Positions 1-64,000 of a stretch of DNA of 64,000 nt are shown piece by piece. The position numbers and the translations under genes were made by a program. The stretch comes from an uncultured Paludibacter sp. (GTDB lineage Bacteria > Bacteroidota > Bacteroidia > Bacteroidales > Paludibacteraceae). Position 1 is the first letter of the stretch; each line of letters begins with the position of its first letter. The notes beneath the pieces are model-generated. The model made no database searches and was not told the DNA's origin. It saw only the letters and a program-made list of their open reading frames with translations. The stretch covers positions 81,862-145,861 of the forward strand of contig CAXXNE010000001.1 in NCBI GenBank assembly GCA_963663115.2. The letters are read 5' to 3'.

Positions 1-401
1 TATCCAGAGGATAATTGTATAATTTGTATGATTTCAACATTGATTAAATATTCTTATTTCTGGAAATTTATGAATTCAGCACATACCCGACATATAGCTA
101 ATATTAATTGTGTACCAGCTAATTGATTGTGTATGAGTATTCTTATATCTGTAATTGGAGTTGAATTGCAAGCAACAAAAAGAAAAAAATATCATAATTT
201 CTATTAGACATTATATAAGTTACAATACTTTTGAAAAATCTAAAGATAAACGCAAAGTACGCAAAGTTAAATATACCAATTGTTTTATAATCAAATATCC
301 GCAAAGTACGCAAAGAGAAAAACTTAGCAGTTTTAAAAAACTATTATTCATTGCCATCTAACTTATATAAACTCTATTACTTATGTTGCTGAAACGAATG
401 A

Positions 402-1020
402 TTAACTTTTTATAATAAGTTTCAATAATTCTTTAGGATCCTGGCGATTATCCCAGAAAGCCATAATAATTATTTGGTTTAAACTTTGTTTATAGAAAAT
501 GAAGTCGTCTTGACTTTTTTTAATGTCGTTCCTACGGAGCTTTCGTTTTATTTAATTAATATTTCTGAGGTTGTCTTAAAAGTCCCTTTACAATTTCATA
601 AAGTTATAAATTGAAAGTATTGTATTAAATAATTCATTTTTTGAACGCTAAGTCGCTACGACACAAAGCCGCAAAAGTATGTTCTTCGTGTCGTTGCGAC
701 GTTGTGTCTTTGCGTTCGAAAATTTTTCTTACAAATTGTAAAGTAGGTTGTCTTAAAAATTAGCTTACAAGACAGGCTCATAAGTAATAAGTCAAGACGA
801 ACTCAATACTAAAATGACCAAGTGAAGATACCCGTATATCATTAAAATCTGATATGCTAAATGCTTCAGGATGTTCTACAATCATTTTAGTCCGTTCAGT
901 AATTAATCGTATTAATTTTTCTGCATATTTTGTAGAACCATTCTTTATTGTCCAATATTTCAATATTGAACGACGTTGTTCTCTGGCCGTATATGTCCAA
1001 ACTACAATTCTTTCAGCCAT
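402..1020 (-). pseudogene. RelE/ParE-family toxin gene split by a 304-bp MITE (5' part 805-1020, 3' part 402-497)
   Basis: 805-1020 translates MAERIVVWTYTAREQRRSILKYW...SSLGHFSI. After removing 501-804 plus one AAT copy, 402-497 continues in frame as FYKQSLNQIIIMAFWDNRQDPKELLKLIIKS*, giving a ~103-aa ParE-like toxin. The present ORF (778-1020) ends in element-derived codons EFVLTYYL*. Confidence 0.6.
501..804. mobile_element. MITE-like non-autonomous insertion with 16-bp imperfect terminal inverted repeats and a 3-bp target duplication
   Basis: GAAGTCGTCTTGACTT (501-516) and AAGTCAAGACGAACTC (789-804) are inverted repeats (14/16). AAT flanks both ends (498-500, 805-807). No ORF, and it interrupts the toxin frame precisely. 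Confidence 0.6.
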
Positions 1021-1244
1021 TTCAAATCACTTTTATTCATTTCAGCTTCTGAAATAATTCTGTTTTCTTTTATGTCATTTTCGCTTAATTGAAGCATAAC
1101 TCTTTGTTCCGGAGAAAGACTTATCTTGTCAGTTACTACTGAACTATTATCAACAATTTTATAAATAGCATTTAAATAATCACGATTTGAAATTGCAATT
1201 AATTTATCAATAATGTTATTCCGAATAATATCTGTTTGATTCAT
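1002..1244 (-). CDS. putative antitoxin of the ParE-type module
   Basis: 80-aa ORF directly upstream of the toxin and overlapping it by 19 nt, with size and position typical of an antitoxin. No motif recognised beyond context. Confidence 0.45.
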   Translation of the reverse strand: MNQTDIIRNNIIDKLIAISNRDYLNAIYKIVDNSSVVTDKISLSPEQRVMLQLSENDIKENRIISEAEMNKSDLKWLKEL

Positions 1245-1279
1245 AAGTTAATTATTTTATAATTAGATTTTTTTTACTA

Positions 1280-1287
1280 CAAATATA
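1280..1287 (-). promoter_or_regulatory. candidate Bacteroidota -7 promoter box (TATATTTG on minus strand)
   Basis: CAAATATA on the plus strand matches TAnnTTTG on the minus strand, 36 nt upstream of the antitoxin ATG (1242-1244). Confidence 0.35.
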
Positions 1288-1383
1288 AACTATTCGATTT
1301 CAAAAAACAAGCATCCAATGAAATGATTTTTCCCTTTTTAACTCCTTATTACATATCTACTGCTGCGCGTGCCTTTATTTTCT

Positions 1384-1806
1384 CTAACACACTTTCACTG
1401 CTCCCCAGAAAAAATGCTTTCTTCTGTTGTCTGTAGTCTGTAGTCTGTTCATCTCAAACACAAACAAATCCCAACCGGCAATTCGTTTCAATATCTTTGC
1501 TCCCTGTTCTTTGTTCTGCTTACCGCTTACCGCTTGCTGCTTACCGCTTCCTGTTCGCTGCTTACCGCCTCCTGCTGACAAAAACTTTTTAGCCCACACT
1601 ATACTGATTCCATCCGGTAATAACACATCCGATGCCAGCAATGCTTCCGCAAATGCAGCATCTTTTCGGGCCATATTGTAAGAATGGGCATTGATGGTAT
1701 TTATAAGAAGTGTGCCGGATAATTCAGCAGCTGTTGCTGAGCAGGTCGAAGCATCAAGGGCTGACAAAGAGGAAGGGAAATGGAGGGATTGGAGAAGGAA
1801 TGACAT
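1384..1806 (-). pseudogene. 5' stub of a WecB/TagA/CpsF (GT26) glycosyltransferase gene with an in-frame low-complexity insertion
   Basis: LINTINAHSYNMARKDAAFAEALLASDVLLPDGISIVWAKKFL...RIAGWDLF matches the N-terminal region of GT26 enzymes. It is interrupted by GGGKQRTGSGKQQAVSGKQNKEQGAK, encoded by CTGCTTACCG-type repeats (about 1516-1580). It ends after ~110 native codons, whereas full-length family members are ~240 aa. Confidence 0.6.
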
Positions 1807-1942
1807 GATTAGTTTGTAAAGTTCATAAAGTTTATCAAGTTAAAAAGTTTGTCAAGTTATTAAGCTCGTAATCATTACTCAATTATTTTAACTACTACCT
1901 ACTTCTTTATGAACTGCTGTTATAGCCTGATATATTTAACTG

Positions 1943-2401
1943 CTACTCTTCGTGAGCCTCCATCAGTGCTTTAGTTTCAAGTTCCGGTGAAATACGAAAA
2001 TCGGTTTGTTTTATCTTTAATAAAAATGGTTTAACTGATTCAATCTTACCGGTAAGTTTTGCTTTAATAATTACCCCAATTGTACCTGTAAAATTCAGCC
2101 CTAATTGAGTTGCCACTTTCCTGGCTTTAAAGTCATCGAGGATTAAGGTACTGTTGTTAGTTTCAAGAGCCAGCGCAATTGCACTCGATTCGCCCTTATC
2201 TATTTGCATTTCCAATAATTGTTGCTTTTACTTATCCTTCATATCTACAACTTCTATCCACTCAGGTAGAACTTCACCAAATTCAGCTGCAATGTCAGTA
2301 GTAGTTAAAACACGACCATACACTTTTTCCAACAATTCAATTTCTCCTATTTTGGATAAGATTATCAAACAACTGGTATCCGAAATTATTGTTTTATGCA
2401 T
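1943..2401 (-). pseudogene. DUF3368/PIN-like toxin gene with an in-frame TAA
   Basis: ATG at 2399-2401 reads MHKTIISDTSCLIILSKIGEIELLEKVYGRVLTTTDIAAEFGEVLPEWIEVVDMKDK, then TAA (2228-2230). It continues in the same frame as KQQLLEMQIDKGESSAIALALE... to 1943. The tracked ORF (1943-2215) is only the distal part. Confidence 0.55.
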
Positions 2402-2621
2402 TTGCTACATCTTTTGACAAGTCAGTAGTTGGATAATTAAAAATAGAAACCTTATAAGTCGAAAGTAATTCGGCAAATGTACGCTTTGAATAACCTGCAA
2501 CATCGGCAGCCTGACCAAGCGAAAGCTTTCCCACCTCGTATAATTGCGAAGCAACCATCAATGTGAGTTCCTTGCTGTCTAAATCCGACATTTCGGGGAT
2601 ATTTATTGATATAGTTTTCAT
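2394..2621 (-). CDS. UPF0175-family antitoxin-like protein
   Basis: MKTISINIPEMSDLDSKELTLMVASQLYEVGKLSLGQAADVAGYSKRTFAELLSTYKVSIF is UPF0175-like. The start is placed at the internal ATG 2619-2621, and the gene overlaps the DUF3368 start by 8 nt. The upstream codons of the tracked ORF (ERAWIFGSNSRTEEN) look like a nucleotidyltransferase relic. Confidence 0.55.
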   Translation of the reverse strand: MKTISINIPEMSDLDSKELTLMVASQLYEVGKLSLGQAADVAGYSKRTFAELLSTYKVSIFNYPTTDLSKDVANA

Positions 2622-2791
2622 TTGTTTATAATTGATTTTTCTGTTTTCCTCGGTGCGGGAATTTGAACCAAAAATCCACGCCCGTTCTATGGGCTGGTTA
2701 GCAAAATAGTTAGACAATTTTGTTATTCATCTGGTCGTCATAATTCTATAATAAAGAAATTTGATAGTTCATTGAATATAAAAAACTTTTA

Positions 2792-3043
2792 CTAAGCCAT
2801 AAAATGTTTTTTCATTATAATACATTCTACTGCAAAGATATAAAATTTTATGCTAAACAATACATCCAATGCCTTTAGCGCTTCGGCAAATTCCGGATCT
2901 TTTCGGGCCATATTGTAAGAATGGGCATTGATGGTATTGATAAGAAGCTTGCCGGATAATTCAGCACCTGTTGCTGAGCCTGTTGAAGCATCAAGGGCTG
3001 ACAAAGAGGAAGGGAAATGGAGGGAGGTGAGGAGAAATGACAT
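2792..3043 (-). pseudogene. second, shorter 5' stub of the same GT26 (TagA/WecG-type) gene
   Basis: MSFLLTSLHFPSSLSALDASTGSATGAELSGKLLINTINAHSYNMARKDPEFAEAL parallels stub 1. About 180 bp (roughly 2862-3043 vs 1625-1806) aligns by eye at about 85-90% identity, after which the sequences diverge. Confidence 0.6.
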
Positions 3044-3047
3044 GTAG

Positions 3048-4286
3048 TTAATTTTCTAAAACTCTTTTATAAAGTTGAACCATTTTCTCAGCTTTTCTAT
3101 CCCAGGATAGTTCCTGCTGACGTTCTTTACAATTCTCGGACATTTCTTTTAATATATGACGATTATGATATAGATAATCAATTTTTGTTGCAAAGTCTTT
3201 AATGGATTGTTGAGGGTTTGTTAAAGGAATTTTAATGCCTACTTCTTCATTTACTACATAACCAAAACCACATGCATCAAAACATAAAACGGGTAGATTA
3301 GAAGTTATTGCTTCTAATACAACGGTTGATGTATCATCACTTATGCTGCTAAAAAAAAATAAATGAGCTGACTTCATTGCAGCTAATATCTTTGAGTTTG
3401 GTTGAGAACCATGCCAAATTAGTTGTTTTTCTACATTTATTTCTTTCGCCAATGAGCGATAAGTTTGTTCTTGAACAGTAGAACCTTTACCAAATATCTC
3501 CAATTGAATGTGTTTATTCATAGTTTGTGCAACCGCCTGAATAGCAATTGACAATTGTTTACGTAAATCAAATTTACCGACCCACATTATTTTTAGTACT
3601 TCATCGTCAAAGTTTCTATTTATTTCTGACATTTCTATATTTTCGAAACAACCTGTTTCCGGAATAATAGTTGACTCTAAATATTTATACTTTTTTATTG
3701 CATTATATGAGTCCGGAATTGAACTGATTAAAGCAGCTGCTTTGTTTAAAGCTTTATTTACACGATAATCATATCTTAGTTGAAAGATATTTAGAATATT
3801 TTTTAGCCTATAAACAAATTGATTTTTAAAACTTTCATGTTTTATATATGTTAATGGAAATTGCTTTAATCCACCTATCGGTCCCCAAACAAAAGGAATA
3901 TCTTTTATTTTCCAAAGATAGCCAGGTTCACGAAAGCCTATCATATTAAGCTGATGAAATATTTCAATTTTCTGAGTTCGAATTATCTCCAAAGCCATTT
4001 GATAAGTTTTCCACTGCCATTGCTTATAATACTTATAAAAACGCCAATCTCCCTGATTCCAACACATTTTACGTACAAGCTCCGATACTGGATTATAATA
4101 AAAATGCATATTTACTCCCTGTGGCAATTTAGACAACTCAACTTCAATCTGTTCGCGAAATTCACCTTCGGTAATAATATGCAGTTCACAATGTTTAGCT
4201 AAGTGTATACACCAATTCCAAGCCATGCCCGGTTCGCTCCCCATATTGGGGGAACATGCGTATGCATTAATAAGAATCTTAAGCAT
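3048..4286 (-). CDS. glycosyltransferase, GT4/GT1-superfamily type
   Basis: 412 aa with N-terminus MLKILINAYACSPNMGSEPGMAWNW and a C-terminal GT-B-like region (FFFSSISDDTSTVVLEAITSNLPVLCFD). Confidence 0.75.
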   Translation of the reverse strand: MLKILINAYACSPNMGSEPGMAWNWCIHLAKHCELHIITEGEFREQIEVELSKLPQGVNMHFYYNPVSELVRKMCWNQGDWRFYKYYKQWQWKTYQMALEIIRTQKIEIFHQLNMIGFREPGYLWKIKDIPFVWGPIGGLKQFPLTYIKHESFKNQFVYRLKNILNIFQLRYDYRVNKALNKAAALISSIPDSYNAIKKYKYLESTIIPETGCFENIEMSEINRNFDDEVLKIMWVGKFDLRKQLSIAIQAVAQTMNKHIQLEIFGKGSTVQEQTYRSLAKEINVEKQLIWHGSQPNSKILAAMKSAHLFFFSSISDDTSTVVLEAITSNLPVLCFDACGFGYVVNEEVGIKIPLTNPQQSIKDFATKIDYLYHNRHILKEMSENCKERQQELSWDRKAEKMVQLYKRVLEN

Positions 4287-4300
4287 ATCGTCAATATATA

Positions 4301-5308
4301 TTAAATAAATTTTGCAATTTTACTCAATTCGTATCGTGGCGACGAAGCTATTTTAAAAATTTCAGGAGGTATACCACAAACAATCATAGCTATAAACACT
4401 TCTGATTTAGGTGTTCCACATTTTTGTTGTAATTTTGAATCTCTTTCCGGAGTCGTACTACAGTTTAAAATACAAGCAGCAATTTTATAAAAATGTAATG
4501 AATACAAGACATTCATTGCATACATTCCTCCATCTATGTAGACCTGATTTCGTTCAAACGAATGACTAAAGCCTCCCAATTCACCAGTTATAACAATGAG
4601 TTTGTTTGCCAAATGACCAAATCCCCTGTTTCCTCCCTGTTCATCTAAAATATCTTTTATTTGTTGTTTGTTTTGATAAACATATGCTCTCCATGACTGT
4701 CTATTACAAGCAGAAGGAGTATTTCTTGCTAAATCCAAAGCCGCTTCAATTCTCTCGATTAAAATATCCTCATTTGAAAAATGACGAACGCTAGACCTAG
4801 AATGTGAAAAGGTGTCAAATGACTCCCCTACTGAGGCAAAATAAGCATCTCGTGTTGTAACTTTCTGCGATGAAACAAATCTATGGGTATTAAATGATTG
4901 TACTTGGTCAATAGATTGAACAACTTCATCTGGCAAAGGAAAATTGCAGTGCAAATGATAATCTTGATATTCTTTTATAACTGCGAGACAGTGTTGCAAT
5001 TGAGTGTCGTCATTACCATACAATTTAATATAATAAATGCATTCGTCAATCAATCTCATCAATGCATTCTGTCCAAAACCCAAACGAATCTCTGGCATTG
5101 TCAGTCCTTTTTCTATAACATGATAATGTTTTATTATATTACCTAATAGTTCTATATTTCCCTTTAATAAAAAGGAATCAGAATAGGCTAAATATCTTCT
5201 ACGATCATATCTGTATGCCTTGGAGACCATATAGTTTCTCAAAATCTTATTATAAAGATACCGTACAATTCTGTCCGGAATTATAGCTCGTAAAGAACTT
5301 ATAAGCAT
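4301..5308 (-). CDS. nitroreductase-family protein with a ~160-aa N-terminal extension
   Basis: The C-terminal half contains SRSSVRHF...ARNTPSACNRQSWRAYV...GGNRGF, typical of the nitroreductase fold. It lies adjacent to a pyruvyl transferase, a common pairing in polysaccharide loci. Confidence 0.7.
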   Translation of the reverse strand: MLISSLRAIIPDRIVRYLYNKILRNYMVSKAYRYDRRRYLAYSDSFLLKGNIELLGNIIKHYHVIEKGLTMPEIRLGFGQNALMRLIDECIYYIKLYGNDDTQLQHCLAVIKEYQDYHLHCNFPLPDEVVQSIDQVQSFNTHRFVSSQKVTTRDAYFASVGESFDTFSHSRSSVRHFSNEDILIERIEAALDLARNTPSACNRQSWRAYVYQNKQQIKDILDEQGGNRGFGHLANKLIVITGELGGFSHSFERNQVYIDGGMYAMNVLYSLHFYKIAACILNCSTTPERDSKLQQKCGTPKSEVFIAMIVCGIPPEIFKIASSPRYELSKIAKFI

Positions 5309-5339
5309 GGGTTAGTAATTTTTTTAATGTCAAACTGTA

Positions 5340-6494
5340 TTAATTCAATTTATCAAGCAAATAAGATATCGAACTACTTCGTTCATTATATAGAAGTTTA
5401 TTAGATTGGAAAAAATCAAAAGCCAACAGATTATCAAAACCTGGTACATCATCTTCTAATACAATCCGGTTTTCAAGACCTACCAAGTTTAGAAAATTAA
5501 GCATTCTTGAATTATTGTCCTTACCTTTTTTCAGAATTGTTATGAATGGAATATTAAAATTCACAGAAAAAGCTGTTCCATGAAAGGAATTGGTCACAAC
5601 GAAAGATGCATTACTAAATAATTCTATAAATTGTGACGGTCCGGCATCTTCAATATTAATTATATCCCGGTATTTTTTGTTTGCAAAGGCTCGCTTGCAG
5701 AGCATCACTATTTGTAACCCATATTTTTGTTTGAGTTGATAAGCCCAATTAATGATCGCATTGTTATCGTGCAACATGTAGATTAACACATATTTTTCTG
5801 GGAGGATTTGAGGTTTATCAATGACACTGTGCCATTCATTTTTCGTCAGCAACAAGGTTGGGTCAAGAACCCTCGTTGCTTTTCGACCAGAAATTTGTTT
5901 AACCAATGTAACTCCATCTTCTTCTCTAACAGCTATCGATTCCAAATTAGAAAAATATCGTTTATATACTTCATGGTATCTTACGTCAATTGACGACACT
6001 CCAAAACTCGAAGCAAAAGACATTTTCAATTTATTTTTAGGGGCAAACTCCAAAAAATATGGAGATAATGAGGTTCCTGTAGCCGGATTCCAAACCTGAT
6101 CACTACCTACTATAAAAACATCATAAGGATGAATTGCATTATTTAGCTCTGTCAAACTTCTGTATTGATTAGAAAAACGAACATGATCTCGATGAAAACT
6201 TTCAAAATTTTTAAGCCTATTTTTTATTGGGTTAGAGAAGATAGAGATAAAATCCTCCAGTATTGGTGTGACAATATGATATAGTAAATAGTTTTTCGTC
6301 CGTTCTTTTTGAGTAAATCTCACCAAAGGCTTTGCATCAATTGTCCTTCTATAATTCTTATGCTTGTAATATAAATAGTCAATAATTTCCGAATCGTAGC
6401 CTAGAAGTTGAAGTTTTTTTTGCAGAGCATAAGCTTGCAATTCTGCTCCAAAATTATTTGTCCGAGATACTGTTATAATTCCTATTTTTTTCAT
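5340..6494 (-). CDS. polysaccharide pyruvyl transferase family protein
   Basis: MKKIGIITVSRTNNFGAELQAYAL...VGSDQVWNP...NSFHGTAFSVNF matches pyruvyl-transferase family hallmarks. Confidence 0.75.
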   Translation of the reverse strand: MKKIGIITVSRTNNFGAELQAYALQKKLQLLGYDSEIIDYLYYKHKNYRRTIDAKPLVRFTQKERTKNYLLYHIVTPILEDFISIFSNPIKNRLKNFESFHRDHVRFSNQYRSLTELNNAIHPYDVFIVGSDQVWNPATGTSLSPYFLEFAPKNKLKMSFASSFGVSSIDVRYHEVYKRYFSNLESIAVREEDGVTLVKQISGRKATRVLDPTLLLTKNEWHSVIDKPQILPEKYVLIYMLHDNNAIINWAYQLKQKYGLQIVMLCKRAFANKKYRDIINIEDAGPSQFIELFSNASFVVTNSFHGTAFSVNFNIPFITILKKGKDNNSRMLNFLNLVGLENRIVLEDDVPGFDNLLAFDFFQSNKLLYNERSSSISYLLDKLN

Positions 6495-6495
6495 T

Positions 6496-7059
6496 TCAAA
6501 TAAAATCCTGCTTATTTAGGAATTTCAAATGTTTTTCTTTATCTAAATCATTAAAAAAGCGATCTTTGATTTTTTTTGCAGGTACACCACCCCAAATTTC
6601 GCATTCTGGTACGTCCTTATTTACTATTGAACCGGCAGCAACTATTGACCCCTTACCAATTTTTACGCCTGCTATAATTGTTGAATTATGACCAATCCAC
6701 ACATCTGATTCCACTCTTGTTAATGCATCATTTCCTCTTTCACCATCCCATATATATTGACCTGGTATATCAATTGTATGATCATTTTTCCCAACAAAAC
6801 AAACCCTACTGGCAATCAATATATTATCTTCAAAATGCACATCTGTAGCTATACTACAATATCTTCCAAACTGAACTCGATTTCCGATAACTATATCTCT
6901 CTTTGCAAATCTCGTATATGCCATAACTCGTACAAAACCATTATATTTAACCCATGGAAATCTTAACCGGAATATAAACCATGAACGAAAAATATTAATG
7001 ACATATCTTACAGTAAAATTAACTTTTGATGCACCTCTGGGAGTATTTGAAAAATTCAT
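6496..7059 (-). CDS. hexapeptide-repeat (left-handed beta-helix) O-acetyltransferase
   Basis: VWIGHNSTIIAGVKIGKGSIVAAGSIVNKDVPECEIWGGVPAKKI is a typical LbH acyltransferase C-terminus. Confidence 0.7.
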   Translation of the reverse strand: MNFSNTPRGASKVNFTVRYVINIFRSWFIFRLRFPWVKYNGFVRVMAYTRFAKRDIVIGNRVQFGRYCSIATDVHFEDNILIASRVCFVGKNDHTIDIPGQYIWDGERGNDALTRVESDVWIGHNSTIIAGVKIGKGSIVAAGSIVNKDVPECEIWGGVPAKKIKDRFFNDLDKEKHLKFLNKQDFI

Positions 7060-7067
7060 ACTTAGTT

Positions 7068-8359
<1,292 letters not shown>

Positions 8360-8363
<4 letters not shown>

Positions 8364-9196
8364 AAGACTTTAAGAGACCATAAACGGGGCCATAACACCC
8401 TTAAATGATTTGTTAAATAGTGTACTATAGCTTTATAATAACCAGCATGACGTTTTTCAAAAATAAAAAATTCTTCAGGATTTTGACCTAAAGGTGATCG
8501 AAAGGCTTTCCAACGTTTAAAAAAACAAATTTCGGGATTTCTCCAATCGGGAAGTGATAAATGTAAATCGCAACTACCCAGGATATCAGGTGCTACAAAC
8601 GAACTGACTCCAAGCTTTTTCGCTCTTAAGCCATAATCAAAATCACCTAAAGCATGATGAAAAACTGGGTCATTATATCCGACTATACTAAATATGTAAT
8701 TTGAAATTAAAACAATATTGCCATTAAAAAAATTGCATTCTCCTGCTTTTTCATACGAAAAAAGAAGTTTACCATCCATATATCTTCCACCATATGTTAC
8801 TTTCTGTACATCTTCTATTGAAGAAGTTGTGCCAACTATTATAGATTTATTTTCAAAGATATTTGCAGTGTTTAGTAAAGCAATTATAGCATTTGAATTA
8901 AGCAAAGTATCATCGTTGAGCCATAAATAATAATCATAATCTTTTGTTTTAGCAGCAGTTTGCCACGCTAAGTTCATACCTCTATTCCAAAATAAATTAC
9001 CATCTCCCTGAATAATGTTTACCTGTGGAAATTTCGTATTCAAAATTTGTGATGTACCATCTGTACTTCCATCATCAACTAAAAAAACTTCAATTTTGTA
9101 TTCATCCGGCAATACACAACTGTACAATGTTTGTAAACAAGCTAATGTTTTTTCTTTACGATTATGACAGGTTAAAAGAGTAGCTATTTGAAACAT
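8360..9196 (-). CDS. GT2-family glycosyltransferase
   Basis: ATLLTCHNRKEKTLACLQTL...VFLVDDGSTDGTS is a GT-A/GT2 signature. The gene overlaps the downstream gene by 4 nt. Confidence 0.75.
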
Positions 9197-9215
9197 AAAA
9201 AGTTTTTATTTTAGT

Positions 9216-10472
9216 CTAAATTTCATTGGAATTTAGTATGAAATTATAAATATCAATCTGTCTATTAAGCACTTTAATTTCATCATTTTCAACTAATCGC
9301 CTTTTTCTTGCTTTTTCGGAAATTGAATCTGACAACTCTTTGTTTTTGATGAGCAATTCAATTTTTGAGGCACAGTCAACATGATCTAAAGAATTATAAA
9401 ATAATGCTTCTTTTTTATCTTCAGCTAACTCTGGCATTGCACCAGCATACGATACCACAGTAGGAACACCAACCATCATAGCTTCTGCAAATGCTAAGCA
9501 GTAAGTTTCAATAAATGATGGAATAACACATACATTACATTCATATAATTTTTCGATAATTTGATCTTCATTTATAGAGCCTACATAAACAACATTGTTC
9601 TGTAAATTATTTTTTGTTATTAATTTATTTAAAAAAGCCGAATATCCATCTAATAGCCAATTTCCAATATTTATCATTCCAGCTAGCTGCAATTGTATAT
9701 TCGGATATTTTCTTTTCAAAACAGTAATAGCTTTAATTAAAACATGTAGTCCTTTATAACTTACAGCAGCAGACAAAAAAGAAAAGATAATAGGATTATC
9801 AGTAGGACTCTTGTATTGCCAAGGTACGGATTTATAAAAATTATCCCGTAATTTAATTTTAGTTGGAAAATAAACTGCATTTGGATTTATAATTGAAACT
9901 TGATTCTTTACCCAATTGGATTGATATGAGATATATTTGATTTGTTTGATACATTTAATTTCCTTTTCTCCTCTTTGTTGAAAAACTTTTTTCTTTCTCC
10001 AAAGAGTTCGCCAAGGCATTAATAACTCTTTTAGATGAATGGTTTGAAGAATTTCTTTAAAAGTAAGACCACCGTAATAATATTTGGCATAAGCAAATAA
10101 CAAACCTTGAATGTCAAGTAATGTTATGTACTTAATGTAGTTTTGGTGATACACCGATGCCCAAATATTTTCTGTACCCCAAATGTGTACAATATCAGGA
10201 TTTATCTCATTTAATATTAATTGAATCTCTTTACAAATAAAAGTAGATGCAATTTGCTGCGATTTTTTACTTTTATTTATAGGTAATACCCATTGTTGTA
10301 TTTTTCGGAATGTGTTTGTTTGAGTTACTTCTACATTTCCAAGTGAAATATTATACAGATTTACACTACCTGATTCCGATAAACTTTCAGCTAAAGGTTG
10401 TAACCAACTTCCTGTTTGATCAATTTTTTTTTCAGTAAAAACAACATTACAAAGCCAAACAATCTTAATCAT
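9216..10472 (-). CDS. GT4-type glycosyltransferase
   Basis: The start is moved to ATG 10470-10472 (MIKIVWLCNV...), because the first five codons of the tracked ORF lie in the IS end and target duplication. The C-terminal domain is GT-B-like (CVIPSFIETYCLAFAEAMMVGVPTVVS). Confidence 0.7.
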   Translation of the reverse strand: MIKIVWLCNVVFTEKKIDQTGSWLQPLAESLSESGSVNLYNISLGNVEVTQTNTFRKIQQWVLPINKSKKSQQIASTFICKEIQLILNEINPDIVHIWGTENIWASVYHQNYIKYITLLDIQGLLFAYAKYYYGGLTFKEILQTIHLKELLMPWRTLWRKKKVFQQRGEKEIKCIKQIKYISYQSNWVKNQVSIINPNAVYFPTKIKLRDNFYKSVPWQYKSPTDNPIIFSFLSAAVSYKGLHVLIKAITVLKRKYPNIQLQLAGMINIGNWLLDGYSAFLNKLITKNNLQNNVVYVGSINEDQIIEKLYECNVCVIPSFIETYCLAFAEAMMVGVPTVVSYAGAMPELAEDKKEALFYNSLDHVDCASKIELLIKNKELSDSISEKARKRRLVENDEIKVLNRQIDIYNFILNSNEI

Positions 10473-10477
10473 AATTT

Positions 10478-11581
10478 CTAAGTACATGACAAAAATTTGA
10501 AAATATCTATATTTGATTGAAATTCAGCATTTAATAGTACGGTTGCAATATAAGTTAGACCATATTTGAAAAAGCTTTTGCGCCTTTTACCATTGTTTAA
10601 AATTTTGATTGGCTTATCATGTTCGTGTAAATATATTCCGACCAAATATGCCCAACAAAATGCAATTGTTACTAAAGCTACAAGTTTTTCAATTCTTTTT
10701 ATATCAGTCAAGTGAGTGTCTTCTAAATTGAAACCACTTGTTTTCATTGCTCTAAATGCAGTTTCAATCTGCCAGCGTTCTTTGTATATTTTTTGCGCAA
10801 TTTCAGGTTTACAAAATGATATAACTATCTGAAATTCTGGTTTTCCTTCTTTGTTTTTTATTTTTGAAGCAGACAAGTAACACAACTGATTGTGAATGTT
10901 ATATATCGAGTGTAAGAATCTTGTTTCATTCAATTTTAAATTGCTAAAGAGCCATGTTGCCTTAAACTGTGTACCTGTTTTAGGATTCAAAACCCAGAAA
11001 TTATCCCGAATGCGAATATGATATTCAATTCGGTTAAAGTTCAGATAACTAATCCAATGTTCACCTACAAATTCACGGTCTGCCACCAGATATTGAATGG
11101 TTTCTTTCCCAAACAACCGAATGTAATGATTCACGATTTCAATTCTCTCTTTTGTATGAGAATTACCTCGTTTCGGCATTAATTTGAATATAATAGGAAA
11201 GGCAACACCTTTATAAACAATGGCTAATACCAAGATATTGATGTTTGTTTGTCCAAACTTCCAATTCGTTCTATCGATAGCAATCGAGTACGGTGGTTCA
11301 TGTGGCAAAAGTGCAAATATCAATCTTGCAATCAAGTCTTTGTCAAGTTTGTAATTAGCCATAAAACGTTGTATTCGTCGCAATGAAGAGTCGCTGTCAC
11401 AGCCATTTTCAAAGCCACTGGCAAGCTTTTCAAAACAAACGACTTGAACCTTGCAAAGAGCGCAAATAAACAGGCTTATGAACTTAATTCGGGCTAAGTT
11501 TAAACTTTTACCGAAGTATTCAACCAAAACTGAGGTTAAATCACTACTTTTGTGTGAGACCTTGGAATTCATTGTTTTCAT
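10478..11581 (-). CDS. IS4-family DDE transposase
   Basis: Contains the Y-2-R-3-E-6-K signature YKERWQIETAFRAMK, plus AIDRTNWKFG and VADREF acidic-residue contexts. The start is taken at ATG 11579-11581 (MKTMNSK...). Confidence 0.85.
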   Translation of the reverse strand: MKTMNSKVSHKSSDLTSVLVEYFGKSLNLARIKFISLFICALCKVQVVCFEKLASGFENGCDSDSSLRRIQRFMANYKLDKDLIARLIFALLPHEPPYSIAIDRTNWKFGQTNINILVLAIVYKGVAFPIIFKLMPKRGNSHTKERIEIVNHYIRLFGKETIQYLVADREFVGEHWISYLNFNRIEYHIRIRDNFWVLNPKTGTQFKATWLFSNLKLNETRFLHSIYNIHNQLCYLSASKIKNKEGKPEFQIVISFCKPEIAQKIYKERWQIETAFRAMKTSGFNLEDTHLTDIKRIEKLVALVTIAFCWAYLVGIYLHEHDKPIKILNNGKRRKSFFKYGLTYIATVLLNAEFQSNIDIFKFLSCT

Positions 11582-11702
11582 TATAACTGATTGGTATTCA
11601 GCTATAAAGATACAAAATTTCAAGGTCTTTACCAAATAAAATGACACTTATTTTATTGATAATCAAATAATTATATCGCTATATAATTTTTGTCATGTAC
11701 TA
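10478..11702 (-). mobile_element. IS4-family insertion sequence, apparently intact
   Basis: Perfect 17-bp terminal inverted repeats: AGTACATGACAAAAATT (10481-10497) and AATTTTTGTCATGTACT (11685-11701). An 11-bp direct repeat AATCATAATTT flanks it at 10467-10477 and 11703-11713. It contains a single transposase ORF. Confidence 0.85.
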
Positions 11703-11704
11703 AA

Positions 11705-12973
11705 TCATAATTTATAAAAAATTGAATTTATCCATAATTTAAAGTCTTTATTATTCATCGAACGAAATCTTTCTGAAAATCCCATTCCAATCATCATCCA
11801 AAGTGAAACACCCATGATGTCAAAACGATTTGTATCCTCAATCCAACCAAACAGAAAGTGAAATGCAATTAACAATCCAATTAGTTTGATATATAAATTA
11901 TTGGACTTATAGACCGCCAGATATGAACTTTTCAGATAAATAAGACAATACAGTACCATACCAACAAAACCTAGCCATGTAAATACATTGGGAAAGCAAA
12001 GTTCATTACTGTGGCGTTCATTTAGACCAGTCTTTAAATCATCGGACATGTATACGCCAAAAGCATCAGAATCGTTTCCTCTTGCAGGCGTTCTACCCCA
12101 AAATATATAACCGTTTTTCATGGCTGATTGAATCACTTCAACATATATAAATGTACGGGTATCTGCTGATAAATTTTCTTCTACTATATGTCCATCTTCC
12201 ATATGTGTTACTATGCGTTCATTGGTAAATGTATCTAAACCGGAAAACAAATTAAACACTCCGGAAATCCCTAAACCTAACAAAATCAAAGGGAAAACCA
12301 TAAGAAGCCAATAGACGATATGTAAAATTCTATCAGATAAATTTCTATAGTATAAATAGACTATAATTAACAACAACGAGAAAGACGCTTTAATTACCTG
12401 ACTTCTAGCTCCAAAATTTGCAAATAGCATAAATATCAACAAACCAAAAAATAACAATTGCCATTTTTTTGAAGGAATAATTGGTAAAAAACATGCTAAT
12501 AAGAAAACAGGGCCTAAATAAAAGTGTTTAGAACCTGGCGAAGTAACCCATATAAAAAATATTAAAAATGCTGGAATGGCAAAAATCAACCATTTTCTTA
12601 AAATTTGCCTCAAAGTATCTGGATTACTAAACACATAAACAAATATTGGTAAAGAAAGTGCAAAAGTACCTTGTATCAGTTGTTTCCCCACCCAATAATT
12701 ATCAATCAGAAAAACTCCTCTTAAAACACTAATAATCAGCCAAATCAAATAAAAAGTAACAATTGTATATTCTTTATGGTTTTTAGGGTGAAAGAATATT
12801 TTCTTATACCTTAATACAGCAACAATTGTAGCAAAATCTATGATCCATATAATAATGGTATTACCAATTGGGACAAGACTCCATTGGTTAACAGATATAA
12901 ATGTTATAAATACAATTAGAAATGAGAGAATATCTTTAGTTTTGAATTGCATCCAGATTGAATTGATTGACAA
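11705..12973 (-). CDS. wzy: O-antigen/capsule repeat-unit polymerase (Wzy-like) membrane protein
   Basis: 422 aa made mostly of long hydrophobic segments with one larger hydrophilic loop, located in a Wzx/Wzy-type locus. The family call rests on topology and context only. Confidence 0.55.
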   Translation of the reverse strand: MSINSIWMQFKTKDILSFLIVFITFISVNQWSLVPIGNTIIIWIIDFATIVAVLRYKKIFFHPKNHKEYTIVTFYLIWLIISVLRGVFLIDNYWVGKQLIQGTFALSLPIFVYVFSNPDTLRQILRKWLIFAIPAFLIFFIWVTSPGSKHFYLGPVFLLACFLPIIPSKKWQLLFFGLLIFMLFANFGARSQVIKASFSLLLIIVYLYYRNLSDRILHIVYWLLMVFPLILLGLGISGVFNLFSGLDTFTNERIVTHMEDGHIVEENLSADTRTFIYVEVIQSAMKNGYIFWGRTPARGNDSDAFGVYMSDDLKTGLNERHSNELCFPNVFTWLGFVGMVLYCLIYLKSSYLAVYKSNNLYIKLIGLLIAFHFLFGWIEDTNRFDIMGVSLWMMIGMGFSERFRSMNNKDFKLWINSIFYKL

Positions 12974-13901
12974 GTTTAAATGGACATGAATTAATTAGTT
13001 GTGTGAGATTAATCTGTGGTTTAATCCATTTTTTTTTTACAAAATATACTAAATCATTTTGAATTAACAATTCAGAATAACTAATGGCATGTTTTATGCT
13101 ATATTTACTTACTGAATGATAGTAATCCAAATATTTAAAATTTGACTTTTTTGATGAAAATTCATCAAAAGATGTCCAGACAGTAGGTATCATATATGCT
13201 TCCGAGATAATAATTCCATGTAAAGAACTTGATAGTATAATTTCACACGAGTATATTTTGTCAATAAAGTCTTTCCAATATCCATATTTAGCAATATCTA
13301 TGAATAGCACTTCAGATACTGAAATATTTACAGGCAGTTTTACTGTAACTTTATTTAACTCGGAATAATGAAGTATTATTCCGATCTTAAATTTTTTTTC
13401 AATATGAGGTTGATAAATCAATGGAAATAGTAAAGCAGGATCACCATATACTTCTGGACACTCTATTCCACACTTTAACAATTGTTCTCGGGTTAAAGGG
13501 CCTCTTACCGCAAGTATTTTTTTTGGTTTCTTTAAACTATCAATTGGATGTAAAAGCCCAGCTCCCCATATTATTGACCTTTCATTACAATACCACTGTA
13601 TAATACTCCCAATAAATAAATAATTTATATGTGGAAATAATGAATATCTATATGGTATTACCTTTTTACCAGATATTATTTCCCCAAAAACAAAATTAAT
13701 ATCATCACCCCAATTGTAATTGCTTTTGATCATACGAGGCATAGCAAAGGCTATATAAATATGACCATTTGAAAAGATTCTTTCTGGAATAAAAAGCACA
13801 GAAGATAATTTATCAAAAAATCTATTTTTAACACTTAACCATTTCACACTAACTATCATATTACCAGTAACATCCGCCTTCAACAGCTTTAATAACATCA
13901 T
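12936..13901 (-). CDS. second polysaccharide pyruvyl transferase family protein
   Basis: The motif SSSLHGIIISEAYMIPTVW and overall layout are pyruvyl-transferase-like. The true start is probably an internal ATG near 13859, because the tracked ORF overlaps the upstream gene by 41 nt. Confidence 0.6.
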   Translation of the reverse strand: MMLLKLLKADVTGNMIVSVKWLSVKNRFFDKLSSVLFIPERIFSNGHIYIAFAMPRMIKSNYNWGDDINFVFGEIISGKKVIPYRYSLFPHINYLFIGSIIQWYCNERSIIWGAGLLHPIDSLKKPKKILAVRGPLTREQLLKCGIECPEVYGDPALLFPLIYQPHIEKKFKIGIILHYSELNKVTVKLPVNISVSEVLFIDIAKYGYWKDFIDKIYSCEIILSSSLHGIIISEAYMIPTVWTSFDEFSSKKSNFKYLDYYHSVSKYSIKHAISYSELLIQNDLVYFVKKKWIKPQINLTQLINSCPFKLVNQFNLDAIQN

Positions 13902-14856
13902 AATTTGTTATTTCCGGCCTTATCCAAAACTCATTCATTAAATCCGGATACGCATTATTTCTACCTATTCTAAAAGACCCATAATTCGGATCTTCCCAAC
14001 GTTTGCCTTTGATTCCAAAAAGCAATTGTAATGCCCCCCCAAGATGAACTGCTTTTTTACCCATACGTTTTGCATGAGCTGCTAATGGGAAGCCATAGGC
14101 ACCGCATCCGATTAGAGCTATATCATAGTCTTCTTTATCCATTTCAGATTTCATCCATTCTAATTCTTCAAACCATGAATTAAATCTATTGGGTTCGCGT
14201 TCATATATATTTATAGCTTTAATTGTGCGAAGTTCAAAATCAGGTAATATATTTGGATCTTTGAATAGTTTTTTACGATTCTCTCTATATTGCTTTTCAA
14301 TTAAATCTGAAAACATATTTATTACAAGAACTTTTTTGCCTTTCAACGCTCTTGTCCATGGATTTTGTGACCAATATGGCTCAATTGATATTAAAGGAAC
14401 TCGTTTTGCATGTGAAATATAATCTTTTATATAATATAAATTTTTATATTCTGTAAACCATTCAGCTAAAATATCAACCGAAGGAGCATCTTCCAACATC
14501 AACTGACTAAATCTAAAAAAATTATTTTCATCGTATTGTATAAATTCCATTTCGAATTTCGACAACAATCCCTTATTCCACCACCATTCCGGTTCCTCAT
14601 TGATTATATAGTTGAGCATAGAATGTTTTTTTGAGATCACCCCCATATAATTCACAATTAGACCTAGTTCTGCATCTCCAAACCTTGCAATCATACAGGG
14701 TTCTTTGCTCATTAATTTATTATATATAAGTTCCGAAACAATATTAAAATCCAATTCTTGTTCAATTAGAATTTTTTTTGAATCCTTATTTATTTTTGAA
14801 AAGAGTCTTTTTAAAACTCTTAATATAAATATATTATATTTATTCATGACAAACAA
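13861..14856 (-). CDS. hypothetical protein, possibly a GT-D (DUF1792-like) glycosyltransferase
   Basis: MIARFGDAELGLI and IGCGAYGFPLAAHAKRMGKKAVHLGG resemble DUF1792 motifs. This is recalled similarity only. Confidence 0.35.
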   Translation of the reverse strand: MFVMNKYNIFILRVLKRLFSKINKDSKKILIEQELDFNIVSELIYNKLMSKEPCMIARFGDAELGLIVNYMGVISKKHSMLNYIINEEPEWWWNKGLLSKFEMEFIQYDENNFFRFSQLMLEDAPSVDILAEWFTEYKNLYYIKDYISHAKRVPLISIEPYWSQNPWTRALKGKKVLVINMFSDLIEKQYRENRKKLFKDPNILPDFELRTIKAINIYEREPNRFNSWFEELEWMKSEMDKEDYDIALIGCGAYGFPLAAHAKRMGKKAVHLGGALQLLFGIKGKRWEDPNYGSFRIGRNNAYPDLMNEFWIRPEITNYDVIKAVEGGCYW

Positions 14857-15004
14857 CTAAGTAATATGATTATATTCTTTTGTGCATTTCTTTATAATAA
14901 GTGTAAATTCCAATGCATTACGATTTATATTCTAATCAATGGAATTTTAGAATGATAGTCTTTTCCTTTTCTTAACTTAAGTTCAAAATATCCGCCTATC
15001 TCTT

Positions 15005-15694
15005 TCATATCAATTCATAATTATTTAACATAACATTAATTTCTTCAACTGAATTAAACATCAACACATCCAAAATTGACAAAAAGGGAATAAATTCATT
15101 GTTATATTGCTGATATTCAATCAAATTTGTCTTAATAAAATTTAGACTAATATTTTCAAAAGAAAAATCCTCTTTATTATAAAGTTCTAGCCCTCCAATT
15201 GCATTATAATAAGACGTAGCACCTAGTAATTTACATATTGTAATCACTTTATCTTGACCTCTTAAATCATTATCTTTTGTAATTTGGGAAGACAAAATAA
15301 ACTCAGTTTTTATTTTTAAATATTCGGCAATTCTTATAATACTATTTGTAATATATAAAGCCAAATTATTTGAGTCGAATCTAATAATTTCATTAATTAA
15401 TGGAAACACATTTATAAAAAATGGTGATTTACAATATGCCTGTTTAATTGTTAACAACACTTTTTCTTTGTTTGTACCAACTTGAATTTCATTAATCTTT
15501 TTGTAAGGACTTGCACCTATCATGGGGACATTAATCATAGAAATTGAACCATTCAACAGTATTCTATTTCGATTAATCCAACCTCCTTTTATAAAATTTA
15601 CATCATCGTAAATAACATATTTATCAACTGCTTTTATCAACTGAAAATAGCCAATATAAGGTAAAAAATATGGTTGCATTATTGCTAACTTCAT
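15005..15694 (-). CDS. WbqC-family protein
   Basis: MKLAIMQPYFLPYIGYFQLI...YDDVNFIKGGWINRNRI is the characteristic WbqC N-terminus. It lies next to a DegT-type aminotransferase. Confidence 0.75.
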   Translation of the reverse strand: MKLAIMQPYFLPYIGYFQLIKAVDKYVIYDDVNFIKGGWINRNRILLNGSISMINVPMIGASPYKKINEIQVGTNKEKVLLTIKQAYCKSPFFINVFPLINEIIRFDSNNLALYITNSIIRIAEYLKIKTEFILSSQITKDNDLRGQDKVITICKLLGATSYYNAIGGLELYNKEDFSFENISLNFIKTNLIEYQQYNNEFIPFLSILDVLMFNSVEEINVMLNNYELI

Positions 15695-15698
15695 CTAA

Positions 15699-16808
15699 CT
15701 AAAATTTAATACAATTAATTACTCTTGTTATATCATCAACAGTTAATGAATGATACATAGGTAGGCAAATAACTGTATCGGCCATCTTATTGGCAACTGG
15801 TAAATTGGCTGGATTTGCAGAATCTAATCCTCTATAAGTAGAAAAATTACTAATGAGTGGGTAGAAATATCTGCGACCAAGTATATTTTGCTTTTTCATT
15901 TTAAAATATAGTTCATCACGACTCATTCCATATTTATCTTTATTTATGAATATTGGAAAATAGCTATAATTATGTAGAACATTAGGCATATCTTCCATTA
16001 AAGTTATCCCATTAATACTTCTCAATCCCTCTCTATATCTGATAGCTACCTGATGACGAGCTTCTATAGCATTATCTACTTGCTTAAGATTCAACAATCC
16101 ATAAGCACTACGTATTTCATCCATTTTACCATTTATACCGGGGCCAACAACTGTTGTTTCATCAGCAAATCCAAAGTTTTTAAGATAATCAATTCGCTCT
16201 TTTGTCTTCTCATCATGACAGACGAGAGCACCTCCTTCTATAGTATTATAAACTTTAGTGGCGTGAAAACTCAATGTAGAAATATCTCCAGCTTCTAATA
16301 ATGATTTGCCATTTAGTTCTACACCAAATGCGTGGGCTGCATCATATATTACTTTTAGTCCATATTTATCTGCAATTTCTTGTATGCGCTCAGTATCACA
16401 TGGATTGCCATATACATGTACTGGCATAATAGCTGTAGTTTTTGGAGTGATCGCTGCTTCAATTTTATCAGGATTAATATTGCAAGTATCAGGGTCAATA
16501 TCAACAAACACTGGTTTTATATTATTCCACCACAATGAATGTGCAGTTGCAACAAAGCTATAAGGTGTTGTTATAACTTCACCTGTAATACGCAATGCCT
16601 GTAATGCACATAGTAAAGGAATAGTTCCATTTGTAAACAAGCTTATACATGAGACTTCAAGATACTCACATAGTGCTTTTTCAAGTTTCTGATGGTAATC
16701 TCCATTATTAGTCAACCATTTACGAGTCCAAATATCTTTCAAGTATTCATTAAATTCGCCTAAGTCAGGTAATAATGGACTTGTAACCGTGATAATATTT
16801 TTATCCAT
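15699..16808 (-). CDS. DegT/DnrJ/EryC1/StrS-family PLP-dependent sugar aminotransferase
   Basis: 369 aa containing YDAAHAFG and SFHATKVYNTIEGGALV (the PLP-lysine region). Confidence 0.85.
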   Translation of the reverse strand: MDKNIITVTSPLLPDLGEFNEYLKDIWTRKWLTNNGDYHQKLEKALCEYLEVSCISLFTNGTIPLLCALQALRITGEVITTPYSFVATAHSLWWNNIKPVFVDIDPDTCNINPDKIEAAITPKTTAIMPVHVYGNPCDTERIQEIADKYGLKVIYDAAHAFGVELNGKSLLEAGDISTLSFHATKVYNTIEGGALVCHDEKTKERIDYLKNFGFADETTVVGPGINGKMDEIRSAYGLLNLKQVDNAIEARHQVAIRYREGLRSINGITLMEDMPNVLHNYSYFPIFINKDKYGMSRDELYFKMKKQNILGRRYFYPLISNFSTYRGLDSANPANLPVANKMADTVICLPMYHSLTVDDITRVINCIKF

Positions 16809-16894
16809 AAATTACTGGGATTTATTTATAGTGATATTGAAATATAATCCATTCACTTATCTATTTACGATTCAGTTAAAAAAAAATATGAAAT

Positions 16895-17893
16895 TTAAAA
16901 TAATGCTTTTAGCTTATCAACATCAAAAGTTCCTTCATCCTCACAAAGTATCCAGTCTTTTCCTTCAGGATATGCACTCCAAAAAGATTTTGGACACAAT
17001 TTAATTCCCTCATTCATAAGGGCAGGGTCGTATGAAAATGAACTTTTACTTGTTATTATAAGATCAGCATATACAAGATTTGCAAAAGAGTTTTGTGCAC
17101 TTACGCTAAAACACCAATGAAGATTATCATATCTGTTAAATTCAGGGAAGTCATCTGGTTTTCCCTGAGAAAAAAAATATATATGTATTGGTTTATTTGT
17201 TTTTAAATTTTCAATAACTTGCATAAGAACATTATCATAATACTCATTACTAAGGTAACGCATTGTCAAATTTGGATTGTTAGCATCGCTCAAAATATCA
17301 CCCCTTCGTATATGGACGGCAATATTATAATTATTTTTATCGTACAAAATCGAATCATTTACTCTCGAAGAAGCAGATAAAAATTTACTTTTTATAAATA
17401 GAGCCATTTCATCTGGCGAATACCTATATGGCTGATCAACTTCTGCAATAAAAACTATTTTTTCTCCTTGATAGGAAGCAATTATTTGCTTATTAATTTT
17501 AATACTATCTAAATTGTCAACATTGAAATAAGGAAGCTTTCGTACTTTATAACCATTTTTTAGTAATTCCTTTACAGATACTTCTCCTTCTCCGAATCCC
17601 AAGAATGCATCCCATCTTTCTTTAGAGAAAGGAAGATAGGCAAATTTAAGACCCCAGTCTTTTGCAATAAAATATCCATGACACCATACATCCAATTGAT
17701 GCCCGATACCTGCACCTTGATTTGGCCATGCCGCATAATACATTTCTGGTGTGGGATTATAATCATCATTCTTGACTCCTAATAAAATATAATGCCAATA
17801 CGAAGGATACAAATACTTATATACTATTGTATTAAGAGTAAAATTAACAATTATATGCCATAATCGGCTTTTTATTTTATTAACCAATTTCAT
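16895..17893 (-). CDS. putative GT11-like (alpha-1,2-fucosyltransferase-type) glycosyltransferase
   Basis: GAGIGHQL, HIRRGD and ITSKSSFSY resemble the three GT11 motifs (GGLGNQ, HxRRGD, STFSWW). Confidence 0.45.
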   Translation of the reverse strand: MKLVNKIKSRLWHIIVNFTLNTIVYKYLYPSYWHYILLGVKNDDYNPTPEMYYAAWPNQGAGIGHQLDVWCHGYFIAKDWGLKFAYLPFSKERWDAFLGFGEGEVSVKELLKNGYKVRKLPYFNVDNLDSIKINKQIIASYQGEKIVFIAEVDQPYRYSPDEMALFIKSKFLSASSRVNDSILYDKNNYNIAVHIRRGDILSDANNPNLTMRYLSNEYYDNVLMQVIENLKTNKPIHIYFFSQGKPDDFPEFNRYDNLHWCFSVSAQNSFANLVYADLIITSKSSFSYDPALMNEGIKLCPKSFWSAYPEGKDWILCEDEGTFDVDKLKALF

Positions 17894-18694
17894 TTATCTA
17901 CTCCAGTAATACTTACGTTTCGACCATAAAAGAATAATAAGATTCCATCTGGTTTTAGAAAACCAATTTCTAATTTGAAATTGAATCCTTTTTTTTAATG
18001 TATTAGGTGTATTTTCGTCATACACTCCTCTCTTTGAAAAATCAATAATATATTTTTCATTTTCTAAAAACTCAATATATTGAGGATCCCATTTACCAAC
18101 TCGTAATGCACCTCCAGGTAGGGATGGTATTGCATTATCATTTGTATATGCTGTTTTTAAATGGTTTACATTAGCTCGCATCGAACCAAACCATTCCATT
18201 TCCCATGGTCCGTCATCAACGTTTAGACACTCAATAAACTTTATTTTTTTCCAAAATGCTAATTGTGACGATAACATATCCACGCTAGGAGGAATAAGAA
18301 TCTCAACTTTTCTGAAATTTAAAGGAACAGTAACTTCGTTGGGTGATGCATTTCTGAGAACAAGAGTATCCAGATTACATTTCAAAAAAAACTGAAAATA
18401 TTCTTCAACAAGCTTAGAATCGACCTTATTCATCAAAAACAAATCGTCCATCATTAGTAGTATATAATCTTCTTCAACTTTTTGCAATCCTGCAATTTCT
18501 CTATCAGAAAAATTTCGAACGCCAACTTTTAGATTAACTATATTTAACCCATTGTAATCAAAATCTTTTTCTTCACTATTAATATATATTTTTCCTGAAT
18601 AATCAGGCCAATATTTTTTGAAGAAATCACAAAAAGGAATCCATAAATCGGAATATTTATCACATGTATGGTAAAAAATAGCAAATTCATTCAT
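17894..18694 (-). CDS. hypothetical protein of the polysaccharide locus
   Basis: 266-aa ORF tightly packed between neighbours, with its stop adjacent to the next start. It has a DD-containing segment (YILLMMDDLFL) but no family was recognised. Confidence 0.4.
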   Translation of the reverse strand: MNEFAIFYHTCDKYSDLWIPFCDFFKKYWPDYSGKIYINSEEKDFDYNGLNIVNLKVGVRNFSDREIAGLQKVEEDYILLMMDDLFLMNKVDSKLVEEYFQFFLKCNLDTLVLRNASPNEVTVPLNFRKVEILIPPSVDMLSSQLAFWKKIKFIECLNVDDGPWEMEWFGSMRANVNHLKTAYTNDNAIPSLPGGALRVGKWDPQYIEFLENEKYIIDFSKRGVYDENTPNTLKKRIQFQIRNWFSKTRWNLIILLWSKRKYYWSR

Positions 18695-18716
18695 AATAAT
18701 TGAGTACTTTATTTAG

Positions 18717-19835
18717 TTATTTAAATTTTTTTGAAAGTTCTAACGACTCTGCTATTACATGATGCATATCCATATACCTGTATGTTGCTAATCTACCTAC
18801 AAATGATATATTTTTTAGTTTAGCAGCTTCCTTTTGATACTTTTTTAATATATCTATATCTTTTTGTAATCTTTTTGGATAGTAAGGTATATCTCCATCT
18901 TGCGTCTCTTTACTGAATTCTTTGAAATAAACAGTTTTTTCATGTTCTTCCCAAGGAGTAAAATGTTTATGTTCATGTATTCGTGTATATGGTATTTCTA
19001 CATCTGAGTAATTGATTACAGCATTTCCCTGATAGTCATCTTCTGCATAATAATCTTCAAAAAAGACAGTTCGATACGCAAGTTTTCCATGTTTATATCT
19101 GAAAAATGCATCAATGGGTCCGGTATAAAATACGTGATCAAATTCTATTAAATCCCAATCAGAGCTGAACTTTGTGTTTAATTTAATTTCAATATTAGGG
19201 GAATCCAACATTTTTTCGAAAATTGCGGTGTATCCGTCTTTTGGTATTCCCTGATATTGATTAGCATAGTAATTATCGTTATAGTTAAATCGAACAGGCA
19301 AACGTTTTAATATACTTGCAGGTAATTCAGTTGGCTCACATCCCCATTGTTTTTTGGTATATCCATAGAAAAATGCCCTATAAAGATCTTTACCTATTAA
19401 CTTCAATGCTTGTTCTTCAAAATTTTTCGGTTCAATTATTGAATTATCAGCAATAGAACGAATAAAATCCTTAGCTTCTCTGGGGTTTAGTGTTTCACCA
19501 AAAAACTGATTAATTGTATGTAAATTTATTGGCATTGAGTAAACTCTACCACTGCAAATAGATTTTACCCTATTAATAAAAGGTATCATATTGCAAAACT
19601 GCTGAATATATTCCCATACTTCCTTATTATCAGTATTAAATATATGTGGGCCATATTTATGTACCATTATATTTGTTTTTTTATCACGTTCTGTATAACA
19701 ATTTCCACCTAAGTGGAATCGCTCATCTAGTAGAGTTATTCTATTTAAATTATTTTGACTTAATTGTTCTGCAATTACTGAACCCGAAAATCCAGTTCCA
19801 ATAATTAGGTAATTATGTCCTTTTTCTTTCTGCAT
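18717..19835 (-). CDS. glf: UDP-galactopyranose mutase
   Basis: IIGTGFSGSV FAD-binding N-terminus, LGGNCYT, KYGPHIFNT and FVGRLATYRYMDMH are all characteristic of Glf. Confidence 0.9.
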   Translation of the reverse strand: MQKEKGHNYLIIGTGFSGSVIAEQLSQNNLNRITLLDERFHLGGNCYTERDKKTNIMVHKYGPHIFNTDNKEVWEYIQQFCNMIPFINRVKSICSGRVYSMPINLHTINQFFGETLNPREAKDFIRSIADNSIIEPKNFEEQALKLIGKDLYRAFFYGYTKKQWGCEPTELPASILKRLPVRFNYNDNYYANQYQGIPKDGYTAIFEKMLDSPNIEIKLNTKFSSDWDLIEFDHVFYTGPIDAFFRYKHGKLAYRTVFFEDYYAEDDYQGNAVINYSDVEIPYTRIHEHKHFTPWEEHEKTVYFKEFSKETQDGDIPYYPKRLQKDIDILKKYQKEAAKLKNISFVGRLATYRYMDMHHVIAESLELSKKFK

Positions 19836-19848
19836 ATAAATTACTTTT

Positions 19849-21381
19849 TTACTTAATATATATCTTGTTTTTCAGAACTAAAAAAACAGAATCAACCATC
19901 GATTTTTCCTTTTTAGTAAATCCTACAAAATAATATAATGCTAATGTCAATAAAGCAGAGAATCCTGAAACAAATAATACTCTGAATATGCTTGGAGCGA
20001 TTAAATATTGAATCAAAATTATACTTAATATAGCTATGAGCGATATTGTTATGGGTTTTAATATAACATCAAGTAAATACTCTTTGATGTCTATGTTACA
20101 TAAAATATTTCCAAAATATAACACTATACTTTGTCTTATGAATTCAAAAATCAACAAAATAACATACATGCTAACAGGAGAATATCCTAATTTAAATGCT
20201 ACAAAAATAAATAAAAATGGAATACTATTGGTTATAGACTTAATAATTGAATAGCTTTTAATTCTACCTATTGCAGATATTGCAGATTCGATGGTAATGG
20301 TTAATTGATTAATAATAAAACATAACATGGATATTGTACAAAATGATACAGTTAAATCTGGAACCTCTTTTAACCAGATTTTAAATAAATAATTCATTTC
20401 AAATATTACAGGAATTCCAATGATGGAAAATGATAAATAGGCTAATTTGCTTCCGGTTTTTATAGATTGTATAAATAAATATTTATTATTAGCCCCTTCA
20501 CTTTTAATGATAACTGGATTCAATGCCCTAAGCAACACACTGGTTATTGCACCAACTTGTCCTATTACCTGTCCCGAAACTCCTTGAGCAGCATTTACTT
20601 TAGTTCCAAAAAAAATATTAATGAGTACATTTTGACCATAACCGGTGAAAACAGAAACAGTACTGGTTAAAAAACCCCATCCGGAAAAAGAAATCATTTC
20701 CTTAAATAGATTCTTATCAAAATACTTTAATGGTTTAAATATTATTTCGGGATATTTCTTATTTACATAAATTATTTTAACTAAGAATAAAAGTAGCGCA
20801 ATCAATAACAAAGCGAAACTATAGACAATTAGTTTATCAAAAACTATCACAAACAATAATAAAGCACCTATTAATTTCAAAATTGTTTCAACAAAACCCA
20901 ATATTGAAAAAAACAACATATCTTCGTGTGCATTAATAGCTGCATCAAAAGGAACTGAAATTACATTAAAAACTGTAATTATTATTACATTAAAATATAC
21001 AATTTTGGCACTTTGAATTTTAGCTGGATCAACATTTAAGAATCCATTAAAAATAAAAAAACTGGATGCAATTAAAATAATGAAAATGACAATTCCGGCG
21101 ACAACATGAATAAGTATACTTATATTAAAGATGGATATTTGTTTATCAAATTTATTTTCTCCTTGCGCATAAGACATAAAACGTTGAGTTGAACCTGCAA
21201 GTGTATTATTTATAAATGCTAGCATTAGAGTAACTCCGGCTACTAAGTTGTACAATCCAAAATCAGAACTACCTAATACATTTAATATAACTCTGGTCGT
21301 ATACAAAGATATGAATAAGGTAATAATCATTCTTGCATATAAATATCCTGAATTTATAAGTACTCTTTTTGATGTACTCAT
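19849..21381 (-). CDS. wzx: Wzx-type polysaccharide flippase (MOP superfamily)
   Basis: 510 aa with about 12 or more hydrophobic helices. N-terminus INSGYLYARMIITLFISLYTTRVIL is typical of Wzx. Confidence 0.7.
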   Translation of the reverse strand: MSTSKRVLINSGYLYARMIITLFISLYTTRVILNVLGSSDFGLYNLVAGVTLMLAFINNTLAGSTQRFMSYAQGENKFDKQISIFNISILIHVVAGIVIFIILIASSFFIFNGFLNVDPAKIQSAKIVYFNVIIITVFNVISVPFDAAINAHEDMLFFSILGFVETILKLIGALLLFVIVFDKLIVYSFALLLIALLLFLVKIIYVNKKYPEIIFKPLKYFDKNLFKEMISFSGWGFLTSTVSVFTGYGQNVLINIFFGTKVNAAQGVSGQVIGQVGAITSVLLRALNPVIIKSEGANNKYLFIQSIKTGSKLAYLSFSIIGIPVIFEMNYLFKIWLKEVPDLTVSFCTISMLCFIINQLTITIESAISAIGRIKSYSIIKSITNSIPFLFIFVAFKLGYSPVSMYVILLIFEFIRQSIVLYFGNILCNIDIKEYLLDVILKPITISLIAILSIILIQYLIAPSIFRVLFVSGFSALLTLALYYFVGFTKKEKSMVDSVFLVLKNKIYIK

Positions 21382-21382
21382 C

Positions 21383-22483
21383 TTATTTTATGCTTTTAAT
21401 AAGAGCCATTAATTCATTTTTATAAATATTATAATTGTATCTTGATTTTATTATCTCATAGCCTCTAATTCCCATTTCATTTGCTATATCCTTGTTTTGA
21501 GCCAAAAAATTTATTGCATTTCTCCAACCTTTTAAATCTCCATAAGCAACTTTCAGTCCAATACCTTCTTTTTCAACATCAAAAGGATATAGGATGTTAT
21601 CTGTCACAACAACTGGCTTTTTACAAGCCATTGCTTCAAAAAGACAAGTTATTCCTGTTAAATTATCATATTCCTTTTCTAAAGGTATTAGCACTGCTAA
21701 ACTTCTTTTATAGGCTGCTCGTATTTGCTCATGTCTACTTAAATTATTACAAATTAATTGATCTTCAAAAATGATATTCTCGGGTATTTGCTCGTCAAGT
21801 TTCTTAAAGTCATTTTGATTTTGAAAAATTTTAAGCAAATAATTGTTTGATTTAAATGCATTTATAAGTAAATTATAATCTCGATTTGCACTCCCAATTG
21901 ACATAAAATAACAATTATCATCTAATTCTATTTCTTTTTTATCATAGAAATCGATATCTGGTCCCCAATGAAGAATATTTTTACAGTTTGATTTTAGTTG
22001 ATATATTTCAGAACATTTATTTAAAGTATTCTCGTTCATAAATGCTAATTTATCTACCCCATTAATAGTAAAAAAACTCAGTACTCTCCAGCGTAAAATC
22101 CAATACCATTTTTCGGAAGAGATTTTATGATTAAATGAATAATGTGAAAATGCAACAATTGGTTTTCTAAGCAGCTTGAAGTAACGTAACAAAATTACTA
22201 AAAAATAAAAATTATCTAAAGAAAAAAATATAATGTCATATTTTTTTCTTTCTCTAATTATATCAATCTGATATTGAAGACTTCTAAGCAATAAAAGTTT
22301 CTCAATTATTTTAATTAGTCCTTTGCTTTTACGTTTCTTAATAAAAACTATCTCATAGTCAGTATATTGTTCCATAAAATCCATCCATAAAGATGTTTTA
22401 GGAAAATCATTACCCTCTATTAAATACTCTTTTATATTATCAACAGAGTCTTCTATGCCATATAATATTCTTGTCTTTTTCAT
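21383..22483 (-). CDS. glycosyltransferase (GT-B fold, GT4-like)
   Basis: The C-terminal region LIPLEKEYDNLTGITCLFEAMACKKPVVVTD fits the GT1/GT4 nucleotide-sugar-binding domain. Confidence 0.6.
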   Translation of the reverse strand: MKKTRILYGIEDSVDNIKEYLIEGNDFPKTSLWMDFMEQYTDYEIVFIKKRKSKGLIKIIEKLLLLRSLQYQIDIIRERKKYDIIFFSLDNFYFLVILLRYFKLLRKPIVAFSHYSFNHKISSEKWYWILRWRVLSFFTINGVDKLAFMNENTLNKCSEIYQLKSNCKNILHWGPDIDFYDKKEIELDDNCYFMSIGSANRDYNLLINAFKSNNYLLKIFQNQNDFKKLDEQIPENIIFEDQLICNNLSRHEQIRAAYKRSLAVLIPLEKEYDNLTGITCLFEAMACKKPVVVTDNILYPFDVEKEGIGLKVAYGDLKGWRNAINFLAQNKDIANEMGIRGYEIIKSRYNYNIYKNELMALIKSIK

Positions 22484-22550
22484 TAGTTGATATTTGTTCT
22501 ATTGCTTATAAAAATCATAAGTTTAAATTTTGTGGCAATATTCATATTAA

Positions 22551-23564
22551 TTAAAAATCTAACCATTTAACTAGGTTAGTAATTCCATTTCTCGTATTGA
22601 TTTCTGGTTTCCAATTAATAACCTTACTTACTTTCGTATTATCCGCCACAAATACCAATTGGTCACTTTCACGCCAATCAATTTGTCGGTAATTCATTTT
22701 AATAACCAGCATATCTTCCAAAAGGGAAAATAGCTCCAATAATGATAGGCTATTTTCGATACCACCTCCAATATTAAATGCTTGTCCGTAAGCTTCTTTT
22801 ACATCCTTGGCAGCAAAGTAGAGTTTTACCACATCAGAGCCATGTAAAACATCGCGTACCTGTTTCCCGTTACCCGAAATTGTAAACGGCTCTTTAGCAA
22901 TTCCCTTCTTTATTTCCAATGCTTTTTGGCAAAACCATCCAACCCACCCCTGATCAAATGTAGCATGTTGATTGCTTCCGTACATAGATGAATGTCTGAA
23001 CACGATGGTCTTTAAACCATAAATACGGTTAAAATCGCGAAGGTACTGGTCTGCCGCACCTTTCGAGCATCCATAAGGCGAATGAAAATCCAACGAAATA
23101 GTTTCAGGAAAACCATTGGGGTATTCACTGCATAGGTAACGTGTTTCGGTCTCGTCGAAGGTAAGATCGGAAAAATCACCATACACTTTATTTGTAGAAG
23201 AATAAAGTACAACTGAGTGTGGTGAGTATTTGCGAACAGCATCCAGCAAATTAAACGTACCCATTGCATTAACTTCAAAATCCAATCTGGGATTTGAAAT
23301 TGAAGTAGTCATTGCCACCTGTCCAGCCATATGAAATATATAATCCGGTTTAATTTCTTTAATAACAGTTTCAATATCATTATTATTCCTGATGTCGTAA
23401 GGATAATATTTAAAATCACCCTGTTTGCGTAGCCATTCAAGATTAGCCCCACTACCAAAACGAAATAAATTATCAAAAACAAATAGTTCCTCTCCCCTTA
23501 TTAATACTTCTGCAGCAAGATTACTGCCTATAAAACCACATCCACCTGTTATTAGATACTTCAT
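22551..23564 (-). CDS. rfbE: CDP-paratose 2-epimerase-like (tyvelose epimerase) SDR
   Basis: Collinear similarity to remembered Salmonella RfbE over the full length: ITGGCGFIGSNL, GQVAMTTSI, YSSTNKVYGD, HSPYGCSKGAADQY, DQGWVGWFCQKA, FTISGNGKQVRDVLH, SLSLLELF. Confidence 0.75.
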   Translation of the reverse strand: MKYLITGGCGFIGSNLAAEVLIRGEELFVFDNLFRFGSGANLEWLRKQGDFKYYPYDIRNNNDIETVIKEIKPDYIFHMAGQVAMTTSISNPRLDFEVNAMGTFNLLDAVRKYSPHSVVLYSSTNKVYGDFSDLTFDETETRYLCSEYPNGFPETISLDFHSPYGCSKGAADQYLRDFNRIYGLKTIVFRHSSMYGSNQHATFDQGWVGWFCQKALEIKKGIAKEPFTISGNGKQVRDVLHGSDVVKLYFAAKDVKEAYGQAFNIGGGIENSLSLLELFSLLEDMLVIKMNYRQIDWRESDQLVFVADNTKVSKVINWKPEINTRNGITNLVKWLDF

Positions 23565-24469
23565 AAACTGATTAGCTTTTTTAAGTTATCAAAATTATTT
23601 ATAGTATATTTATTGCCGGTGATCTCATTTAGTTTATGAATATCACACTTTAAATCCATCATTTCATTTTCTCTGTAAGGTAATGCACCATAGTTTATTT
23701 TTGAAGAAGAGCCTATTTGTTTTTTGCAAAACTCGATAATCTCTTTTAATGAAATACTAACCCCACTACTTACATTCACGATTTCACCAACTGTATTTTT
23801 GAAATTAAATAATAGCTCTTTTATAATACATAAAAATTCATCCACATAAATAAAATCACGTTTTTGTTCACAAGGTGTAACATCCAGTGTTTCATTATTC
23901 TTTAGTTTCTGAATTACATAGGGGATAAATTTTGACGAATGTTGTAATGGTCCATATAAATTCCCCGGGCGAACTACCGTAATTGGAAAAATGTAATTTT
24001 GTTTTAACATTAATGCTGTATTGGTAGTAAGTTGTTTAACCAATGCATAAGGAGAATTTGGTTGTTCACGAATGATTTCTTCAAATGGAGAAGTAGCACT
24101 TCCGTATTCCTCAGAGCTGCCAAATTGTACAAAAAGTTTTAATTGTTTGTTGTTTTGAAAACGATAAAAAAGATTTAAAAGAATTTTTAAGTTTGTTGAA
24201 ATTAACTCATCAAAAAGTTTCAAATCCCTTTCAGCCGTTACTACTGAAGCTAGATTAATAATATAATCAGGAGATTCAGAAGTTTCAGGCAATTTATTTT
24301 CAACTAAATCTATTTCGATTGTTTTTACATCGGGATATGATAGAAAATACTCATTATCAATATATTTGTCAAAGACAAAAATTTCAAAAGAATTATAGTA
24401 ACATCGTACCATATTCTTTCCTATAAAACCACTGCCTCCAATGATATATAATATTTCTTTTTTAATCAT
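23561..24469 (-). CDS. CDP-paratose/abequose synthase-like short-chain reductase
   Basis: GGSGFIG Rossmann N-terminus, YALVK catalytic region and QKRDFIYVDE. Its position between rfbH and the epimerase matches rfbS/rfbJ. Confidence 0.5.
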   Translation of the reverse strand: MIKKEILYIIGGSGFIGKNMVRCYYNSFEIFVFDKYIDNEYFLSYPDVKTIEIDLVENKLPETSESPDYIINLASVVTAERDLKLFDELISTNLKILLNLFYRFQNNKQLKLFVQFGSSEEYGSATSPFEEIIREQPNSPYALVKQLTTNTALMLKQNYIFPITVVRPGNLYGPLQHSSKFIPYVIQKLKNNETLDVTPCEQKRDFIYVDEFLCIIKELLFNFKNTVGEIVNVSSGVSISLKEIIEFCKKQIGSSSKINYGALPYRENEMMDLKCDIHKLNEITGNKYTINNFDNLKKLISL

Positions 24470-24555
24470 TTAGGTGATAATCTGTATTATTCTGTGTCAA
24501 ACTTAGTGCAACTTAGTAGCCAATTATATATCACAAAGTTAAAACTTTACTAACT

Positions 24556-25875
24556 TTATAAACTATTTATAAATTCCTCAAGCACTGTAGCTTCATATTC
24601 AAACATTTCATCCGTCAATCCCGGATAAGTACCTAGGAAGAAAGTATTATTCATAATAGTATCGGTGACTTTCAGTGTATCAGCTATACGCCAGTTTTTA
24701 CCTACAAAGGCCGGCTGTTTGGTCATATTGCCGGCAAAGAGGTTACGGGTTTCTATCAGTTTACGGTTAAAGTAAGATGTAATTTTATCGCGGGTAAATG
24801 GCGCATCGGGTTTAACCGTTACAATAAATGCAAACCACGCTGGGTCGGCATTTTCGGTAGCTTTAGGCAGACTAAAATATTGTGGATATTTCGAGAAAAT
24901 AGCGTAATGCTTTTTGAAGTTCGCACGTCGCTTATCGCAGAAGTCCGCTAATTTATCCATTTGAGCCACGCCAATTGCAGCTTGCAAATCGGTCATTTTC
25001 AGATTATAACCAACTTCGGAATACACATATTTATGGTCGTATCCAAATGGTAAGTTTCCAAACTGTTGCGCAAAGCGTTTGCGGCAGGTATTATTTTCAC
25101 CACCCAGACAATAACAGTCGCGTCCCCAGTCTCGAAAAGCACGTACCAAATTAGCTAACTGTGCATCGTCGGTAACAATTGCTCCCCCTTCACCTGTTGT
25201 AATATGATGCGCAGGATAAAATGAAATTGTAGATAAATGACCAAACGTACCCGTATATTTACCCCTATATTTACTGCCAAAGGCATCGCAGTTATCTTCT
25301 ATTACCCATAAATTATGTTTATTGGCCAATGCCATAATAGCATCTAAATTAAACGGATTACCAAGTGTGTGAGCAATAAATATACAGCGGGTTTTGTCGG
25401 TAATAGCTTTTTCGGCTTGTTCAATATTGATATTATAGGTTTCGATATCCACATCTACAAACACGGGAACCAGACCACACTGTATAATAGGAGTTACAGT
25501 GGCAGGAAATCCTGCTGCTACCGAGATAACCTCATCTCCGGGTTTCAACCTACGGTCACCTAATTTCTCAGAAGTAAGAGCTGAGAATGCTAATAAATTA
25601 GCCGAAGAGCCTGAATTAGTCAGCAACACATGTTCTACATGCAGGAAATCAGCAATTTTACGGGCAAACTCTTCGGAATACCTGCCTTCGGTTAACCAGA
25701 AATCCAATGATGCTTCTACGGCATTCACTATTTCGTTTTCATCAAAAACCCTTCCGGCATAGTTTACCTTCGATTTTCCCGGCGTAAATGGTTGCGGGGT
25801 AAATTTAGCCTTGTAATATTCTTTTGTTTTCTCTATTATTTCCTGTCGGAGTTGTTCGTGGTCTGTCATATACAT
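24556..25875 (-). CDS. rfbH: CDP-6-deoxy-D-xylo-4-hexulose-3-dehydrase (E1, RfbH/DdhC)
   Basis: ~437 aa, DegT-like, with the RfbH-type layout (VNYAGRVFDE, FWLTEGRY, GNPF, FYPAHHITTGEGGA, FRDWGRDC). An alternative start lies at ATG 25867-25869. Confidence 0.85.
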   Translation of the reverse strand: MYMTDHEQLRQEIIEKTKEYYKAKFTPQPFTPGKSKVNYAGRVFDENEIVNAVEASLDFWLTEGRYSEEFARKIADFLHVEHVLLTNSGSSANLLAFSALTSEKLGDRRLKPGDEVISVAAGFPATVTPIIQCGLVPVFVDVDIETYNINIEQAEKAITDKTRCIFIAHTLGNPFNLDAIMALANKHNLWVIEDNCDAFGSKYRGKYTGTFGHLSTISFYPAHHITTGEGGAIVTDDAQLANLVRAFRDWGRDCYCLGGENNTCRKRFAQQFGNLPFGYDHKYVYSEVGYNLKMTDLQAAIGVAQMDKLADFCDKRRANFKKHYAIFSKYPQYFSLPKATENADPAWFAFIVTVKPDAPFTRDKITSYFNRKLIETRNLFAGNMTKQPAFVGKNWRIADTLKVTDTIMNNTFFLGTYPGLTDEMFEYEATVLEEFINSL

Positions 25876-26036
25876 TTGTTAGTTTTTGATCTAATAAATA
25901 AGGTTAAAAAATGAGTTCCCTCACTTCGTGTCTCCCTTTACAGAGTTCCCTCACTTCGTTCGGGATGACAATTTTGCTATGATATATATTCCGCTGCCTG
26001 GCTTTTGTCAGTATCAATATCTTTTTCGTGGCAGCG

Positions 26037-26160
26037 GTTCGTAAACTTCTCTTAACCGTCGCTTAATGAAGCTTCGAATCGAGAAACTCGTTGGCGACGG
26101 TATTTTGCCCCCAACCATTACATTGTCATTCCGAGGGCAACGAGGAATCTAACATTTTTA
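26037..26160. repeat. copy A of a ~125-bp direct repeat flanking the GIY-YIG gene
   Basis: Aligns base for base with 26487-26610 at an offset of exactly 450 bp, with about 5 mismatches. Contains an ACCGTCGC...GCGACGGT inverted repeat and the motif TTGTCATTCCGAG. Confidence 0.9.
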
Positions 26161-26470
26161 ATTGTTTATTCGGTAACTTAATTTCATTATTTTCAAATAA
26201 TTCAAGCCATGCCGGATTTAAATTATTAATTAAATTATTCTTTTTTTCGCGGGAATAACCTTTAATTTGTTTTTCTCTTGCTATAGCCTGACTCACATCC
26301 TCAAACAGCTCAAAATAAACTAACTTTTTTACGTTATATTTTTTTGTAAAACCTTCATTTAAACCAGACTTATGTTCAGTTATTCGTCGTAATAAATTAT
26401 TTGTAACACCTGTGTAAACCACAGTATTACTTTTATTTGTAAGAATATAAACATAATAATGATTTCTCAT
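26126..26470 (-). CDS. GIY-YIG nuclease-family protein
   Basis: YYVYILTNKSNTVVYTGVTNNLLRRITEHK is the GIY-YIG (UPF0213-type) signature. The last ~10 codons are encoded by repeat copy A. Confidence 0.85.
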   Translation of the reverse strand: MRNHYYVYILTNKSNTVVYTGVTNNLLRRITEHKSGLNEGFTKKYNVKKLVYFELFEDVSQAIAREKQIKGYSREKKNNLINNLNPAWLELFENNEIKLPNKQLKMLDSSLPSE

Positions 26471-26486
26471 TTTTTTATTAATTTCT

Positions 26487-26610
26487 GTTCGTAAACTTCT
26501 CTTAACCGTCGCTTAATGAAGCTTCGAATTGAGAAACTCGTTGGCGACGGTATTTTGCCCCCAACCATTACATTGTCATTCCGAGTGCAACTAGGAAACT
26601 AGAATTTCAG
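26487..26610. repeat. copy B of the ~125-bp direct repeat
   Basis: See copy A. It lies between the rfbG stop (26635) and the GIY-YIG start (26470). Confidence 0.9.
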
Positions 26611-26634
26611 AAGTCTATCTTCTGTTGTCTGTCG

Positions 26635-27705
26635 TCACAAAAGATACTCTTCAATTTGTTTTTCAGTAATAACCCTTGCATCATCTCCGTTCAATAGCTC
26701 TTTATTCCATTCCACAATGCTCTCCAGAGTTTTATGAATATTCCATTTAGGAAACCAACCTAGTTCGTTTTTTGCCTTGGAGCAGTCTAGCTTCAGATAA
26801 TTTGCTTCATGTGGTTGTGGATTTTTATCAACGGAATACCGGGCATTATCACCCCATAGTTCACATATCGTTTTTGTTATCCATTCCACATTTCGTGCAT
26901 CAGTATCATCGGGACCTAAATTCCAACCCTGTGCATATTTTGTACCTTCTAAATAAAGTAGTTGTGCAAGCTTCAGATATCCGCTTAATGGTTCCAATAC
27001 ATGTTGCCATGGCCGTATTGCAAACGGACTGCGAATTTGTACTTCCCTTCCGGAAGTTATAGCACGAATAAAATCAGGAATCAAACGGTCGTTGGCCCAG
27101 TCGCCTCCGCCAATCACATTTCCTGCACGTGCCGAAGCCAATGCAAGTCCATGAATTTCATATTCTTTGGGATTGAAAAAAGAATTTCGAAACGATGAAG
27201 TCACCAGTTCTGAACAGCCTTTACTGTTTGAATATGGATCGTAACCACCCATAGGTTCATTTTCACGGTAACCCCAATGCCATTCTTTGTTTTCATAGCA
27301 TTTGTCGGTGGTTACATTGACAACAGCTCTGACACTTTTTATCTGTCGGAGAGCATCCAACAGGTTCACCGTCCCCATAACATTGATTTCGTAAGTTTCC
27401 CGTGGATTCTTATACGATTCACGTACAAGTGGCTGAGCTGCCATGTGAATAACAATTTCAGGTTGAATTTTCTGTAATGTATCTGACAACAATTTGAAAT
27501 CTCGAATATCTCCGATAGTTGAATGAACAAAAGTATCAAGTCCTGCTTCAATATACAAACTGGGTGTTGTAGGTGGGACTAAAGCATAACCATACACTTC
27601 TGCACCAAGTTTATTAAGCAGTAAACACATCCATGAGCCTTTAAAACCGGTATGACCGGTTATCAACACCCTTTTCCCTTTATAAAATTCTTTAATTCCA
27701 ACCAT
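26635..27705 (-). CDS. rfbG: CDP-glucose 4,6-dehydratase
   Basis: VLITGHTGFKGSWM, DKCYEN and YSNSKGCSEL are typical of RfbG. Confidence 0.9.
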   Translation of the reverse strand: MVGIKEFYKGKRVLITGHTGFKGSWMCLLLNKLGAEVYGYALVPPTTPSLYIEAGLDTFVHSTIGDIRDFKLLSDTLQKIQPEIVIHMAAQPLVRESYKNPRETYEINVMGTVNLLDALRQIKSVRAVVNVTTDKCYENKEWHWGYRENEPMGGYDPYSNSKGCSELVTSSFRNSFFNPKEYEIHGLALASARAGNVIGGGDWANDRLIPDFIRAITSGREVQIRSPFAIRPWQHVLEPLSGYLKLAQLLYLEGTKYAQGWNLGPDDTDARNVEWITKTICELWGDNARYSVDKNPQPHEANYLKLDCSKAKNELGWFPKWNIHKTLESIVEWNKELLNGDDARVITEKQIEEYLL

Positions 27706-27746
27706 GTCTCAATAGTAAATTGTAAATGATAAAATTGTAAATATCC

Positions 27747-28526
27747 TTACCATACTTTCCACGGTGCAACTCCTTTATCCCACATTTCGTTTAGCTCTGT
27801 GTTATCGCGCAGGGTATCCATGGGTTTCCAAAATCCTTTATGTTTAAAAGCCGACATTTGACCTGTTGATGCAATTTTCTCCAGTGGTTCCCGCTCAAAT
27901 ATCACCTGATCACTATCCGGTATATAATCAAAAATCTCCGGCTGGCAAATAAAATAGCCGGCATTGATCCAGTTTCCATCTCCCGATGGTTTTTCCATAA
28001 AAGAATTGACATTACCCTGTTCATCCATATCTAATGCACCAAACTTTCCACTTGGTTTATACGCAGTAACTGTTAGTAGTTTGCCGGAATTTTTGTGAAA
28101 ATCGATGGTTTCCTGTATATTCAAATCAGCCACCCCATCGCCATAGGTGAGTAAAAAAGGTTCATTACCTACATATTTCTGAATACGCTTGATACGTCCT
28201 CCGGTCATGGTATTTAGTCCGGTATCAATCATGGTTACTTTCCAGGGTTCAGTATGATTATCGAGTACCTCAATACTGTCCTCCACCAAATTGACTGTAA
28301 TATCGCTGTTGTGACGAAAATAATTGGCAAAATATTCCTTGATAATATAACCCTTGTAACCACAGCAAATAATAAAATCGTTGATACCATAATGGCTATA
28401 GGTTTTCATGATATGCCACAGGATAGGTTTACCACCTATTTCCACCATGGGTTTTGGAATCAGATTGGTAGCTTCACTTAATCGTGTGCCAAAACCACCT
28501 GCAAGTATTACTGCCTTCATGCTCAT
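27747..28526 (-). CDS. rfbF: glucose-1-phosphate cytidylyltransferase
   Basis: MSMKAVILAGGFGTRLSEATNLIPKPMVEIGGKPILWHIM. The start is set at ATG 28524-28526, which overlaps the upstream TGA (ATGA coupling). Confidence 0.9.
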   Translation of the reverse strand: MSMKAVILAGGFGTRLSEATNLIPKPMVEIGGKPILWHIMKTYSHYGINDFIICCGYKGYIIKEYFANYFRHNSDITVNLVEDSIEVLDNHTEPWKVTMIDTGLNTMTGGRIKRIQKYVGNEPFLLTYGDGVADLNIQETIDFHKNSGKLLTVTAYKPSGKFGALDMDEQGNVNSFMEKPSGDGNWINAGYFICQPEIFDYIPDSDQVIFEREPLEKIASTGQMSAFKHKGFWKPMDTLRDNTELNEMWDKGVAPWKVW

Positions 28527-28897
28527 CTTTGTATTATTGAAGTTAATTTGATTTTTCTGTATATCAAAAATAAACAACCCGCTCCCACTATACCAACCAG
28601 ATTACTTAAAATGTCAACCATATCCACACTGCGGTTAAAGCTAAAAAACTGCAGGAATTCCAAAAAAGCCGAAAAAACAAAAATAACAGAGGCTTGCAAC
28701 CAAACTATTTTTTTGAATTTCAGAAAAAGAATACATCCGGTCATAACAAAAAAGTAACCACCATGAATGATTAGGTCGTAATACCAATGATGGTCGTTCA
28801 CAACCACTTTCTCCGGATGAAAATCCGGCCAAAGATACAAGGCTGTTGTTATCAGACAAATGATAGAAAGGAATAAAAATTTATAACTACTTCGCAT
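28523..28897 (-). CDS. VanZ-like small membrane protein, first gene of the biosynthetic operon
   Basis: 124 aa with 4 hydrophobic segments and a VanZ-like C-terminus (FLEFLQFFSFNRSVDMVDILSNLVG). Confidence 0.55.
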   Translation of the reverse strand: MRSSYKFLFLSIICLITTALYLWPDFHPEKVVVNDHHWYYDLIIHGGYFFVMTGCILFLKFKKIVWLQASVIFVFSAFLEFLQFFSFNRSVDMVDILSNLVGIVGAGCLFLIYRKIKLTSIIQR

Positions 28898-29390
28898 GTT
28901 TAATAAAAAACTATCTACTTCTTACTACTCACTGTCTTCCAACTTTCTAACTTTCCACTATACAAACTTTCTACTTACTACCAACTACCTACTTCTTTTC
29001 ACGGCAATGCCCCGCCACCCACAGTTGCAGATAGCCAGAGCGCTATAAATAAAGACATTATCCTATACGAATGATTGGAGGGAAAGAGATACAGATTCAA
29101 CAAGGCATCAGACGAGAAAATCATCTGAAGATAACACGAGAAGTATAAAAGTAACAGAAAGAAATACCGACAACTATCGGGTAATGTATTTTATAAGAAC
29201 TTTTAAATTATTTTTTTCTATTACTTACATAGCAACCGGCTACCCGATTGTCAATGTAGTTCATTCTAAATAATTAATTGTCAATTATCAATTGTCAATT
29301 ATCAATTATGTATATACTAATGTTAAACAAATAGCTGAAACTGTCATCACAATTCACTCCATGGAAACTCGTAGCCGGATAAATGCAGCA

Positions 29391-29398
29391 CAAATATA
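29391..29398 (-). promoter_or_regulatory. candidate -7 box (TATATTTG, minus strand) for the biosynthetic operon
   Basis: Perfect TAnnTTTG match about 494 nt upstream of the vanZ-like ATG. The distance is long, so this is weak. Confidence 0.25.
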
Positions 29399-29414
29399 GC
29401 AAAAATTTGTTAAG

Positions 29415-31335
29415 TTGAAACCTGCAGGCTGTTTTTTATTTCAAATATATAGGTTTTTGGTTCTCGCATCCCGATAGCTATCGTGATCCAAGTCGCGATA
29501 GTATAAGGAATAAGCGCAGTTTTTCGGGTGCAGCGAGCTCCGACTCGCTGATTAAATGTGGTAGCACTAACTCAGTCAGAGGTTTCAAACAAAGAAAATG
29601 ACAGGCTGGAAGCCTATTGACCCATGGAGTAAAAAAGAATGGAACGCGGATTTAGCGGATATGGCTGATATAAGCGGATTTTTTATTTAAAAGACGGATT
29701 TTTCCCGGATTATTTTGCTTCGCAAAAAGCGGATTTTTGGTGCGTGGGCTAAACCTGGCAGCGTTTGTTTTCGGGTCTCGCGTCCCGATAGCTATCGGGA
29801 TCCAAGTCGCGATATTCATCAGGAATTTTTTCAAGCAACAGGGATGTCGCTTGTCCCACGATTTGTAAGAAAAAAAAAGAATGATAATACAAAGAATCTA
29901 TGGAAGCGCTGTGCTCCTCTCCTCGGGAGAGGTTGGGAGAGGTCTTTTTTGGTTTAAATATGACAGGCTGGAAGCGCTGTTAACCCATAAGCAAAAGCGG
30001 ATTTTTGGTGTGTAGCTAAACCTGGCAGCGTACGTTTTCGGGTCTCGCGTCCCGATAGCTATCGGGATCCAAGTCGCGATATTCATCAGGTTGAATTTAT
30101 GTTTCAAGCGACAGGGATGTCGCTTGTCCCACGATTTGTAAGAAAAAAAGAATGATATTACAAAGAATCTATGGCAGCGCTGTACTCCTCTCCTCGGGAG
30201 AGGTTGGGAGAGGTCTTTTTTGTTTTAAAGAAAACAGGCTGGAAGCGCTGTTAACCCATAAGCAAAAGCGGATTTTTGGTGTGTAGCTAAACCTGGCAGC
30301 GTACGTTTTCGGGTCTCGCGTCCCGATAGCTATCGGGATCCAAGTCGCGATATTCATCAGGAATTTTTTCAAGCGACAGGGATGTGGCTTGTCCCACGAT
30401 ATGTAAGAAAAAAAGAATGATATTACAAAGAATCTATGGCAGCGCTGTACTCCTCTCCTCGGGAGAGGTTGGGAGAGGTCTTTTTTGGTTTAAATATGAC
30501 AGGCTGGAAGCCTATTGACCCATGGAGTAAAAAAGAATGGAACGCGGATTTAGCGGATATGGCTGATATAAGCGGATTTTTTATTTAAAAGACGGATTTT
30601 TTTCCGGATTATTTTGCTTCGCAAAAAGCGGATTTTTGGTGCGTGAACAAAACCTGACAGCGTACGTTTTCGGGTCTCGCGTCCCGATAGCTATCGGGAT
30701 CCAAGTCGCGATATTCATCAGGAATTTTTTCAAGCGACAGGGATGTCGCTTGTCCCACGATATGTAAGAAAAAAAAATGATAATACAAAGAATCTATGGC
30801 AGCGCTCTGCTCCTCTCCTCGGGAGAGGTTGGGAGAGGTCTTTTTTGGTTTTAATATGACAGGCTGGAAGCCTATTGACCCATGGAGTAAAAAAGAATGG
30901 AACGCGGATTTAGCGGATATGGCTGATATAAGCGGATTTTTTATTTAAAAGACGGATTTTTTTCGGATTATTTTGCTTCGCAAAAAGCGGATTTTTGGTG
31001 CGTGAACAAAACCTGACAGCGTACGTTTTCGGGTCTCGCGTCCCGATAGCTATCGGGATCCAAGTCGCGATATTCATCAGGAATTTTTTCAAGCCACAAG
31101 GATGTCGCTTGTCCCACGATATGTAAGAAAAAAAAGAATGATAATACAAAGAATCTATGGTAGCGCTGTGCTCCTCTCCTTGGGAGAGGTTGGGAGAGGT
31201 CTTTTTTGGTTTAAAGAAAACAGGCTAGAAGCCTATTGACCCATGGAGTATAAAAACAATAGAACGCGGATTTAGCGATTCTGATAGCTATCGGGAGGCG
31301 CGTTCCATTTCTTTTTTTGTCATGTACTTAGCACT
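29415..31335 (+). repeat. repeat block R1: five head-to-tail composite hairpin units plus a partial unit
   Basis: Unit starts (GCTAAACCTGGCAGCG or ACAAAACCTGACAGCG) at 29748, 30015, 30286, 30647 and 31006. Each unit carries the same ordered hairpin modules, joined by two alternative linkers (~40 nt or ~130 nt, GCGGATTT-rich). Confidence 0.9.
31314..31331. mobile_element. orphan terminal repeat of the IS4-family element
   Basis: TTTTTGTCATGTACTTAG is identical (18/18) to the reverse complement of the IS end at 10478-10495. No transposase or second end lies nearby. Confidence 0.7.
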
Positions 31336-31346
31336 AGCTTATATTT

Positions 31347-31994
31347 TCAGAATGTATTTTTAATAAGGACTTTAATTGACTCCTCTATTTCGGAAGGTGT
31401 AACCTGATATACTGGTTCCAATAGAGCAAAGTTACTATCAATTTGAAAGCGTTTACTATCCAAAAGCATTGCCAGCAGGTTTTTGGTGGACAGTAAATGT
31501 CCGGAATAAGCAGTCGCTTTTGTTATTATTTCTCTGAAATTATATCCGTTTTTAAGTATTGAATAGATGTCATAATAATCTCTGAAATTGCTTCGACGCA
31601 TCAACACCTCCATTTTCATAGCTGCAATTGCCATGATGTCAGCCAATAATAAATTGTCTTTAAATGGAATTGCTGTGGTAACGGGTGAATATTTAGCGGA
31701 AGCATAAAATGAGAGTTTCACACCCGAAACAATAAATTCAACATGATCAAAGTCCCAAATTTCACGCGCTTCAATGCTCCCAATTCCACTCAATTCTTTC
31801 TCAATTTTAACCCAATCGACTTCCGGCTTTTGATTTTTATTCGAAATCCAACTCATAAAATCGAGATCTTCGCTCAGGCGGGTTTGTAACTGTAATGACA
31901 AGGCAGTACCGCCCACCAAACAGTAATTCTTTATACAATCGAGTTTACAAACACTCTCAAATATCTTTGAAGTATGTGGTGCTAAAGCTTTCAT
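31347..31994 (-). CDS. AbiEii/AbiGii-family nucleotidyltransferase toxin-like protein
   Basis: LVGGTALSLQLQTRLSEDLDF is the NTase motif of the AbiEii (DUF1814) family. 215 aa. Confidence 0.65.
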   Translation of the reverse strand: MKALAPHTSKIFESVCKLDCIKNYCLVGGTALSLQLQTRLSEDLDFMSWISNKNQKPEVDWVKIEKELSGIGSIEAREIWDFDHVEFIVSGVKLSFYASAKYSPVTTAIPFKDNLLLADIMAIAAMKMEVLMRRSNFRDYYDIYSILKNGYNFREIITKATAYSGHLLSTKNLLAMLLDSKRFQIDSNFALLEPVYQVTPSEIEESIKVLIKNTF

Positions 31995-32320
31995 TAGTAA
32001 ATGCTCAAATGTTTATTTTCAACTTTTTTCAGGTATCTGTCCGGGTTTTTAATGCCAAAATACATCCAGGCGAGCAAATTGTTTAGTCGTTTATAATAAG
32101 CACCTTGTGTTACAATTCTATCCAGCCAAACCTGTTTGATTTTTTTGTGCGGATATAATCTGAAAAGCAAATTTATATCATCAATATCAAGATAAACCAA
32201 TGTTTTCTCAATTAAAATATCGTCAGGAATAGCATTACTTTTGTTCATGTCAAATGACCAAAACCGGTTATTTGAAACCAATTTTGAAACTAATTGATCA
32301 TGTGCATTTAGAGTTCTCAT
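31994..32320 (-). CDS. small partner protein of the AbiEii-like gene (putative antitoxin)
   Basis: 108-aa ORF whose stop overlaps the toxin start by 1 nt (TAATG). No family was recognised. Confidence 0.4.
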   Translation of the reverse strand: MRTLNAHDQLVSKLVSNNRFWSFDMNKSNAIPDDILIEKTLVYLDIDDINLLFRLYPHKKIKQVWLDRIVTQGAYYKRLNNLLAWMYFGIKNPDRYLKKVENKHLSIY

Positions 32321-32570
32321 TTCTGAATTAAGATATTATGAATGAATTGTTTTATGATTTGTATACCTGCAACTAAGAGAGTATAGTGTGGTATAATCTT
32401 TCGTCATAAGCCTGAAATAATGATAAATTATCAGTTTTTTCAATTTTGCAATAAAAAAAGCCGTAATTACAACCATTTATTCCTGTTATTTATTTAACTT
32501 TTGTAGCGATTACAAGGGTCAAAGATAAGAATAATTTGCAATTTTCGCTATATGCCCGCTTGCAATATTT

Positions 32571-33466
32571 AGAAAGTGCAGGTTTTTTGGGTGCAGCACT
32601 AACCCTGACAGCGTTTATTTTCGGGTCTCGCGAACTTCCAAGTCGCGATAATTATCAGGAATTTTTTCAAGCGACAGGGAAGTCGCTTGTCCCACGATTT
32701 GTAAGAAAAAAAAAGAATGATAATACAAAGAATCTATGGAAGCGCTCTGCTCCTCTCCTCGGGAGAGGTTGGGAGAGGTCTTTTTTGTTTTAATATGACA
32801 GGCTGGAAGCCTATTGACCCATGGAGTAAAAAAAAATAGAACGCTGATTGTTTTCAACATCGCGGATTGAGCTGATATAAGCGGATTTTTTATTTAAAAG
32901 ACGGATTTTTTTCGGATTATTTTGCTTCGCAAAAAGCGGATTTTTGGTGCGTGGGCTAAACCTAGCAGCGTTTATTTTTCGGGTCTCGCGACTTCCAGGT
33001 CGCGATAGTAAAAGGAATTAGCGCAGTTTTTCGGGTGCAGCGAGTTCCGACTCGCTGATTAAAGAATATACTTCGACCTGGGAGTCGAATCACCCGAAAA
33101 ATACCGCGTTTATTGTTTGTTTATGGTTTTGTGAAGGATTTGTGTTATTGCATAGAATCTAAAATATCACAATATTTGGAAAGCGCAGTTTATTTCGGGT
33201 GCAGCACGAACCCTGACAGGAGTTGCAAACTCTGTCAGAGGTTTAAAACAAAGAAGAAAACAGGCTGGAAGCTCTGTTTACCCATAAGTAAGCGCAGTTT
33301 ATTTCGGGTGCAGCACTAATCCTGAATGCGGAGATAATGCAAATTCATATAATTTGTGGGATTCGTAGTTTATAATTTCTTATTTGTTTTAAAGATAACA
33401 GGCAGGATGCCCGTCGACCCGTGGAATTCATAGTTCTAAAAAAAGCCGGAAGTGCTGTTCCCCCAT
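32571..33466 (+). repeat. repeat block R2, built from the same hairpin modules
   Basis: Contains the TCGCGAACTTCCAAGTCGCGA, CAAGCGACAGGGAAGTCGCTTG, CCTCTCCTCGGGAGAGG-T6, CAGCGAGTTCCGACTCGCTG, TTCGACCTGGGAGTCGAA and CCTGACAG...CTGTCAGAGG modules. Confidence 0.9.
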
Positions 33467-33675
33467 GAAGAACTGATGTGGTATTCCGACAAGATACTTT
33501 TTAGCGGTATAAAGGTGGTTTGTAGATGTGTGAAATTATCTTCTGCATTCTTCAAGCTACCATCAGAATCTGTCAGGTTAGTTTTTAGATATTTGGAGAT
33601 ACCTTTTTACATCCTGCAACAAACCTTACAGTTCGCAAATGTATATAAACGAACTGCAAGGGTATTCTGATAGTG

Positions 33676-33856
33676 CCCAAAACTTCCAACTTTCCAACTT
33701 TATGAACTTTCTACTTTCCAACTTTATAACTTTCTACTTTCCAACTTTATAACTTTCTACTTTCCAACTTTATAACTTTCTACTTTATAACTTTCTACTT
33801 GCCAACTTTATCAACTTTCTACTTTATAACTTTCTACTTTCCAACTTTCTACCTTT
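33676..33856. repeat. G-depleted, octamer-periodic low-complexity tract built on a 23-bp unit (AACTTTATAACTTTCTACTTTCC)
   Basis: Only 2 G in ~180 nt. The CTTT motif recurs every 7-8 nt, with several exact 23-bp repeats. It starts immediately after the stop of the LuxR-type gene. Confidence 0.9.
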
Positions 33857-34597
33857 TCAAATAATTTCCATCATCAGTCCATAGCGAACTGCCTGGGCAA
33901 CATTGTTAGCGCCTAATTTATCCAGTACTTTACAGCGATGGTTATTGATAGTGTATACGGAGTTAGCCAGTTCTGCAGCCACTTTGGTACTATCGTAACC
34001 TTTGGAAAGAAGCTTCAACACTGTGATTTCGGTTTTGGTCAGACAGGTTTCAGTATCGATGGCATGTAATTGATCGGCGAAACGTTTGTATGTGCACATA
34101 CCACGTGCCGGTTTCTCTGCATCATACTCTCCTATTTCGTTTATCAGCAATAGTAAAAAACGTATATCTCCGCAGTCATCCTGTTCAGCTATACTGTACT
34201 GAAAATGAAACCGTCGGTAATTACCGTTTTTATCCTTTAAACTACATTCGTACATCAGTTTATACGAAAAAATATCAGGATCATTGCACTTCTCTTTGAG
34301 TTTTAATGCTTCAAGTTTGCCATTCACCACATAGGTCCGTTCGTCGGGATGTACCATTCTCTGAAGTGAATCGTAGCCGGATAGCGTAGTTTCAAAAGGA
34401 TAGTTTTCGTTGTGCGTCCATTTGACAATGTGATATGCATCTTTGAAGGTGTCGAATATCAAAACACCTTCGTTGTGGTTCAGGGTTGATGCATCCATCA
34501 TTGATTCCGGATCCTGAATACGGGCATTACTTTCTTTTGTTTCCTGTAATTGCAATTTTAAAACATAGTTTTTTAATTTTTCATTTTGGCTTTCCAT
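33857..34597 (-). CDS. LuxR-family transcriptional regulator with an N-terminal PAS-like sensor region
   Basis: The C-terminal HTH LTKTEITVLKLLSKGYDSTKVAAELANSVYTINNHRCKVLDKLGANNVAQAV is LuxR/FixJ-type. There is no receiver domain. Confidence 0.7.
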   Translation of the reverse strand: MESQNEKLKNYVLKLQLQETKESNARIQDPESMMDASTLNHNEGVLIFDTFKDAYHIVKWTHNENYPFETTLSGYDSLQRMVHPDERTYVVNGKLEALKLKEKCNDPDIFSYKLMYECSLKDKNGNYRRFHFQYSIAEQDDCGDIRFLLLLINEIGEYDAEKPARGMCTYKRFADQLHAIDTETCLTKTEITVLKLLSKGYDSTKVAAELANSVYTINNHRCKVLDKLGANNVAQAVRYGLMMEII

Positions 34598-34732
34598 AAT
34601 ACTTTTTTAATTATTTATATAAATATTTAGATTATTTATTTATTCTGTCGACACAGAACCTGTTTTAAGTTTAGTAATGAGATAAATAGTATATAATGAT
34701 TTTTCACTATTGCAGAAGATTTTTTCAACACA

Positions 34733-34740
34733 TAGATTTG
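34733..34740 (+). promoter_or_regulatory. candidate -7 box TAGATTTG
   Basis: TAnnTTTG match 122 nt upstream of the ATG at 34862, in an AT-rich divergent intergenic region. Confidence 0.3.
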
Positions 34741-34861
34741 CATTCGTCACAGGATAACAGTATTCTGACATAGCTTTATTAAAAATAACAATATTTTATA
34801 TATCACCAAAGACGTTCATTAGAATTTATTAACAAATTTATTTACCTAAAGCAATTAATTT

Positions 34862-35566
34862 ATGGCAACAGGAACAAGAATTCCCCGCGGTATTGATGAC
34901 TTCGATACCTACATTGTGAACACAAGTAATTATTTATTTAAAGGCACACCCACCAATGCCGAACGATTGGGCATTTTGACCGATGAGAGTACGCAATGGA
35001 AAGCATTTGCCGACAAATGGATGCCCGATTACCAAAAGTACAAGGACAAGAAAAACAGCAGAACCATAGCTGTGCGGGATAAACTATTACAAATCATCAG
35101 CGATACCATTGAGTACGATCAAAAAAACCGTATACTCGACCGCATAGCCGCATCGCCCAACGTGATTATTGAAGATTTGGGTATTTTCAATATTAATATC
35201 GGAATTCTGCAGAAAACCCGGCGTTCAGTATTGACCACCCCTATCACCGAACCGGTAACAGTAACCATACAACCCCTGGGCGGAGGATCAATGAATATTA
35301 AATGTTACAGCACCACAGGACAACGTTCCGCTATTTACAGCGTTGCCGACAGTGTTCAATATGTGTATATAGTAAGCGATACGCCACCTGTATCGGCAGA
35401 AGCTCCGGGTTTGAGCAAGGAGATATCAACCCGTGGTACTTTTACGCTTGCATTAGGATCAGGCAGTTCAGCCAAAAATCTGTACATCTATTTCCGTTGG
35501 TATTGCACCAAACATCCCGAACTATCCGGGCCCTGGAGCGCCATGCAAACCTCATTGATTCTATAA
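34862..35566 (+). CDS. hypothetical protein with a beta-sandwich-like C-terminal half ending ...FRWYCTKHPELSGPWS
   Basis: 234-aa ORF with a clean start and a strong terminator. It is the only plus-strand gene between 0 and 47 kb. No family was recognised. Confidence 0.6.
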   Translation: MATGTRIPRGIDDFDTYIVNTSNYLFKGTPTNAERLGILTDESTQWKAFADKWMPDYQKYKDKKNSRTIAVRDKLLQIISDTIEYDQKNRILDRIAASPNVIIEDLGIFNINIGILQKTRRSVLTTPITEPVTVTIQPLGGGSMNIKCYSTTGQRSAIYSVADSVQYVYIVSDTPPVSAEAPGLSKEISTRGTFTLALGSGSSAKNLYIYFRWYCTKHPELSGPWSAMQTSLIL

Positions 35567-35574
35567 ACAAAACC

Positions 35575-35615
35575 TCTCCCCGACTCTTCCTGCAAAAAGT
35601 CGGGGAGATTTTTTT
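35575..35615 (+). terminator. Rho-independent terminator
   Basis: An 11-bp perfect stem TCTCCCCGACT / AGTCGGGGAGA (35575-35585, 35598-35608), a 12-nt loop, then T7 (35609-35615). It begins 9 nt after the stop codon. Confidence 0.85.
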
Positions 35616-35616
35616 A

Positions 35617-36609
35617 TCATGCCCTACGGACAATATTAGGCTGCGCCTGTTATTACTCTCTCGCCAGAGGCGAGATCGTATTAATTAGCCTTCGGCTGAT
35701 ATTAGCTTCGCTGATATGTGTTTCGGGTCTCGCGACTTCCAAGTCGCGATAGTAAAAGGAATTAGCGCAGTTTTTCGGGTGCAGCGAGTTCCGACTCGCT
35801 GATTAAAGAATATACTTCGACCTGGAAGTCGAATCACCCGAAAAATACCGCATTTATTATTTTTTATGGTTTTGTGAAGGATTTATTTTATTGCATATAA
35901 TCTGAAATATCATAATATTTAGAAAGTGCCGGTTTTCGGGTGCAGCACGAACCCTGACAGGAATTGCAAACTCTGTCAGAGGTTTATCATAAAGAAGAAA
36001 ACAGGCTGGAAGCTCTGTTTACCCGGAAAAAAGTGCAGGTTTTCGGGTGCATGAACTAAACCTGTCAGCGTTTAAAAAACCTGACAGCGTTGTATATAAA
36101 TCCATCAAGCGACAGGGATGTGGCTTGTCCCACGATATGTAAGAAAAAAAAGATAATACAAAGAATCTATGGCAGCGCTCTGCTCCTCTCCTCGGGAGAG
36201 GTTGGGAGAGGTCTTTTTTGGTTTAAAGTAAACAGACTGGAAGCGCTATTGACCCATGGAGTAAAAAAGAATAGAACGCGGATTTAGCGGATATGGCTGA
36301 TATAAGCGGATTTTAAATATAGAAAAAGACGGATTTTTTTTCGGATTATTTTGCTTTGCAAAAGCGGATTTTTGGTGCGTAACTAAACCTGGCAGCGTTT
36401 GTTTTCGGGTCTCGCGAACTTCCAAGTCGCGATAATTATCAGGAATTTTTTCAAGCCACAGGGATGTCGCTTGTCCCACGATATGTAAGGAAGAAAAAGG
36501 TGATGATACAAAGAATCTATGGTAGCGCTCTGCTCCTCTCCTTGGGAGAGGTTGGGAGAGGTCTTTTTTGGTTTAAAGTAAACAGACTGGAAGCACTATT
36601 GACCCATGG
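35617..36609 (+). repeat. repeat block R3: a reverse-oriented mini-hairpin array followed by the shared hairpin modules
   Basis: 35620-35716 carries AGCCTTCGGCT/AGCTTCGCT-type mini-hairpins. The remainder repeats the R2/R4 module order nearly verbatim. Confidence 0.9.
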
Positions 36610-36624
36610 AAAGTAAGAATCAGT

Positions 36625-37029
36625 TTATTGTTTTTTATTTATCAGTTTTTCTATCTCAATTATATATTTAATTGCCGGATCGATTAATGGTTTAATATCA
36701 GCCTCCGACAAATTAAACAAGTCATCATAATCACCTGTTTGCCGCATTTCAAAAAGCTTTGAATACAATTTGGAATGCTCTTTATCAACTAAACCGGTAG
36801 CAACAAAATGCAATCCAAAAAGTCTGATAATACCTGAATGTGTTTGTGCATTATAACCATATTTAATTAGTAATGCTGATGTCATATAATAACAGGCATA
36901 ATATAATCGGTTTGTAACTGCATTCCAATAATTTAGTTGAGCAATTCCGATCGCTTCATTTAATGTGTCCTTAGATTTTTGAATTCTGTAAAAAACAATA
37001 GCATCTCTTTCTTCTTCTGTTAAGCTCAT
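36625..37029 (-). CDS. HEPN-domain protein (toxin of an MNT-HEPN pair)
   Basis: 134 aa, helical, with RLYYACYYMTSALLIKYGYNAQTHSGIIRLF typical of HEPN. It overlaps the MNT gene by 4 nt. Confidence 0.7.
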   Translation of the reverse strand: MSLTEEERDAIVFYRIQKSKDTLNEAIGIAQLNYWNAVTNRLYYACYYMTSALLIKYGYNAQTHSGIIRLFGLHFVATGLVDKEHSKLYSKLFEMRQTGDYDDLFNLSEADIKPLIDPAIKYIIEIEKLINKKQ

Positions 37030-37343
37030 AGTACAATCCCTTCCATCTCAATATTTTTATAAAACTGAGTAAAATTTCTTTTTTGCCATTCACTAAAGGT
37101 ATAAAGTTTAGGACTGATCTGTTCTCCTTCTTTCCAGCCTAACTCAATTAATGGATATGATATTTTATCAAAATCCTCATTTTCAATTTTTGGTTTATCC
37201 AGTAAAATAAGCAAATCCCAGTCTGAATTCTGATTTGCTGAATTTCTTGCTTGCGAACCATAAAGAATTACCTTTCCGCTATTATTTACAGAAATAATCA
37301 AATTTTTAATTTCAAGAAGCAACTCCTGTTTTGTTTTTTTCAT
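37026..37343 (-). CDS. minimal nucleotidyltransferase (MNT) antitoxin-like protein
   Basis: Contains the NTase motif LYGSQARNSANQNSDWDLLILLD. 105 aa. Confidence 0.7.
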   Translation of the reverse strand: MKKTKQELLLEIKNLIISVNNSGKVILYGSQARNSANQNSDWDLLILLDKPKIENEDFDKISYPLIELGWKEGEQISPKLYTFSEWQKRNFTQFYKNIEMEGIVL

Positions 37344-37372
37344 AACTTCAACTCATTAGAAAACTAATTTTG

Positions 37373-37380
37373 CAAATCTA
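37373..37380 (-). promoter_or_regulatory. candidate -7 box (TAGATTTG, minus strand) for the MNT-HEPN operon
   Basis: TAnnTTTG match 30 nt upstream of the MNT ATG (37341-37343). Confidence 0.45.
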
Positions 37381-37483
37381 TAAAAAAAATCACAATAAAC
37401 GCAATTATATCAAAGACATAAATACTATTATTCTACATTTGCAATAACAAGTAATCAATAAAGTAACATAAAACAATAGTTGT

Positions 37484-38519
37484 AAGCACATTTTTTGGGT
37501 GCGTAGCTAAACCTGGCAGCGTTTGTTTTCGGGTCTCGCGTCCCGATAGCTATCGGGATCCAAGTCGCGATATTCATCAGGTTTGAATTTATGTTTCAAG
37601 CGACAGAGATGTCGCTTGTCCCACGATTTGTAAGAAAAAAAAGAATGATAATACAAAGAATCTATGGAAGCGCTGTGCTCCTCTCCTCGGGAGAGGTTGG
37701 GAGAGGTCTTTTTTGGTTTAAATATAACAGGCTGGAAGCGCTATTGACCCATGGAGTAAAAAAGAATGGAACGCTGATATAAGCGGATTTTAAATATAGA
37801 AGAAGACGGATTTTTTTCCGGATTATTTTGCTTCGCAAAAAGCGAATTTTTGGTGCGGGCTAAACCTGACAGCGTACGTTTTTGGGTCTCGCGACTTCCA
37901 AGTCGCGATAGTAAAAGGAATTAGCGCAGTTTTTCGGGTGCAGCGAGTTCCGACTCGCTGATTAGTGAATATACTTCGACCTGGATCCCGATAGCTATCG
38001 GGACGAATCATCCGAAAAACACCGCATTTATTATTTTTTTATGGTTTTGTGAAGGATTTATTTTATTGCATAGAATCTGAAATATCATAATATTTAGAAA
38101 GTGCAGGTTTTCGGGTGCAGCACGAACCCTGACAGGAATTGCAAACTCTGTCAGAGGTTTATCATAAAGAAGAAAACAGGCTGGAAGCTCTGTTTACCCG
38201 GAAAAAAGCGCAGGTTTTCGGGTGCATGAACTAAACCTGTCAGCGTTTAAAAAACCTGACAGCGTTGTATATAAATCCATCAAGCGACAGGGATGTCACT
38301 TGTCCCACGATATGTAAGAAAAAAAATGATAATACAAAGAATCTATGGAAGCGCTCTGCTCCTCTCCTCCGGAGAGGTTGGGAGAGGTCTTTTTTGGTTT
38401 TAATATGACAGACTGGAAGCGCTATTGACCCATAAAAAGTGCCGATTTTCGGGTGCAGCGAGCTCTGAACTGCATTCCAAAAGTTAGACAAAAAACTTTT
38501 GGGATGCAGTTCATTTTTA
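37484..38519 (+). repeat. repeat block R4, same modules, ending in a 19-bp-stem hairpin
   Basis: Module order parallels R1 and R3. The terminal hairpin is GAACTGCATTCCAAAAGTT (38467-38485) / AACTTTTGGGATGCAGTTC (38494-38512), with 1 mismatch. Confidence 0.9.
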
Positions 38520-39282
38520 CACTATCAGTCCTTTACTTTATAACTTTCAAACTTCTTACTTTCTAACTTCTAAATTGGAATCGGAATTCCAATCACCCGA
38601 ATAACAATGCCATCACTCCTGCCTCATCTGACCAACATCCCGTCTGACGGATGTCCCGTCTGACGGATTAAAACAAAAGCCTGATAGCATTTGTACACTA
38701 TCAGGCCTTTACTTTATAACTTTCTACTTTCTAACTTCTAAATTGGAATCGGAATTCCAATCACCCGAATAACAATGCCATCACTCCTGCCTCATCTGAC
38801 CAACATCCCGTCTGACGGATGTCCCGTCTGACGGATTAAAACAAAAGCCTGATAGCATTTGTACACTATCAGGCCTTTACTTTATAACTTTCAAACTTCT
38901 TACTTTCTAACTTCTAAATTGGAATCGGAATTCCAATCACCCGAATAACAATGCCATCACTCCTGCCTCATCTGACCAACATCCCGTCTGACGGATGTCC
39001 CGTCTGACGGATTAAAACAAAAGCCTGATAGCATTTGTACACTATCAGGCCTTTACTTTATAACTTTCAAACTTCTTACTTTCTAACTTCTAAATTGGAA
39101 TCGGAATTCCAATCACCCGAATAACAATGCCATCACTCCTGCCTCATCTGACCAACATCCCGTCTGACGGATGTCCCGTCTGACGGATTAAAACAAAAAG
39201 CCTGATAGCATTTACACTATCAGGCTTTTTACTTTATAACTTTCTACTTTCTAACTTTTCACTTTCTAACTTTCAACTAAAA
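38520..39282 (-). repeat. tandem array of about 4.4 copies of a 168-177-bp unit, each carrying a minus-strand terminator hairpin
   Basis: The hairpin GCCTGATAG...CTATCAGGC occurs at 38679-38706, 38847-38874, 39023-39050 and 39200-39225, with a partial copy at 38520. Each unit also holds ATTGGAAT-CGGA-ATTCCAAT and a duplicated TCCCGTCTGACGGAT. Confidence 0.95.
39191..39225 (-). terminator. Rho-independent terminator of the OmpA-family gene (first of four tandem copies)
   Basis: The minus strand reads GCCTGATAGTGTAAATGCTATCAGGC followed by TTTTTGTTTT. It lies 58 nt downstream of the stop at 39283. Confidence 0.75.
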
Positions 39283-40887
39283 TCATTTTACTTTTACAAT
39301 AACCAACTGATTTTTCACCAGGTCGGTAGAGTAAGGCTGAACTCCATCGCCAAACCAACGTACTGTTACCTGTTTGGTACTTGCACCACATTTCTGAATC
39401 AGATAATTGGCTACGCTTACGGCACGTTTTTTCGAAAGTTCGGTATTGTATTCTGGTGTTACACCGGCAGTTTTACTGGCATATCCGTTCACAATAATCT
39501 GTGCATTCGGGTTTGTTTTCAGATAGTCAGCAACCTTATTCAGTTCAGCTATCTGTGCATCATCACCTATTTCAGCTTTTTCAATCAGGAAGAAAACCTG
39601 AGCAAAAGCATCGCGTACCATAGAGCTAACCGAAGCTGCATCTAAATTGGTAGCAGGAACCGTTCCAATTGCTTTTGTTGTATTTGCTTCTTCGCCGGAG
39701 TTAATAATAACCACACGGTTTTTCACTACTTCTTTGTAAGGTTGTACAGCGCTGCCATACCATTTCACCTGTATACGATCAGCAGGGATATTGTATTTAT
39801 TGATCAGCAGATTAGCCAGATTTACAGCACGACGTTTCGATACTTCGCGGTTTACAGCAGCTGTACCTGTAGCGTTATCGGCATAACCACTAACAGTAAC
39901 AATAGCTGTAGGATTTGCATTCATGTAAGATACAATTTTATCCACAATTTCCTGCTGTTTGCTATCGGTTACCGTAAATTTATTGATGCCATAGAATACG
40001 CTTTCTTTGATTTCAGGTGTAGTAATAGCCACTACCGGAGGAACAACTACAGGAACTACCGGCTCTACTACTGTTGGAACAACCGGTTTCACTGTATCCA
40101 CTTTAGCTACAATAGGTTTTTCCGGTTCTGTTACCACAGGAACAGTTGGTTCTGTCACCACAGGTACTGTAGGTTCGGTTACAACAGGCACGGTTGGTTC
40201 TGTTACTACAGGAACAACAACTTCCGGCTCTATCGGTTTTGGTGCTTTCTTTACATATTCAGGTAAACGATAACTGATACCCAGGGTTAAGGCGGGAGAA
40301 GCATCGAAAAACATAGCTGATACTTCATCGTTCGTATTATCAGTCATCATATTGCCTTCAGCAATAATATTCAGTTTTAAATCATTGGTGAGTTTAATAT
40401 CGGCCTGCGCACCTGCACGTAAAAAAGGACTTGCAAAAGGCGTAGTAACCGTATTTTTATTCATATAATCAACACCGGTACCGGCAAAAAGAAGAAAATC
40501 GAACCAGCGGTTAGCATCCCAACCATTTTCCAACGCTGATAAATTCAACAACACATCGGCTGTCAGACTTTCACCATTAAAAGGAGTTGTATAAGTTGGC
40601 CTGTAATGATTATACTGATTAAAACCAAGCATACCACGTAAAGCCCAAACAGGAGTAAAATTGTAAGTACCTGAGAAACGTCCCAGATAGCCCATACTTC
40701 CGGGAAGTGACCATGCATTGCTACCGGTACCATCCAGAATATTATTTCCTTCTCCCATAAACCAGTTAACCCCGCCATTCAGTCCCAATGACCAGCCTGG
40801 TTTAAAAGCAGTGGATTTTTCCTGCGCAAAGCTTTGAAGCACTGTGGTCATCAACAGAACCAATGTAATGATAGTCAGCTTTTTCAT
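39283..40887 (-). CDS. OmpA-family outer-membrane protein: N-terminal beta-barrel, Pro/Val/Thr/Glu linker, two OmpA_C-like domains
   Basis: A signal peptide, then a beta-barrel-like first ~210 aa. Two peptidoglycan-binding-type segments follow (VSGYADNATGTAAVNREVSKRRAVNLANLL and VNGYASKTAGVTPEYNTELSKKRAVSVANYL). Confidence 0.8.
   Translation of the reverse strand: MKKLTIITLVLLMTTVLQSFAQEKSTAFKPGWSLGLNGGVNWFMGEGNNILDGTGSNAWSLPGSMGYLGRFSGTYNFTPVWALRGMLGFNQYNHYRPTYTTPFNGESLTADVLLNLSALENGWDANRWFDFLLFAGTGVDYMNKNTVTTPFASPFLRAGAQADIKLTNDLKLNIIAEGNMMTDNTNDEVSAMFFDASPALTLGISYRLPEYVKKAPKPIEPEVVVPVVTEPTVPVVTEPTVPVVTEPTVPVVTEPEKPIVAKVDTVKPVVPTVVEPVVPVVVPPVVAITTPEIKESVFYGINKFTVTDSKQQEIVDKIVSYMNANPTAIVTVSGYADNATGTAAVNREVSKRRAVNLANLLINKYNIPADRIQVKWYGSAVQPYKEVVKNRVVIINSGEEANTTKAIGTVPATNLDAASVSSMVRDAFAQVFFLIEKAEIGDDAQIAELNKVADYLKTNPNAQIIVNGYASKTAGVTPEYNTELSKKRAVSVANYLIQKCGASTKQVTVRWFGDGVQPYSTDLVKNQLVIVKVK
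40124..40219. repeat. four imperfect 24-bp tandem repeats encoding the (TEPTVPVV)n linker
   Basis: Units start at 40124, 40148, 40172 and 40196 and differ by a few substitutions each, almost all synonymous. Confidence 0.85.
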
Positions 40888-41241
40888 ATCAATTTAATAT
40901 TTTGATTTTATGTTATTTATGTTGTAAATATTCAACAGTTATCATAGTATCATTTGCAATTTACAACACTATCTTGCAAAAATACATTTTTTTTTACAAT
41001 AACACTCATTTTCAGCGTTTTTTTTGCGAATTTCAGCGTTTTTTTCTCTAAACCAGTTGTTATGTAATATGATTATCTGCAGAACGACCTAATCAAAAAG
41101 AAAAGGAACGCTGTATAGCAAGCTTACACAATTACACCATTACTCTTTTACCCCTACTTTCTACCTACTACCAACTGTCTTCCAACTTTAAAAACTTTAT
41201 AACTTTCTACTTTCTTACTTTCCAACTTTCCAACTTTCTTC

Positions 41242-41916
41242 TCAATAGTAACACATACACTTCCTATTTGCCTCTCCATCGAAATGATATATAAATCCGA
41301 TTTTGGCAGCCGGGTATATATCCACCGGAAATCCATCCATAGCAAGGCTATTCAGTTTATCATCAGTAGCATTGATTTCTCCGGCCAGAGTAATATCCCA
41401 ATTGGTATCCACATGGAAATTAAACTGTCCCCCACCCTGCAAAACATAGGATGTTACAGGAGGCAAAGTCCCGAAAAGCGGTCGGTAGAAACCACCCGCA
41501 CCGGCATACAGAAGTATATCACTATTACCATTCAGGAAATTGAATTTGAGCGCATTGTTCAGATTCAGCACGGCATCAAAAATAAGCTGAGGTGAAGAAA
41601 AAGATTTGATGGTGAGCTGACTATCGAAGGGCCAGTTGAAATTCTGATTTGTGAATACCGCTCTCGCACCCCACACCGATGAAAAATCATATCCAACCGT
41701 AAGACCGATATTATTACCAATGGCTTTCGGCATTTTGGAGACATCAGGCAGATAAGCAGCATAATTCTCGGATATAAAAAGATTGACACCCGCATTGACG
41801 CCGACATACCATCCGGTACCGGAAGATGAACTTTGATATTTTTGTGCCGAAACAACAGATAGTACAAAAAGCAATACGAGTAGAACAAAACCTTTACTTT
41901 TCATTATTTGAATCAT
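41242..41916 (-). CDS. outer-membrane beta-barrel (porin-family) protein
   Basis: A signal peptide and alternating beta-strand pattern. A canonical C-terminal beta-signal ...AAKIGFIYHF is followed by an unusual 12-aa extension, DGEANRKCMCYY. Confidence 0.65.
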   Translation of the reverse strand: MIQIMKSKGFVLLVLLFVLSVVSAQKYQSSSSGTGWYVGVNAGVNLFISENYAAYLPDVSKMPKAIGNNIGLTVGYDFSSVWGARAVFTNQNFNWPFDSQLTIKSFSSPQLIFDAVLNLNNALKFNFLNGNSDILLYAGAGGFYRPLFGTLPPVTSYVLQGGGQFNFHVDTNWDITLAGEINATDDKLNSLAMDGFPVDIYPAAKIGFIYHFDGEANRKCMCYY

Positions 41917-42157
41917 TTACATTTTATACATTTTCAATTAATTCATTAATTATTTATGCATCATCACATATGCACGTCAACTCTCCTGATAGTATTAGGG
42001 ACACATCACCACATCCAAATTCGCGAGTCGGAACTCGCGACACCCGACATCCTCACATCAACTCTCTCAATAGCTATCAAAGACTGCTTAACAGAACTTC
42101 AAAAATGCCAAATCCCGACTACTAACTACCTACTCCGGACTCAGAACTCAATACTAC

Positions 42158-44527
42158 CTACTCCCCTTTCTTTCCGTACCCGTATCCGTATCCGTACGTT
42201 TTACCATATCCGTACCCGTAGCGACGACTGTATGTATACCGGTTAATTTCCAGATTTACATCGTTGATAACAAAGAAAATACGTTTGAGTGAATTTTCAG
42301 CTTTCACCCGGTTCACAAATTCAATATTGCGTTTATCGGTATAATCGGCTCTACACACATACAATGTCAGATTGCTAACTCTGTCGATCAGGAAGGTATC
42401 AGAAACTGCTCCCACCGGAGCTGTATCAATAATCACATAGTCGTATTCCTTTTTCAGATCGACAACCATCGCATCGAAACGTTCACGCTGTATTAATTCA
42501 GTTGGGTTTGGAGGAACAATACCGGCCGGCAGTACCGTTAGATTCGGAAATTGTTCCGGCGTATATAACATCGGCCGGTAATCTTTTTCCTGTCCAGACA
42601 GATACGATGTCAAACCTTCCTTGCGGGTAATACCAAAGTAACGTGCTATTTGAGGCTTCCGGAGATCCATACCCATCAGCAACACTTTTTTGTCGGTAAG
42701 CGACAGCATGGTTGCCAGATTGATACTGACAAAAGTTTTACCTTCGCCAGCCATGGTGGAAGTTACCAGAATCACCTTTTCGGCAGGATAATCGAGCGTA
42801 AACTGCAACTTGGTTCGCAACAAACGGAAAAGCTCCGAGTTGGAACTGGCATTGGTTTGCGGATTGATAAATATGCCATCTTCCTGATTATGTCCCAACT
42901 CAGTAATCACCGGTATATCGGTAAGTTTTTCAATATCGGAACGGTGACGAACTGTTGTATTTAGTAATTCCAGAATATAAATAACAATACCGGGAATAAG
43001 CAGACCCACCAGAAAGAAGATACCCAGAATTAAGTTCCGATGCGGAGCAATCTGACTAAAATCGTCGGGCGTATTAAGCACACGGCCTTTGGGAACAGAC
43101 ACTGCTGTATTCAGCCCGGCTTCTTCACGTTTCTGTAACAGGAATAAGTATAAAGAAGCTTTCACCTGTTGTTGACGTTTGATTTCCAGAATCTCACGTT
43201 CTTTGCGTGGTATACTTCTTATTTTACCCATCATCTCGGAGTTTTGCAATTTCAGATCATTACCCGTTATCTGAAGACCTTTCCGGCTATTGCTTATACC
43301 TGTTAATATGGCATTGCGGGTAAGGGTAATTTCCTGTTCAACCAATTTAAGCGATGGATTTTCATCCGACGAACCATGAGCCAGTCGTTGTCTGTTGATC
43401 ACCAGTTCGTTGTATTTCTGAATAACACCCACAAGTCCCGCATCGGTCAAACCCAGATTAGGAATCAACGCATACCGGTTTGCCGGTTGTTTCACAAAAT
43501 CTTCGATATATTTAATCAAATGTTGTTGCATTTCAACATCAATTTGTCGCTGATCGAACAAAGAATTTTTTTCCAGGAATATCTGCGCATCCTGATCAAT
43601 ATCAGTCAGATGATTGGTTTGCTTATAATCCTCCACTTCTTTTTCCACATTACTCAGTTCCTCGGTTAACAACACCATACGGTCGTCGATAAACTTCACG
43701 GTATTGATGGCCGATAAATTATTTTGTTCGGAAGCATCGCGGTTATACACTTCAGCCAGAGCATTCAGTATATCCTGTCCTTTTTTTACATTCGAAGTTT
43801 TAATGGTAATATCAATTACATCAATCATTTTACCAACTTCGGTACTGATAGCGCCTTTGGCAATATTTCTGGCAACTTTTACCGGATCGCTAATAGTAAT
43901 AGTGATTTCTTCTTCCGGAAATTGTCTATCGGGGCGTACCTGCATATAAACCGTACCGGCAGGAGTTTTCAGAAAGGCCGGAAGTTGAGTGATTTTTTGC
44001 TCAAACTGTTCCTTTTTAAAAGATCCTTTTACTATAAGACCGTTTTTGGCAGGTATCACTTTCAGTACCAGTGTTGCTTTCAATTCTGCCAACGCAGCAC
44101 TATCCAAACGTACATACAATGGAGATTCGGTATATAATTCTTTGGTCTGAAGAAATTTTTCTGATGTATAAGTAGTATAAAGTTCAAGCTTGTTTATCAC
44201 CTTTTTCATCAACACAGTCGACTTGATAACCTGTTCCTCGTTATTGATCATGGATGTGGATCGACCTCCCATACCGGCTGCATCCAACTGTTTCAGCACC
44301 GACATTTCGTTCATCTGTCCGCTGCGGGTTTGGTCAATAATCAGAATAGATGATTTCAGCTCATATACATCCTGCTGCATTCGTCCGTAAATAGCTCCGG
44401 CAATCAGGGCAATTACCCCCGAAAGCACAAACCATTTCCAGTGCATCAGAATTTTTTCGAAAATCTCCCGCCAGTTTATGGGTTTTTCCTGCAATTCCTG
44501 TTCAAGTTGATCTAAATAATTATCCAT
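42158..44527 (-). CDS. polysaccharide co-polymerase / tyrosine autokinase (Wzz domain plus BY-kinase)
   Basis: 789 aa with two TM segments flanking a long coiled periplasmic region. It has a Walker A motif (AGEGKTF) and a C-terminal Tyr cluster (RYGYGYGKTYGYGYGYG). Confidence 0.85.
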   Translation of the reverse strand: MDNYLDQLEQELQEKPINWREIFEKILMHWKWFVLSGVIALIAGAIYGRMQQDVYELKSSILIIDQTRSGQMNEMSVLKQLDAAGMGGRSTSMINNEEQVIKSTVLMKKVINKLELYTTYTSEKFLQTKELYTESPLYVRLDSAALAELKATLVLKVIPAKNGLIVKGSFKKEQFEQKITQLPAFLKTPAGTVYMQVRPDRQFPEEEITITISDPVKVARNIAKGAISTEVGKMIDVIDITIKTSNVKKGQDILNALAEVYNRDASEQNNLSAINTVKFIDDRMVLLTEELSNVEKEVEDYKQTNHLTDIDQDAQIFLEKNSLFDQRQIDVEMQQHLIKYIEDFVKQPANRYALIPNLGLTDAGLVGVIQKYNELVINRQRLAHGSSDENPSLKLVEQEITLTRNAILTGISNSRKGLQITGNDLKLQNSEMMGKIRSIPRKEREILEIKRQQQVKASLYLFLLQKREEAGLNTAVSVPKGRVLNTPDDFSQIAPHRNLILGIFFLVGLLIPGIVIYILELLNTTVRHRSDIEKLTDIPVITELGHNQEDGIFINPQTNASSNSELFRLLRTKLQFTLDYPAEKVILVTSTMAGEGKTFVSINLATMLSLTDKKVLLMGMDLRKPQIARYFGITRKEGLTSYLSGQEKDYRPMLYTPEQFPNLTVLPAGIVPPNPTELIQRERFDAMVVDLKKEYDYVIIDTAPVGAVSDTFLIDRVSNLTLYVCRADYTDKRNIEFVNRVKAENSLKRIFFVINDVNLEINRYTYSRRYGYGYGKTYGYGYGYGKKGE

Positions 44528-44581
44528 ATTTTATTTGAGTTTGTAAAGTTGAAAGTTTATAAAGTTTGTAAAGTTGAAAGT

Positions 44582-44927
44582 TTATAAAGTTTTAATTAGT
44601 CCTGAGAGCATTTTGGATATTTCTAAAGATATTTTTTTTAATTCATCTGCTTTCTCTTCCGGCAATTTATTCAATTTTTTTGCTAAAATCAGCATTGAAC
44701 GTACTTCACCACATGAACCTTTAGCAATATAAAGAAAATGTCTGAATTCATTATTGCTCATTCTTTCAAATCCTTCGGCGATATTGTTCATTATTGAAAC
44801 GGAAGCTCTTTTGAATCTGATCTTTAAACCCAAAATCATTTGTTTTCTCAAATAAATTATAAATTTCAACAGTCAAATCCAACGCTTTTTGCCATGCAAT
44901 AATATCTTCAAATCTTTCTATTTTCAT
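44582..44927 (-). pseudogene. four-helix-bundle (23S rRNA intervening-sequence-type) protein gene with a +1 frameshift
   Basis: ATG 44925-44927 reads MKIERFEDIIAWQKALDLTVEIYNLFEKTNDFGFKDQIQ, then shifts frame at the T4/A4 run 44809-44812. The family sequence RASVSIMNNIAEGFER... continues in the tracked ORF frame. Confidence 0.6.
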
Positions 44928-45014
44928 ACTATAACCTTTCTACATTATAACTTTTTACTTTCCAACTTTTTACTTTCTAACTTTTTACTTTCTAACTTTT
45001 TACTTTCCAACTTT
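44928..45014. repeat. G-free octamer-periodic tract (ACTTTTTACTTTCYAACTTTTT)n
   Basis: No G between 44928 and 45014. It lies directly downstream of the wza-like stop codon. Confidence 0.9.
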
Positions 45015-45836
45015 TTACTTAAGTATATTAATCATCAACGATGTGAGTGAAATAAGCGTTCCTACGATGGAAATCGACAGCGATTCCGCCGAACCGAGTG
45101 CCGAACCTCTGGCTTTCGGATTATTGGGTTGTACATACAGTACATCGTTTTGTTGCAGATAATAATAATCGGATGTCACTAATTTCGGATTTCGCAAATC
45201 GATACGGTAACTGACGCGTTCACCTTTTTCGTTCTCACGAATCAACAACACATTTTCGCGTTGCCCATAGATAGTTAAATCGCCGGCCTGTGCAATAGCT
45301 TCGAGTATGCTGATACGCTCATTATCAATAGCGAGAATACCCGGTCGGTTTACCTCACCCAACACCGACACTTTATAATTGGCATAGCGAATGGTAATAA
45401 TGGGTTCATCTTTCAGAAAAGCCGGATATATTTTGGAGGTGAGCAATTCCGACAGTGCAGTTTTAGTAAGTCCTGCTGCATGAATTTTTCCAAGAACCGG
45501 AAAAATCATATCGCCCTGCACATCGATCAGATAATTTTGCAAGCTTGCGCCGCCCGACAGACTGGAACCTGAACCTATACTATACATTTTCATGGCTTCA
45601 CCACCGGGAACAACGGGTAAATTAAACGGAGCTGCAGCCTCAGCATTCAGCGAGTTCACAGTAACAGTCAGTAAATCCCCCGTTTTCAGAACAGGATCAG
45701 GTACTGCCTTCACAGAGGTTGCTTCAAGAGAAGCAACAGTGCCGCTATTCTGCAAATAAACCACATTTTTATAGGCATCGCAACTACTGAACAGCGCTAC
45801 GATAAGCAGAGGAAATAATATTTTTTTCACGTTCAA
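45015..45836 (-). CDS. polysaccharide export outer-membrane/periplasmic protein (Wza-like)
   Basis: Lipoprotein-type signal (LFSSC) and Poly_export/SLBB-like segments (LKTGDLLTVTV; GEVNRPG). Confidence 0.8.
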   Translation of the reverse strand: MNVKKILFPLLIVALFSSCDAYKNVVYLQNSGTVASLEATSVKAVPDPVLKTGDLLTVTVNSLNAEAAAPFNLPVVPGGEAMKMYSIGSGSSLSGGASLQNYLIDVQGDMIFPVLGKIHAAGLTKTALSELLTSKIYPAFLKDEPIITIRYANYKVSVLGEVNRPGILAIDNERISILEAIAQAGDLTIYGQRENVLLIRENEKGERVSYRIDLRNPKLVTSDYYYLQQNDVLYVQPNNPKARGSALGSAESLSISIVGTLISLTSLMINILK

Positions 45837-45880
45837 AATATAATAAGTTTTTAAGTATGCTATATTAAAAAAATCTTCAA

Positions 45881-45898
45881 TCCCGATAGCTATCGGGA
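45881..45898. repeat. isolated copy of the 18-bp perfect palindrome TCCCGATAGCTATCGGGA
   Basis: Identical to the copies nested in R1 and R4. Flanked by AAATCTTCAA on both sides (45871-45880, 45900-45909). Confidence 0.9.
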
Positions 45899-45914
45899 CA
45901 AATCTTCAAATTCT

Positions 45915-46385
45915 TCATTTCTTCACCACCTGATTTAGCTGCACGCAAACAGTTACCCCTATTTGTTCCACAAATAAAATCAGTTTATCCTTACCGGCCT
46001 TAACAACCTTGCCCTGTACATTTTTCAGTGGCCCGCAAACTACCTTCACCTCGTCGTCCGAAAGGAAAGTACAACTTTTCTCCCTGGCTTTCTCAACAAA
46101 GGTTCGCATAGCATCAATTTCTTTCTGACGGACAATTGCCGGACTTCCATTGTAATACACAATTCTGGCTACTCCATTTATCTGATACAAAGTCCTGAGC
46201 TGTTCGTCGGTTGTCTTTACAAAGATATATGAGGGAAAAAGCGGCATTTCAACCATTTTTACCCTGTCCGACCATTTACGCGGACATAAATGCAGCGGTA
46301 GATATGTTTCAATATCCCTGGCCTTCAGGCGTATCTCAACCTGTTTTTCGGCTTTAGCTGTTGTATATAGAACATACCAATTCAT
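45915..46385 (-). CDS. UpxY-family (NusG-like) transcription antiterminator
   Basis: MNWYVLYTTAKAEKQVEIRLK... is a NusG-N-like N-terminus, with a KOW-like C-terminus. It is the first gene of the export module, as in Bacteroidota capsule loci. Confidence 0.8.
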   Translation of the reverse strand: MNWYVLYTTAKAEKQVEIRLKARDIETYLPLHLCPRKWSDRVKMVEMPLFPSYIFVKTTDEQLRTLYQINGVARIVYYNGSPAIVRQKEIDAMRTFVEKAREKSCTFLSDDEVKVVCGPLKNVQGKVVKAGKDKLILFVEQIGVTVCVQLNQVVKK

Positions 46386-46818
46386 AACTACTTATTGCAT
46401 ATCAGCGTTAAAGTTAATATAAGGTGGAAAAATCGTAGTCAAATAAAAAAAGCCACTATCATATCAGTCTGAATCGCTTTCAGACCTCAATTCGGTAGCT
46501 TGTCATCAAAACATCCTACCGGGTTACTTTTTTTCACCCGACTGAATGTAAACAATTCATTTTCGGCAAATTCAGCCGTTAGAATGTTGAATATATATAA
46601 ATTGCGGTCTGTAAACCGTACGTAATTTATCAAAATGTCAGTTTTTCATTCGTTGACCATTTCTTTTCGGGCAAACAATTCAATGTTTGTTTCTGCTTGC
46701 TTTTCGTTGGTAAGCAAAAGTCGAAAAAAAAATCAGACATCTCCTGCTTATTAGCCACAGAACAATAAAATGTTCGTGCATGCATCGGAAATCAATTCAA
46801 AAATAATTCTTGTACCTG

Positions 46819-46826
46819 CAAAGATA
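46819..46826 (-). promoter_or_regulatory. candidate -7 box (TATCTTTG, minus strand) upstream of the UpxY-type gene
   Basis: TAnnTTTG match ~434 nt upstream of the ATG. No clear -33 element was seen. Confidence 0.25.
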
Positions 46827-46921
46827 TATAAAACTTTTAATTTATGTGAATAATAAGAGAAAAAACCTGCGCAAAAACATGAAACTGTAAGGAGTAGGTA
46901 GTTTGTAGTAGGTAGTTAGTA

Positions 46922-46991
46922 GTTCTGAGTTCTGAGTTCTGAGTTCTGAGTTCTGAGTTCTGAGTTCTGAGTTCTGAGTTCTGAGTTCTGA
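46922..46991. repeat. heptanucleotide microsatellite (GTTCTGA)10
   Basis: Ten perfect tandem copies counted directly, preceded by a C-free GTAG-rich tract (46887-46921). Confidence 0.95.
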
Positions 46992-47140
46992 GTGGAGGAT
47001 CTCACCCCCTGCCCCCTCTCCAGACCTCTCTCCCCATTCGGGTACTCTCCCCAGCTGGGGAAAGGAAATGGATTTCTTTATGATTATAGGGAAAGGAAAT
47101 GGAAAAAATTTAGTTATAAGGGGGAATACCGACTGCAACA

Positions 47141-47328
47141 TAATAACAGCCGAAGGCTAAATATCAAGACCGTAGGGAGTAATAACAGCGAAGCGAATAT
47201 CAGCCGTAGGCTAAATATCACGACCGTAGGGAGTAATAACAGCGAAGCGAATAACAGCCGAAGGCTAATATCAGGCGTAGCCGAATAACGTGACCGAAGG
47301 AAACAAATATCACGACCAAAGGGAGTAA
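47141..47328 (+). repeat. array of ~10 mini-hairpin units (AATAWCA + stem-GNA-stem)
   Basis: Units include AGCC-GAA-GGCT, GC-GAA-GC, AGCC-GTA-GGCT, GGC-GTA-GCC and CC-GTA-GG, spaced 15-22 nt apart. Confidence 0.85.
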
Positions 47329-47344
47329 AACAGGAGTTTTTTTG

Positions 47345-47352
47345 TACTTTTG
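47345..47352 (+). promoter_or_regulatory. candidate -7 box TACTTTTG for ruvX-def
   Basis: Perfect TAnnTTTG 25 nt upstream of the ruvX ATG (47377). Confidence 0.45.
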
Positions 47353-47376
47353 CAGTCGGAAATTAAATCAGCAGAT

Positions 47377-47790
47377 ATGGCAAGAATACTTTCGATAGAT
47401 TATGGCAGAAAAAGAGTGGGACTGGCTGTGACAGATGCGTTACAGATTACAGCCAATGCTCTGGATACTGTTGCCACGGATAAAGTTCTTGATTACATAA
47501 AAGCTTATACCCAACGTGAAAAGGTGGAAAAGTTCGTGATGGGTTATCCAATGCAAACGAATGGCAGGGAATCAGAATCGATGCAGTATATCAGACCGTT
47601 TGCTGACGTTCTGAAGAAAAACTTCCCGGATATCGAACTCATTTATGTCGATGAACGTTACACATCGGTTATGGCTCACAAAACCATGCTCGATGCCGGA
47701 CTTAAGAAAAAAGACCGACAGGATAAATCACTGGTGGATAAAATAGCTGCAACTATCATTTTACAAACATATCTGGAAAGCGTTCGTTAA
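47377..47790 (+). CDS. ruvX: Holliday-junction-resolvase-like YqgF/RuvX nuclease
   Basis: MARILSIDYGRKRVGLAVTD... is the YqgF signature. The start is moved to the ATG at 47377, since the tracked ORF begins at a TTG. Confidence 0.85.
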   Translation: MARILSIDYGRKRVGLAVTDALQITANALDTVATDKVLDYIKAYTQREKVEKFVMGYPMQTNGRESESMQYIRPFADVLKKNFPDIELIYVDERYTSVMAHKTMLDAGLKKKDRQDKSLVDKIAATIILQTYLESVR

Positions 47791-47860
47791 TGAATAATGG
47801 ATAATTCATAATTGACTTTCAAACTTTATAACTTTACAACTTTCAAACTTCATCAACTAT

Positions 47861-48406
47861 ATGATTCTCCCGATTTACACATACGGCAATCCCGTTTTAC
47901 GCAAAATAGCAGAACCTATAACCAAAGATTACCCACAGCTACCTGAACTGATTAACAATATGTTCGACACCATGTACAACGCCGATGGTGTTGGACTGGC
48001 TGCTCCGCAGGTAGGTTTACCTATACGACTTTTAGTAATTGATTTGGCTCCCTTTAAGGAAGAAAATCCGGAACTTGGAAGTTTCAGAATTGCGATGATT
48101 AATCCTGAGATTATATCATTCAGCGATGAGGTAGTTTCGGGCGAAGAGGGTTGTTTAAGCATTCCCGGCATACATGAATCGGTAAACAGAGCACAGAAAA
48201 TTGTTATTAAATATGTCGACACCGACTTTAATGAACATACAGAAGAATACGAAGGTTACAAAGCCCGTGTTATTCAGCACGAATATGACCATTTGGAAGG
48301 AAACCTTTTTACCGATAAAGTAACACCCATTCGCCGACAATTACTCAAATCGAAACTCACCAACATAGTGAAAGGCAAAGCACGCACTTCGTATAAAATC
48401 AGATAA
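47861..48406 (+). CDS. def: peptide deformylase
   Basis: Contains the motifs GVGLAAPQ, EGCLSIPG and HEYDHLEG. Confidence 0.95.
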   Translation: MILPIYTYGNPVLRKIAEPITKDYPQLPELINNMFDTMYNADGVGLAAPQVGLPIRLLVIDLAPFKEENPELGSFRIAMINPEIISFSDEVVSGEEGCLSIPGIHESVNRAQKIVIKYVDTDFNEHTEEYEGYKARVIQHEYDHLEGNLFTDKVTPIRRQLLKSKLTNIVKGKARTSYKIR

Positions 48407-48602
48407 GGCAGCAAACGGTAAGCTGCAAGCAGCAAGCAATTGATAGTTTTGAGTCCAAAGTTTTTTTCAATGCAATTAATATCAGACTATAGGAAGTAAT
48501 AAGTTAATAGGGGGACAAGCGAACCAACGTTCCGATAGACTTCGGCGTGAGCTTAGTCGAACGCTATTGAAACGTTGGTTCGCGAGACCCTAAAATGCAA
48601 TT

Positions 48603-48701
48603 CAGCGTAGCTAATATCAGCCGAAGGCTAATATCACACGAAGTGTAAATAACAGGCGAAGCCTAATAACACGACCGAAGGGAGTAATAACAGCGAAGCT
48701 A
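48603..48701 (+). repeat. second array of 6 GNA-triloop mini-hairpin units
   Basis: AGC-GTA-GCT, AGCC-GAA-GGCT, CAC-GAA-GTG, GGC-GAA-GCC, CC-GAA-GG and AGC-GAA-GCT. The last unit overlaps the stop codon of the convergent HTCS gene. Confidence 0.85.
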
Positions 48702-51700
48702 ATTCTCCGTTTCCTTCCTGTCTTCCAAATCTTTTTTATATTCCGAAGGAGTCATGCCATACACTTTTTTAAAGCATTTGCTAAAGTAGCGTGAATCACT
48801 CATACCCACCATATAGGTTATCTGCGATACATTGTATTCTCCCGAACGAAGTAGCTGTGCAGCTCGTTTGATACGCATTTCCCGGATAAATTCTATCGGA
48901 GCTAGTCCGGTGAGCCCTTTCAGTTTATTGAAGAAAACCGTACGACCAAAAGCCATTTCGGAAACCATTTCATCAACCGTAAGTTCGCTGTTATCAATAT
49001 TCTTCTCCATAAAATTGAGCAGTTTAGCCAGAAAAACTTCATCCTGCGATTGCATTTCAACCTTTTGCGGTTCCAAATCGAGCAGATGCTTGCGATAACG
49101 TTCCTGCAAACGACGGCGTTGCTCCAGAATATTTTCGATACGGGCTTCGAGCAATACCGGACTGAAAGGCTTGGTCAGGTAATCGTCGGCACCCGATTTC
49201 ATGGCTTCCAACCGGCTTTCCACAGCAGTTTTGGCGGTGAGTAGCAGCAAAGGAATATGACTGGTTTTATCATTTTGCTTCACAGCATCAGTCAGTTGCA
49301 AACCATCCATGTTCGGCATCATCAAATCGGAAATAATCATATCCGGAACTAATCTTAACGCTTTTTCCAAACCTATTGCACCATCGGCTGCCGTTTCAAT
49401 CCTGTAATGTTTTTCGAGGAATTTGGTCAGGAATTTACGCATATCGTCGTTGTCCTCCACAATCAGAATTTGCGGTGCTTCCTTAATAGACACAAACGAT
49501 TCAATATCGTCGGGTAAATGCTGAATTTTTTCAACACCGGCCTTTTCGTATTCCGATTCCAGTTCATCTTCCACCACAAAATCCACATCGTTACCATAAT
49601 GTTCTTTTCCACTGAGGAAAGTTACCATAAATGTAGTTCCCTTTTCAGGTTCGCTTTCCACTTCAATAATTCCTTTGTGCAAATCCACCAGTTCTTTAAC
49701 CAGATTGAGTCCGATACCCGTACCACGTTGATTTCCAAGATTCTGAATCTCGTTGGCCGATGTAAACCGTTCGAACAATACCGAACGTTTTTCGCGCGGA
49801 ATACCAATACCTTCGTCTTTCACGATAATTCGCACATCGCCTTTAGAGGATGCAAACTCAACGATGACTTCAATTTTTTTACCGTTTTGAGTATACTTAA
49901 ATGCGTTTGACAACAGGTTATAAATAATAATGTCGGTTTTATCTCTGTCGATCCACAACACAGCATCAGCTGCTTTATTCGATATCAGGAAAGTTAAATT
50001 TCTATCGAGCGCTTCTTTACTGAAATTTGAACATATATCTTTCAGCAATTTATCCAGCTTGGTTGGTTGTATTTTCAACCTCATTTTCTTGTTCTGAATC
50101 TTTCTGAAATCTAGTATCTGATTGATTAAACGCAACATACGGGTAGCATTTCCCTGTACTACCTGCAATTGCTCCTTAATATTTTCATTGATTCGTTCGG
50201 TGGTAAGGATATTCTCAACCGGGCCAAGAATCAGCGTTAACGGAGTGCGTAACTCATGCGATATATTGGTAAAAAAGCGCAATTTTATATCGGTCACTTT
50301 TTGCTCCACTTCCACTTCGTTTTTGAGCTTGGTATAAGTGGTGGTAAGATAATATACCAGATAGAGGATGAGCATAAAAATCAGAAAATAAATGATATAT
50401 GCAAAAGGTGTTTCCCAAAACGAAGGCAGGATAACAATTTTAAGTATCTTTTCGTTTTCAACCCAAACACCTTCGTTGTTGGTGGATTTTACCTTAAAAT
50501 AATAGGTTCCTTTGGGTAAATTTGTATAAGTAGCTTTGCGTTGCGATTGAACGTAGTTCCAGTCAGTCTCAAAATTTTCGAGTTTAAATGCATATTTAAT
50601 TTTGTCGGGGTGCAAATAATCCAGCGCCACATATTCTATACTGAAAACTGATTGTTTATGCGTCAGTCTGATCTCGTCGGAATACCCGATGCTGTTTTCC
50701 AGAGGCGATCCCTCCTCACCTACTTTCACGTTGTTGTTAAACAACTGAAAACGTGTAAATTCTATCGACGGTTTTTCCTGACTTGGCTGAATTTTAACTG
50801 GTGAAAAATAAGCATATCCTTTATTTCCACCAAAATACATCACACCTGCCCGCGAATACAAACTGGCAGCTTCCGAAAAATGAGCGTCAGATTTGCCATC
50901 GAACAAATCGTAATTCTGGAAGAATTTACTTTTCGAATCGAAACGGGAAATGCTATTCTCCGACGAAAACCACAGGTATCCGTTTTTATCTTCCAATATG
51001 CTCAACACAATATCACTTGTCATGCCATCTTTTATGGAATAATTCTCGAAACTTGCCGGATTTTCGGCGTTTGCTTTCGACATCAGTTTATTCAGTCCGC
51101 CGCCAAAAGTACCAATCCATAATTGATTTTGATGATCGAGACACAGATAATGCACGTCATTGTTCGACAAGCTATTGTTTTTATCGGGAAGTTTTTCAAT
51201 GTAAAATTCTTTCATTCCCGGAGCCAAAAAGTTATCAATCTGAAGCATTCCGTTAGCAGTTGCCACCCACAGGGTATTACTTTTATCCTGCAGCAGATGC
51301 CTTACTTTTGAGCAGGTCTGAATAGGATAATTATTGAGTTTATTGCGGAAATTCAAAAACGATATTTTACCATTCACCTCACTAACCACATTTAATCCAC
51401 CACCAAAAGTACCAACCAATATCCGTCCCTTGTTGTCTTCAATAATGCTGTACACATTATCGTTCGACAGGCTTGTATTATCCAATGGGTTATTCACAAA
51501 ACGCTGCATCACAAACTGAGTTCTGCTTTTTGGTTTCAACAATAAAATACCACCGCCTTTGGTACCTATCCATATATTTTGTTTTTTATCCTGATGAAAA
51601 CAATAAGCCAAATCGTTCAGTTTCGCTCCACTGTTTAAACCTCCGTTTTGCGACAGAATTCCGAGTTCGTTCATATTACTATCGAGAAAACGAATGAAAC

Positions 51701-53129
51701 CATCTTTGGTAGCCATCAGAATATCGCCATTCGACAATTGCGACATAGCACGTACTTCGTTGGAAGTGAGTGTATTCTGTATTTTATTCACTTTACCTGT
51801 TTTAAACTGAGGTGTGGTAAAGCTTATTTTTTCGAGACCTTTGTTGTACGTACACATCCAGATATTTCCGGTTCTATCGGCATATACAGAGTGAATCACA
51901 TTCGAAAACCTACTGGATGGCGAAGCCGGATTATTGTAAAAATACTCCAGTTCATCGGTCTGACGGTTATAATACGAAAATCCACCTCCCTGCGGATTAA
52001 TCCATACTCTTTTACGCACATCTTCAATCACAATAAAATTCGGAAGCACCGACACACGGCTTACAGCATCGGTTTGAGGTTTGAAGTATTTCACGCTGTT
52101 ATCGGACAGTCTGTACCGGAAAACTCCAACCTGTTCACTTTCGAGCCAGGCGGTTTTGTAAGAATCAATTTTTACCGAAATAAAATTATTATTCAGAATG
52201 GTAGGATGATTCAACGAATTGAATCCGGTAATTTGTCCGTTGGCTATATTGTAAATAAAAAAACCAAAGTTTCTGGTAGTGAGAATCAAATGTTGCTGAT
52301 CAATAGCGGCAATATCGGTAATTAGCGAACTAACACCAAGCAGGATTTTATCGAAACGATTCGATTTTACCGAGAATTTCCACAAAACACCGTTTTTATC
52401 ACCAAACCAGATAAAATTTTTAGTTCCTAAAAACGAATGGAATGAATTGGCCGAGCTGCTTGACCCCGGTTGATAGGTTTTAATTTGATTCGATTCAGTA
52501 CTGATGCAATGTAAAGCATTATTAGTACCGAGCCATATATTTTTTTGCTGATCTTCCTGTACAAAATTAACAAGATTGTCGGAAATCTGATTTTTTGAGA
52601 ATGTTGAATATTCGTAGGTAGTAATTTCGCCTGTTTCCGGATCGGTTACTACACGAATAGCACCAATATCGTTTGTGGCTATCCACAATTCGCCATTGAC
52701 TGTTTCAATAAAGCGGCGGTTGCGCTCCACACCGTAACTGTATCTGCTGGTGGCAAAGGGCAAACTGTAAAACTTTTCCTTTCGTGGGTCGAAACGATGT
52801 ATTCGTCCATCGTAGGTCTGAAACCAAATATAGCCAAGTTTATCTTCGTGAATATAATCGATACGGTTGGTGGAAATATTACTCTGATCGCCTGGATGCG
52901 ATTTAAAAACCGTAAATTCATATCCATCGAATTTATTCAGTCCGTCCCAGGTGCCAAACCACATAAAGCCCTTGCTATCCTGCATAATAGCCATAACTGT
53001 GTTTTGCGATAGTCCGTTTTTTACCGAATAATATTCGAACGAAACATCTTCCTGCGCGAATAAACGAAAAGATGTAAGCAAAAAAATGAGAAAGAGAACT
53101 GACTTTTTCATGACCATAATATTGAGCAA
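48699..53129 (-). CDS. hybrid two-component system protein: periplasmic beta-propeller/Y_Y_Y sensor, histidine kinase, receiver, AraC-type HTH
   Basis: 1476 aa with H-box SHELRTPLT, an ATPase region (GTGIGLNLVKE), a receiver (ISDLMMPNMDG...LTAK) and a C-terminal AraC HTH. The start is probably MKKSVLF at 53111. Confidence 0.9.
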   Translation of the reverse strand: MLNIMVMKKSVLFLIFLLTSFRLFAQEDVSFEYYSVKNGLSQNTVMAIMQDSKGFMWFGTWDGLNKFDGYEFTVFKSHPGDQSNISTNRIDYIHEDKLGYIWFQTYDGRIHRFDPRKEKFYSLPFATSRYSYGVERNRRFIETVNGELWIATNDIGAIRVVTDPETGEITTYEYSTFSKNQISDNLVNFVQEDQQKNIWLGTNNALHCISTESNQIKTYQPGSSSSANSFHSFLGTKNFIWFGDKNGVLWKFSVKSNRFDKILLGVSSLITDIAAIDQQHLILTTRNFGFFIYNIANGQITGFNSLNHPTILNNNFISVKIDSYKTAWLESEQVGVFRYRLSDNSVKYFKPQTDAVSRVSVLPNFIVIEDVRKRVWINPQGGGFSYYNRQTDELEYFYNNPASPSSRFSNVIHSVYADRTGNIWMCTYNKGLEKISFTTPQFKTGKVNKIQNTLTSNEVRAMSQLSNGDILMATKDGFIRFLDSNMNELGILSQNGGLNSGAKLNDLAYCFHQDKKQNIWIGTKGGGILLLKPKSRTQFVMQRFVNNPLDNTSLSNDNVYSIIEDNKGRILVGTFGGGLNVVSEVNGKISFLNFRNKLNNYPIQTCSKVRHLLQDKSNTLWVATANGMLQIDNFLAPGMKEFYIEKLPDKNNSLSNNDVHYLCLDHQNQLWIGTFGGGLNKLMSKANAENPASFENYSIKDGMTSDIVLSILEDKNGYLWFSSENSISRFDSKSKFFQNYDLFDGKSDAHFSEAASLYSRAGVMYFGGNKGYAYFSPVKIQPSQEKPSIEFTRFQLFNNNVKVGEEGSPLENSIGYSDEIRLTHKQSVFSIEYVALDYLHPDKIKYAFKLENFETDWNYVQSQRKATYTNLPKGTYYFKVKSTNNEGVWVENEKILKIVILPSFWETPFAYIIYFLIFMLILYLVYYLTTTYTKLKNEVEVEQKVTDIKLRFFTNISHELRTPLTLILGPVENILTTERINENIKEQLQVVQGNATRMLRLINQILDFRKIQNKKMRLKIQPTKLDKLLKDICSNFSKEALDRNLTFLISNKAADAVLWIDRDKTDIIIYNLLSNAFKYTQNGKKIEVIVEFASSKGDVRIIVKDEGIGIPREKRSVLFERFTSANEIQNLGNQRGTGIGLNLVKELVDLHKGIIEVESEPEKGTTFMVTFLSGKEHYGNDVDFVVEDELESEYEKAGVEKIQHLPDDIESFVSIKEAPQILIVEDNDDMRKFLTKFLEKHYRIETAADGAIGLEKALRLVPDMIISDLMMPNMDGLQLTDAVKQNDKTSHIPLLLLTAKTAVESRLEAMKSGADDYLTKPFSPVLLEARIENILEQRRRLQERYRKHLLDLEPQKVEMQSQDEVFLAKLLNFMEKNIDNSELTVDEMVSEMAFGRTVFFNKLKGLTGLAPIEFIREMRIKRAAQLLRSGEYNVSQITYMVGMSDSRYFSKCFKKVYGMTPSEYKKDLEDRKETEN

Positions 53130-53273
53130 TAATGATGCTTTCGAAAATTTAAGGATAACTTCTGTTCTGGTATTAAATTTAAAAAGTTTAAACTACAAAA
53201 TCATATATAATTGAAATATACGATTTTAATTAATAAACTTTACAACTTTTTTACTTTGAACTAAACTACAAAT

Positions 53274-53314
53274 ATAGAAAAATCCGGATGAAATACAATT
53301 ATCTCATCCGGATT
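53274..53314 (-). terminator. Rho-independent terminator downstream of uxaA
   Basis: An 11-bp stem AATCCGGATGA / TCATCCGGATT (53281-53291, 53304-53314) with a 12-nt loop. A T-rich run follows on the minus strand, and an A8 run follows on the plus strand. Confidence 0.7.
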
Positions 53315-53324
53315 TGAAAAAAAA

Positions 53325-54809
53325 TTAAAGTGTAACTCCCGTTTTGAAAATAGCAATTTCGCGGTAGTTTTTCTTTTCGTTATTTACCTGCTCGCCACTT
53401 GCCACACTGATAATATAGTCGATAAAGCGCTCTTTTACCTGCTCAATTGACTCATTTTCAACAATAGTTCCGGCGTTGAAATCAATCCACGTACCTTTAC
53501 GATTAAACAATGGTGTGTTAGTTGAAATCTTCATGGTAGGAACAAAACTTCCGAACGGAGTTCCGCGTCCTGTGGTAAATAAAACCATATGACAACCACT
53601 CGCAGCAAGTGCTGTAGCAGCCACAAGGTCGTTACCCGGCGCGCTCAACAAATTCAAACCTTTGGTTTTGATACGTTCTCCATACATCAATACATCCTGA
53701 ACCAGCGCTTTACCACATTTCTGTGTACATCCCAGCGATTTTTCTTCCAGTGTAGAAATACCTCCGGCTTTATTTCCCGGTGATGGGTTTTCGTAAATAG
53801 GTTGATTATTTTTGGTAAAATATTCTTTGAAATCGTTGATCAGAAATACAGTTTTATCGAACATATTTCTGTTCACACAACGGTTCATCAGTATAGTTTC
53901 AGCGCCAAACATTTCAGGGACTTCAGTGAGTACGGTGCTTCCGCCCTGGGCAATCAGAAAATCGGAAAATACACCCAGCAACGGATTGGCTGTGATGCCC
54001 GAAAATCCATCCGACCCACCACATTTCAAACCAATTTTCAATTCTGCAAGCGGTACATCCACACGTTCATCTTTCGATACCACATCATAAATTTCGCGCA
54101 AAAGGGTCATTCCTTCTTCATATTCATCGTCTACCTTTTGCGTTTCCATAAATTTGATACGGGTTTCATCCACACCGCCCAGCAATTCACGGAAATATTT
54201 TACCTGATTGTTTTCGCAACCTAAACCGACAATCAGCACACCACCGGCATTTGGATGCATCACCATGTCCCGCAACACTTTACGTGTATTTTCATGATCT
54301 TCACCTAATTGCGAACAGCCATAATTGTGCGGATAAGCCACTATAGCATCAACGCCTTGAAGTTGAGTTTCCATGCGCAGCTTTTCAGCTAATGAATTTA
54401 CAGTGCCATTCACACAACCAACGGTTGGAATCACCCAAATTTCGTTTCTCACTCCCACTTCGCCATTGGCACGTTTGTAACCTTTAAAAGTCAGTCCGCG
54501 GTTTTCAATGTCCAGTTGTACATCTTTTGGATGATATTCGTAATCGAGTAATCCTTCCAGATTTGTTTTGATGGTAGTTTCGTTCACCCAGTCACCCTGC
54601 TTGATGTCAACACGCGCATGACCGATGGCATAGCCGTATTTTACCACATTTTCTTTTTCGGCTACATCGGCTAAAGCAAATTTATGTCCCATAGGGATTT
54701 CGGCATTGATGATAATTTCAACGCCATCAACTACCACCACTTCGCCGGCTTGCAACGCTTCGAGCGCCACAGCCACATTATCGGCAGGATTTATTCTAAG
54801 ATATTTCAT
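53325..54809 (-). CDS. uxaA: altronate dehydratase
   Basis: 494 aa with an SAF-type N-terminus (MKYLRINPADNVAVAL) and the large UxaA C-terminal domain. It lies adjacent to uxaB. Confidence 0.85.
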   Translation of the reverse strand: MKYLRINPADNVAVALEALQAGEVVVVDGVEIIINAEIPMGHKFALADVAEKENVVKYGYAIGHARVDIKQGDWVNETTIKTNLEGLLDYEYHPKDVQLDIENRGLTFKGYKRANGEVGVRNEIWVIPTVGCVNGTVNSLAEKLRMETQLQGVDAIVAYPHNYGCSQLGEDHENTRKVLRDMVMHPNAGGVLIVGLGCENNQVKYFRELLGGVDETRIKFMETQKVDDEYEEGMTLLREIYDVVSKDERVDVPLAELKIGLKCGGSDGFSGITANPLLGVFSDFLIAQGGSTVLTEVPEMFGAETILMNRCVNRNMFDKTVFLINDFKEYFTKNNQPIYENPSPGNKAGGISTLEEKSLGCTQKCGKALVQDVLMYGERIKTKGLNLLSAPGNDLVAATALAASGCHMVLFTTGRGTPFGSFVPTMKISTNTPLFNRKGTWIDFNAGTIVENESIEQVKERFIDYIISVASGEQVNNEKKNYREIAIFKTGVTL

Positions 54810-54912
54810 TTATTCTTGTTTTTTAGAAATTAGAAATTGAGAAATTAGTTTAAATACACTACAATTGAATCACATACTGCATTTTTCTTAATTTCATATT
54901 TTCTGAATTACA

Positions 54913-56409
54913 TTACTCATCAATATGCGGAAGTTCAAAGTCAACTTTAACCGACAGGCTAAAGCGTTTCGAAACAATAGAACGAACAGCTTCTTTCATG
55001 CCGAATTCCTGAATCAAACGAAGATAAAATGTCAGTTTTTCTGTTAATCCCGGAACTGCATTCAGATTTTCGTCCCAGATAAACTCCGCAGCCAGTACGC
55101 CTTTTGCTACTACTTCCACATCGTTCAAACTCCAGAGAATTTTCAGCAAGTCCACAATAGCTTTATCATCGTTCGGAACAATTTCTGTATTACCACGTTT
55201 TCCACCTTTGTAATAAGTAATTATGGCTGCCAAACCCAAAACAATTCCTGAAGGCAATTCGCCTTTTCTTTCCAGATATTTTTTCAATCCCGGCAGATCG
55301 CGCGTTTTGAATTTTGGAAACGAATTCAGCATAATGCTGGTAAGTAAATGGTGTACAAACGGGTTATTGAAACGTTCCACCACATCGTCGGCAAATTTTT
55401 TCAACTCCGATTTTGGCAAATCCAGTGTTTCAATCAATTCTTTGTACATTACCATGTAAATGAACTTCGACATTACTTCGTCGCGCAAACATTCTTTCAC
55501 AATGTTCAAACCCGATAAATATCCAACAGGCGACAAAACGGTATGAGGACCGTTCAGCAAAGTTACTTTACGTTCGTGGTATGGTTTTTCGTCCGGAACA
55601 AACAACACGTTCAGCCCGGCTTTATCAGCAGGAAATTCTTTGGCAACGCTTTTTGGAGCTTCAATCACAAACAGGTGGAAAATTTCAGCCTGAACCACTA
55701 ATTTATCTTCCAATCCGATTTTTTCCAAAATTTCGTTGATAGTAGCACGTGGGTAACCCGGCACAATTCTATCAACTAACGTAGAATATACTCCACAAGC
55801 TGTATCGAACCAGTTTTGGAAATCAGCACCCAGATTCCACAATTCGATATACTGATTGATTGTTTTTTTCAGTTCAGTTCCGTTGTGGAAAATAAGTTCA
55901 CACGGAAAAATAATCAATCCTTTATCGGCAGCGCCGTTGAAAGTTTTAAAACGATGATAAAGTAACTGAGTCAGTTTTCCGGGATATGAACTTGCAGGAG
56001 CATCGTCGAGTTTACATTCAGGATCGAAAGCAATACCGGCTTCGGTGGTATTTGATACCACAAAACGCATTTCAGGTTGCTCAGCCAACTGCATGTACGA
56101 TTCAAATTCGGTATATGGGTTCAACGAACGGCTGATCACATCAATCAATTCAATGCTGTTGACAGTGTTTCCTTTGTCAAGTCCCTGAAGATTTACATGA
56201 TACAAACCATCCTGTTCATTCAGCATATCAATCATACCTGTTGGAAGCGGTTGAACTACAACTACACTGGAGTTGAAATCAGCTTTCTGATTCATATTAC
56301 AAACCATCCAATCGATAAATGCACGAAGAAAATTACCTTCTCCAAACTGGATAATACGTTCAGGATAAGTTTTGGTAATGTTTGCCGAAGCTCTGTTCAA
56401 TCTTTCCAT
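54913..56409 (-). CDS. uxaB: tagaturonate reductase (altronate oxidoreductase)
   Basis: 498 aa, mannitol-dehydrogenase family, with N-terminus YPERIIQFGEGNFLRAFIDWM. Confidence 0.85.
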   Translation of the reverse strand: MERLNRASANITKTYPERIIQFGEGNFLRAFIDWMVCNMNQKADFNSSVVVVQPLPTGMIDMLNEQDGLYHVNLQGLDKGNTVNSIELIDVISRSLNPYTEFESYMQLAEQPEMRFVVSNTTEAGIAFDPECKLDDAPASSYPGKLTQLLYHRFKTFNGAADKGLIIFPCELIFHNGTELKKTINQYIELWNLGADFQNWFDTACGVYSTLVDRIVPGYPRATINEILEKIGLEDKLVVQAEIFHLFVIEAPKSVAKEFPADKAGLNVLFVPDEKPYHERKVTLLNGPHTVLSPVGYLSGLNIVKECLRDEVMSKFIYMVMYKELIETLDLPKSELKKFADDVVERFNNPFVHHLLTSIMLNSFPKFKTRDLPGLKKYLERKGELPSGIVLGLAAIITYYKGGKRGNTEIVPNDDKAIVDLLKILWSLNDVEVVAKGVLAAEFIWDENLNAVPGLTEKLTFYLRLIQEFGMKEAVRSIVSKRFSLSVKVDFELPHIDE

Positions 56410-56854
56410 AAAAAACTAATTTTAAAATTTAAAAAAATTATAATATACTGTATAATAATAAATTAACACAAATTAAAGAAGTTCCGTATGGGCAATAAAA
56501 TAGCCCAAAAATCTGTACATGATTTTTCCAAAGGCATAAAATGAAGGTAAATATACTACATTTATACCCGAATTGTATCGTAATATTGATTTGTTGGTTA
56601 ACAGCAGTTTGTGAACGAATAAAAACTAATTTAAAGGCACATTTACTGTCTATTGATGTACTCCGTGTCCGCACACGGAGTATTCACGGTACAAAAGTAC
56701 GACATATATTTCAATCAGCAAAAATATTTCTAAAAATGTGTGCGCACACGGAACATCAGAAGTCTGCGCAACTACTAACTATACATTTCATTACTAGCAA
56801 TATAGATATAAAAATAAATTACAGAAATTTTTCTTTATTTATATTCAATAAAAA

Positions 56855-56884
56855 TAAAAAAACCGGTTATTTCTAACCGGTTTT
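56855..56884 (-). terminator. terminator downstream of fabG, structurally bidirectional
   Basis: A 9-bp stem AACCGGTTA / TAACCGGTT (56861-56869, 56874-56882) with loop TTTC. It is flanked by an A-run and a T-run. Confidence 0.75.
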
Positions 56885-56908
56885 CTAAAACATAAATGTT
56901 AGTTATAA

Positions 56909-57655
56909 TCAGGTGTTCATACCACCACAAACATTGATTACTTGTCCGCTTACATAGCTTGATAAGTCTGAAGCAAGGAAAAGTGTCACTTTGGCTACTT
57001 CGTCGGGACTTCCGCCGCGGCGTAAAGGTATTAATTCAGCCCATTTTGCGCGTTGCTCATCGTTCAAAGCGTGAGTCATTTCAGTTTCGATAAAGCCCGG
57101 AGCAATGGCATTGGCACGAATTCCTCGTGTTCCGAATTCTTTGGCTACAGATTTTGCCAAACCTATCATACCTGCTTTCGAAGCTGAATAGTTCGCCTGT
57201 CCGGCATTTCCTGAAACTCCAACCACAGAACTCATATTGATAATGCTGCCTGAACGTTGCTTCATCATCACCGGAGTACATGCATGTATAAAGTTAAACG
57301 CCGATTTCAGGTTTACGTTAATCACCGCATCCCACTGACCTTCGCTCATACGCATCATTAAACCATCTTTGGTTATACCGGCATTGTTTACGAGTACATC
57401 TACACGACCGAATTCTTTTACAATTTCGTCGACCACTGTATGTGTTTCATCAAAATTTGCAGCATTCGATGCATATCCTTTAGCTTTTACACCCAAAGCT
57501 TCAATTTCTTTTTGTGTGTTCAATGCATTTTCGTCGATATTCAAATCGGTAAAAGCAATGTTACAGCCTTCTGAAGCTAATTTAAGTGCAATTGCTTTTC
57601 CGATTCCGCGGGCTGCACCAGTTACGATAGCTACTTTTCCTTCTAAAAGTTTCAT
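56909..57655 (-). CDS. fabG: 3-oxoacyl-[ACP] reductase
   Basis: Contains GAARGIGKAIA, NNAG and YSASKAG. 248 aa. Confidence 0.9.
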   Translation of the reverse strand: MKLLEGKVAIVTGAARGIGKAIALKLASEGCNIAFTDLNIDENALNTQKEIEALGVKAKGYASNAANFDETHTVVDEIVKEFGRVDVLVNNAGITKDGLMMRMSEGQWDAVINVNLKSAFNFIHACTPVMMKQRSGSIINMSSVVGVSGNAGQANYSASKAGMIGLAKSVAKEFGTRGIRANAIAPGFIETEMTHALNDEQRAKWAELIPLRRGGSPDEVAKVTLFLASDLSSYVSGQVINVCGGMNT

Positions 57656-57792
57656 TTTCTTGTATTTTTATTTTCGTTAATTAGAAACAGTTTATGTTAC
57701 CTTTTAAAGTAAATTTTCTGATTTTTTACGGCGCAAAGATAGTGTTTTTTACAATTTAACCGAAATAAACTGCATATTTTACTCAAATTTGT

Positions 57793-57821
57793 GCAAAAAA
57801 AAGTATCCGCTTCCGGATACT
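57793..57821 (-). terminator. Rho-independent terminator downstream of the Big_2 lipoprotein gene
   Basis: Stem AGTATCCG / CGGATACT with loop CTTC. T8 follows on the minus strand (A8 at 57793-57800 on the plus strand). Confidence 0.75.
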
Positions 57822-57844
57822 TTCTTATCTGATTTCAGTTGAAA

Positions 57845-58681
57845 TTAATGTTTTAAAAACTTAACAGGTTGCTTTATATTATTCATTTTCAATGCTGAAC
57901 GATTCATTTTTAGTTGTTTTGGAGCACCAGATTGTTGTGTAACATCAACATAAGTGAGTTTACCAAGATATGAACCATTGATAGTATTACCATAATAATC
58001 CACAAAATCATAATCGATGCTGTAAACGCCCGAATTTACTGTCAATACTGCCGATCCGGAAGCCACATCGTTGTATGAATTTCCAAAATACCATGTTCCC
58101 CACGGACTGCCATTATCGTCAACCCAGGCAGGAACCAATGAACCTGCTGCCAACGATTCGTTTACTTCATAAACACCGTTCGGAATACTGTCGGTAAACG
58201 TTGTATCCGTATTAAATTCCAGATACATAAATTCGCCATCGCCGGTTAAATCTTCCATATTAATTCCATTACTGGCAATACATACAGTAAAATTATGTGC
58301 ATTTCCTGTAGTGTAAATATCTCCCCAATACCATAATTCACCTTTAGTTAATTGTGGTAAAATTTTATCATCGACAGTGATTGTACAACTTGCTGATTTA
58401 TCGCCAGCCTGCGCAGTAATCACAGCTGTACCTTTTTTTATGGCTTCAATTTCGCCATTAACTACTTTAACCACACTTGTATTATTCGAAACCCAAACAA
58501 TGGAGGGAACGATATTACCATCGTATGTAATTTCAGTGAAAAGAGAATCAACCTGACCGATAACCATTTTTTTAGTAGCTGAGTCAAGTGTAATGTTTGT
58601 TACTTTATTTGTTTCGCACGACGAAAAAATAAAAACGGATAAAATGCTTAAAACTAAAGCAGGTTTTAAAAGATGTTTCAT
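57845..58681 (-). CDS. lipoprotein with a bacterial Ig-like (Big_2) domain
   Basis: Lipobox IFSSC, and a Big_2-like segment ITLDSATKKMVIGQVDSL...TAVITAQAGDKSASCTITV. Confidence 0.65.
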   Translation of the reverse strand: MKHLLKPALVLSILSVFIFSSCETNKVTNITLDSATKKMVIGQVDSLFTEITYDGNIVPSIVWVSNNTSVVKVVNGEIEAIKKGTAVITAQAGDKSASCTITVDDKILPQLTKGELWYWGDIYTTGNAHNFTVCIASNGINMEDLTGDGEFMYLEFNTDTTFTDSIPNGVYEVNESLAAGSLVPAWVDDNGSPWGTWYFGNSYNDVASGSAVLTVNSGVYSIDYDFVDYYGNTINGSYLGKLTYVDVTQQSGAPKQLKMNRSALKMNNIKQPVKFLKH

Positions 58682-58727
58682 AAATTTTATTTTAATAGTT
58701 ATTTGAAATTCAGTTTATTATATGTTT

Positions 58728-58765
58728 TCAGAAAAGAAATGCCGGAATTTTACTACCGGCATTTC
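58728..58765 (-). terminator. terminator downstream of rho
   Basis: A 10-bp stem GAAATGCCGG / CCGGCATTTC (58736-58745, 58756-58765). TTTTCT follows on the minus strand. Confidence 0.6.
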
Positions 58766-58785
58766 AAATTCATTTAATTTCAGTA

Positions 58786-60606
58786 TTAGCCGTTCATCGA
58801 AACCAGAAACTCATCATTATTATTTGTTCGTTCCATACGGTCTCTGAGGAATTCCATCGCTTCAATAGAGTTCATATCCGACAAATGGCGACGGAGAATC
58901 CACATACGGTTCAACGTATCCTGATCAAGCAACAAATCGTCGCGACGTGTACTCGAAGCCATAATATCCACAGCAGGAAAAATACGTTTATTGGACAACT
59001 TACGGTCGAGTTGCAATTCCATATTACCGGTACCTTTAAATTCTTCGAAAATTACTTCATCCATTTTCGAGCCTGTTTCGGTCAGTGCCGTAGCAATAAT
59101 GGTCAAACTTCCACCGTTTTCTATATTACGGGCAGCACCGAAGAATCTTTTTGGTTTGTGCAATGCATTGGCATCTACCCCACCCGACAGAATTTTACCG
59201 GAAGCGGGAGCTACAGTGTTGTAAGCACGTGCTAAGCGGGTTATGGAATCGAGAAGGATAACCACATCGTGTCCGCATTCCACCATTCGTTTGGCTTTTT
59301 CGTGAACCATACTTGCCACTTTTACGTGACGCTCTGCAGGTTCATCGAATGTTGAAGAAACAACTTCGGCATTTACGCTGCGACACATATCAGTTACCTC
59401 TTCAGGACGTTCATCAATCAGTAATACAATCATATACACTTCAGGATGATTTGCAGCAATGGCATTGGCAATATCTTTCAACAAAACTGTTTTACCTGTT
59501 TTTGGTTGAGCCACAATTAATCCACGCTGACCTTTACCGATAGGAGAAAATAAATCAACAATACGTGTTGATAATGTATCGCGACGACCTGTAGTCAGGC
59601 TGAATTTTTCGTCAGGAAAAAGTGGTGTCAGGTGCTCGAAAGGTACACGGTCGCGTACATATTCGGGTGAACGACCATTTATTTTGTTTACTTTAATCAG
59701 CGGGAAGTATTTTTCACCTTCTTTGGGAGGACGAATTGCACCGTTAACTGTATCACCGGTTTTAAGTCCGAAGAGTTTAATCTGCGATTGTGACACATAA
59801 ATATCGTCGGGCGAAGAGAAATAATTATAATCGGCAGAGCGTAGGAAACCATAACCATCGGCCATCATTTCCAGAGTGCCTGTACCTTCAAGAATTCCAT
59901 CGAAATCGAATTGTTTTTCAGGTTTTTCGGGACGTTGTGTATTGAATTTACGGGTGCTATTATTCTGATTGTTTTGATTATTGGGTTGATTTTTCTGGAA
60001 CCGAGCATCGCCATTTGGAGCTTTTACTTCCTCATTAACAGATTCTTCCGAAACTTCAGCAGCAGGAGCATTTTCAACTTCAGCTTCTACAGGTGTTTCC
60101 ACAATATCAATTGATTCATCCTTGTGGTCTTCTTGCTTGATGATTTCTTCATCAACCACATGTTGTACTTTGGGTTTTGCTTTTAATTCAACTTTGGGTT
60201 GAGTTTCTTCGGTAGATTCCTGCGTTTTTTTGGGCGCTTGCTTTTGCTTCGGATTTTTCTTTTTTGCCGGTTTTGCTTCCTCGGCAATTGCAACAGGTGC
60301 ATCTGTTTTTACTTCAACCTTTTCAGGGGCAGATACCGTTTCTTTTGCTTCAGCGGGTTTAACAAGTGGTTTCTGATCGGTATTTTTTTTCACCTGAACC
60401 CTCATTCTTTTTTTGCGATCTTCGGGTTGTTCTACTACTGCTGCCGCCTTGCGTTGTGAACCAACTACTGCCTGTTCATCTAAAATGGCATAAATCATTT
60501 GGTTTTTCGACATTGAATTAGGAATTTTAACACCTAATTCTGCTGCAATTTCGCGCAGCTCGGTTTCTGTTTTTGCATTAAGTTGCAAAATGTTGAAATT
60601 ACTCAT
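58786..60606 (-). CDS. rho: transcription termination factor Rho with a ~190-aa low-complexity N-terminal insertion
   Basis: Canonical N-terminal helix bundle, an RNA-binding CSD region ([10 protein letters not shown]), Walker A (AQPKTGKT) and the C-terminal ATPase. The insertion spans roughly residues 45-235. Confidence 0.95.
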
Positions 60607-60979
60607 AAGGTAATAATTAAACGTTTAAAAGGTAGTGATTCCACAACGGGAAATAAAAATGAAACGTTTTTGAATAAATTTTAATTGGATAATTTTATAA
60701 TGAAATATTTTTGATTTCGGCGACCGATAAACAAAACAGACAACAATCTGCAAAATTTACTATAAAATTCGAGTAAAACTTTGTGTTGATTTGCTACGGA
60801 TTGTATCTGACGTGGTTTCGTAATAAAGCAGGACGCTTCTCTGACCGGAAAACATTACAAAGGTAAATGTTTTTTTGTAAAACCAAAACTTTCGCTGATT
60901 TTTTTTAATATTTCATTGCAAAATACTGAAAAATAAACAAAAAGCAGCTGATAATGCATAGCTTATAGCAGTTTTGGTT

Positions 60980-60987
60980 TACTTTTG
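60980..60987 (+). promoter_or_regulatory. candidate -7 box TACTTTTG
   Basis: TAnnTTTG match 26 nt upstream of the ATG at 61013. Confidence 0.4.
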
Positions 60988-61012
60988 AACAGAAAATTCA
61001 TACTAAATAATT

Positions 61013-61918
61013 ATGAAACGACTTATTTATCTTTTTATCTTTACAGTTACAGCATTTACGGTTCAGGCACAGCTTCTGTGGAAAGTTACCGGAAACAATC
61101 TAAAGAAACCTTCCTACATATTTGGTACTCATCATCTAATTCCTGCCTCGTATCTCGATAGTATTCAGGGTGTTTATAAATGTTTTAACAACTGCGATGT
61201 GGTTGTGGGTGAAGTAATTATAAACTCCGTTGATGCCGGTGATGTTATTCTGAAAAAAGCATTGCTTCCCAAAGATAAAACTATTCGCGACTATGTTACC
61301 GATGAAGAGTACAAATTGATTGACAACGAATTAAATAATATTCTGAAAATTAAACTGAGCAAACTTTCCACACTGAAACCTTACTATCTATTGATGATGT
61401 ATGAACTGGAATCTTACAAAAACATCATGAAAAACGAAGATGAAATTCAGATAGATTCTTATTTTCAGCTGGTTGCAAACGACAAAAATAAAAGCGTAGT
61501 GGGACTCGAAACTATTGATAAACAATTGGAATTACTGTACGATTCTATTGACCTGAACCGTCAGGCGCAAATGCTTGTGGAAACCGTGCGTAATAAAGAT
61601 AGTATTAAAAATGATGTATTGCTACTGGAAAAACTTTACAAAGCCGGTGATTTGGATGGTTTATTGGCATTAGCCGGCAAAGAAAACAATATTTCTGATT
61701 TAAATTCCACAGAATACCGCATGTTTGTTGATGATTGTAATGCAAATTGGGCAAAACAATTACCTCTTCTAATGGAAAAAAACAGTTGTTTTATAGCCGT
61801 TGGTGCAATGCATTTAGCCGGCGATAAAGGTATTTTACAACTGCTGCGAAAATTCGGTTATGTTGTAAAACCGGTGGAGAAACCTAAAAATGAGAAATTA
61901 AGAACCAACGGTCAGTGA
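61013..61918 (+). CDS. TraB/GumN-family protein
   Basis: Signal peptide plus LWKVTGNNLKKPSYIFGTHHLIP, the TraB/GumN N-terminal signature. Confidence 0.75.
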   Translation: MKRLIYLFIFTVTAFTVQAQLLWKVTGNNLKKPSYIFGTHHLIPASYLDSIQGVYKCFNNCDVVVGEVIINSVDAGDVILKKALLPKDKTIRDYVTDEEYKLIDNELNNILKIKLSKLSTLKPYYLLMMYELESYKNIMKNEDEIQIDSYFQLVANDKNKSVVGLETIDKQLELLYDSIDLNRQAQMLVETVRNKDSIKNDVLLLEKLYKAGDLDGLLALAGKENNISDLNSTEYRMFVDDCNANWAKQLPLLMEKNSCFIAVGAMHLAGDKGILQLLRKFGYVVKPVEKPKNEKLRTNGQ

Positions 61919-61944
61919 CCGAAGGGAGATAAAATAGAAATTCT

Positions 61945-63201
61945 TTATTCTTTTCCTCTCAACAAATTAATATCTCCTTTTAATTTATAGGGCATCCCAT
62001 CAGCTCCCAATGCTTTAATAACATAGAAATATGGACCGGGAGATGCAGGAGCTCCGTTTATAGTTCCGTCCCACCCTTTTTGCGGATTATTCCAGTAATA
62101 TACTTTGCGTCCCCAGCGGTTATAAACCCAACACTGAAAGCTAACCAGTGATTTATATCCCACTCTGAATTCATCGTTTTGCCCATCTCCGTTTGGTGTA
62201 AACACGTTTGGAACAGAGATTCCAGAAGTTGAGATGTTGACAGTCATGGAATCGGCAGTGCTGCAATAATCATTCGAAGTTATTAGTTTCACTTTATACA
62301 CACCTGCATCAACAAAAGTAAAACGGTGATCCACATCATTTCGGTCGACAATAAGTTCTTCCCCTTTGTGAATTGTCCATTTATAATACAATGGTACAGG
62401 GACATTTCCGTTACTTTTAAAAAATAATTCCAGTGGCGAAGAACCAGATATGGCACTTAACTGATCAGGACGTTCGCCTTCATTTTTCTCCAAACGGGTT
62501 ACGGCTTCGGTAGTTATATGACAACCTACTGCAACTGCGCTATAAAATTTTGACATAAATTCAAAAGGCTGAAGACCAAGTTCATTTGCCCACTGATCGC
62601 CTTTCAGAGTAAAATAAGTATCACACAAAGGAGCTTCATCTACAAGTAACGTAGTTTTTGGCAATTGTACGTTCATCGTTCTTTCAGCCGGATTCCATTT
62701 GTCCGACCAATCCAATGTACTGTATTTCAGTGTAAAATTTCTGTCCAGTTTATAGCTCTGACCAGTGGGAGTTTTGTAAGTCATTTCAGGAATCAGCGCA
62801 TCTAATAACAAATTCAGACTTTCGCACTGATTTTGAGGAGCGTCTTCGGCAACCAGCGAAGTAAATACCGGCAAGTATTTTTTATAATCGAAAACCCATA
62901 TATACGTCAATTTTCCATTTACATCCAAAATATATCCTTTGGCATCTTCGGGCTGATAAAATTTGCTTGTTCCTGAACTAACCGGCGTTGTCGGATTATC
63001 GAAGGTATACCAAATAGCATCGTCGGAACCTGCATCGAATTCAGTAGTATTTTCAATACCGTTAAATATGTAGATGTTGATTTTGAAACTGTTTTTTGTG
63101 ACGCTGAAACTGTAAAATTTCGCATCGTCGAGTGCTGTAAGCTGAGCTTTAAGTCCGCAATTGGCTAATATTAATAGAAGCAGAAAAACTATTTTCTTCA
63201 T
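61945..63201 (-). CDS. secreted protein with a T9SS type-B sorting (gliding-motility C-terminal) domain
   Basis: Signal peptide plus C-terminal NVFTPNGDGQNDEF...WDG...GPYFYV, the type-B CTD motif. Confidence 0.8.
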   Translation of the reverse strand: MKKIVFLLLLILANCGLKAQLTALDDAKFYSFSVTKNSFKINIYIFNGIENTTEFDAGSDDAIWYTFDNPTTPVSSGTSKFYQPEDAKGYILDVNGKLTYIWVFDYKKYLPVFTSLVAEDAPQNQCESLNLLLDALIPEMTYKTPTGQSYKLDRNFTLKYSTLDWSDKWNPAERTMNVQLPKTTLLVDEAPLCDTYFTLKGDQWANELGLQPFEFMSKFYSAVAVGCHITTEAVTRLEKNEGERPDQLSAISGSSPLELFFKSNGNVPVPLYYKWTIHKGEELIVDRNDVDHRFTFVDAGVYKVKLITSNDYCSTADSMTVNISTSGISVPNVFTPNGDGQNDEFRVGYKSLVSFQCWVYNRWGRKVYYWNNPQKGWDGTINGAPASPGPYFYVIKALGADGMPYKLKGDINLLRGKE

Positions 63202-63306
63202 GAAAAGTGCTGAATGTTTATTAATTGCAAATGTACATCTTTCTTATCAAAAACAAAAAAATTGTGCATTTATTGCTGTGTTTCTTCCACGGCTTTTATT
63301 TTTTTG

Positions 63307-63314
63307 TAAATTTG
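63307..63314 (+). promoter_or_regulatory. candidate -7 box TAAATTTG
   Basis: TAnnTTTG match 84 nt upstream of the ATG at 63398. Confidence 0.3.
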
Positions 63315-63397
63315 CAGGATAAAATACCGGTTCGGCTCTTGTTAAAATTGCAAAAACCGCTTCAAACCACACTATACAATTGAAGGAACTAAAAAAC

Positions 63398-64000
63398 ATG
63401 CAAATGAAAAACATCAGATTCAGTGTATTACTTATTTCATTGTTAGTATCTTTTCTGAGTCAGGCGCAGATTCCTGAAAACTTAGCAGTAAAAAAAATCA
63501 ACGGTAAAGAATATTATCAGTACACAGTACAAGCTGGTGAGGGGCTTTATGGATTGAGTAAACGATTTAGCGTGACGCAGGAGGAAATTATTCAGGCCAA
63601 TCCCGATGTAGCAAGCGGACTTAAAAACGGACAGCTTCTGCTGATACCGGTTTCGAAAAATAAAACCACTGAAAAACCGCTCGTAAAAAATGAACCTGTG
63701 CAACAGCAAACTGAAATCAAATTTATTGAGCATAAAGTTGAAAAGAAACAAACCCTGTTTGCTATTTCCCGAAAATATGATGTAAATCAGGAAGATATAA
63801 AAAAATACAATCCTGAAGTTGAAAAAGGTTTGAAAGAAGGAATGATATTAAAAATACCAAAAGTTACGGTGGTTAGTCAGAATACAAAACCTATTGAAAA
63901 ACAAACAACTACTCCTGTAAAACCAAACAATCAGACAAAAAAGAATACGGTTAAACCATCGAAAGACCAATTTGTGATCCATGTGGTGAAAGCAAAAGAA
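63398..64000 (+). CDS. LysM-repeat protein, 5' partial (runs off the window)
   Basis: Not in the ORF track because no stop is reached. My translation is MQMKNIRFSVLLISLLVSFLSQAQ..YQYTVQAGEGLYGLSKRFSVTQEEIIQANP...HKVEKKQTLFAISRKYDVNQEDIKKYNP..., which shows at least two complete LysM motifs. The frame stays open for 201 codons. Confidence 0.75.
   Translation, partial: MQMKNIRFSVLLISLLVSFLSQAQIPENLAVKKINGKEYYQYTVQAGEGLYGLSKRFSVTQEEIIQANPDVASGLKNGQLLLIPVSKNKTTEKPLVKNEPVQQQTEIKFIEHKVEKKQTLFAISRKYDVNQEDIKKYNPEVEKGLKEGMILKIPKVTVVSQNTKPIEKQTTTPVKPNNQTKKNTVKPSKDQFVIHVVKAKE

Follow-up and report, generated by a model that had tools for sequence, protein, structure and literature searches.

In the pdif (XerC/D) modules of Acinetobacter plasmids and in integron arrays, small cargo, often toxin-antitoxin (TA) genes, is surrounded by short structured recombination sites and shuffled from replicon to replicon, an arrangement that recalls the gene islets described here. 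Among short extragenic palindromes, the REPs of the Bacteroidetes RAYT subclass 2.6 do not carry GT[AG]G and mostly have 8- to 10-bp stems and 3- to 4-nt loops (PMC6006769).

We analysed a window of 64,000 nucleotides from an uncultured Paludibacter sp., in which a gap of ~9 kb separates two operons of a Bacteroidales capsule locus and is filled by non-coding tandem hairpin elements, with TA gene cassettes in between. Our preferred explanation, which we hold to be probable, is that the gap houses nested, non-autonomous repeats which form hairpins and which accumulated and were tandemly amplified there. The hairpin-element family is apparently undescribed and shared with Bacteroidota phages, and the region looks like selfish DNA and not a new functional system.

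The capsule-locus gap and its repeat blocks

The transcription units on either side of the gap are co-directional: UpxY-Wza-Wzc-OMP-OmpA on one side and the biosynthetic operon on the other. Annotation of the window genes agreed with the gene context of the original prediction. The gap and its surroundings contain the following features.

29313 to 29460, minus: non-coding conserved block carrying TAnnTTTG (-7) promoter motifs, one at 29391 and one at 29442
29461 to 31309, plus: block 1, a partial unit followed by five composite units placed head to tail (starts 29725, 29993, 30264, 30624 and 30983; order terminus/linker-H-K-A2-B-C-END), closed at 31297-31309 by an inverted truncated terminus, GCGCGTTCCATT
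31315 to 31328, plus: solo TIR copy of a DDE insertion sequence, where block 1 meets islet 1
31337 to 32430, minus: islet 1, AbiEii toxin (31347-31994) and DUF6922 AbiEi-like partner (31994-32320), from Pfam and PADLOC
32571 to 33466, plus: block 2, one alpha unit, linker, truncated gamma unit (A-D-E-F-END) and short degenerate unit
33857 to 35608, both strands: islet 2, LuxR/GerE-type regulator (33857-34597, minus), 234-aa gene (34862-35566, plus) and terminator (35575-35608)
35617 to 36609, plus: block 3, tiny-hairpin array (35634-35717), gamma unit (35718-36262), linker and alpha unit (36360-36609)
36625 to 37343, minus: islet 3, TA pair of HEPN (36625-37029) and MNT nucleotidyltransferase (37026-37343)
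37484 to 38520, plus: block 4a, alpha unit, linker, gamma unit and a unit start joined to a 20-bp-stem hairpin (38466-38513)
38512 to 39258, minus: block 4b, 176-bp x4.3 tandem array

A module scan of the window found every predicted module in its predicted place, on the plus strand only, across 29415-38460: hairpin A or A2 (12 copies), hairpin B (10), module C (10), D (4), E (2), F (3) and the unit-end motif END (15). The A2 copies, starting at 29778, 30045, 30316, 30677 and 31036, reproduce the predicted spacings of 267, 271, 361 and 359 bp in a five-unit head-to-tail array. Tandem amplification was likewise supported by Tandem Repeats Finder, which returned 271 bp x3.0 (93% matches) and 361 bp x2.8 (95%). 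The degenerate module patterns matched nine times where 0.00 matches were expected by chance, and self-BLAST HSPs of 150-785 bp at 81-96% identity span the blocks. A small vocabulary of hairpin modules, nested and shuffled, is supported. The prediction had also counted 38512-39258 among these blocks, but block 4b belongs to a separate family. Each of its units holds the intrinsic terminator of the OmpA-like gene, one primitive hairpin (TTCGGGTG ATTGGAAT TCCG ATTCCAAT) and two 16-bp repeats with CCGTCAGACGG.

Nested repeat elements

The repeats would comprise three nested element types: a MITE-like family, a REP-like primitive and an 18-bp palindrome. Their copies are as follows.

29636 to 29745, plus: iteron terminus, AATGGAACGCGGAT and then CGGAT/CTGAT iterons every 9-10 nt
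30534, 30894, 31256 (short), 32833, 36268 and 37763, plus: starts of more termini, from nhmmer and CGGAT clusters
35776 to 35840: inverted doublet of the primitive, D (35776-35801, plus) and E (35816-35840, minus), from hairpin scan and folding
29525, 32980, 33032, 33072, 35724, 37883, 37935, 38574, 38742, 38918 and 39094: other primitives, from hairpin scan
42021 to 42046, minus: solo primitive hairpin, CGGGTG TCGCGAGT TCCG ACTCGCGA, between the BY-kinase gene and an outer-membrane protein gene
29783 to 29800: 18-bp perfect palindrome TCCCGATAGCTATCGGGA, nested in hairpin A
30050, 30321, 30682, 31041 and 37541: starts of exact palindrome copies in A
37986 (in E) and 45881 (solo): palindrome copies elsewhere, with degenerate copies at 29469 and 31279

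What had been predicted as a GCGGATTT-rich linker belongs to a widespread family of MITE-like elements, whose terminus it forms: rGAACGCGGAT, then three more CGGAT iterons 9-10 nt apart, usually trailed by the polypurine hairpin of module C. An nhmmer profile built solely from 32 termini of viral (phage) contigs matched the window linkers (E=7.7e-9 for three copies, and 5e-8, 1.7e-3, 5.6e-3 and 1.5e-2), the related contig L005 (1e-9) and, in a Paludibacter MAG, the two ends of an element of 230 bp (2e-10 and 5e-7), with no match in the shuffled window. The termini are thus homologous to phage-borne elements. Most of 44 distinct termini have four iterons, and 93 of 129 intervals show the 9-10-nt spacing. 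CGGAT clusters in this region lie on the plus strand only; the window termini are co-oriented, one truncated copy excepted, so that inverted termini do not flank the islets.

Several hairpin modules proved to be one REP-like primitive (head YGGGTS, 8-bp stem, loop TCCR), occurring singly or as inverted doublets on both strands; the stem sequence varies from module to module while head and loop are kept. The window holds 19 matches, 14 of them in this locus, compared with 0-3 in shuffles. The 14 perfect hairpins carry five different stem sequences and lie on both strands. Module E and the unit-end hairpin repeat, in inverted orientation, the primitive of A and D (A and E are 82% complementary across 49 nt), and in the D/E doublet the heads base-pair, TTTTTCGGGTG with CACCCGAAAAA. 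Since the primitive occurs on both strands, the predicted uniform orientation is limited to the composite units. Conserved heads and loops with covarying stems could alternatively reflect a selected RNA or protein-binding function.

The palindrome has 52 exact copies in 46 viral-contig stretches, compared with 0 for a scrambled control. The primitive was absent from the viral contigs, and the unit-end motif had no true match in 185,579 representative genomes or JGI metagenomes; both results count against the preferred explanation. Searches by plasmid and phage BLAST and of literature sequences matched no catalogued family, nor did Rfam at the gathering score, in line with the statement that the family cannot be assigned to a described element. 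The further statement, that the content goes well beyond ordinary REPs or terminators, does not hold: the linker is a MITE-like terminus seen in phage contigs and the MAG, and the small hairpins resemble REPs in the kind of arrangement seen in BIMEs or REPINs.

Relatives, islets and alternative explanations

One alternative is that the array acts in cis, as a device for regulation or insulation that blocks read-through and antisense transcription between operons and TA cassettes. Stacked hairpins and terminator-like modules would do this together with iteron operators, which the LuxR-type regulator encoded in islet 2 may bind. The region is bordered exactly by one operon's terminator array and the next operon's promoter-like block, terminator-like sites are enriched across it (18 versus 8.5 expected), on the plus strand module C forms a hairpin with T6 after it, and the primitive keeps its head and loop while its stems covary. 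An iteron spacing of about one helical turn also suggests cooperative protein binding. However, the terminator scan did not flag module C, and such termini also sit at unrelated phage intergenic sites. Relatives argue against it too: L110 and L111 share the gene order without the array, and the matching gap of L005 (~85% nucleotide identity) holds one decayed set of D, F, linker, H, K, B and C, with hairpins B and D broken, hairpins A, E and END absent and no islets. Substitutions among the window copies mostly disrupt base pairs. We consider this explanation, including the part given to the regulator, doubtful.

Comparison with relatives shows hairpins present or absent at orthologous sites, with a single-copy gap state in L005. 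The junction of block 3 is present in L103, where hairpin A is missing from the orthologous HEPN junction and an extra hairpin occurs; the 42021 hairpin sits in ~150 nt missing from L005. The prediction that the blocks split the capsule locus was overstated, as L005 has the gap that separates the OmpA-like gene from the biosynthetic operon, with one module set already in it. The capsule halves are separate transcription units in a relative too. The block at 29313-29460, presumably the biosynthetic operon promoter together with the left edge of the nest, is 93% identical to L005 12388-12242 while flanking genes are only 82-87% identical; because the operon retains this promoter-like block, the locus is probably not functionally split.

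It is also conceivable, but quite unlikely, that the iteron termini serve a phage or satellite protein (recombinase or small terminase) as recognition sites and that the gap is a hotspot at which phages and the chromosome exchange defence cassettes and, perhaps, capsule genes. Bacteroidota phage contigs share the termini, as inverted pairs of 85-117 bp (four in L121), as head-to-tail multimers, a trait of the MITE-like family in its terminus-plus-hairpin units, and in one case as an inverted pair enclosing an AbiJ gene. One site varies among related phages: L032, L035 and L050 carry two or three tandem left units and one inverted right terminus, and L018 a 277-aa AbiJ_NTD4 gene. Moreover, the window islets are defence or TA genes, and the biosynthetic genes of the window and L005 diverge just past the promoter-like block. 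Against this, no recombinase or terminase was linked to the termini, the window islets are flanked by direct termini, related phages yielded no empty site, and the same TA cassettes also occur in relatives without any termini.

Very unlikely is a role of the units as small-RNA genes or a large structured non-coding RNA. They fold strongly as single strands (z=-3.6 for a 271-bp unit, z=-7.5 for a 545-bp unit), and module C weakly matches Rfam whalefall-1, but at 18-20 bits, far under the cut-off of 37. A scan for TAnnTTTG found the motif upstream of both capsule units and all islets but no Bacteroidetes promoter motif within the repeat units on either strand, and the hairpins are decayed in relatives.

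The predicted bracketing of three accessory islets by repeat blocks was supported. Islet 1 is 89% identical in nucleotides to L105 1378-2510 with sharp homology edges, its upstream TAnnTTTG motif (32520) lying outside the edge; the 234-aa protein of islet 2 has no Pfam, NCBIfam, PHROG or PADLOC match; and islet 3, with its motif just upstream (37373), fits exactly between one unit end and the next unit start. The same MNT-HEPN and AbiE pairs also occur in relatives' polysaccharide loci or TA arrays without these repeats, and the islets were therefore not created by the repeats. Co-oriented TA cassettes with structured repeats between them, and sharp homology edges in relatives' arrays of PIN, MNT-HEPN and AbiE cassettes, recall an integron-like cassette array (CALIN) with the repeats as attC sites. 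This is largely refuted and highly improbable: neither strand gave an RYYYAAC...GTTRRRY candidate with inner pairing (0), the scanned window ORFs include no integrase, each cassette has its own promoter-like motif, and the islets lie between unit end and unit start, not behind an attC-like site.

Misassembly is common in highly repetitive regions, but an artefact is barely credible here, as the copies diverge by 4-19% with distinct indels and module content (which makes a collapsed or duplicated assembly unlikely), the source is a single 4.12-Mb contig, and the independent metagenome contigs L005 and L103 share modules at the same junctions.

Mechanism and comparison with known systems

Under the preferred explanation of a repeat nest, the elements would have been spread by an enzyme acting in trans, a DNA-binding recombinase or transposase with the iterons or hairpins as its recognition sites. 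For the primitive, one candidate is a RAYT-type Y1 enzyme of Bacteroidetes. Arrays may have grown locally by unequal recombination or slippage. The three accessory cassettes among the repeats, each with a promoter-like motif upstream, would include TA cassettes that arrived by recombination, and the repeats may have little or no effect on capsule expression. The analysis found neither a transposase nor a RAYT or integrase with matching ends, and no target-site duplications were seen at the inverted pairs in phage contigs or the 42021 hairpin site. The TIRs of the window's only insertion sequence (10478-11702) are unrelated to the repeat elements; they are two of the three exact copies of its TIR 14-mer in the window, the third being the solo copy at 31315-31328. 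Overall, the original interpretation is partly supported.

Compared with pdif and integron arrays, the window has no attC or dif-like sites and no integrase or Xer link, and its islets lie between direct repeats with their own promoter-like motifs. With MITEs and foldback elements, among them MITEs shared by phages and hosts (bioRxiv 10.1101/2024.01.18.576219), the present elements have several traits in common: they are non-coding, have terminal inverted repeats and 85-555-bp members at intergenic sites, and occur both in bacterial chromosomes and in phage contigs, with variable content at one phage site. They differ in having termini of four 5-bp iterons at 9-10-nt spacing instead of a simple TIR, left ends that multimerise head to tail, one member enclosing a defence gene, and no target-site duplication or autonomous parent found. 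Compared with REP/BIME/REPIN systems (RAYT, TnpA-REP), the foot here is YGGGTS in place of GT[AG]G, the TCCR loop is kept, no RAYT was found in the window, and the cluster (~5 kb) far exceeds typical BIMEs. The likeness lies in short extragenic palindromes with a conserved 5' foot, 8- to 10-bp stem and 3- to 4-nt loop (PMC6006769), in several stem classes together and inverted doublets, and in mosaic clusters mixed with other motifs, tandem amplification and insertion into other hairpins.

Composition of the repeat blocks

The original prediction described four non-coding blocks assembled from a small set of hairpin modules. Pattern searches recovered these blocks, and all of the listed modules lay on the plus strand and only within 29415-38460. 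The head-to-tail spacings of 267, 271, 361 and 359 bp were also reproduced, with the palindrome-bearing hairpin A2 at 29778, 30045, 30316, 30677 and 31036. The repeats are as follows, the modules being counted by pattern search.

Plus strand, 12 copies: hairpin A, counting the form that bears the palindrome (A2)
Plus strand, 10 copies: hairpin B, CAAGCGACA-GGGA-TGTCGCTTG
Plus strand, 10 copies: module C, CCTCTCC-TCG-GGAGAGG-TT-GGGAGAGG-T6
Plus strand, 4, 2 and 3 copies: modules D, E and F, respectively
38512-39258, minus strand (the sense strand for the OmpA-like gene): tandem array of 176 bp x4.3, immediately 3' of that gene

Tandem Repeats Finder reported periods of 271 bp (x3.0) and 361 bp (x2.8) with 93-95% matches, and self-BLAST covered the blocks with HSPs 150-785 bp long and 81-96% identical. 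Degenerate patterns gave 9 matches in the window versus none in shuffles, and as single strands representative units folded well beyond shuffled sequences (z=-3.6 and z=-7.5). Because the copies differ by 4-19% and the same junctions occur in independent metagenome contigs, an assembly artefact is unlikely. Units start with AAG[CT]GC.G.TTTT[CT]GGGTGC (16 copies) and end with ACAGGCTGGAAGC..CTRTT.ACCCAT (15 copies); between one end and the next start lie gene islets, a linker, or a few bases only.

The description in terms of shared modules stood for the four blocks but not for 38512-39258, which is a different repeat. Each 176-bp unit there comprises the intrinsic terminator of the OmpA-like gene, two 16-bp repeats and one hairpin of a simple type that we call the primitive. 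The 16-bp repeats contain the palindrome CCGTCAGACGG, a candidate protein-binding site by its appearance. The best sub-threshold Rfam match in this array was ohsC (30.7 bits versus a threshold of 50). As for relatives, locus L006 carries at least the start of one unit and L005, a syntenic JGI metagenome contig, carries none.

The primitive consists of a head, (T)TYGGGTS, a perfect stem of 8 bp and a loop of TCCG or TCCA. Fourteen perfect examples, with stems of 6-8 bp and five unrelated stem sequences, have the YGGGT(S) head and the TCCR-containing loop in common, and the scan total was 19 in the window versus 0-3 in shuffles. It lies on the plus strand in A and D and is inverted in E and in the unit-end hairpin; four further copies are on the minus strand within the 176-bp array, and a solo copy is found at 42021-42046. 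Since head and loop are kept across modules and on both strands, the uniform orientation originally proposed is a property of the composite units and does not extend to the basic hairpin. Modules D and E make up an inverted doublet with pairing heads, complementarity between A and E reaches 82% over 49 nt, and the clusters bearing primitives are mosaics with other motifs.

Within the 64-kb window, primitive copies are confined to this locus and to 42021, where the hairpin sits in about 150 nt missing from L005; on either side of this insertion about 25 nt are duplicated, in a microsatellite-like context. The generic primitive pattern matched viral contigs 50 times, none with complementary stems, and the unit-end motif gave one single match in GTDB representatives and three in JGI metagenomes, all attributable to chance. 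No Y1_Tnp domain was found in the 30 window ORFs scanned, which take in about half of those in the biosynthetic operon.

Two other kinds of short repeat were observed. A second hairpin family forms arrays of 17-20-nt units (GTTATTA or GATATTA, then a tiny variable stem with a TTCG/TAAA-type loop) at 47120-47330 and 35634-35717, in L006 (1560-1730 and 2890-3030) and in the spacers of JGI contig L105; in relatives it fills the spacers of toxin-antitoxin (TA) cassettes. Heptamer-type microsatellites and low-complexity tracts, namely (GAGTTCT)n, (AATTGTC/AATTATC)n and a 23-nt AACTTTCTACTTTCCAACTTTAT repeat, lie by gene ends at 46921-46992, 29276-29309, 33681-33860 and 28916-28997. Similar tracts occur beside the 18-bp palindrome discussed below in phage contigs L012, L034, L037 and L038, and also in Microbacter (L128).

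Iteron termini and an 18-bp palindrome shared with phages

A 230-bp element in a Paludibacter sp. MAG (L112) has inverted ends that both correspond to the window linker. Inspection of IMG/VR matches to GGAACGCGGAT with two further CGGAT behind it left about 40 distinct termini. Their consensus is rGAACGCGGAT-N4-CGGAT-N4/5-CGGAT-N4/5-CGGAT-T-run, with an iteron spacing of 9-10 nt in 93 of the 129 intervals. A profile built solely from 32 viral termini matched the window linkers (E=7.7e-9 for three copies, then 5e-8, 1.7e-3, 5.6e-3 and 1.5e-2), the linker of L005 (E=1.2e-9) and both ends of the L112 element (1.8e-10 and 5e-7), while the shuffled window gave no match. Homology between window and phage termini is evident from these matches, and judged by its sequence the window linker is a transposon-like terminus of a MITE-like family.

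Terminal inverted repeats bound family members of 85-117 bp (four in phage contig L121), 230 bp (L112) and 555 bp (phage contig L032). The L121 elements consist of two inverted termini only and are all intergenic. In L032 the element repeats terminus plus polypurine hairpin three times in tandem before an inverted right end, and phage contigs L035 and L050 carry multimers of the same kind at the same phage site. At this site L018 carries a 1.35-kb version, compared to 555 bp in L032, around a 277-aa AbiJ_NTD4 gene (Pfam 3e-36), the sole gene between inverted termini among the loci examined. These phage contigs encode a large terminase similar to those found in Flavobacteriia phages.

In the phages, a polypurine hairpin with a repeated right arm is followed by about 25 AT-rich bases and then by AATGGAACGCGGAT, the same layout as module C plus linker in the window. 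The multimers and the shared layout together indicate that head-to-tail multimerisation is a trait of the family. Block 1 (29461-31309) fits this habit: four termini in direct orientation are followed by a truncated inverted one, GCGCGTTCCATT, which closes the block at 31297-31309. Elsewhere in the window the termini are direct, and inverted closure is seen only here.

No consistent flanking direct repeat indicative of a target-site duplication was found at the four L121 elements, L112 or L032, and no autonomous parent with the same termini was found among the loci examined. The DDE insertion sequence of the window was ruled out as the mobiliser, its terminal inverted repeats being unrelated to the termini. 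This DDE_Tnp_1 element lies at 10478-11702, inside the biosynthetic operon, and has 17-bp terminal inverted repeats (AGTACATGACAAAAATT); a solo end is present at 31315-31328, on the border of block 1 and the AbiE islet.

The 18-bp palindrome TCCCGATAGCTATCGGGA occurs at 29783-29800 and in seven further exact copies in the window, including a solo copy at 45881-45898. It stands in place of the bases ACT within CGACTTCCA in two hairpin types, namely A and, on the opposite strand, E. In IMG/VR there were 52 exact copies in 46 viral-contig stretches (L007-L052) versus none for a scrambled palindrome of the same composition. The copies are mostly intergenic (40 of 49 contexts outside long ORFs) and often lie inside C-type polypurine hairpins. 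An apex position was taken to require at least 5 bp of complementary flank immediately next to the palindrome, and only 3 of the 49 contexts qualified (6%, versus 0.6% of controls). Invariable placement at hairpin apices is therefore ruled out; the apex enrichment is real, yet it concerns a minority of contexts. One palindrome copy (L010 4837-4854 and L030 3392-3409) seems to lie inside a tRNA- or tmRNA-like 3' part, with GGTTCGAGTCCTGCCATCGCTACA downstream, and ARAGORN called no gene at this place. Neither the 14-bp core of the palindrome nor the terminus motif had a match in the searchable literature.

The locus in relatives and the gene islets

The predicted gene context was borne out. The islets encode AbiEii with a DUF6922 partner, a GerE/LuxR regulator with a 234-aa gene product, and a HEPN-MNT pair; the export side comprises the OmpA-like gene, BY-kinase, Wza and a NusG-like UpxY.

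L005 is about 85% identical to the window at the nucleotide level and syntenic from the hybrid two-component sensor gene through the OmpA-like gene, from which just 1.2 kb separate the MatE-type flippase gene. This gap contains single copies of D (decayed), F, linker and H, then K, K, B (broken) and C, without islets and without the A, E and END hairpins. Upstream of the biosynthetic operon, two non-coding blocks (28993-29147 and 29313-29460) match L005 at 90-93% identity, above the level of the genes. The latter, a conserved promoter-like block for that operon, bears a pair of minus-strand TAnnTTTG promoter motifs; the former had no Rfam match and may be a conserved 5' leader element. The conserved blocks and promoter motifs suggest that the capsule locus is organized as two transcription units in both organisms, and the repeat nest is placed between the terminator of one unit and the presumed promoter of the other.

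The HEPN-junction ortholog L103 (87.5% identity) keeps K-K-B-C-END, lacks hairpin A and has an extra hairpin, and in L006 A2 and B are found at another locus. Presence or absence of elements thus varies between orthologous sites in L005 (A, E, END and 42021), in L103 (A and the extra hairpin) and at the phage site of L032 and L018.

The AbiE cassette (31337-32430) has a counterpart of 89% identity in JGI contigs L104-L106, where it comes after an MNT-HEPN pair in an array of co-oriented TA cassettes with spacers of the other tiny-hairpin family and sharp homology edges. The same two pairs directly follow UpxY in loci L110 and L111, in the window order and without repeats. MNT-HEPN pairs recur within or next to polysaccharide loci in Paludibacter-like MAGs (L112 and L129) and Microbacter margulisiae (L128), and no repeat module was found in the Microbacter locus and two Paludibacter-like loci with such TA pairs. 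The recurrence of TA cassettes in polysaccharide loci without repeats argues that the cassettes are independent of the repeats. A TAnnTTTG promoter-like motif lies upstream of each islet, and the genes of islet 2 are divergent.

Several further features of these genes were observed. A C-type polypurine hairpin, CTCCCTCTCC-CGTC-GGAGAGGGCTGGGGTGAGGTC, lies between the MNT and HEPN genes of L105 (about 620-680), and in the window the MNT and HEPN genes share 4 nt. The far end of the operon has another candidate TA pair, made up of a UPF0175 antitoxin-like gene (2394-2717) and an unannotated gene encoding 140 aa (1384-1806). A gene for a 114-aa GIY-YIG nuclease (26126-26470, minus strand) lies in the biosynthetic operon and has a directly repeated sequence of about 110 bp on either side (26037-26150 and 26488-26600), which suggests duplicative insertion.

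Nature and significance of the nest

The observation behind the original prediction is real and its description largely correct, but its interpretation needs revision. Most likely, the nest consists of selfish non-autonomous hairpin elements, MITE-like and REP/BIME-like, together with TA/defence cassettes. The elements would have inserted into one another and been amplified in tandem within a transcriptionally quiet gap. A trans-acting enzyme would recognise the iterons or hairpins, unequal recombination may have amplified the arrays, and the repeats would be neutral for capsule expression. The MITE-like and REP-like labels are given by likeness; as neither a cognate enzyme nor a consistent target-site duplication was found among the loci examined, membership in either kind is tentative.

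A more ambitious reading is that the CGGAT-iteron termini define an undescribed class of cargo-carrying, non-autonomous elements of Bacteroidales chromosomes and phages. Their recognition would fall to a recombinase or a packaging protein that binds iterons; their ends would multimerise, and the elements would carry defence/TA genes (AbiJ in a phage; AbiE and MNT-HEPN in the window) to hotspots of the capsule-locus type. We regard this as improbable. The ability of the termini to enclose a phage defence gene is nevertheless the most interesting lead.

A structured RNA or regulatory array is an unlikely alternative. Rfam 15 gave no match at the gathering threshold across the whole window and nothing usable at E<=5 either; whalefall-1 on module C was sub-threshold (18-20 bits versus 37). 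The terminator scan did not flag module C, and no Bacteroidetes promoter motif was found within any unit. In other searches, block 1 had no BLAST match in PLSDB plasmids or INPHARED phages, and spurious ORFs arising from the repeats were absent from the protein collection and had no homologues. An invertible promoter was considered from ACGTACGT, present in some units and resembling ARACGTWCGT, which we take to be an invertible-promoter-type motif; it was dropped because conservation of the motif from unit to unit is lacking, as is an inverted partner. An integron or CALIN is very unlikely, as 29401-38520 has no attC candidate on either strand (R'' RYYYAAC ... R' GTTRRRY with inner L''/L' pairing, 50-150 bp), no integrase occurs in the 30 window ORFs scanned, and the islets have upstream motifs rather than being promoterless co-oriented cassettes.

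Repeat elements of Bacteroidota are poorly catalogued, and this locus displays at least three interacting families: the iteron-terminated MITE-like element, the REP-like hairpin and the 18-bp palindrome. The iteron termini and the palindrome, both of which occur in Bacteroidota phage contigs too, can serve as sequence probes for the enzymes that move the repeats, for the settling of defence cassettes in capsule loci, and for avoiding mis-annotation as genes or RNAs. Should the termini turn out to act in recombination or packaging, the locus would offer a tractable system for studying how phages and hosts exchange defence genes; if they do not, what fills this transcriptionally silent gap is selfish DNA that has accumulated in the ordinary way, though to an unusual extent.

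REP/BIME/REPIN systems are among the closest described analogues of the nest. The foot of the primitive is CGGGTG or CGGGTC, and the canonical GT[AG]G is absent. REPs near the Bacteroidetes-dominated RAYT subclass 2.6 also lack GTAG, with stems mostly of 8-10 bp and 3-4-nt loops such as TCCT (PMC6006769), and the missing foot therefore rules out only the canonical REP classes. MITEs common to phages and their hosts (bioRxiv 10.1101/2024.01.18.576219) are also close to the elements of the nest. The nest is apparently an undescribed variant of these known kinds of mobile repeat and not a new functional system.

Follow-up and report, generated by a model that had tools for sequence, protein, structure and literature searches.

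An 18-bp palindrome of Bacteroidia as a candidate mobile or repeatedly templated hairpin, possibly mobilised by tRNA-lodged GIY-YIG cassettes

The window analysed here, a stretch of 64,000 nucleotides from the genome of an uncultured Paludibacter sp. (G000), includes a capsule locus and carries eight exact and two degenerate copies of TCCCGATAGCTATCGGGA, a perfect 18-bp palindrome, versus 0.01 matches expected from shuffled sequences (Table 1). The starts of the eight exact copies agreed with the initial annotation, as did the positions of the five empty TCGCG hairpins and the two empty TTCGACCTGGRAGTCGAA hairpins; the degenerate copy with one mismatch had also been placed correctly, while the one with two mismatches starts at 31279 and not at 31280. 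The location of six exact copies inside the TCGCG hairpin proved real, but five of them are units of one tandem array with periods of 271 and 361 bp and the sixth is a near-identical unit, so that all six filled hairpins may have originated from a single insertion. The window therefore records about 4-5 independent events, not 10.

Table 1. Palindrome copies, tandem array and empty host hairpins in the window (pal, palindrome).
Feature	Position	Strand	Context
Degenerate copy TCCCGATAGCTATCGTGA, 1 mismatch	29469..29486	.	Equivalent position in the other host-repeat subfamily (downstream GATAGTATAAGG type)
Tandem array	29725..31277	+	Periods 271 + 361 bp; units 93-95% identical; multiplied one filled host hairpin
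Exact palindrome	29783..29800	.	Host hairpin TCGCG(pal)TCCAAGTCGCGA; first tandem-array unit
Exact palindrome	30050..30067	.	Tandem-array unit, so no independent event
Exact palindrome	30321..30338	.	Tandem-array unit
Exact palindrome	30682..30699	.	Tandem-array unit
Exact palindrome	31041..31058	.	Tandem-array unit
Degenerate copy TTCTGATAGCTATCGGGA, 2 mismatches	31279..31296	.	In the middle of a longer inverted repeat (…GAACGCGGATTTAGCGA(pal)GGCGCGTTCC…; AACGCG...CGCGTT)
Empty host hairpin TCGCGAACTTCCAAGTCGCGA	32628..32648	+	TCGCGA(A)CTTCCARGTCGCGA type
Empty host hairpin TCGCGACTTCCAGGTCGCGA	32986..33005	+	TCGCGA(A)CTTCCARGTCGCGA type
Empty second host hairpin TTCGACCTGGGAGTCGAA	33072..33089	+	TTCGACCTGGRAGTCGAA type
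Empty host hairpin	35730..35749	+	TCGCGA(A)CTTCCARGTCGCGA type
Empty second host hairpin TTCGACCTGGAAGTCGAA	35816..35833	+	TTCGACCTGGRAGTCGAA type
Empty host hairpin, AACT form	36412..36432	+	TCGCGA(A)CTTCCARGTCGCGA type
Exact palindrome	37541..37558	.	Single host unit, near-identical to the array units
Empty host hairpin	37889..37908	+	TCGCGA(A)CTTCCARGTCGCGA type
Exact palindrome	37986..38003	.	AGT replaced in hairpin TTCGACCTGGA-AGT-CGAA; target motif of the TCGCG hairpin on the opposite strand
Solitary exact palindrome	45881..45898	.	Between wza-like and UpxY/NusG-like genes, within short AAATCTTCAA tandem repeats; no hairpin

Comparison of the filled and empty host hairpins revealed that ACT/AACT or AGT is replaced by the palindrome, in agreement with the replacement of 3-4 nt described earlier, and that both hairpins present one target on opposite strands (CG-ACT-TCCARGTCG). 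None of the filled/empty pairs displayed a target duplication, 3-5 nt being lost instead. Of the 41 genomes searched, only G000 yielded the host hairpin repeat, as 20 dispersed empty and six clustered filled copies, whereas the palindrome occurs across the class, indicating that the guest is older than its host. The tree of the host repeat is compatible with one insertion followed by gene conversion and also with several insertions. For the solitary copy at 45881, an apparent 10-bp target duplication was discarded, as it is part of the short tandem-repeat host, which is dispersed through the genus. The orthologous site in strains 92% identical (204-column alignment) holds the diverged hairpin TTCCGAGAAAAATCGGGA, different at 5/18 positions. 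The search for filled/empty polymorphism between strains yielded one related contig pair, with the site occupied in both (an old site); no two strains differing in occupancy of an orthologous site were found, and no insertion was directly observed.

Copies of tRNA genes supplied further filled and empty states. In both rRNA spacers the intact tRNA-Ile reads CTG-ATAAT-GTAG and the adjoining partial copy CTG-(pal)-GTAG, and the intact tRNA-Met at C1:1889730 reads CTC-ATAAT-CAGG, as compared with CTC-(pal)-CAGG in five array copies. ATAAT was likewise replaced at two other loci (L099 and L146) and in one non-tRNA repeat (C1:1692371 vs 3539493 and 813453), and the D-loops of six loci had AGT, GTT or AGTT replaced by the palindrome. 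The replaced nucleotides are present in every intact tRNA, and hence the empty state is ancestral in the tRNA cases, contrary to the alternative that the palindrome-containing version came first; these sequence comparisons support the view that the palindrome entered its hosts secondarily. No fixed side of the loop could be assigned, as D-loop insertions take the 5' part and anticodon and T-loop insertions the 3' part.

The landing places comprised other repeats, REPs, terminators, the D-, anticodon and T-loops of spare tRNA copies, and short tandem repeats. Flanking stems of at least 5 bp were detected at 15.4% of 156 non-redundant sites versus 4.6% in permutations (3.3-fold), and stems of at least 6 bp at 8.3% versus 1.4% (6-fold); in both cases 0/500 permutations reached the observed value. 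Hairpin flanks were nevertheless present at only 15-30% of the sites, with a 3-6 fold enrichment, and because the test detects no stem beside most sites, hairpins are a preference of the palindrome and not a rule. The earlier idea of an independently mobile or templated insertion preferring hairpin DNA is partly supported, by the secondary entry (tRNA loops, a host found only in G000) and the hairpin enrichment, and weakened by the stemless majority and the small number of events in the window. On viral contigs, several copies were seen by eye in the loops of terminator-like hairpins, some with a T-run after the outer hairpin. The flank bias is weak, with A at +1 in only 6% versus 28% and a purine at +3, and the copies are single, not inverted doublets. 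Two further candidates were rejected: a template in a conserved RNA gene, because half-sites TCCCGATAG outside palindromes were scattered, with listed contexts unlike an RNA gene and none in the rRNA spacers read; and a gene bracketed by two palindromes in the RAYT/REP style, because L012, L026 and L064 have ordinary genes between the copies.

The whole G000 genome carries 27 exact copies, making the 18-mer by far its commonest perfect palindrome (the runner-up of 18 bp has six copies), and the core 12-mer occurs 40 times. As single-stranded DNA the palindrome forms a hairpin that has a stem of 7 bp and AGCT as its loop, and compensatory variants of the outer pairs keep the symmetry (TTCC..GGAA five times, CCCC..GGGG twice). 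The exact 18-mer was present in 17/41 relatives (G000 included) and in 42 of 150 genomes of the class Bacteroidia (28%), which represent 34/101 genera and have 1-42 copies each, with 30-42 in the richest; all 226 genomes tested from other classes of the phylum were negative, and the reversed-sequence control gave no match in any genome set. In a public scan the named matches were labelled as Bacteroidota or a Bacteroidota taxon, except for one MAG labelled Variovorax paradoxus (L099), and a few had no taxon name. Only 11/118 sites fell within ORFs, although such ORFs span 77% of the bases, showing that the palindrome is confined almost wholly to non-coding DNA. Against Rfam 15 the window gave no match at the gathering score, and region 29000-39500 only sub-threshold chance matches; no paper containing the 18-mer sequence was found in the literature search. 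The 18-mer can serve as a simple marker of the system, and is also a likely cause of misassembly and misannotation.

In an unbiased clustering of ORFs lying no more than 700 bp from 140 sites, the sole recurrent family was a mini GIY-YIG, a bare nuclease of ~90 aa, found at six loci at distances of 7-429 bp from the palindrome in all of them (8-kb blocks). These genes have conserved catalytic residues and are lodged at tRNA genes; a GIY-YIG gene at L139:1959-2243 encodes a protein of 95 aa. The G000 cassette (C1:1915554-1917741) contains five copies, at C1:1915845-1917461, of a YCCCG...CGGGR patch that replaces loop nucleotides of a partial tRNA beside the ~90-aa GIY-YIG gene: all five full-length GIY genes have a palindrome-patched tRNA-Met fragment at most 7 nt downstream, and a sixth, truncated copy ends the array. 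In these fragments the palindrome lets ORFs continue through. Elsewhere in the class, 6 of about 120 loci also contained the cassette, and there, as in G000, the patch is the exact 18-mer. The same arrangement of patched tRNA and GIY-YIG was observed at L043, L059, L099, L119, L127, L145 and L146 and in the cassettes of G115, G378, G485, G476 and G498, and an exact YCCCG...CGGGR patch was found in 14/19 cassettes inspected.

At the genome level, the GIY gene was detected in 14/16 palindrome-positive versus 4/24 palindrome-negative relatives (Fisher p = 1.3e-5) and in 41/42 versus 70/108 genomes of the class (p = 7.5e-6). These statistics overstate the case, since 74% of class genomes carry the broad GIY family and related genomes do not count as independent. 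Three palindrome-positive genomes without the gene have one copy each, and two of these are incomplete assemblies. The window's own copies lie outside such cassettes, being solitary, in non-tRNA hosts and far from any GIY gene; the same distance applies to about 95% of palindrome copies, and none of 46 viral stretches has a GIY gene nearby. In three tested genomes lacking the 18-mer, the cassette's own hairpin variant was not dispersed, indicating that the GIY cassette alone is insufficient for dispersal. The cassettes could, like the REPs, merely be favoured landing sites. No paper joining GIY-YIG, tRNA genes and mobility in Bacteroidetes was found, and the new point is that solitary patch copies are dispersed away from the cassette.

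The reading that we favour, with a probability of about 0.5, is that Bacteroidia have in TCCCGATAGCTATCGGGA a miniature hairpin that is mobile or repeatedly templated, that arose from the tRNA-lodged GIY-YIG cassette and that is probably mobilised by it, through a mechanism that we infer from these patterns. The YCCCG...CGGGR hairpin patches would form a family, with the 18-mer as its commonest member, and would belong to a cassette in which a bare ~90-aa GIY-YIG gene accompanies an intact tRNA gene together with partial, patched copies of this tRNA. The nuclease, or the repair of its breaks, would most likely spread the palindrome, and solitary copies such as those of the window would represent footprints or non-autonomous copies. 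The window itself would have received one insertion in a hairpin repeat undetected in 40 related genomes; tandem duplication would then have multiplied the insertion along with this host, while two to four other sites would have been hit separately. A narrower version, which we regard as tentative and somewhat doubtful, is that the 18-mer and a bare GIY-YIG nuclease work together, the 18-mer as the minimal non-autonomous partner and the nuclease as the enzyme that cuts the exposed loops of extruded hairpins, tRNA-gene loops among them, the break being healed by a self-annealing palindromic 'adaptor' copied from another copy.

Spread without any dedicated enzyme seems unlikely, but would account for part of the data: hairpin loops would be fragile, the self-complementary 18-mer would anneal to any copy in either orientation, and broken loops and rearrangement junctions would acquire the palindrome through template switching or through break repair primed by a copy located elsewhere, with GIY cassettes, REPs and terminators as no more than favoured hosts. 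The loss of 3-5 nt without target duplication agrees with this, as do the copies at duplication or inversion junctions (C4:388663 and 390671, the inverted-repeat centre at 31279, the tandem-array units), the distance of most copies from a GIY gene, its absence near the viral ones, and the failure of other cassette hairpins to disperse. However, it leaves unexplained why one exact 18-mer is invariant in 34 genera while equally good hairpins do not spread, and it accounts neither for the tight physical and genome-level link to one nuclease family nor for the +1 A depletion. We consider very improbable a non-mobile functional hairpin under selection (operator of a dimeric regulator, RNA processing or stability signal, or terminator) repeated only through its repeated hosts. 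Exact conservation class-wide, the compensatory variants, the intergenic location and a site that strains with 92% identity across the alignment have kept occupied are compatible with function, but the palindrome is patchily distributed with variable copy number, has no fixed position relative to genes, lies in loops of dead tRNA fragments, other selfish repeats and truncated genes, mostly lacks a T-run, has no Rfam match, and has diverged at that orthologous site despite the 92% identity.

The enzyme proposed in the initial annotation was a Y1/HUH transposase or RAYT, and a REP-like element moved on single-stranded hairpins by a RAYT or an IS200-type Y1 (HUH) transposase appears quite unlikely. 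HUH enzymes (IS200/IS605) are compatible with insertion lacking target duplication, G000 has about 10 genes for Y1_Tnp and a single RAYT gene (NF047646, 99 bits), and palindromes adjoin RAYT genes in two other genomes, 117 bp upstream in G014 and 24 bp downstream in G002. Nevertheless, Y1_Tnp was detected in 36/41 relatives irrespective of the palindrome (16/16 with and 19/24 without it, G000 aside); the specific link is to the mini GIY-YIG. In G000 the eight best Y1 genes have no palindrome closer than 1.5 kb, the Y1 gene at C1:632928 has its own, different REP, and the surroundings of the 140 sites showed no enrichment of Y1 genes (one locus, 2 kb away). Beside the intact G000 RAYT (C4:386305-386889) no copy with up to three mismatches was found in the 5.5-kb locus read; the nearest ones, exact at C4:388663 (about 1.8 kb) and with one mismatch at C4:390671, lie at truncation junctions of partial RAYT copies in a 2-kb tandem duplication, where the palindrome cuts off two RAYT copies just ahead of the HUH motif. 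The REP that flanks the G014 RAYT, GGTGGGATAGCATATCCCACC, is the RAYT's own, and in one copy of this REP the palindrome has taken the place of TAT; moreover, REPs vary by lineage and the 18-mer is invariant across the class.

Among known systems, the SDR4-6 small dispersed repeats that Elhai and colleagues reportedly described in 2008 in Nostoc and Anabaena are said to be about 20-27 nt long, often hairpin-forming and nested within other repeats, their mobility having reportedly been deduced from filled versus empty sites; we know of no transposase for them. The palindrome is similarly tiny and nested in other repeats, and its mobility is argued from the same kind of sites, but it belongs to another phylum, has a different sequence, and is an 18-bp perfect palindrome, invariant in its class, that replaces 3-5 nt and is tied to a tRNA-gene GIY-YIG cassette. 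MITEs have terminal inverted repeats and a target-site duplication, in contrast to the loss of nucleotides observed here. Palindrome-associated elements derived from IS200/IS605 exceed 100 bp, with subterminal hairpins at both ends, and are inserted 3' of a fixed tetra- or pentanucleotide, whereas this element has 18 bp and a weak flank bias. An intrinsic terminator is a GC-rich hairpin followed by a T-run, while the palindrome has varied flanks and, in most copies, no T-run after it. SegB of phage T4 is a free-standing GIY-YIG homing endonuclease in a phage tRNA gene cluster, and the cassette resembles it in having a small GIY-YIG gene among tRNA genes with duplicated target sequence alongside; Seg proteins, however, have a DNA-binding domain and are not known to leave dispersed palindromes.

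REPs and REPINs are short, dispersed, intergenic palindromes thought to move as single-stranded hairpins, and REPs are lineage-specific, form inverted doublets and flank their RAYT gene (PMC3116915). In contrast, the palindrome occurs as single, unpaired copies and is identical across 34 genera, RAYT-linked REPs are its hosts, the intact G000 RAYT is not flanked by it, and that of G014 is flanked by a different REP. The mobile hairpin repeats of mitochondria (yeast GC clusters, double-hairpin elements and sponge RHEs) spread into intergenic DNA and into loops of structured genes, in some cases beside mobile endonuclease ORFs (PMC2800124). The palindrome shares with them its short length, these locations and the occasional nuclease neighbour, but the mitochondrial repeats are organellar, variable in sequence and usually longer.

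If the favoured reading is right, bacterial mobile DNA would extend down to 18 bp with a sequence invariant across a class, which would imply a sequence-specific machine. It would also give a function to many orphan ~90-aa GIY-YIG genes beside Bacteroidia tRNA genes, account for partial tRNA duplications, including one within an rRNA spacer, and provide a source of tandem arrays and breakpoints at loci like the capsule locus of the window. Should the nuclease and adaptor version hold, no mobile DNA element with an identified enzyme would be smaller than this palindrome, which would also give rise to tandem duplications and rearrangement junctions in Bacteroidia.

The palindrome TCCCGATAGCTATCGGGA occurs in the window as eight exact copies and two copies with one or two mismatches, all recovered by sequence search where the initial annotation had placed them; 0.01 matches would be expected in a shuffled sequence. 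The window corresponds to C1:81862-145861 of the source genome (G000, four contigs). Across the 4.67 Mb of that genome, 27 exact copies were counted, and the 18-mer was by a wide margin its most over-represented perfect palindrome, the runner-up among those of 18 bp being GACGCCATGCATGGCGTC with six copies. The 12-bp core CGATAGCTATCG occurred 40 times. Folding of the 18-mer as single-stranded DNA was computed at -5.9 kcal/mol and gives a stem of 7 bp capped by an AGCT loop. No Rfam family matched it, and no paper with its sequence was found in the literature search. Further repeat families of G000 share its stem and differ in their loops, for example CAGCCCC-TCCCGATAGTAATCGGGA-TAAACAGGGGTTGGGGG (about 9 copies), CTACAA-TCCCGATAGTGATCGGGA-TATAATACAGAGAGTGGGATT and TTTGGTC-TTCCGATAGCTATCGGAA-CGTTGGTTC.

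The direction of the event could be read from tRNA loops. Both rRNA operons of G000 contain, after the intact tRNA-Ile(GAT) and before tRNA-Ala, a partial copy of tRNA-Ile(GAT) in which the palindrome stands in place of the anticodon-loop ATAAT (nt 35-39). The same five nucleotides were replaced in a non-tRNA repeat family, in two copies in L099 (a stretch from a metagenome-assembled genome) and in a further stretch, L146. Partial tRNAs at six loci had lost AGT, GTT or AGTT from the D-loop to the palindrome, and in a T-loop the variant CCCCGATAGCTATCGGGG stood where AGCC had been. In these tRNA cases the empty state is certainly ancestral; the palindrome was inserted, not deleted from a filled ancestor. 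Insertion replaced 3-5 nt in every filled and empty pair and, as the initial annotation had proposed, produced no target duplication in any pair compared. The opposite order, with filled repeats as ancestors, fails for the tRNA loops; a tree of the window's host repeat (looser pattern, n = 36, 30 empty and 6 filled) was poorly resolved and fits either one or more than one origin for the filled copies.

All of the empty hairpins previously listed were found in the window, and its two host hairpins proved to be one target, CG/ACT/TCCARGTCG on one strand corresponding to ...GGA/AGT/CG on the other. Since five copies are units of a single tandem array (Table), and the unit at 37541 is near-identical to them, the six filled TCGCG hairpins could stem from one insertion that was then amplified locally. 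Among 41 relatives searched, the host pattern GTCTCGCG-N-TCCARGTCGCGA was found in G000 only, as 20 empty copies dispersed on two contigs and six filled copies, all within the window; with the palindrome scattered through the class, a host seen in one of these genomes thus carries a widespread guest. The copy at 31279 lies at the centre of a longer inverted repeat, and that at 45881 is flanked by AAATCTTCAA units. A 10-bp target duplication at 45881 was apparent only: the direct repeat belongs to the host, because the surrounding stretch of about 45 nt is a repeat in its own right, dispersed in many genomes of the genus and occurring also in empty form. The insertion at 45881 is old, since a diverged hairpin, TTCCGAGAAAAATCGGGA, occupies the equivalent site on two other contigs, which encode a protein identical to the adjacent UpxY/NusG-like protein and show 92% identity over the aligned stretch of 204 columns.

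Coordinates of the features described (C1 and C4, contigs of G000 unless stated)
Feature	Location	Description
Palindrome array	window 29783-31041	periods 271/361 bp
UpxY/NusG-like protein	window 45915-46385	
UPF0213-type GIY-YIG gene	window 26126-26470, minus strand	114 aa; in 26037-26610, polysaccharide locus, between ~125-bp direct repeats
rRNA spacers (L140)	C1:3138642-3138760 and C1:1115260-1115380	partial tRNA-Ile(GAT) duplicate, D-loop to 3' end
GIY-YIG array (L139)	C1:1915554-1917741	five full 404-bp units and one truncated, each with a 95-aa GIY-YIG gene
Intact tRNA-Met(CAT)	C1:1889704-1889780	
RAYT locus (L141)	C4:386000-391500	intact RAYT gene (194 aa, one copy); 2-kb tandem duplication
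Y1 locus (L137)	C1:632829-633500	Y1 transposase gene between inverted hairpins CCCCCGGATTTATCCGGGGG and CCCCCGGATAAATCCGGGGG
GIY-YIG array (L172)	G478:C1:489000-492800	nine-unit 374-bp tandem array, GIY-YIG gene and patched tRNA fragment

Palindrome sites are mainly non-coding and are enriched in hairpins. Only 11 of 118 sites fell within ORFs, which cover 77% of the bases. Perfect flanking stems of at least 5 bp within 6 nt were present at 15.4% of 156 non-redundant sites vs 4.6% expected, and stems of at least 6 bp at 8.3% vs 1.4%, the expected rates being obtained by randomly re-pairing left and right flanks (0/500 permutations attained the observed value). The preference for hairpin loops suggested by the initial annotation is therefore real, although stems at a minority of sites do not make it a rule. 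Short tandem repeats were a second context, with direct repeats of at least 6 nt flanking 6.4% of sites vs 0.4% expected. The base adjoining the palindrome was A in 6% of cases, against a background of 28%, and position +3 was purine-rich. By eye, the hosts on viral contigs included hairpins followed by a T-run (terminator-like), repeats of the CCTCACCCC...GAGAGGGG type and other hairpin loops.

The palindrome is conserved across the class Bacteroidia. A one-genome-per-species scan returned at least 120 stretches with the 18-mer, and among the matches listed (Bacteroidales, Flavobacteriales, Chitinophagales, Sphingobacteriales, Cytophagales and Saprospiraceae; a few lack a taxon name) every named record was labelled Bacteroidota or a Bacteroidota taxon, except L099, whose genome is labelled Variovorax paradoxus and is probably mis-binned. 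Of 150 genomes drawn evenly from the class (completeness at least 90%), 42, representing 34 of 101 genera, carried 1-42 copies each, while none was found in 226 genomes from the other classes of the phylum, and a reversed control pattern had no match in the genomes searched. Exact copies were also present in 46 stretches of IMG/VR viral contigs (L191-L236), and one 23-kb contig had five copies.

When every ORF lying up to 700 bp from 140 sites was clustered without bias, the sole recurrent family was a protein of about 90 aa consisting of a bare GIY-YIG domain (PF01541), with conserved catalytic Tyr, Tyr, Gly, Arg, His and Glu, found at six loci and each time 7-429 bp from a palindrome inside 8-kb blocks. 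GIY genes were detected in 14/16 relatives with the palindrome vs 4/24 without (Fisher p = 1.3e-5), and in 41/42 vs 70/108 of the class genomes (Fisher p = 7.5e-6; one unpublished genome, G452, contributes a single count, GIY present and palindrome absent); this co-occurrence is strong, with p-values that overstate the case because related genomes are not independent. The link is also physical. In the five full units of the G000 array, a 5'-truncated copy of tRNA-Met(CAT), its ATAAT exchanged for the palindrome, follows the GIY gene within 7 nt, and the GIY-YIG ORF reads through both tRNA fragment and palindrome. L099 displays the full architecture: tRNA-Met 5' half, palindrome, intact tRNA-Met, GIY gene, palindrome, tRNA 3' half. 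Among 19 such cassettes inspected, 14 had at least one exact YCCCG...CGGGR hairpin in loops of spare tRNA copies, and five had none or near forms only; of the 12 from genomes with the 18-mer, seven contained it exactly and three only as close variants. The L172 array adjoins tRNA-Leu/tRNA-Gly and bears the hairpin CCCCGATTAAATCGGGG, which had no match elsewhere in that genome (G478). In three genomes without the 18-mer the cassette's own variant was confined to the cassette, so dispersal is special to the canonical palindrome. The window's UPF0213-type gene belongs to a subfamily other than the tRNA-linked one, and no YCCCG...CGGGR patch was seen in the sequence read around it (26037-26610).

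The Y1/HUH enzyme put forward by the initial annotation was not borne out. Y1_Tnp was present in 36/41 relatives irrespective of the palindrome, and G000 itself encodes some ten Y1_Tnp genes plus a single RAYT; no palindrome lay within 1.5 kb of its eight best Y1 genes or beside its intact RAYT in the 5.5-kb locus read. Where a RAYT adjoins the palindrome, the RAYT's own REP is the host, as in G014, where the REP hairpins around the gene include an empty copy, GGTGGGATAGCA/TAT/CCCACC, and a filled one in which TAT is replaced. In the G000 duplication, each unit opens with a RAYT copy that breaks off immediately ahead of the HUH motif (SNHLH), and the palindrome lies exactly at the junction truncating both copies. 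L137 resembles a REP-RAYT pair of its own, with no relation to the 18-mer.

We infer that the palindrome is moved by the GIY-YIG nuclease, or by repair of the breaks that it makes, and that the solitary copies are either non-autonomous copies or footprints. The main competing model is enzyme-free: the palindrome would spread by template switching where hairpins are fragile, and the cassettes would only be favourable landing sites. Such spread would agree with the location of copies at junctions of duplications or inversions, and with the large number lying far from any GIY gene (423 kb of viral contigs carrying the 18-mer were read and no GIY-YIG gene was found), but leaves the invariance of a single sequence unexplained. 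Selection for a functional hairpin is an unlikely alternative: the distribution of the palindrome is patchy, and it sits inside truncated genes and selfish repeats as well as dead tRNA fragments. The window adds three points on the cassette's palindrome: solitary copies of it have dispersed into hairpin repeats unrelated to the cassette, it is invariant throughout the class, and its insertion follows rules of replacement.
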